Origin: Idiomarina loihiensis L2TR
GTDB lineage: Bacteria > Pseudomonadota > Gammaproteobacteria > Enterobacterales > Alteromonadaceae
Assembly (NCBI RefSeq): GCF_000008465.1
Contig: NC_006512.1
Span: 2,550,001 to 2,582,000, forward strand
Direction: 5' to 3'
Length of the DNA stretch: 32,000 nt
Positions 1-32,000 of the stretch are shown here, piece by piece. Numbering within the stretch: the first letter of the stretch is position 1; every line of letters begins with the position of its first letter. The notes below the pieces were generated by a model. It saw only the letters and a program-made list of their open reading frames with translations. It had not been told where the DNA came from and made no database searches. The translations under genes and the position numbers were made by a program.

Positions 1-2
1 CC

Positions 3-1097
3 ATGTGTCTCATTTACTTGCTGGCGGGTGCGTTTTCGACGGTGGCAGAGGCAACCGGTGGGGTCGACGCGATGGTGGCACTTGGGCTAAATGTTATTCC
101 GGCTTCTTTCCTGCTGCCCGGGTTGTTTATTATTGCCGGGGTTATCTCTACCGCTATGGGCACCTCTATGGGCACACTGGCGGCGCTGGCTCCGGTGGTT
201 CTGGGCATTGGTGAAGCAACCGATATTAGTTTGCCGCTGCTGGCCGGGGTACTTGTTAGCGGTGCCATGTTTGGCGATAACTTATCCATTATTTCAGACA
301 CCACCATTGCCGCGACTCGTACACAGGGCTGCACCATGCGGGACAAATTCCGCGCGAACTTAAAAATTGCCATACCCGCGGCTATCTTTACCGTAATTTG
401 GTTAGTCACTTACGACACCAGCCAGGTGCCTTTAGAAATTCCGGAAGCTAACTTATGGCTATCATTACCTTATTTCATCATTATTGTTTTAGCGGTTATG
501 GGGCTTAATGTTTTTGCCGTACTCGGGCTTGGCATTGTATTAGCAGCCGCTTTTGGCATGTTCACTGTCGACTACGAATGGGTGGCTTTTAGTCAGGATA
601 TCTACGAAGGTTTTGGCAGTATGCAGGAAATCTTCCTGCTGTCGCTGCTCATTGGTGGCTTATCGGCGTTAATTCGTCAGCAAGGGGGACTCGCCTTCTT
701 AGCGGGCTTTGTCGAAAGCGCAGCAAATAAGGTCAGTAAACACAAGCAGCGGGCATCGGCTATTGGTGTGGCCGCCCTGACAGCTCTGACAAATTTATGC
801 GTCGCCAACAACACCGTCAGCATCTTATTGGCCGGAGAAGTTAGTAAACGCCTGGCCAAAGTGGGGAATTTAGCGCCGCGCCAAAGCGCCAGCTTATTGG
901 ATATTTTTGCCTGCGTCGTGCAAGGAGCTTTGCCTTACGGAGCACAGGCATTATTGATGGGAGCCAGCTTTAAAATCTCGCCGCTATCGGTCAGTCTGCA
1001 TACGGGGTATTGCTTTATTCTGGCAGCCGTGGCTATTGCTATTATCATCTGGCGCCGCCCTCTGGAAGACAGAGAGCCAACACCGGAATCAGCTTAG
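3..1097 (+). CDS. NhaC-family Na+/H+ antiporter, 5'-truncated by the window edge
   Basis: The ORF is open from the window edge and encodes 364 aa of very hydrophobic multi-TM sequence. The segment 'GDNLSIISDTTIAATRTQG' and the overall layout resemble NhaC/MleN-type antiporters. It stops with TAG at 1095-1097. Confidence 0.7.
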   Translation: MCLIYLLAGAFSTVAEATGGVDAMVALGLNVIPASFLLPGLFIIAGVISTAMGTSMGTLAALAPVVLGIGEATDISLPLLAGVLVSGAMFGDNLSIISDTTIAATRTQGCTMRDKFRANLKIAIPAAIFTVIWLVTYDTSQVPLEIPEANLWLSLPYFIIIVLAVMGLNVFAVLGLGIVLAAAFGMFTVDYEWVAFSQDIYEGFGSMQEIFLLSLLIGGLSALIRQQGGLAFLAGFVESAANKVSKHKQRASAIGVAALTALTNLCVANNTVSILLAGEVSKRLAKVGNLAPRQSASLLDIFACVVQGALPYGAQALLMGASFKISPLSVSLHTGYCFILAAVAIAIIIWRRPLEDREPTPESA

Positions 1098-1490
1098 TTA
1101 ATAGGTACTGGGCAGCTCCATAATACCGTCAATTTCAATCTGCGCGCCTTTCGGCAACTGCTTTACGCCGATAGCCGCGCGAGCCGGATACGGTTCTCTG
1201 AAATGCTTCGCCATGACTTCATTTACAATGGCAAACTGCCCCAGATCGGTCAGGTAAATCTGTACCTTTATCATGTCCTGCAGTTCGCCGCCGGATGCCT
1301 CACAAACAGCCGTCAGGTTTTTAAACACCTGCTCGGCCTGGGCCGTGAAGTCTTCGCTAACGAGCTCCATACTTTCAGGAACCAGAGGAATTTGTCCGGA
1401 AAGGTATACTGTCGTACCAATTTTTACCGCCTGCGAATAAGTGCCGATAGCTGCTGGCGCTTTATCCGTTGAAATAATCACTTTAGACAT
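1098..1490 (-). CDS. ridA: RidA / YjgF-family reactive enamine-imine deaminase
   Basis: The 130-aa product aligns by eye along its whole length with E. coli RidA (MSK..I.T..APAAIG.Y.Q..., FPARS/AA..V..LPK...IEI). Its ATG at 1490 lies 1 nt after the spoT stop, so it is the last gene of the operon. Confidence 0.88.
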
Positions 1491-1491
1491 A

Positions 1492-3597
1492 TTACTTCCT
1501 TAAGCGCGTCACGCGCTGAACATCCGGCATCTTGCGAATATGACGGATCACATCCGCTAAATGCTTACGGTTTTTTATCGTTAAAGCCACATCAATGAAA
1601 TAAATGTTGGCATCAATTTCTTCGGTCTGCAGACCATCAATATTGCAGCCCGTGGTTGCAATAGCCGATGTTAACTTAGCCAGCACGCCCTGATTATTGA
1701 CAATTTCAATGCGAATTTCAGAAATAAACTCGGCTTCGGGTTTGTTATCCCACTCAACCGGGAAGTAACGCCCCGGGTCATCTTCATGGCCACGAACGTT
1801 TTTACACTCACGACGATGAATAACCAAACCTTTACCCGGACTCACATGGGCAATGATATCGTCGCCCGGAATGGGGCGACAGCATTTGGCAAAACTGACC
1901 AGCAGGCCTTCGGCGCCTTTAATCGAGAGGCTTTTTTGTGATGCGTTGTCATCTTTTATCGGTTGTAAGTCGCCTAAAAGCCGCTTCGCAATGGCCACCG
2001 ACATCATATTGCCCAGCCCAATTTGTTTCAGCAAATTCTCACGGCTATCAATTTTTGTTTCCTGCAATACCCGCTTAAATTCCGCCTCTGGAATTTCGTC
2101 GTAACTGACCTGCCCGAGTGCTGAGCGAAGTAAGCGCTCACCCAACTGTTGCGCTTCGTCAGCTTCCTGACTTTTCAGGTACTGGCGAATTTTAGCCCGG
2201 GCTTTACCGGTTACCACAAAGTTTAACCAGGCAATATTCGGCCGCGAGTTAGGTGCTGTTTTTATCTCAACCGTTTGCCCGGTTTCCAGCGGTTTACTCA
2301 ACGAATAAGTACGATGGTTAACTCTCGCACCAATACAGGTGTTACCAACGTCGGTGTGCACAGCGTAGGCAAAATCTACCGCGGTAGCGCCCTGAGGTAA
2401 TTCGGTAATTCGGCCATCGGGACTGAACACATATATTTCATCGGGGAATAAGTCAGACTTTACGCTTTCAATGAATTCAAACGAGTTGCCAGCGCTTTGT
2501 TGTAACTCTAACAAGCTTTGCATCCACTTACGCGCGCGCACCTGAGCCGTGGTGCTGGAATCGTCCGATTGTTTATACATCCAATGCGCGGCGACACCGC
2601 GGTCGGCCATCAGATCCATCTCTTCGGTACGAATCTGAATTTCTACCGGCACCCCGTGAGGGCCTTTCAAGGAGGTATGCAAAGACTGATAACCGTTCGA
2701 CTTTGGAATAGCAATGTAGTCTTTAAACCGCGTTTCAATAGGCTTATACAAATTGTGCAGCGCCCCAAGAACCCGGTAACAAGTATCGACACTGTCCACA
2801 ATGACGCGGAAAGCGTATATGTCCATGACCTGTTCAAACTTCACTTCTTTGGCCTGCATTTTCCGGTAAATGCTGTGCAGATGCTTTTCACGGCCAGACA
2901 CCCGTGCCTGAATATTGTTACCGTCCAGGCGCGAACTGATTTCACTTTGCACTCGCTCGGTAAACTCGCGACGGTTACCGCGGGCACGTTTTACTTCTGA
3001 CTCAAGCAATTTTCCACGCCAGGGGTACAGCGCCCAGAAGCCCAGTTGCTCCAGCTCATTTTTAATATCGTGCATACCCAGGCGGTGCGCTAAAGGTGCA
3101 TAAATTTCTAAGGTTTCACGGGCAATACGGCGGCGTTTGTCGGGGCGCAAATGCTGAATGGTGCGCATGTTATGGGTGCGGTCAGCCAGTTTAATCAGAA
3201 TAACCCGGATATCCTGCACCATCGCCATAATCATCTTGCGGTAGTTTTCGGCCTGGGCTTCTTCTTTGGAGTTGAACTGCAACTTATCCAGTTTAGACAC
3301 GCCCTCTACTAAACTGGCAACAGTTGCCCCAAAACGCTCGGCCAGATCTTCCCGGCTGGTTTCAGTATCTTCAATAACGTCATGGAGTAAAGCCGCCATT
3401 AAGGTTTCGCAATCCAGCCTCATGTCAGCAAGCAGGCTTGCAACCGCAACCGGGTGCGTAATGTAAGGCTCGCCGCTGCTGCGTTTTTGCGAACTGTGGG
3501 CTTCGTTTGCTACAACAAAGGCATCACGAATACGTTCCACCTGCTCGGACGGAAGATACTCACTAACCTGAGCCTTTAAGCCTTCAAATAAGTACAC
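1492..3597 (-). CDS. spoT: Bifunctional (p)ppGpp synthetase/hydrolase SpoT
   Basis: The 701-aa product has an intact HD hydrolase motif (HPVAVA...LLHDVIEDT) and a RelA/SpoT synthetase core ([25 protein letters not shown]). TGS and C-terminal ACT-like regions are present. The position immediately after rpoZ is the classical spoT context. Confidence 0.95.
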
Positions 3598-3663
3598 CAG
3601 TTAACTCCCCGGGTAATACCGGACTATGAATATACTTTCAGAATAAGGGGATTTGACGGAATT

Positions 3664-3687
3664 GCCAACGGCATTGATGCCGTTGGC
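3664..3687 (-). other. Perfect inverted repeat (11-bp arms, 2-nt centre) between rpoZ and spoT, with no U-tract
   Basis: The sequence is GCCAACGGCAT-TG-ATGCCGTTGGC, read directly. It starts 13 nt after the rpoZ stop on the transcribed strand. It is not followed by a T-run on either strand. Confidence 0.6.
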
Positions 3688-3699
3688 GAACAGAAACTT

Positions 3700-3969
3700 T
3701 TATTCGATACCGCGTAGTGCATCTACCGCACGCAGTTCTTCAGCGTCTTGCTGCTTTTGAGCCGCCTGATCTTCAATATCAAGGCGTTCATTGTCGATAA
3801 GGCCTTGCTCTATTTCACGCAAAGCAATAACAGTTGGTTTTTCGTTTTTTGTTTCAACTAATGGCTCTTTACCATTGGCCAACTGACGCGCGCGGCGTGA
3901 GGCTAACAAAATTAAATCAAAACGGTTACCAACACGGTCTACAGCATCTTCTACAGTTACGCGAGCCAT
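3700..3969 (-). CDS. rpoZ: DNA-directed RNA polymerase omega subunit
   Basis: The 89-aa product has the canonical N-terminus [22 protein letters not shown]. The gmk-rpoZ-spoT synteny supports the call. Confidence 0.95.
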
Positions 3970-4037
3970 GGTTTACTCCCAATAAAGCGTGAGTCGTATT
4001 TTTCGAAAGGCTAAGAATTATACGGAATTAAGGCCTA

Positions 4038-4670
4038 TTATCCAAGCAATTCCTTCAATACGCTTGAATATCTTATTTGCTGATGCGGCATTTTTTGCCG
4101 CTGAGCTAAAACAATATGCTCCAGCGATGCCAGGCTGTTGTTAAAGTCATCATTTACCAGTAGATAGTCAAACTCATGATAATGCGACATTTCTGCCTGA
4201 GCTTTTGCCATGCGCTCAGCAATAACTTCGTCAGAATCCTGTCCGCGAACACGCAAACGTTCCTCCAGAATTTCCAGGCTGGGCGGAACAATAAAAACCG
4301 AACGCACTTCAGGGTGATGTTCACGAACCTGTTGAGCGCCCTGCCAGTCAATATCCAGAAACACGTCTTTGCCTTCAGCCAATAAAGACTCTACAACTTT
4401 ACGGGAAGTGCCGTAATAGTTGCCAAATACACGTGCCCATTCGTAAAATTCACCGGCATCAATACGTTGCTCAAATTCTTCAGTACTGAGAAAGTGATAA
4501 TGAACGCCCTGTACTTCTCCCGGACGCGGAGCACGTGTGGTGGACGATACAGACACCTGCATAGACTGATCAGGATGCTTTTCCAACAAAGCCCGAATCA
4601 GGCTCGATTTCCCTGCGCCACTCGGGGCCGCAATGATAAACAAATTCCCTAACACCGGAGACGCGGTCAT
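4038..4670 (-). CDS. gmk: Guanylate kinase
   Basis: The P-loop [10 protein letters not shown] and the motifs TTR.PR.GE..G..Y.F and YYGT are present. I place the start at the internal ATG (4670, [10 protein letters not shown]...). The 21-codon upstream extension of the ORF track has no homology-like content. Confidence 0.92.
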
Positions 4671-4746
4671 AACGGGTTCTCTTTTTAAGAAACGGACGAT
4701 CACTGTTGGCGCGAAATAATAACACGGTTTCACACCTCGATGAAAA

Positions 4747-5994
4747 TTGAGTAAAGTATGGCTTTTAAGGACTCGTGGTATTACTTTGCAGACTCAACCG
4801 GCGCCTGTCGCAAAACCGTCTAAATTCCCCCTGCTGTTCGGCTTGCTCGTACTGGTATTGCTAGGACTTAATTTACGTCCTTTGCTGACATCCGTAGGGC
4901 CACTAACCGATGAGCTACAAACCATCACAGGTCTGTCTTTCAGTGAGATATCGCTGTTAACGACACTACCCATTCTAATGATTGGCTTAATGGCCTTATT
5001 TGCCGGGCGGGTGACAACAGCTTTGGGTTACCGGCAAGGTATTGGGCTGGGCTTGTTGATTCTGTGCGCAGGCCTTACTGCCCGGCTATTTGAGCCGACC
5101 AGCACCAGTATGATTACCAGTGCTTTAGTGGGCGGAGTTGGCATTGCGTTACTGCATATCGTTATTCCGGAACTGACCAAACAACAGTATTTGAATCGTT
5201 TGGGTATGGTCACTGGCCTTTGGTCTGCGGCACTCATGGGCGGCGCGGCGCTAGGTGCTGTCGCGACTCCATGGGCTGCCAATTTATTACCTGAGCGCTT
5301 TCAGGCACTAGGCAGCTGGTCTCTTTTGGCGGCAATAGTGCTGATTATTTGGTACTTACCATTTAACCGCACACCAGTTGCCAGCATTCCTCCCCGGCAC
5401 CTGTTACTGCGGGCTCACCGTTACTCCCGGGCTTGGCTTCTGGGTATTTATTTCGCCCTGGTGAATGCCGGATACGCCGGATTTATTGCGTGGATAGCGC
5501 CATTTTATGGTGAATTCGGTTGGCCCGCACAAAAAGCAGGGAATTTACTGGCGCTATTTTCTCTGGTTCAGGTTATCGGCGCTTTGCTGCTGCCGGCTCT
5601 CTCGCGCACACAAGACCGAAGGTTGTGGCTAACAGCCGCGGTACTTATTCAAATGGCAGGCTTTGCGGGGTTAAGCTGGTTTCCGACCGAAGCTCCCTGG
5701 CTATGGTCGGCACTTTGCGGCTTTGGCTTAGGTGGTGCCTTCCCGCTATGTATTGTTATGGCGCTGGACCATATCGATAACCCTGTGCAGGCAGGACGCC
5801 TGGTTTCTTTTATGCAGGGTATCGGTTTTATGTTTGCCAGCCTGATGCCGTTGTTGACCGGATGGTTCAGAGACGTTTACGGTAATTACAGTTTAGGCTG
5901 GCAGTTACATATTATTGTCGGCATTCTTATTTTGCTTATAACCTGGCAATTTAACCCTAACAGCTACCGTGACCTGTTTAACTTGCGGGAATAA
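4747..5994 (+). CDS. MFS transporter, CynX/NimT-like
   Basis: It has about 12 predicted TM segments. '[18 protein letters not shown]...' matches the CynX N-terminal signature region from memory. The start is uncertain: 4747 is TTG, and another in-frame TTG lies at 4786. Confidence 0.78.
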
Positions 5995-6568
5995 TTCTCG
6001 CAATTATATCATCGGCCAAGCTTTCCAGCTGCTGCCGCGGAATTTCTCGCCTGGCCATGGTTCGTAAACCAATAATATTCGTCTGTAATAAAAGGCCCAG
6101 ACGTTCAGGAGACTGCGAACTACCAATTTCTCCTCGCTGCTGCGCCTGCTGAAACGCCTCTGTAAAAAGCTGCTCGAATTTTTCAAGATAACTTTGTACC
6201 GGCTCGCTAAACGCTTTGTCTTCCGGCGTAAATTCCAGCAAGGTTTTTACCAGCATACAAGCCTGCGTTGGTGCACAGGTTGCTGTCATTACCGCAATGT
6301 TACGAAGGTACAAACTTATTCCCTGCAGCACCGAAGATTTTTGCGCTAAGGCTTGCTTAAACTCTTCCTCTGCGAGAGAGGAATATTCTTCAAGGGTCTC
6401 TTTAAACAGGGCTTCTTTATTGCCAAATGCAGCATAAATACTTCCTGGCCTCATATCCATTTCTTCCTCTATGTCTTTCATAGAGGTTGCGTGGTATCCC
6501 TTGCGCCAGAAAAGCTTCAGCGCATTGTTAAGCGCTGTTTCCCGGTGAAATTTAGGCGTTCTGGGCAT
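5978..6568 (-). CDS. TetR/AcrR-family transcriptional regulator
   Basis: The 196-aa product has an N-terminal TetR HTH (ALKLFWRKGYHATSMKDIEEEMDMRPGSIYAAFGNKEALF). Its 3' end overlaps the MFS gene by 17 bp. It is divergent from pyp. Confidence 0.85.
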   Translation of the reverse strand: MPRTPKFHRETALNNALKLFWRKGYHATSMKDIEEEMDMRPGSIYAAFGNKEALFKETLEEYSSLAEEEFKQALAQKSSVLQGISLYLRNIAVMTATCAPTQACMLVKTLLEFTPEDKAFSEPVQSYLEKFEQLFTEAFQQAQQRGEIGSSQSPERLGLLLQTNIIGLRTMARREIPRQQLESLADDIIARIIPAS

Positions 6569-6711
6569 TATTTTTATCCTTAATTATTTACCTGAAGGCA
6601 AGTATAGACCTGCTTGTTGTTAATTTCACTTTAAGAAGTGTTAAGAAAACATGATCTAAATATCTCGGGCTCCACTATTAACCCATACATTTCGTACTTA
6701 GAGGTAACACA

Positions 6712-7089
6712 ATGGAGATTGTTCAATTCGGTTCTGATGATATCGAAAACACTTTATCTAAAATGTCAGATGACAAGTTAAACGACATTGCTTTTGGCGC
6801 TATTCAGTTAGACGCTAGCGGTAAAATTATTCAATACAACGCCGCCGAAGGCGACATTACCGGTCGTGATCCGGGCGCTGTCGTTGGCAAAAACTTTTTT
6901 AACGAAGTGGCACCATGCACCAACAGCCCTGAGTTTAAAGGACGCTTCGACGAAGGCGTTAAAAACGGCAATTTAAACACCATGTTTGAATATGTTTTTG
7001 ACTACGAAATGCAACCGACCAAAGTTAAAGTTCATATGAAAAAAGCTTTAACCGGCGACACCTACTGGGTATTCGTTAAGCGACTATAA
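6712..7089 (+). CDS. pyp: Photoactive yellow protein (PYP), a p-coumaric-acid PAS photoreceptor
   Basis: The 125-aa product aligns by eye nearly end to end with Halorhodospira halophila PYP. Y42, E46, T50, R52 and the chromophore Cys69 (VAPC69T) are all conserved. The C-terminus is YWVFVKRL, and an AGAGGT Shine-Dalgarno precedes the ATG. Confidence 0.95.
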
Positions 7090-7090
7090 A

Positions 7091-8359
7091 GTGACAGACT
7101 CACTTCAGCAGCACCTTATTGTTACTGTCATAGGCGATCTTATCGCCGATGAACTTGCGCGTATGCGTCCGGCTGAAAGTGAGTACTGGAAGCGTCGCCA
7201 ATGGCATGAAGACGACACGTTAGTGGCAAAAAACAAGTCAACCAAAGACAATGGCGAGGATGACGTTGTAGTTGATTCGCTGGAACGACTGGCCTTAGCT
7301 GGCCGGGTAGTTCAGTTCTTTCATATGGGGGACAGCGGAGTGGAAGATTACCTTCTGCGCCGTAACAGTCTGGCTGAATGGGCTGAAGTTGTTCTGAAAT
7401 CGCGGCAAGTTCACACCCAAAACTTAACAGTTACCACTTCCGGCAGCACCGGCCAACCCAAAGCCTGCGAGCATTCATGGAGTGCATTAGTTGAGGAAGT
7501 GAGAGAGTTTGTCCGTATCTTTGACAACGATTATGAGTTATCTCCAGTTCGTATTGTCGCTTTAGTGCCAAGCCACCATATTTATGGGTTTCTGTTTACC
7601 GTATTGTTGCCACATCTTGTTGATGCGCCGGTTTTGCGTGGTTTTAAAGCTTATAGCCACGTTCGCAACGGTGGCTTACGTGCCGGAGATGCTGTTGTCG
7701 GTTTCCCTGAGTTACTCACTCAGTTATCGTCAGAGATGCCACCATTACCGCCCGGAGTGCTTTTTATTAGCTCTGCCGGACCATGCCCGGCCAGTACGGT
7801 GCACCAGTTGTATGCTATAGGCGCAGCTCGCGCTGTGGAAATTTATGGTAGTTCCGAGACTGCAGGTATGGCTTACCGGAGTAAACCAGAAAATAACTAC
7901 CGTTTGTTATCCCGCTGGCGCAAAAATACAGAAAACCATCAGCAACTAATTGATAGGCAAACAAAGGTTATTTACGAAATACCAGATAATACCCAGTGGC
8001 ATACAGAGGATGAATTCCAAATCACCGGACGAGTCGACAAGGCGGTTTCGATACGAGGAATCAATGTGTTCCCGGCTCATATTGCTAAGTGTCTGCGTCA
8101 ACACCCGGCAGTTGCCGATGCAACGGTACGCCCGATGAGATCCGACGAAGGCTATGGACTGAAGGCCTTTATTGTTTTACAGGAGAATATTAGTGAAACG
8201 GTAACTGAACAAAGTGTTCAAACCTGGTTAAGTGACAACCTCTGCGCTGCGGAAATACCGGAGCGAATTAGCTTTGGAGAGCAATTACCCATAAATTCCA
8301 TGGGTAAGGCGCAAGACTGGAGTATCGATAACTCGCCAACGGGTAAGCCGTTAAATTAA
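7091..8359 (+). CDS. pcl: Short adenylate-forming enzyme, p-coumarate-CoA ligase-like (PYP chromophore activation)
   Basis: The GTG start lies 1 nt after the pyp stop. ANL-superfamily motifs are present: TSGSTGQPKA (A3), EIYGSSETAG (A5), TGRVDKAVSIRGINVFPAHI (A8) and the C-terminal catalytic-Lys region NSMGKA. At 422 aa it is shorter than plant-type 4CLs. The pyp-pcl adjacency is known from other PYP organisms. Confidence 0.8.
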   Translation: MTDSLQQHLIVTVIGDLIADELARMRPAESEYWKRRQWHEDDTLVAKNKSTKDNGEDDVVVDSLERLALAGRVVQFFHMGDSGVEDYLLRRNSLAEWAEVVLKSRQVHTQNLTVTTSGSTGQPKACEHSWSALVEEVREFVRIFDNDYELSPVRIVALVPSHHIYGFLFTVLLPHLVDAPVLRGFKAYSHVRNGGLRAGDAVVGFPELLTQLSSEMPPLPPGVLFISSAGPCPASTVHQLYAIGAARAVEIYGSSETAGMAYRSKPENNYRLLSRWRKNTENHQQLIDRQTKVIYEIPDNTQWHTEDEFQITGRVDKAVSIRGINVFPAHIAKCLRQHPAVADATVRPMRSDEGYGLKAFIVLQENISETVTEQSVQTWLSDNLCAAEIPERISFGEQLPINSMGKAQDWSIDNSPTGKPLN

Positions 8360-9534
8360 TTCAACGCACGTAATAACACATCGTCAAACCTCAGATCTGT
8401 TATTTGTGCAGACTCCAACGCTATTTTATGCTCAATGCCGTGCTGCTCTAACAACTGCCGGGTAGCCTGCAGGCAATTCTTATTTTGCTCTGCTGACAGC
8501 GTTGACATGAGTACAACGATAATTCCTTTTCCTAAGCAACCCGGAGTGTCGTAATCCTGAATGTTCTGACGGACAATTTTGCTGACGGCTTTTAACGTTT
8601 CTGCGTTATTTGCAACGCGCACGACCATGACATAATACTGATGCTCAGAATGAGCCTGGTATAAACTAAAGCGCCGTTGCAGAGACTGCAGCATAAGCCG
8701 TCGATTATAAAATCCGGTGTGCTCGTCATTGCCACCGGTTTCCCTGAGCTTGAGCTCAAGTTCTTTATAGTCGGTAATATTCTGCGTGGTACCAAAAATA
8801 ATTTCACGCCCGGCTTCGTCAATGCGATAAATCCCCGACTGCCGTAACCATCGGATTTCACCGTCGCCAAGCATAATACGATGCTCGACATCTCTCGCGC
8901 CAGACTGTTTAACGGCATTAATTGCGTCGGTTACCGCTTGTCTGTCTTCGGGATGAGTTCTTTCTAAAGTCAGGGCTAATGAGGGCGTTACCCTGGACTT
9001 GTCCAAACCATGTAAATTGTACATGGTATCCGACCACTGCGACTGCCCGGTTTCTAAATCAAGCTGCCAATGCCCGAGCCCGGCAACTCGTTCAGCAAGC
9101 ATTAAATTTCGCTGGTTCTCTTCAACTTTCAGCTCCAGCATTTTTCTCTCAGTAATGTCCAGCATCTGTCCATTCCAGAGTGTACTGCCGTCGGCCTGTT
9201 GACTGGTCACTGCGTGCCCGTATATCCAGCTTACTCTTCCATTTTTAATCACTCGATACTCTTTCACCCACAAATATTGATAGCGGGCAGAGTTGTGCAT
9301 ACTGCTCAAAACAGATTGTAAGTCGTCGGGATGAATAATTTCACTCAGCAATGTCACGTCATTTGCCAGTGACTCAGCAGAGCACCCAAAAATGGCCTCA
9401 ACGCCCTGACTGACATAATTAAATTTCAATTGCCCGTCCGGTGAGCGTTCAAGCTGGTATAGCGCACCCGGTACCGAGTTTGCTAAATGTTCAAGATTAA
9501 CCAAGCTTTTTTCAAAATCCATAAACTGCAACAT
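8356..9534 (-). CDS. Cytoplasmic PAS-PAS signalling protein with a degenerate, shortened GGDEF-like C-terminal domain
   Basis: There are two PAS/PAC modules (..YVSQGVEAIFG.., ..ITERK..; ..GHWQLDL..QWSD..HPEDR.., ..QNITDYK..). These are followed by the GGDEF-domain entry motif DEHTGFYNRRL. However, GKGII stands where GG[DE]EF would be, and the D-x-D...GH..GD segment is missing. Confidence 0.75.
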   Translation of the reverse strand: MLQFMDFEKSLVNLEHLANSVPGALYQLERSPDGQLKFNYVSQGVEAIFGCSAESLANDVTLLSEIIHPDDLQSVLSSMHNSARYQYLWVKEYRVIKNGRVSWIYGHAVTSQQADGSTLWNGQMLDITERKMLELKVEENQRNLMLAERVAGLGHWQLDLETGQSQWSDTMYNLHGLDKSRVTPSLALTLERTHPEDRQAVTDAINAVKQSGARDVEHRIMLGDGEIRWLRQSGIYRIDEAGREIIFGTTQNITDYKELELKLRETGGNDEHTGFYNRRLMLQSLQRRFSLYQAHSEHQYYVMVVRVANNAETLKAVSKIVRQNIQDYDTPGCLGKGIIVVLMSTLSAEQNKNCLQATRQLLEQHGIEHKIALESAQITDLRFDDVLLRALN

Positions 9535-9675
9535 GACTCTTTATCGACAACTATAACAGCCATAATCTTAACCTACAGGCCAGAAACTAGACAGCAAATA
9601 AATGCAAAGTGACCCATTACAAATCTTTTTAAGTAGTCTATATATAAATAAATCATAATAAAAACAGGAGCTTTT

Positions 9676-11718
9676 ATGTCAGCCGAGAAGCAAAAATGGC
9701 ATTCTGCAATTTTACTGCCAGTATTTCTTCCTGCGGTTATCGTTATAGCTTTACTGGTTATAGGCACTTTAAGTGCCCCGGAAAAAGCCGGCGAGCTGTT
9801 TGACTGGACACTGGCTGGTATTACCGACAACTTCGGTTGGTTTTATATGTTAGCAGTCGCACTTTTTCTCATGTTTATTATTGGTGTGGCCGTTTCAAGT
9901 TGGGGCAAAATTAAATTAGGACCCGACCATTGCGAACCGGAGTACAGTTTTACGTCCTGGTTCGCCATGCTATTTTCCGCCGGATACGGTATTGCCTTGC
10001 TGTTCTTTGGTGTATCCGAGCCCATACTGCATTATGCCGAACCACCGGCAGGCGCTGCAGAAACCGTAAGTTCAGCCAAGCAGGCTATGCAAATTGCGTA
10101 TTTCCACTGGGGTTTTCATATCTGGGCTATTTATGGCTTAGTTGGCTTAGTACTAGCTTACTTTTCGTTTCGTCACGGGTTACCGCTTTCTATGCGTTCA
10201 ACGCTCTACCCGCTTATTGGCGACAGAATCAACGGCCCTATTGGGCATACAGTCGATACCTTCGCGATCCTCGGCACCATGTTTGGTATTGCGACAACCC
10301 TTGGGCTTTCGGTTATTCAAATTAATGCAGGCCTCAACTACCTGTGGGAGGACATTCCGGTTGGTAAAACGGTTCAGGTTATTTCGATTGGCGTCATCAC
10401 GTTAGCCGCAATCGCCTCGGTCGTTGCTGGTATGGATAAAGGCATTAAACGGCTGTCCCTGATTAACATAACCTTAGTCATATTCTTGTTGCTGTTTGTT
10501 TTCGCGGTTGGGCCGACTATCCATATTCTGGAAACCTTCTTGCAAAATACCGGCGCTTACATAAGTGGCATTGTAGAGCGCACCTTCAATTTACAGGCCT
10601 ATGAGCGCAGTGACTGGATTGGTAACTGGACATTATTTATCTTCGGCTGGACCATTGCCTGGGCACCTTTTGTCGGGCTGTTTATTGCCAAAATCAGCCG
10701 CGGCCGCACCATCCGCCAGTTTGTTTTTGGCGTTATGCTGGTACCAACCATATTCACTTTCTTCTGGTTTGCCGTATTCGGTGACACAGCGTTGAATATG
10801 ATCATGAACGAGGGTTACACAACCTTAATTTCAGAAGTTCAGGATAACCAGGCAGTAGCGCTGTTTAAGCTCTACGAAAATCTGCCTATGACCAGTGTCC
10901 TGAGCTTCCTGACAGTACTGTTAATCATCACCTTCTTTGTAACGTCATCGGATTCTGGCTCATTGGTTATTGATTCATTGTCCTCTGGCGGCATGATGGA
11001 AACGCCTGTCTGGCAGCGTGTTTTCTGGGCGAGCACTGAAGGTATTGTTGCATCCGTATTGCTCGTAGCGGGTGGGTTAGGAGCTCTGCAAACCGCAGCT
11101 ATTACCAGCGCGTTACCCTTTGCGATCATTATCTTAATATCGGCGGCGGGTATGTGGCGTGCGCTCATAATTGAAGGTCATCAGTCTAAAAGTCTTCAGA
11201 GTCACCGCCATTCTCATCGTCGCGGAGTCAACGAGGGAGCCGACTATTGGAAAAAACGTCTGGCTGGGCTGGTAGACTTTCCGAATAAAGAGTCAGTACT
11301 TAAGTTTATCAACGGACCAGCTACCGAAAGCATGAAAAAGGTGCGGGACGAGTTAAAAGATCAGGACTGGCCGGCAGAATTCCGAGCTGACGAAGAGCAT
11401 AACCGCATTATTCTCAGCGTTGAGCGAAAAGGCGACTTAGAATTTGCTTACGAAATTCGCTTAAAAGACTACCTGCTGCCAGAGTATGCTTTAACTAACG
11501 ATGAAGGCAGAGAAGTTTATTATCGAGCTGAAGTATTCCTCAGACAAGGTGGGCAGTCTTATAATCTATATGGTTATGAGCAGACTGATATCATCAACGA
11601 TGTGATTAATCAGTTTGAGAACTATCTGCACTTCCGTCATAACAGTCCCGGAGTTCTCCCGTGGGACCTTGAAAAGCATGACGAAGACCTGAATGAAGAC
11701 CTTGAATCACAAAAGTAA
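9676..11718 (+). CDS. BCCT-family (betaine/choline/carnitine) transporter with a long cytoplasmic C-terminal tail, BetT-like
   Basis: The 680-aa product carries the BCCT signature region NWTLFIFGWTIAWAPFVGLFIAKISRGRTIRQF. It has 12 TM segments followed by a hydrophilic tail of about 180 aa. An AGGAG Shine-Dalgarno precedes the ATG. Confidence 0.9.
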   Translation: MSAEKQKWHSAILLPVFLPAVIVIALLVIGTLSAPEKAGELFDWTLAGITDNFGWFYMLAVALFLMFIIGVAVSSWGKIKLGPDHCEPEYSFTSWFAMLFSAGYGIALLFFGVSEPILHYAEPPAGAAETVSSAKQAMQIAYFHWGFHIWAIYGLVGLVLAYFSFRHGLPLSMRSTLYPLIGDRINGPIGHTVDTFAILGTMFGIATTLGLSVIQINAGLNYLWEDIPVGKTVQVISIGVITLAAIASVVAGMDKGIKRLSLINITLVIFLLLFVFAVGPTIHILETFLQNTGAYISGIVERTFNLQAYERSDWIGNWTLFIFGWTIAWAPFVGLFIAKISRGRTIRQFVFGVMLVPTIFTFFWFAVFGDTALNMIMNEGYTTLISEVQDNQAVALFKLYENLPMTSVLSFLTVLLIITFFVTSSDSGSLVIDSLSSGGMMETPVWQRVFWASTEGIVASVLLVAGGLGALQTAAITSALPFAIIILISAAGMWRALIIEGHQSKSLQSHRHSHRRGVNEGADYWKKRLAGLVDFPNKESVLKFINGPATESMKKVRDELKDQDWPAEFRADEEHNRIILSVERKGDLEFAYEIRLKDYLLPEYALTNDEGREVYYRAEVFLRQGGQSYNLYGYEQTDIINDVINQFENYLHFRHNSPGVLPWDLEKHDEDLNEDLESQK

Positions 11719-11731
11719 AAGGAACGTAAAG

Positions 11732-11757
11732 AAGCCGCTCTCCGGAGCGGCTTTTTA
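11732..11757 (+). terminator. Rho-independent terminator of the BCCT gene
   Basis: The sequence AAGCCGCTC-TCCG-GAGCGGCTT forms a perfect 9-bp stem followed by a T-run. It lies 14 nt after the stop codon. Confidence 0.8.
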
Positions 11758-11830
11758 GTGGTCGGACTGTTGATAGCAGGAGACATGTGCGAGAATAGCC
11801 ATATTGTCAGTATGGAGTTTAACTATCACT

Positions 11831-12721
11831 ATGGAACGTGTTGATACAAGCCCGCAAAAGCTAAGCCCGATGCCCAGCATGTTACTGCGTTCTCTGTTAA
11901 CGTTACAACGCAGCGATGAGTCAGCAGCAGAGTCTGAAACTTTGCTCAAAGAGTATTCTATTCCTGCGCCAACAGCTAAGCATCTGAGCCGTTATCAACA
12001 GTCGTTTGGTGGTTTTGTCAGTGATGTTCCTCTGGCCATGCTGTACTGCATTGCGCAAAGAGCTCATTTATCGCAAATGCTTGATGACAGCTTTCCCTGG
12101 CCTGCGCCTGGTCTGGTTCATGTCAGTAATAAAATTGAACGCCACCAGGTTATTTCTGCACAAGTGCCTTTTCAATTAGTATCCAAAGTGAAAGTACCCA
12201 AACGTGGTCCTGATGTTTCTCCGCGCCGACTGCGGCCTCAATTTGTGGTTGAGTTCTGGCAAAATAATGAGAAAGTAGCAACATGCTCCAGCGTTTATCA
12301 GGTTATGAGCGGACAAAACACCGGGTCAACGAAGAAATCGACGCCTCCAATAAAAGCATTTGAGCCGGAAGCCGGCTGGGAAAATCTCAGTCACTGGCAA
12401 TTAGGCAGCGGTATGGGCAGACGCTATGCGCGCATCTCCGGCGACTTTAACCCTATTCATTTGCATCCGCTGGTATCACGCTGGTTTGGCTTTGAAAAAC
12501 CAATTATTCATGGCATGTATATGATGGCAAGAGCTCAGGCTGAGCTCGAGCAACGTCAGCAGAAACCTGTAACTTATATCGACGTTACCTTTAAGCGCCC
12601 AGTTATTTTACCTGCACGGGTACAGCTATGGGCGTCAGAGCAAGATGATAAAACCAAATACGAAGTGCGCAGTGCGGATCACAGCTCACTAAAGCTGGAA
12701 GGGTCAGTTCGTTTCGACTAA
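11831..12721 (+). CDS. MaoC-like (R)-hydratase / double hot-dog fold protein
   Basis: The C-terminal hot-dog carries the MaoC hydratase motif region YARISGDFNPIHLHP...GFEKPIIHGMY. I prefer the ATG at 11831 (MERVD...) over the TTG at 11804 used by the ORF track. Confidence 0.75.
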   Translation: MERVDTSPQKLSPMPSMLLRSLLTLQRSDESAAESETLLKEYSIPAPTAKHLSRYQQSFGGFVSDVPLAMLYCIAQRAHLSQMLDDSFPWPAPGLVHVSNKIERHQVISAQVPFQLVSKVKVPKRGPDVSPRRLRPQFVVEFWQNNEKVATCSSVYQVMSGQNTGSTKKSTPPIKAFEPEAGWENLSHWQLGSGMGRRYARISGDFNPIHLHPLVSRWFGFEKPIIHGMYMMARAQAELEQRQQKPVTYIDVTFKRPVILPARVQLWASEQDDKTKYEVRSADHSSLKLEGSVRFD

Positions 12722-12736
12722 CCCTTCCGGGGTGCC

Positions 12737-14011
12737 TTACTGGTGCTTATAAACCTTGCCGTCTTTCATCACGAAGCTCACATTTTGTAGTACCGTGATG
12801 TCCTCCAGCGGATTCCCTTTTACAGCAACAATATCGGCCAATTTGCCTTCTTCAAGATGGCCAATATTGTCATTTTTCAGTATTTTCGCTGCTGTTTTAG
12901 TCGCTGACTGAATTGCTTCTGCTTCCGATACACCGGCCTCTACCATGTACTGGAATTCAAGCGCGTTATCGCCATGCGCTGAAACACCACTATCGGTGCC
13001 AAAAGCAAAGTTCACACCAGCCTTATAAGCCTTAGCAAAAGTGTCCTGAATTTGGGGTCCTATGGCACGTGCTTTTGGTCTGACAACATCGGGGAAATAG
13101 CCGTCAATTTCAGCTTTCTTAGCAACAAATTTACCGGCCATAATTGTCGGAACCAAATAGGTACCATGTTCTTTCATTGCAGCAATCACTTCGTCATCCA
13201 TGTAAGTGCCATGTTCCACCGAGGTGATCCCCGCTTTTACAGCACGTAACATACCGGCTTTGCCGTGAGCATGGGCTGCAACGTGAAAGTTATAATCGTT
13301 AGCAATATCCACCAGAGCTTTTAATTCATCATCGGTAAACTGTGGGTTATCGCCACTACTGGCCATACTTAAAACACCACCTGTTGCGGTAATTTTGATG
13401 AAATCAGCTCCATCTTTATAATGCTGGCGTACGGCCTCACGTGCGCCCGCCGCACTGTTAATGACACCGTCTTTTGGTGTGGGACGCCCCATGAGTTCTT
13501 CCTTCCAACCATTAGTAGGGTCGGCATGCCCACCTGTCGTTGCCAACGATTTGCCCGCAGAATAAATTCTGGGGCCATCAACGACACCGTCATTGATGGC
13601 ATCGCGCAGAGCAATAGTTACATTATAAGAGTCGCCCGGATTTCTTACCGTGGTAAAGCCCGCATTCAGCGTTTTCATACCGTAGTGCTGAGCAGTTAAA
13701 GCGAGATCGGCCGGGTTTTCAGTAAACTGTTTTATGTATGAATTCGGCCCGGACTGACCGTCAAGGTGCACGTGTAAGTCGATAAGACCGGGTAAACAGG
13801 TATGAGAACTCAAGTCGGTAATCGAAGCATCATCACCGGGTCGGTTCACTTTTACAGCGGTAATTTTGTTGTCAGTAACTTCAATATAACGCTCACCAGC
13901 CAGACGACCACTCTCACTATCAAAAACGTTTCCGCAGTGCAGCCATTCACCGGCTTGAGCGGAATGCCCGGCTAAAGCGACAGTCAATCCGATAGCTATC
14001 TTTTTCAGCAT
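12737..14011 (-). CDS. Secreted metal-dependent amidohydrolase (Xaa-Pro dipeptidase / imidazolonepropionase-like family)
   Basis: A signal peptide is present ([20 protein letters not shown]). The amidohydrolase metal ligands are [11 protein letters not shown], ..HAHG.., ..SVEHG.. and ..FGTDSG... Confidence 0.8.
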
Positions 14012-14105
14012 AGTTCCCCCTAATCTTCATTCTGGTTATTGTTCTTCTTTGATACTCCGAACTCTAACCAATTGCAACGGCAGCGACCAGCATTGAGACA
14101 AAAAG

Positions 14106-14558
14106 TCAGTCTTTGTCGATAGTTACCGGAATAGGGGTCCCCCAAAACTCTCTAATTTGTGCATCATTACTTACTAATGAAGCAAGAGTATAGCCCGCCA
14201 GAAAGTCGTAGAAGGTTTCTTTCCCCTGATTGATCACATGTTTCAGCTCGCAAACAGGAAAAATAGCGCACTCGGGTTTATGGCAGTCGACCCAGTACTC
14301 ATCACCCTCCAGTCTGCGTATGACTTTATCCAGCCGTATATCAGCCGGTTCAATAGCCAGCAGGAAGCCACCATTTTTGCCTCGACGTGTTTCAATTAGA
14401 CCTTCTTTGCCTAATTGATGAACGACCTTATTTAAGTGATTGCGGGGAACATTGAATATGCCGCTCAACTCATCAATAGTGGCGCGCTTCGTATCCTCTT
14501 TTGCAGCCAGATACATAAGAACTCGCAGACCGTAATCTGTGTACTTTTTTAATTGCAT
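14106..14558 (-). CDS. nsrR: Rrf2-family [Fe-S] transcriptional regulator, NsrR-like
   Basis: It has a winged HTH (MQLKKYTDYGLRVLMYLA...RRGKNGGFLLA) and three Cys with spacing C92-x4-C97-x5-C103. This spacing and the flanking residues (..P.C.LK..; YTLA.LV) resemble E. coli NsrR from memory. Confidence 0.68.
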   Translation of the reverse strand: MQLKKYTDYGLRVLMYLAAKEDTKRATIDELSGIFNVPRNHLNKVVHQLGKEGLIETRRGKNGGFLLAIEPADIRLDKVIRRLEGDEYWVDCHKPECAIFPVCELKHVINQGKETFYDFLAGYTLASLVSNDAQIREFWGTPIPVTIDKD

Positions 14559-14576
14559 GGTGGCGCCCTTTTGCCG

Positions 14577-15503
14577 TTATTCGCTCTGTTGCTTAAATGT
14601 CATTTGACGGCCCCCACGAGTGCTCAATATCAAGCGCCCTTTATCATCAATATTCACTTGATAAACTCGCTCCAGAACACTTCTGAACTCTTGAGAGAGT
14701 TCGTTAGCCTCGCCATTGCAGGCCATTTTTGTGCTTCCGGTAACCCGAATTTGAGCTAGTTCTCCACCCATGTTGTAGTTTCCAAAATAACGATTACAGC
14801 CATTAAAACCGGCAAGCTGGCTGTCTTTCAAAAACTGAATGGTTGCCGGCTTAGAATGTATCGCATGGCCTTCAAATTCAGAGAGCTCCCAGGTAGCCCC
14901 CTGAAGTAACCATTCGCTATCGCCACCGCAGCCAGAATACATGCGGTCAGATTCTTGTAAGTCGACCTGGTATGGATATAAACGTCCGCTCATCGAATCG
15001 CGACATAGTCTGTCAATAACAATAAGATGTTTATCGGTCGTCGACTCAATACGCCATTCATAAGGTTGCTCAGAAACAACCTCCGCTGCGACTAAATCAA
15101 TAATTGCTTCGCTCTCAGGAGTGGTCAGTGCCATATGCTGTGGATTTACCGCCACTTGCCAAAAAGGCTCATTACCTCTTGCCGTAAAGTGTTTGGGTAA
15201 AGTGCCTTGCTCAACACACAGCGGCATTTCCTGACCCCGCCAGGTAATATCGGCTTCGTTACCTTTATTCCAGACTTGAGTTAATGGCTCTTTATCATTT
15301 GAGTAACGAGCTCCGGAGCCACTCACAGCCCGAGGTAACTCTTCCTGTTGCGACCCGTAACTTAACAGCACACCGTTTTCTTTTTGCAGTACACTGAGCT
15401 CGCTGGCACCACACTGGTAATATGTCGGCACTTGCTCTTTCGGAGTTAACAGGGCGCAACCTGACAGCAGCATTACAACGAGAATAGAGACACTTCCTTT
15501 CAT
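14577..15503 (-). CDS. Lipoprotein with an MliC-like N-terminal domain and a C-terminal META (HslJ-like) domain
   Basis: A lipobox is present (MKGSVSILVVMLLSGC). I prefer the ATG at 15503 over the one at 15527. The C-terminal segment W.L..F.G......ATIQF..D.QLAGF.GCNRY.G.Y......I......TKMAC is META-like. The gene ends 18 nt upstream of the nsrR-like gene, so the two are probably co-transcribed. Confidence 0.62.
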   Translation of the reverse strand: MKGSVSILVVMLLSGCALLTPKEQVPTYYQCGASELSVLQKENGVLLSYGSQQEELPRAVSGSGARYSNDKEPLTQVWNKGNEADITWRGQEMPLCVEQGTLPKHFTARGNEPFWQVAVNPQHMALTTPESEAIIDLVAAEVVSEQPYEWRIESTTDKHLIVIDRLCRDSMSGRLYPYQVDLQESDRMYSGCGGDSEWLLQGATWELSEFEGHAIHSKPATIQFLKDSQLAGFNGCNRYFGNYNMGGELAQIRVTGSTKMACNGEANELSQEFRSVLERVYQVNIDDKGRLILSTRGGRQMTFKQQSE

Positions 15504-15658
15504 ATGTATCGCGGGCATACTTGCCATCCTTATATTTTTAACCGTTAAGTTAGAATTCTATAGATCGCGCTGGTAATTGCATTAATTCTTCCAAGTCTTT
15601 TTCAAATCTGTGGAAGCAGCGCCAGAATCAAGAGCTAGATCAAAAAACAACGGAATCT

Positions 15659-15695
15659 ATTATTGCGAATCATTCTTATTTTAATTATCATCCCC
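15659..15695 (+). promoter_or_regulatory. Candidate Fur operator (two overlapping Fur-box-like 19-mers) upstream of the TonB-dependent receptor
   Basis: ATTATTGCGAATCATTCTT and TATTTTAATTATCATCCCC each match 12 of 19 positions of GATAATGAT(A/T)ATCATTATC, by hand alignment. They lie 55-90 bp upstream of the receptor ATG. Confidence 0.4.
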
Positions 15696-15748
15696 TCGAA
15701 TTTAATTAATCTAAAATAACTTTTTAATAAAGGTGAACCGAGTCCGTT

Positions 15749-17878
15749 ATGAAGAAAACGATCTTAGCCAGCACCATATTGGCCGCTCTTGCAACTCCCG
15801 CTATGGCCAATAACGCCAACGGCGATACTGATATCGAGCAAATCAAAATTATTGGCAGTAAAACAGACGCCCGCAATGTAGCCGGCTCCAGCGCCGTCAT
15901 TGACGAAGAACAGATGCGCATTGAAGTTCCGAGCGACATCAACCAGTTAATGAAAACCATCCCGGGTGTTTATGTCCGTGAAGAAGATGGCGAAGGCCTA
16001 CGTCCGAATATCGGTATTCGTGCTGCAACAGCAGGGCGTGTCAGCAAGGTCACGCTGCTGGAAGACGGAGTCATGATGGCTCCGGCACCTTATTCAAACC
16101 CGGCCGCCTACTACTTCCCGACTACCTTCCGTATGTCATCAGTTGAAGTATTAAAAGGCGCTCCTTTACTGCGTTACGGCCCACAGACAACCGGCGGAGT
16201 TTTAAACCTGGTGACAACACCCGTTCCGGAAGACTTTGGCGGCCAGGTACTAACTGAATTTGGCGAAAACAGCAGCCGTGACATTCACGCTCATGTGGGC
16301 GGTACGAAAGGTCAATGGGGCTTTTTATTAGAAACCGTTCAACGCAGCAGTGACGGCTTTAAAGAAATTGACCGTAGCAGCCGCGATGCCGGTTTTGATA
16401 TTGAAGACTACGTTGCAAAACTGCAGTGGACTGGCGAGCGCCAGAGCTTGTTGGCCAAAGTTCAATATTCAGAAGAAATCTCAAACGAGACTTATCTCGG
16501 TTTGACCGATGAAGATTTCGCTCAGAATGAAAACCGCCGTTACGGGCTGTCTGAGATTGACCAGATGGATAACTCGCACAAAGGCTACAGCTTAAACTAC
16601 GCGTTTGAAGCGACGGATAATCTCACTTTCACTATTTTAGGCTACTACAACGACTATGCTCGCAACTGGTTCAAACTGGATGGCGGTAATGCGTACGTCA
16701 GTGCGGCTAATAACGGTGGCGCCGAGGCATTGGCTATTTTGCTAGGCACTCAGGACGAAGCCGGTCTGAACTACAAAAACAACAACCGTGCTTATGAATC
16801 AAAAGGCATTGAAGCCAATGCTCAGTTTGTTTTTGGAACTCATAACCTGGAAGTGGGTGTTCGTGACCACAGCGACGAAATGGACCGTTTCCAGCCAGTT
16901 GAAATTTATGATCAGGTTAACGGTAGCCTCGTCTATCAGGGCGAAGTTATGCCTACCGGCGGCAATAACCGTTTAGAAGGCGCTGACGCAATCAGCTTCT
17001 GGCTGACAGATCGGTGGCAGGCAACAGAAGACCTTAATGTACACTTTGCGCTGCGTTATGAAGACGTAGAGTCTTATCGTAATCAGTTTGCTGATACGGC
17101 TCGCGAGCAACTGGACAGCGCGCGTTCAAACGATAGCGACGAGTGGTTGCCGGGCGTATCCTTCACTTATGACGTCAACGATAACTGGCAGGTACTGGCC
17201 GGCGCACATAAAGGTTTTTCTCCTTTAGGCGGCGGTGCGAAAGAGTTCCAGGAACCAGAAACCAGCAATAACTACGAAGCCGGCGTTCGTTTTAACCAAG
17301 GTTCTTTCTTTGCGGAAGCTATTGGTTTCTACAGCGACTTTAGCGACACCACTCAGCAATGTTCAATTGCTAACCCTTGTGACAACGGTGCTGAGTCGGG
17401 TAACTACGTATTGGGTGAGTCAGTAGTTCGCGGTTTGGAATTCCAGGCGAGCAATACCTTTGAAGCAGGAAGTTTCTTAATACCTATTGATGTTACTTAC
17501 ACCTATACCAAGGGTGAAATTAGCGAAGACAACCTCAATAACCTTGACGGCGACGAGTTAGCTGACATTCCACAAAACATGTTCAGTATGCGTATTGCAC
17601 TCGATAACCAACAAGGATGGGTAAATTATGTTGTCGCCAAATATGCTGACGAAATGTGCGTCAGCACCGGCTGCAACCGAAGCAACAGCCGCTTTGACAA
17701 AACGGAGTCCGTTTTTGTCACCGATTTTGTCAGCCGCTACGAAATGAACAACAACATGGCGGTTTATTTCAAAGTTGAGAACCTATTCGACCAACAGAAG
17801 ATCGTTGCTCGCTCGCCACATGGTGCGCGTCCGAACAAACCTCAAAGCGCTTCTTTCGGTGTGGAATACACTTTCTAA
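15749..17878 (+). CDS. TonB-dependent outer-membrane receptor (probable iron/siderophore uptake)
   Basis: The 709-aa product has a signal peptide ending AMA and a plug domain (GVYVREEDGEGLRPNIGIRA...VEVLKGA..LRYGPQTTGGVLNLVT). It also has a beta-barrel with a terminal aromatic residue (...FGVEYTF). Confidence 0.9.
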   Translation: MKKTILASTILAALATPAMANNANGDTDIEQIKIIGSKTDARNVAGSSAVIDEEQMRIEVPSDINQLMKTIPGVYVREEDGEGLRPNIGIRAATAGRVSKVTLLEDGVMMAPAPYSNPAAYYFPTTFRMSSVEVLKGAPLLRYGPQTTGGVLNLVTTPVPEDFGGQVLTEFGENSSRDIHAHVGGTKGQWGFLLETVQRSSDGFKEIDRSSRDAGFDIEDYVAKLQWTGERQSLLAKVQYSEEISNETYLGLTDEDFAQNENRRYGLSEIDQMDNSHKGYSLNYAFEATDNLTFTILGYYNDYARNWFKLDGGNAYVSAANNGGAEALAILLGTQDEAGLNYKNNNRAYESKGIEANAQFVFGTHNLEVGVRDHSDEMDRFQPVEIYDQVNGSLVYQGEVMPTGGNNRLEGADAISFWLTDRWQATEDLNVHFALRYEDVESYRNQFADTAREQLDSARSNDSDEWLPGVSFTYDVNDNWQVLAGAHKGFSPLGGGAKEFQEPETSNNYEAGVRFNQGSFFAEAIGFYSDFSDTTQQCSIANPCDNGAESGNYVLGESVVRGLEFQASNTFEAGSFLIPIDVTYTYTKGEISEDNLNNLDGDELADIPQNMFSMRIALDNQQGWVNYVVAKYADEMCVSTGCNRSNSRFDKTESVFVTDFVSRYEMNNNMAVYFKVENLFDQQKIVARSPHGARPNKPQSASFGVEYTF

Positions 17879-17904
17879 AAGACAATCCCTCCCTGGATTT
17901 ATCG

Positions 17905-17933
17905 TGGCCCCATTTTTATGGGGCCATTTTTTT
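17905..17933 (+). terminator. Rho-independent terminator of the TonB-dependent receptor gene
   Basis: TGGCCCCA-TTTTTA-TGGGGCCA is followed by seven Ts. There is no U-tract in the opposite orientation. Confidence 0.8.
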
Positions 17934-17943
17934 CTGGGCCACC

Positions 17944-18891
17944 TTATTGCGCTAAGCTAATCAGGTAATCCGCTAACGCGCCCATGCCTGTTTTCTTAAC
18001 ACCCGCTTCGCGTTCTGCACTTTGATTATAGTTAGTGTTGGTGTTCACATCGTAAACGTACAGCTCGCCTTTTGCGTCTTCGATAAACTCAATGCCAGCC
18101 ACATCAATATCATTGGCTTTTAAAAAGGCTTCCAGCGCAAAAATAATTTCATGGTCATTAAAGCGCTGCGTAATAGTGAATTTATTGGGTTGATTGCCAT
18201 CAGCAGGCGCTTCGCTGGTTGGACAAAACGCATCATCCACACTGCAAACATCGGCAGGGCATAACTCGAAGCCTTGCTCAGTATTAACGTTAACCGCGTA
18301 AACAAATTTCTGCCCGACAAACTCGCTGCGCGTAATATGCGGTTGCTTTGGCTGAATATATTCCTGTAACAGCCAAATGCCATCTAAAGGCTCTTCATAA
18401 TCATCGCTGTTTATGTAGCTCTTTAAGCCAGCAACATCATCAAACTTAATAACACCTAAGCCTTTACCACCGCGGTTAGGTTTTAAAATCAATGGCCACT
18501 CGGCAAATTTCTCAGCGGCCTCGGTCAGCAGCTCTTTCCCCACCACAGCCTGTGTTTTAGGCACGTTAAGGCCGGCTTTTTGTAATGCCGCATACTGCGA
18601 CAGCTTACACACCTCCAGCGCTAGCACCCGGGTACCATTAACCACGGTTCTATTACTGTTTTCCAACCAGGTTAACGCCATGCGAGTCAGCTCCGGTGCA
18701 AAACGATGTCCTCTTGTATGCGAGGAGGCACTCATACGATTATAGTAAACCGCATCTTCCGGAAGCTCGGAAAAAGGTATAACCCCCGTATCCAGGAACC
18801 ATTCTTTGGCTTGCACACCGCGCTTCTCAAACTCTGCTCTTAGTGGCACCAGCCACTCTTCATTTTCGTGCAGAATAACAATATCTCGCAT
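17944..18891 (-). CDS. ATP-grasp family ligase (RimK / glutathione-synthetase-like), substrate unknown
   Basis: The 315-aa product has ATP-grasp motifs: LILKPNRGGKGLGV, LLQEYI and AGIEFIEDAKGELYVYDVNTNTNY. It also has an unusual Cys-containing loop, ELCPADVCSVDDAFCP. A GAGG Shine-Dalgarno sits in the 9-nt gap after the upstream permease gene. Confidence 0.75.
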   Translation of the reverse strand: MRDIVILHENEEWLVPLRAEFEKRGVQAKEWFLDTGVIPFSELPEDAVYYNRMSASSHTRGHRFAPELTRMALTWLENSNRTVVNGTRVLALEVCKLSQYAALQKAGLNVPKTQAVVGKELLTEAAEKFAEWPLILKPNRGGKGLGVIKFDDVAGLKSYINSDDYEEPLDGIWLLQEYIQPKQPHITRSEFVGQKFVYAVNVNTEQGFELCPADVCSVDDAFCPTSEAPADGNQPNKFTITQRFNDHEIIFALEAFLKANDIDVAGIEFIEDAKGELYVYDVNTNTNYNQSAEREAGVKKTGMGALADYLISLAQ

Positions 18892-18900
18892 GGTTACCTC

Positions 18901-20121
18901 TTAGCGTCTCAGCTGATGTATCAGCAGAACTACGACAATAAAAATAAGCCCTGACAACAATACCTGCCAGGGAACAAAAACGGCCAGCCCAAGACAACTG
19001 ACTAAACCTAGTATGGATACCCATTTAGGCACAAAACGATCACTTTTTGTGACCTTCAGTGCCGCTAAATTCGTGATGCCATAATACACTAAAACCGTGA
19101 AGGCACTGAACGACCATGCGGTCTTTATATCACCAATTGCGACCAACACCAGCATGACAAAACAAGTTAACCAGGTTGCCGGTGGCGCCGAGGTTTGTTG
19201 GTCATTTAAGTTAGCAAAGCGCATTGGCAAATCGGCTCTGCGCCCCATGGCCAGAACCACCCGCGACACCCCCAAAATTAAGTTGAGAATAACTCCGCCC
19301 ATAGCGACCACTGCACCCGCGGTGACCAACCATTGTATAGGTCCAGTTGGCAACAAACTCGCCAAAGAGAAGTGCTCCGCCTGGAAGTCCGCTATGCTGG
19401 GAAAATGCAAGAGCGCGCTACCAACCCCCAAATACAGAAGCGTCACAACCGCCAGAGTTAAAATAACGGCCAGCGGAATAACCTGACGCGGATTTTGTAC
19501 CTCTTCCCCCATGGTGGCAATACGTCCGTAACCTGTGTAGGCAACAAAAAGCAGAGCTGCCGCCTGCAAAACGTGCCACCACTCGACCGAAGCCCGCTCA
19601 ACAACGGCGGTTTGTTGATGACCTGTAATAATAAAAGCCAACAGAGCCACTATGCTCACCGTAACAATGGCTGCATTAACCCAGTTTGTGCGCTTAACGC
19701 CCCCCAGTACTAATAACGTAAATAGCACCAATACTGCGGCGGCTATCCACTGTGCTAAATATTCAGGTATTGCCGTGACATTCGTCACATACCAGCCTAC
19801 CGCCAGCGCAGCGGTTGCCGCTGACGCACTTTTTGCTACTACGAACAAGCTACCCGCCGTTACGCCATAAGCCGGGGTCAGAAACCGATAACCATATTCA
19901 TAGGTGCCGCCGCTTACTGAATGTGCGGAAGCTAACTGAGCCGAAGACAGGCCATTGCATAAAGCCGTTACTGCCGCAATGAGAATGGCCCATAAAACGG
20001 CACCACCGGCAATATCCGCACCAATACCCACACTAACGAACGCACCGGTACCTAAAATGGAACCCAGCCCTAAAACTATAGCTCCGGCCAGCGAGGTGGA
20101 ACGCACGAGTTGTTGACTCAT
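18901..20121 (-). CDS. APC-superfamily amino-acid/polyamine permease
   Basis: The 406-aa product has about 11-12 TM segments. The N-terminal GSILGTGAFVS motif is typical of APC permeases. It forms an operon with the ATP-grasp gene. Confidence 0.78.
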   Translation of the reverse strand: MSQQLVRSTSLAGAIVLGLGSILGTGAFVSVGIGADIAGGAVLWAILIAAVTALCNGLSSAQLASAHSVSGGTYEYGYRFLTPAYGVTAGSLFVVAKSASAATAALAVGWYVTNVTAIPEYLAQWIAAAVLVLFTLLVLGGVKRTNWVNAAIVTVSIVALLAFIITGHQQTAVVERASVEWWHVLQAAALLFVAYTGYGRIATMGEEVQNPRQVIPLAVILTLAVVTLLYLGVGSALLHFPSIADFQAEHFSLASLLPTGPIQWLVTAGAVVAMGGVILNLILGVSRVVLAMGRRADLPMRFANLNDQQTSAPPATWLTCFVMLVLVAIGDIKTAWSFSAFTVLVYYGITNLAALKVTKSDRFVPKWVSILGLVSCLGLAVFVPWQVLLSGLIFIVVVLLIHQLRR

Positions 20122-20209
20122 AGGCTGCCCTTTTTTCTTTCGTTGGTGATTCAGTCACTTCTCTATTATCTTACAGGGTAAAAGATGAACTGGATGTGAC
20201 AACCACTTA

Positions 20210-21574
20210 ATGAAACATTTAGCACTGGGGCCCATAACCGCCCTTATTGTATTACTCACAACACAGCTGGCAAACATGCCGTTACCCGCGGCTCTAACCT
20301 TAAGCACCGTTGTCTGGGTGGCCTGGTGGTGGGTAACCGAGTGCATCCCTTTACCTGTCACCTCATTACTGCCTTTTGTGTTGCTTCCAACGTTTGGGGT
20401 TATCGACACACAAACCGCCGCAGGCGCTTTAGGCGACAACATCATTCTGTTGTTTATGGGGGCATTCATGCTGGCCAAAGCCGTTGAAGCCAGCGGTGTT
20501 CATAAACGCATGGCTCTGTCTTTGATTGCCCGCATTGGTGCTGACAATGGTCGCAAAGTGGTTATTTCCTTTATGGCAGCAACCGCCTTTCTGTCCATGT
20601 GGATATCGAACACAGCGAGTGTTTTAGCACTTTTACCCGTTGCTTTAGCTCTGGCCGATGCCAGCGACGACGAAAATTTCCAGCGCGCTCTGCTGTTAGG
20701 CCTGGCCTACGCCGGCTCACTTGGCGGCGTCGCGACGTTAGTAGGAACACCACCAAATCTGATTTTTGCGTCTATTTACCAGAATATTACCGGCGTAGAA
20801 TTCAGTTTTACCCGTTGGCTGGGCATTGGTTTACCCATGGTTCTGCTGGGGTTACCTATTATCGCACTTTGGTTAACGCGTAACGTCAAACTGTCAAAGC
20901 CACTTGAGTTGCCAACCACCAGTGAAATGACAACCTACGAAAAGCGCGTGCTGATGGTATTTGGTACTGTCGTCGTTTTGTGGATAACACGTACCGCTCC
21001 CTTTGGCGGCTGGACTGGATTGCTTGGCGTTGGCAGCCTCAATGACGCGACCGTTGCCCTGGCCGGCGTTGTCTCTATGTTTGTTATTCCTACCGGAAAT
21101 GCGAAAAACGAGAAACTGTTAAACTGGCCGTTGGCTAGAGATATTCCCTGGGGCATTCTGCTATTATTTGCCGGCGGTATTTGCTTAGCCCGCGGCGTTA
21201 TGGAAAGTGGGCTTGGCGAACTTATTGGTCAGTCTCTCACGGCGTTGGACGCTCTGCCATTGTGGTTACTGATTTTTGTTTTGAGTCTGACCGTATCCTT
21301 CGTTACAGAAGTCACCTCCAATACAGCAACTGCCACCTTGCTGATGCCAATTCTGGCTGCCACGGCAACAGCACTTGAGTTACCTATCGAGTTACTCATG
21401 ATACCGGCGGTTATTGCCTGCAGTTGTGCCTTTTGCATGCCGGTGGCCACACCGCCAAACTCTATTGTTTTTGCCTCTAATAGAGTCACTATAAAAGACA
21501 TGGCGAAAGAAGGCCTGGTACTGAATATTTTGCTGGCCATTGTCACAACACTAGTGGTATTAATTTTTGTCTAG
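20210..21574 (+). CDS. DASS/SLC13-family Na+-coupled anion (di/tricarboxylate or sulfate) symporter
   Basis: The 454-aa polytopic product has duplicated SNT/SNTA hairpin motifs (WISNTASVLALLP and EVTSNTATATLLMPI) plus GTPPN and TPPNS. These are characteristic of DASS transporters. Confidence 0.8.
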   Translation: MKHLALGPITALIVLLTTQLANMPLPAALTLSTVVWVAWWWVTECIPLPVTSLLPFVLLPTFGVIDTQTAAGALGDNIILLFMGAFMLAKAVEASGVHKRMALSLIARIGADNGRKVVISFMAATAFLSMWISNTASVLALLPVALALADASDDENFQRALLLGLAYAGSLGGVATLVGTPPNLIFASIYQNITGVEFSFTRWLGIGLPMVLLGLPIIALWLTRNVKLSKPLELPTTSEMTTYEKRVLMVFGTVVVLWITRTAPFGGWTGLLGVGSLNDATVALAGVVSMFVIPTGNAKNEKLLNWPLARDIPWGILLLFAGGICLARGVMESGLGELIGQSLTALDALPLWLLIFVLSLTVSFVTEVTSNTATATLLMPILAATATALELPIELLMIPAVIACSCAFCMPVATPPNSIVFASNRVTIKDMAKEGLVLNILLAIVTTLVVLIFV

Positions 21575-21634
21575 TGCGCCGACAGCTCTGACAGGCTATA
21601 ATCGCACGCTTTCATCTCCTCAAAAGGATCTGAC

Positions 21635-21973
21635 ATGAGCGACTTCCCAGCCTGCCCTGAGTGTAAATCAAGCTTCACCTACCACGATGGTACCTTATTA
21701 GTTTGTCCTGAATGCGGACACGAATGGTCTGAAAACGAGCCAGAAACAACTGACGATGCACCCACTTTTCGCGATGCCAACGGTGCACCACTGGAAGACG
21801 GCGATACTGTCACTGTCATTAAAGATCTTAAAATTAAAGGTTCATCATCGGTCGTTAAAGTCGGTACCAAAGTTAAGAATATCCGTTTAATTGATGATGA
21901 CCATGACATCGACTGTAAAATTGATGGTATTGGTGCAATGAAACTGAAATCTGAATTTGTTAAAAAGGTCTAA
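21635..21973 (+). CDS. yjdM: Zinc-ribbon protein YjdM/PhnA
   Basis: The 112-aa product is nearly collinear by eye with E. coli YjdM (CP.C.S..TY.....CPEC..EW; IKDLK.KGSS...[10 protein letters not shown]...[20 protein letters not shown]). Confidence 0.9.
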
Positions 21974-21994
21974 AATCGGATACCGGAAATTACT

Positions 21995-23203
21995 ATGAGA
22001 ACGCTTTTAGCTGTCTGCCTTGTTCTTTTTTCGTCATTTACTTTCGGGAAAAGTAATGAACAAACTGTGGTGCTTATTTCAATTGATGGCTTTCGTCACG
22101 ACTATATTGAAAAACATGACGCCAAAAACATTGCAGAATTAGCTAAAAGCGGTGTGCGCAGTAAAGGGCTTATTCCTGTTTATCCGTCAAAGACATTCCC
22201 AAATCATCTATCTATTATCACCGGCCGTTATCCCACTAATCACGGCCTGGTGGATAATAATTTTTACGATACCGAACGCCAGCAAAAGTACAGCATGGGC
22301 GACGGCTTAGAGGACAGTAGCTGGATTACCGCTTTACCCCTATGGAACCTTGCCGAATTTCAGGGCGTAAAAGCGGCGACCTTTTTCTGGCCTGAGTCTG
22401 ATGCCCGCATTAATGGCCGGACGCCCAGTTACTTCTATCATTACAGTACACCGGTTCCTAATAGCCAACGAGTAGACCAAATTATTGAATGGTTAAAGTT
22501 ACCGGAGAAAGCGCGTCCAAGACTGGTTACTGGCTATTTTTCTGTCGTTGACACCATGGGTCATCGGTTTGGCCCGGACGCTAAACAAGTGAAAGGTGCA
22601 GTTCAGCACGTTGATAAGCTTATTGGCGAGTTATGGCAGCGAATGCAAACGGAAGTGGATGCGCCGGTTAATCTGGTTCTGGTTTCTGACCACGGCATGG
22701 CGCCAATAAAGGCCAACAAGATGATTGATGTTAATGAGCTGAATATTGATGAAGAGCTTTTTAACGTTGTAAATGCACAAACTCGACTGCTTATTTACGC
22801 AAATGAGGAGACTTCGGACAAGCAAGTGGACTCACTCCGACAACGCTTGAACCAAATGGCTGATGCCCCCTTTTATACAGAATCGGAAGCAGCGTTGGCT
22901 CAACGGCACTTCGTGAATAGCCCACGGGTTCCTGCCATTGTTTTAGCAACGGATGCTCCTACCAGCTTCGCTACACGGCCGCGTGATCAGTGGTCAGACG
23001 GCGGCACTCACGGGTATTACGGCACCCGCGATATGGACGGCTTTTTTGTTGCAGCCGGAACCGGTTTTCATCGTGGCCAGCAAATTGAGCGTTTTGAGAA
23101 CATCCATATATACCCAATGCTGGCAGAATTACTCAATTTAGATCTGCTCACCGAAATTGATGGCCGGGCTGACGTACTCCGGCCAATCTTAAAAGCGAAT
23201 TAA
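21995..23203 (+). CDS. Secreted nucleotide pyrophosphatase/phosphodiesterase (NPP, alkaline-phosphatase superfamily)
   Basis: A signal peptide is present. The NPP catalytic-Thr motif PSKTFPNHLSIITGRYPTNHG and the metal-ligand segments ISIDGFR, DTMGHRFGP and SDHGM are all seen. Confidence 0.85.
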   Translation: MRTLLAVCLVLFSSFTFGKSNEQTVVLISIDGFRHDYIEKHDAKNIAELAKSGVRSKGLIPVYPSKTFPNHLSIITGRYPTNHGLVDNNFYDTERQQKYSMGDGLEDSSWITALPLWNLAEFQGVKAATFFWPESDARINGRTPSYFYHYSTPVPNSQRVDQIIEWLKLPEKARPRLVTGYFSVVDTMGHRFGPDAKQVKGAVQHVDKLIGELWQRMQTEVDAPVNLVLVSDHGMAPIKANKMIDVNELNIDEELFNVVNAQTRLLIYANEETSDKQVDSLRQRLNQMADAPFYTESEAALAQRHFVNSPRVPAIVLATDAPTSFATRPRDQWSDGGTHGYYGTRDMDGFFVAAGTGFHRGQQIERFENIHIYPMLAELLNLDLLTEIDGRADVLRPILKAN

Positions 23204-23694
23204 TTATCGTCAAGTTGCGGTGTTTTCATAAATATCGCGACTATTGCTGCCGTGATGGTGCCGACAACAAGGGCAAAAAGCATTGACTGAATAATATAGC
23301 TACCTAAAGTAAAATAAACTTCTGCTTGCTCAGCGTCCATCCCACCTTCATTAACAGCAAAGTTACTAACGTTTTCAAAATAATTCGGTGAAATAATAAC
23401 GTGTGTTATCCACTGGCTAATTGGCGTTAAAACCGCCACCACAATGGCTATAATCAGACCACTGATGAATCCCTGCTTCCAAGTCATTGATCCGTTAAGA
23501 TCTTTTTCTCGTTTTTCTCTAAGTGCTAATACATAAATGGCGATAGCAATAAGTGCAAAGAAGTTCGAGTAAGTTGAATGGTAAGCAATGTAATTGTCAT
23601 GAAGACCAACTAGCCTTGCTATTAATACCCACAACATACTGACTATAATAAAAATAACGCCCCACTTTATTTCTGTTGTTCGTGTTTTAAGCAT
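23200..23694 (-). CDS. Four-TM membrane protein, DUF4199-like (recognised from memory only)
   Basis: The 164-aa product has four hydrophobic helices and a central amphipathic segment (ISPNYFENV...GMDAEQAEVYF). This resembles the DUF4199 pattern seen mainly in Bacteroidota. The gene looks AT-richer than its neighbours (hand count of about 32-45% GC per 60-nt line). Confidence 0.45.
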   Translation of the reverse strand: MLKTRTTEIKWGVIFIIVSMLWVLIARLVGLHDNYIAYHSTYSNFFALIAIAIYVLALREKREKDLNGSMTWKQGFISGLIIAIVVAVLTPISQWITHVIISPNYFENVSNFAVNEGGMDAEQAEVYFTLGSYIIQSMLFALVVGTITAAIVAIFMKTPQLDDN

Positions 23695-23797
23695 TCTGGA
23701 TTACCCTTTTGTAAAGATCCCTAAAAACAATAGCACTATTAAGGGATAGTCTGTAATTATAGTCCCGTTTTAAACGAATTAATTCAGGAGGATTCTC

Positions 23798-25003
23798 GTG
23801 GAAATACCCAGCATGCTCGCTATCGTGGCTGCACTGTGGGTTGTTCTGGTGATAGCCGGCGCTTTTGAGGCCGTTCGCCATTGGGCACTTGTCCGTAAAA
23901 TTCCAGTGCGAGTCCATGTAAATGGTACTCGGGGAAAAACCAGCGTTACCCGGTTAATTGCGGCAGGATTACGCAGTGGTGGTAAACGCATTTGTGCTAA
24001 AACAACTGGTTCTGCAGCAGCTATTACCGACCCGGATGGTCGCGAATTTCCTATTTACCGAATAAGCGGTGCAAATATTATTGAACAAATGCGCACACTC
24101 AAAAGAATGGCAGCATTAAAGCCTGAAATTGTGGTTATGGAATGTATGGCACTGCAGCCTCAGTATCAGTCTTTGAGTGAATTGCGAATGGTTCGCTCAA
24201 CTGTTGGTGTTATTACCAATGCCCGTGCCGACCATTTAGATGTTATGGGCCCCGGTGAGAACGATGTCGCCTTAGCTCTGGCAGGTAGCACCCCACTAAA
24301 AGGCGACTTATTCACCGCCGAACGCGACTTACTGGATGTGTTTAAACATTCATGTAACGACCGTAAAAGTGAACTGCATGGCGTAACCGAGGACGAAGTT
24401 AACGCTATTACCGATGACACCATGAAGCGTTTCCGTTACGCAGAGCACGCCGAAAATGTTGCTTTAGCTCTGAATGTCTGCCAGCACCTTGGTGTTGACC
24501 GGGAGAAAGCTCTGGATGGCATGGTTGCATTAGAGCCGGAAGCGGGTGCCATGCAGGTTCTTCACGTTAACTACTTCAAGCGCGAAATTGTATTCGTCAA
24601 CGCCTTTGCAGCCAATGACCCTGAGTCTACAGGACGCATTTGGGAAAATATGCTGGAAAAACATGGCGAAGAGCGACGTAAAATTGTTTTGATCAACTGC
24701 AGGGCTGACCGCCCCCACCGCTCTCAGCAAATGGCCGAAGACATCGTTAAATGGAGTCCCGCAGATAAATACCTGTTAATGGGCTCAGGAACCTTCATTT
24801 TCGTCCGTAATGCCGTGAAATACGGCCTTGACCCCGAAAAGCTACTTGTTATGGAAAATGCTGAGATGACCGAAATTACCGAAACTATTTTAGAAGAATC
24901 CGGCAGCAGCGCATTAGTTGTCGGTATGTGCAACATTCACGGAGGTGGCGAAGAAGTCGCTCGTTTCTTCCAGAACCGGGCAATCAAGGAGGAAGATTTA
25001 TGA
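23798..25003 (+). CDS. pgsB: Poly-gamma-glutamate synthase PgsB/CapB (Mur-ligase-like amide ligase)
   Basis: The GTG start has an AGGAGG Shine-Dalgarno 6 nt upstream. An N-terminal TM helix is followed by VRVHVNGTRGKTSVTRL (P-loop), ECMA..P.YQ, DHLDVMGP, PGAM, VN.FAANDP.ST, NCRADR..R.QQ and NIHG. The product is collinear by eye with B. subtilis PgsB. Confidence 0.9.
   Translation: MEIPSMLAIVAALWVVLVIAGAFEAVRHWALVRKIPVRVHVNGTRGKTSVTRLIAAGLRSGGKRICAKTTGSAAAITDPDGREFPIYRISGANIIEQMRTLKRMAALKPEIVVMECMALQPQYQSLSELRMVRSTVGVITNARADHLDVMGPGENDVALALAGSTPLKGDLFTAERDLLDVFKHSCNDRKSELHGVTEDEVNAITDDTMKRFRYAEHAENVALALNVCQHLGVDREKALDGMVALEPEAGAMQVLHVNYFKREIVFVNAFAANDPESTGRIWENMLEKHGEERRKIVLINCRADRPHRSQQMAEDIVKWSPADKYLLMGSGTFIFVRNAVKYGLDPEKLLVMENAEMTEITETILEESGSSALVVGMCNIHGGGEEVARFFQNRAIKEEDL

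Positions 25004-32000: not shown

Follow-up and report, generated by a model that had tools for sequence, protein, structure and literature searches.

To our knowledge, the textbook photoreceptor PYP (photoactive yellow protein) still lacks an identified downstream partner, and Idiomarina loihiensis is the only organism for which we know of an in vivo PYP phenotype, a biofilm suppressed by light. The PYP of this species (Il-PYP, UniProt Q5QYH6) has been characterised, with a lambda max of 447 nm and a pB lifetime of 0.23 s (Table 1 of PMC12826048), and blue light was reported to reduce I. loihiensis biofilm (van der Horst et al. 2009, as related in PMC12826048 and PMC9664959). According to the accounts given in the latter two articles, PYP has been proposed to act through the adjacent GGDEF protein, this neighbour controlling c-di-GMP levels. 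In one survey GGDEF genes were counted in 29 of 113 pyp operons (PMC12826048). A genetic tie between PYP and a GGDEF-family output is seen in such operons, in the Thermochromatium tepidum protein Ppd (a PYP-phytochrome-GGDEF/EAL fusion) and in the locus described here. Another close system is the Halorhodospira halophila-type pyp-pcl-tal operon, with which our locus shares the order pyp then pcl on the same strand and the logic of chromophore loading.

The locus lies in a window of 32,000 bp of the I. loihiensis L2TR genome (NC_006512.1, positions 2,550,001 to 2,582,000; coordinates below are those of the window, and positions in kb those of the genome). It is the same as, or nearly identical to, the published Il-PYP locus, with a stand-alone 125-aa PYP of canonical active site followed by pcl and an adjacent GGDEF-family gene; it is, in other words, the already studied Idiomarina loihiensis-type PYP system. 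An earlier reading made from the letters of the window alone (the sequence-only reading) had described a TetR gene, pyp, pcl and a convergent gene for a PAS-PAS-GGDEF-like protein, here called PPG, and the ORFs were as described. On the left the group is flanked by a gene for a CynX/NimT-family MFS transporter (4747..5994, + strand; NF007256, 605 bits) and by the TetR-family regulator (5978..6568, - strand; TetR_N and TetR_C_13 domains), which is divergent from pyp, and on the right by a gene for a BetT-like BCCT transporter (9676..11718, + strand; PF02028, 618 bits). We consider it probable that the system combines the known pyp-pcl cassette, a clade-specific non-enzymatic PPG with a PYP-independent function, and a chromophore supplied by a tyrosine ammonia-lyase (TAL) encoded at 143 kb.

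The pyp gene (6712..7089, + strand) encodes a protein of 125 aa that matched TIGR02373 over residues 2-125 with 206.1 bits (cut-off 143.05). Cys69, to which the chromophore is bound, and Tyr42/Glu46/Thr50/Arg52, the residues of the hydrogen-bond network, were all five at the expected positions, as had been claimed from the sequence (Y42, E46, T50, R52 and C69), and the protein was 72-99% identical to the PYPs of 80 loci. A single nucleotide (A7090) separates pyp from pcl (7091..8359, + strand, GTG start), whose product is a short p-coumarate-CoA ligase-like adenylating enzyme (pCL) of 422 aa with AMP-binding and AMP-binding_C domains (ANL adenylation). TIGR02372 was its best NCBIfam match and by far the top family (273.5 bits, under the equivalog cut-off of 334.7; the second family gave 82 bits); this match and the coordinates bear out the short pCL-type enzyme that had been placed 1 nt downstream of pyp. 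At 78 of the 80 related loci the gene after pyp was a pcl homologue (32-93% identity), the sequence of the other two being cut off just after pyp or within pcl, and the omega of pcl was ~0.1. PYP would act as the blue-light sensor of this I. loihiensis lineage cassette, and pCL, translationally coupled, would activate p-coumarate and load Cys69.

PPG is encoded convergently to pcl (8356..9534, - strand). Its true start is probably at M5 (position 9522; 388 aa), because all the orthologs begin at the residue aligned with M5. Two PAS domains were recognized: PAS-A at residues ~24-126 (9157..9465, - strand), with a PAS_3 match and AF2 secondary structure of pLDDT >90, and PAS-B at residues ~153-252 (8779..9078, - strand), with its best PAS_3 stretch at residues 166-245, support from the AF2 model, and PDB matches to 3nja and FixL 8js5. 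They are followed by a degenerate GGDEF-like domain at residues ~268-392 (8359..8733, - strand), which alignment with intact paralogs showed to be truncated at the C-terminus. Pfam PF00990 matched this domain marginally (28 bits, cut-off 23.8, profile positions 4-123 of 161), the weakest of the 34 PF00990 matches in the genome. Relative to the intact paralogs P0016, P0018, P0027 and P0030, two 7-residue deletions have removed the DxDHFK and YGHxxGD segments, and with them the metal- and substrate-binding segment DxDHFKxxND...GHxxGD; the GGEEF of the paralogs reads LGKGI in PPG and LGNGL in its orthologs. At the I-site, RxxD is replaced by QDYD in the window protein and appears as RDYD in some orthologs, so that this site varies from one family member to another. 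The opening motif of the domain, DxxTGxxNRR, is invariant, and AF2 predicted an alpha/beta core with pLDDT ~90. The catalytically dead GGDEF-like output proposed by the sequence-only reading is thus seen in the alignment as motif loss, deletions and truncation. PPG as an active cyclase was rejected, the catalytic motifs being lost, and the protein is predicted to be unable to make c-di-GMP.

Non-catalytic GGDEF folds kept as structural or regulatory modules are found in the PAS-PAS-GGDEF(degenerate)-EAL protein DosP (PDB 9cmf) and in PA0861/RbdA (PDB 5xgd), and in a Foldseek comparison the whole PPG chain aligned to both DosP (TMq 0.43, PAS-PAS-GGDEF part) and PA0861. Unlike these proteins, PPG has neither an EAL domain nor any other enzymatic output, lacks the GTP-binding segments and does not conserve the RxxD I-site. 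It also differs from Ppd and the GGDEF proteins of pyp operons, which are fusions or co-directional and whose domains are apparently intact, whereas PPG is separate, convergent, dead and truncated. A phmmer search of the PDB with PPG gave PAS matches only and no GGDEF structure; with the dead domain alone, a search of 1.84 billion representatives returned its own family and one marginal match only, which suggests that the degenerate domain belongs to no wider family.

The nearest homologues of PPG outside its family were intact cyclases of 550-700 aa (31-40% identity). Together with the internal deletions and the truncation, these homologues would fit a decaying, functionless remnant of a PAS-PAS-GGDEF diguanylate cyclase whose place beside pyp is accidental, but the reading frame was intact in 15 of 15 species, and omega was ~0.06 overall and 0.02-0.09 in each domain, the dead GGDEF included, comparable to the flanking housekeeping genes (values from close, unsaturated pairs only, distant pairs being saturated with dS not computable or >1.5). 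Moreover, the AF2 model is a confident, compact fold, and a true remnant at the same locus, the 3' end of pcl in some relatives (see below), shows further deletion. PPG as a pseudogene was rejected on the omega values and the intact frames, and we regard the remnant explanation as extremely improbable. PPG is under strong purifying selection; the dead domain is itself strongly constrained and therefore does something. The demonstration of a dead GGDEF domain in PPG (deletions, LGKGI, truncation) under purifying selection is new here, as are the distribution of PPG, its retention after the loss of pyp and the answer to the question of the TAL (see below).

We then compared the gene order with that of relatives. 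In genome G156, which has neither PYP nor PPG, the order is CynX-TetR-BCCT, with a TetR of 47% identity, and in G119 the CynX/NimT gene is directly beside the BCCT gene; where the insertion is missing, the BCCT gene has CynX or TetR as its neighbour, and the CynX/NimT gene is likewise a resident flank. Relative to these arrangements, pyp, pcl and PPG form a three-gene insertion flanked by two resident genes, TetR and BCCT; its right edge is the divergent PPG/BCCT intergenic region (9535..9675). The TetR gene was considered as a part of the pyp module and rejected, since it occupies the same site in the PYP-less, PPG-less G156; it is a resident gene outside the inserted module. The pyp-pcl pair now sits between these two genes, beside a clade-specific PPG. 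Both pyp-pcl and PPG appear on the same branch and at the same site, and they are found apart only through later deletion; such a joint appearance is also what a functional module would look like.

PYP was present in 21 and PPG in 15 of the 26 Idiomarina species, and PPG adjoined pyp-pcl in 13 of the 13 species that have both. These 13 species are not independent observations because they form one clade with the whole neighbourhood conserved. At 72 other pyp loci, belonging to 8 PYP-positive Idiomarina species and 64 further close loci, PPG was missing, and the flanks of these 72 loci showed no recurrent PAS or GGDEF neighbour. PPG is clade-specific and occurs only within Idiomarina. Conservation of the pyp-pcl-PAS/GGDEF-like arrangement, raised as a matter of synteny by the sequence-only reading, hence held in all the Idiomarina species with both genes and failed at the 72 other loci. 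The coding ends of pcl and PPG overlap convergently by 4 nt (TTAA, 8356..8359), the two stop codons sharing 2 nt; this overlap is not conserved, the abyssalis group having a gap of ~14 nt. No terminator-like hairpin was found at the junction in the scan, and the closest + strand terminator candidate (8745-8763) is already inside the PPG gene, ~390 nt from the junction.

Several of these features would suit PPG as the direct partner of PYP, the published model amended in one point: light-activated PYP, in the pB state, would bind PPG, probably at a PAS domain, and the dead GGDEF would dock on another effector or on one of the GGDEF/EAL enzymes, of which the genome has 33 besides PPG, and modulate it, so that biofilm is lowered in blue light. 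The invariable adjacency, the origin of the three genes as one insertion relative to CynX-TetR-BCCT, the tight convergent junction, at which no terminator-like hairpin was found, and the strong constraint on the dead domain all argue in this direction, as do the blue-light biofilm phenotype and the adjacent-GGDEF model as described in the literature. Against it stand the single clade behind the 13 species, the PYP-positive Idiomarina species and close PYP loci that have neither PPG nor a recurrent PAS/GGDEF neighbour, the convergent orientation of PPG and pyp, which are not co-transcribed, and an intact PPG with omega ~0.07 in lineages without PYP. We judge a direct partnership rather unlikely. 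The sequence-only reading had called PPG an attractive transducer candidate; the adjacency and the common insertion agree with this, but the idea had already been published, and both the absence of PPG from the 72 other pyp loci and its retention after pyp-pcl loss in two species weaken it. As the system is known and the transducer idea not new, what our data offer are useful refinements.

Two complete genomes (G203 and G220) and the metagenome loci L090-L092 have the same ~1.4 kb deletion, which took pyp and most of pcl and left a 3' remnant of pcl that has suffered a further deletion. No PYP above the cut-off was found in G203 and G220, while the positive control G204 gave 207 bits. PPG is intact in these deletion lineages, and its omega among them was 0.05-0.07 at dS of 0.34-0.45. 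Since PPG is kept and constrained in species that have deleted pyp-pcl, its function does not require PYP, which shows that PPG has a PYP-independent function; the data are compatible with an additional PYP-dependent role in species with both genes. These natural PYP-deletion species represent ready-made controls.

These results bear on the published scheme, in which the neighbour controls c-di-GMP: PPG is without every catalytic element and outlives PYP in two sister species. The published signal path, in which PYP would set c-di-GMP levels by way of its GGDEF neighbour, is affected accordingly, as the neighbour is predicted not to be a cyclase, belongs to one Idiomarina clade and is maintained without PYP; it is therefore to be viewed as a possible adaptor, not an enzyme, and the partner of PYP should also be sought elsewhere. 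PPG would be a non-enzymatic signalling or adaptor protein, because c-di-GMP synthesis appears impossible and yet the gene is under strong purifying selection. If PPG takes any part in PYP signalling in I. loihiensis, it would be a wider PAS-based sensor to which PYP adds one of the inputs, and not a cyclase switched by light. A bolder version, which we hold to be unlikely, makes PPG the first relay of a stand-alone PYP: as a non-enzymatic PAS-PAS adaptor, it would bind PYP in its light-activated form, and its dead GGDEF would attach to one of the active c-di-GMP enzymes of the cell and switch it, while other PAS-sensed signals would also be integrated, hence its survival where PYP was lost.

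The other part of the preferred reading concerns the chromophore. The sequence-only reading had noted no MIO-type ammonia-lyase in the window, which a PF00221 search confirmed, and had left the p-coumarate source unexplained, suggesting a whole-genome search for a TAL by its Ala-Ser-Gly motif. The genome contained two PF00221 genes, at 143 kb and 2,621 kb. The second, 39 kb past the window end, is HutH, beside hutU and with S/H at the selectivity positions; a TAL immediately outside the window, envisaged by the same reading as a conventional supply, does not agree with these locations. The 143-kb lyase (PF00221, 539 bits) lies ~426 kb from the pyp locus and is the only non-HutH lyase of the genome. 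It carries the ASG MIO triad (ASGD) and F/H at the substrate-selectivity positions 89/90, within LTRFHGCGLG. F/H is described as a TAL class that includes TALilo, a reported I. loihiensis TAL, and thus an enzyme reported to convert tyrosine to p-coumarate (PMC9321829).

Sister species carry pyp-pcl-tal with an F/H-type lyase as third gene, and 40 pyp-linked lyases followed pcl at the 72 related PPG-less loci. The 143-kb lyase was 61-64% identical to the lyase that comes after pcl at 14 loci of Idiomarina, Aliidiomarina and Arsukibacterium, in which LTRFHGCGLG (F/H) and the ASG triad were identical. The only two species missing a second (non-HutH) lyase are both PYP-less. Unlike in the H. halophila-type operon, the tal gene is here distant from pyp and has F/H instead of the classical H/L. 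The p-coumarate source is thus no longer unexplained: a predicted TAL of the same type as in the sister pyp-pcl-tal operons is encoded elsewhere in the genome, which solves the puzzle of the missing TAL and removes an apparent metabolic gap. We propose that the loihiensis/abyssalis/piscisalsi clade goes back to an ancestor in which tal was separated from pyp-pcl, sister species keeping the operon.

The 143-kb TAL lies amid a KS pair, a KR, an ApeP-like dehydratase, an ACP, an adenylating enzyme, acyltransferases, a LolA-like protein and an MMPL exporter, and Pfam and NCBIfam matches from L085 9853 to L086 5425 place it in an aryl-polyene (APE) cluster (a genome search with the ApeP-like family PF22817 gave 0 matches, controls included, and protein queries were used in its place). 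Its setting among APE-type genes recalls the flexirubin/aryl-polyene clusters with a tyrosine ammonia-lyase of the FlxA type, but the lyase was far under the FlxA equivalog cut-off (327 vs 700 bits) and is of the same F/H type as the sister pyp-linked lyases. The chromophore precursor would come from this single lyase inside the APE pigment cluster, which suggests that PYP and the aryl-polyene pathway draw on one p-coumarate source. Alternatively, p-coumarate for PYP would be scavenged from the environment, the lyase serving only aryl-polyene pigment synthesis. Its embedding in an APE-type cluster and its retention in the PYP-less G203 and G220, there also beside the APE exporter, agree with this, and I. 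loihiensis reportedly takes up and incorporates exogenous chromophore analogues. However, this F/H lyase also stands third in the pyp-pcl-tal of sister species, the close relatives G078 and G184, without an APE cluster, keep a stand-alone lyase copy, and the two species lacking a second lyase also lack PYP, and we find scavenging distinctly improbable.

As to regulatory sequences, promoter and terminator scans of the locus gave counts no higher than shuffles, and Rfam found no RNA family over the whole window. A promoter-like site at 9682-9655 (- strand) is a consensus match only, in a scan with counts no higher than those of shuffles. The TetR/pyp divergent control region (6569..6711) holds the palindrome CACTTTAAGAAGTG; the loihiensis/abyssalis group has this region conserved, the piscisalsi group has a different one, and in G156 it is unalignable. 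The resident TetR may control pyp.

The genome consists of one contig of 2,839,318 bp, of which the window covers positions 2,550,001-2,582,000, and the gene layout that a sequence-only reading had proposed around the photoactive yellow protein (PYP) was confirmed. ORF calls gave a CynX-type MFS transporter (4747-5994, plus strand), a TetR regulator (5978-6568, minus), PPG, the 392-aa PAS-PAS-GGDEF-like gene (8356-9534, minus), and a BetT-like BCCT transporter (9676-11718, plus). Between TetR and PPG, pyp (6712-7089, plus) matched TIGR02373 with 206 bits (cut-off 143), and all five of Y42, E46, T50, R52 and C69 were found in its product. The plus-strand pcl (7091-8359) starts with a GTG after a 1-nt spacer from the pyp stop, and its coding end overlaps that of PPG by 4 nt (TTAA). 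Its product, pCL, fitted best the PYP-associated 4-coumarate-CoA ligase family TIGR02372 (273.5 bits, below the 334.7 cut-off and well ahead of other families). By sequence, PYP and pCL are both bona fide. The closest relatives by PYP were Idiomarina species (91-99% identical). The divergence of pCL outpaces that of PYP: 32-44% vs 72-84% identity across other genera, and 71-75% vs 91-97% in the abyssalis group.

In the TetR/pyp divergent region the palindrome CACTTTAAGAAGTG (6627-6640) is kept in the loihiensis/abyssalis group and replaced in the piscisalsi group; the region is unalignable in the PYP-less genome G156. The palindrome is a candidate TetR operator and, because it is conserved, TetR may be a putative repressor of the divergent pyp promoter. 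A promoter scan performed no better than shuffles.

PPG is under constraint and combines a PAS pair with a dead GGDEF domain. An alignment of PPG, its orthologs and intact PAS-GGDEF relatives showed that the opening DxxTGxxNRR motif is retained and that two 7-residue deletions removed the DxDHFK and YGHxxGD segments. The GGEEF position of cyclases reads LGKGI in PPG and LGNGL in the orthologs, the RxxD I-site is QDYD (RDYD in some orthologs), and the AKxxGRNR element falls beyond the PPG C-terminal end; the dead output noted from the sequence was borne out. The Pfam GGDEF match (28 bits, profile positions 4-123 of 161) was the lowest-scoring of the 34 in the genome. A phmmer search of PDB with PPG returned PAS structures only, and a search of 1.84 billion cluster representatives with the isolated dead domain gave no match from outside its family. 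The AlphaFold2 model (53-sequence alignment, mean pLDDT 89) presented a pair of PAS domains and a C-terminal domain with a compact alpha/beta fold; Foldseek aligned DosP and PA0861 with the whole chain, and FixL and LOV-PAS-HK with the PAS pair. Omega values (Nei-Gojobori, unsaturated pairs) of the dead domain were 0.02-0.09 and close to those of the PPG PAS domains; over whole genes they were ~0.06 for PPG, 0.02-0.05 for CynX, BCCT and PYP, and ~0.1 for pCL. On the lost motifs, the low omega and the compact predicted fold, PPG is a functional, non-catalytic protein. Its real start is probably at 9522, giving a 388-aa product, since the first Met of every ortholog corresponds to residue 5 (M5) and not to the ATG at 9534.

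Full-length PPG orthologs were confined to Idiomarina; the next best matches were cyclases of 550-700 aa, 31-40% identical over the PAS pair. The sequence-only reading had called for a synteny check among PYP encoders, and conservation did not extend far: of 80 PYP loci in GTDB species, only those of eight close Idiomarina species have PPG adjoining pyp-pcl, and these are all wholly collinear from CynX to MaoC. The remaining 72 loci have pyp-pcl without PPG, and the 140 genes directly flanking them, tallied by Pfam family, included no recurrent PAS/GGDEF neighbour (CIA30 occurred 16 times, AceK 15, MCP 3 and HATPase_c 3). Within the 26 Idiomarina species, 13 have both PPG and PYP, adjacent in every case (13/13), two have PPG only, eight PYP only and three neither.

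The full arrangement is also present in I. piscisalsi (CP022133). Because G156, a congener lacking PYP and PPG, reads CynX-TetR-BCCT, and G119 reads CynX-BCCT with pyp-pcl-tal at another place in its genome, TetR is the resident gene and pyp-pcl-PPG a three-gene insertion. A TARA scaffold and two more metagenome contigs presented BCCT-PPG-TetR-CynX without pyp-pcl. When aligned, these three contigs and the genomes G203 and G220 had in common a ~1.4-kb deletion that took pyp together with 80% of pcl from its 5' end, leaving a remnant of 39-69 codons, with an extra 71-nt deletion in that of G203. The decaying pcl 3' remnants (L093, 3355-3471; L094, 4679-4882; L090, 9186-9302) point to one ancestral pyp-pcl deletion in the PYP-less Idiomarina lineages. 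No PYP scored above the cut-off in G203 or G220, both 100% complete (positive control G204, 207 bits).

The mutual divergence of G203, G220 and L090 is entirely later than the deletion, and PPG is intact in all three, with omega of 0.05-0.07 at dS 0.34-0.45, the same values as in PYP-bearing pairs. PPG thus has a PYP-independent function, being intact and constrained after the loss of pyp-pcl. Such retention speaks against PPG as a dedicated transducer, though it is compatible with an input from PYP in species that carry the two genes. These lineages are natural knock-outs and useful controls.

Il-PYP (Q5QYH6) is among the ten best-studied PYPs (lambda max 447 nm, pB lifetime 0.23 s), and the literature describes its photocycle and identifies it as the photoreceptor through which blue light reduces biofilm (PMC12826048). 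In the pathway proposed here, a tyrosine ammonia-lyase (TAL) would make p-coumarate, pCL would activate it and load Cys69, and blue light would drive PYP to the pB state. That PPG then relays the signal to biofilm as an adaptor, the transducer idea of the sequence-only reading, has in its favour that PPG adjoins pyp-pcl and that the idea is already published, but PPG is clade-restricted and kept after PYP loss; we consider this relay unlikely. Most of the remaining weight falls on PPG as an independent PAS sensor-adaptor merely sharing the site with pyp. The system is a known one, with the central partner idea and the remark on TAL already in print; the present results refine the published hypothesis on the partner and are not its discovery. 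What is new is that the neighbour is catalytically dead and restricted to one clade, that it has survived where pyp-pcl was naturally deleted, and that tal has been relocated to a pigment cluster.

The chromophore source had been called unexplained, yet a TAL is encoded elsewhere in the genome. The whole-genome search found two PF00221 genes: HutH at 2,621 kb (685-754 bits on HutH models, adjoining urocanate hydratase, S/H at selectivity positions 89/90) and a lyase at 143,212-144,585. In most related loci a ~520-aa lyase follows pcl (pyp-pcl-tal), and tal is reported within five genes for just ~10% of pyp genes (PMC9664959/PMC12826048). The pyp-linked lyases were of two types, classical H/L (n=26) and F/H (n=14). 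The lyase at 143 kb shares 61-64% identity with the F/H type, with an identical LTRFHGCGLG and the ASG triad present; TALilo, the reported I. loihiensis TAL (citing Jendresen 2015), has been placed in the F/H class (PMC9321829). Because the genome encodes this F/H-type TAL, the chemistry of chromophore supply is conventional and its location alone is unusual, ~426 kb away from pyp around the circular genome.

The F/H lyase is missing from only two species of the genus, both PYP-less, and occurs in three contexts: after pcl (62-66% identity); stand-alone, between a photolyase/cryptochrome-like pair and a prolyl oligopeptidase (68-69%; G078 and G184); and at this same chromosomal site inside a ~18-kb aryl-polyene (APE)-type cluster. 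The last arrangement was found in our genome and in all five other genomes whose lyase is at least 82% identical. The cluster (G000:C1 ~137,850-153,330; L085 9853 to L086 5425) contains acyltransferases including an LpxL-like one, an ACP, an adenylating enzyme, a GT2, the TAL, a thioesterase, a LolA-like protein, an MMPL exporter, a halogenase-like flavoenzyme, two KS, an ApeP-like dehydratase and a KR. As the cluster holds the only TAL of the genome, pigment synthesis and PYP may draw on a single source of p-coumarate.

The photolyase-prolyl oligopeptidase site takes two forms, a cryptochrome/photolyase-like gene with a stand-alone TAL of 68-69% identity (L087, G078:C2:210000-228000; L088, G184:C43:37000-55000) and the ~18-kb APE cluster with its own TAL (L085/L086), which is a cassette polymorphism. 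G212 and G213, with PYP 98-99% identical, have the stand-alone form, so very close species differ. A cryptochrome/photolyase-family gene also lies ~1 kb downstream of tal in pyp-pcl-tal Idiomarina (L014, L016, L020 and L052, ~10,040-11,530, minus strand), 50-52% identical to the neighbour of the stand-alone tal in G078; the link of tal with a further light-related gene is therefore a recurrent one. A 400-aa EAL-HDOD fusion (L086 9058-10260; G000 ~156,960-158,160), encoded only a few genes away from the TAL/APE site, has a partial EAL covering profile positions 114-236 only, and is another degenerate c-di-GMP-family protein.
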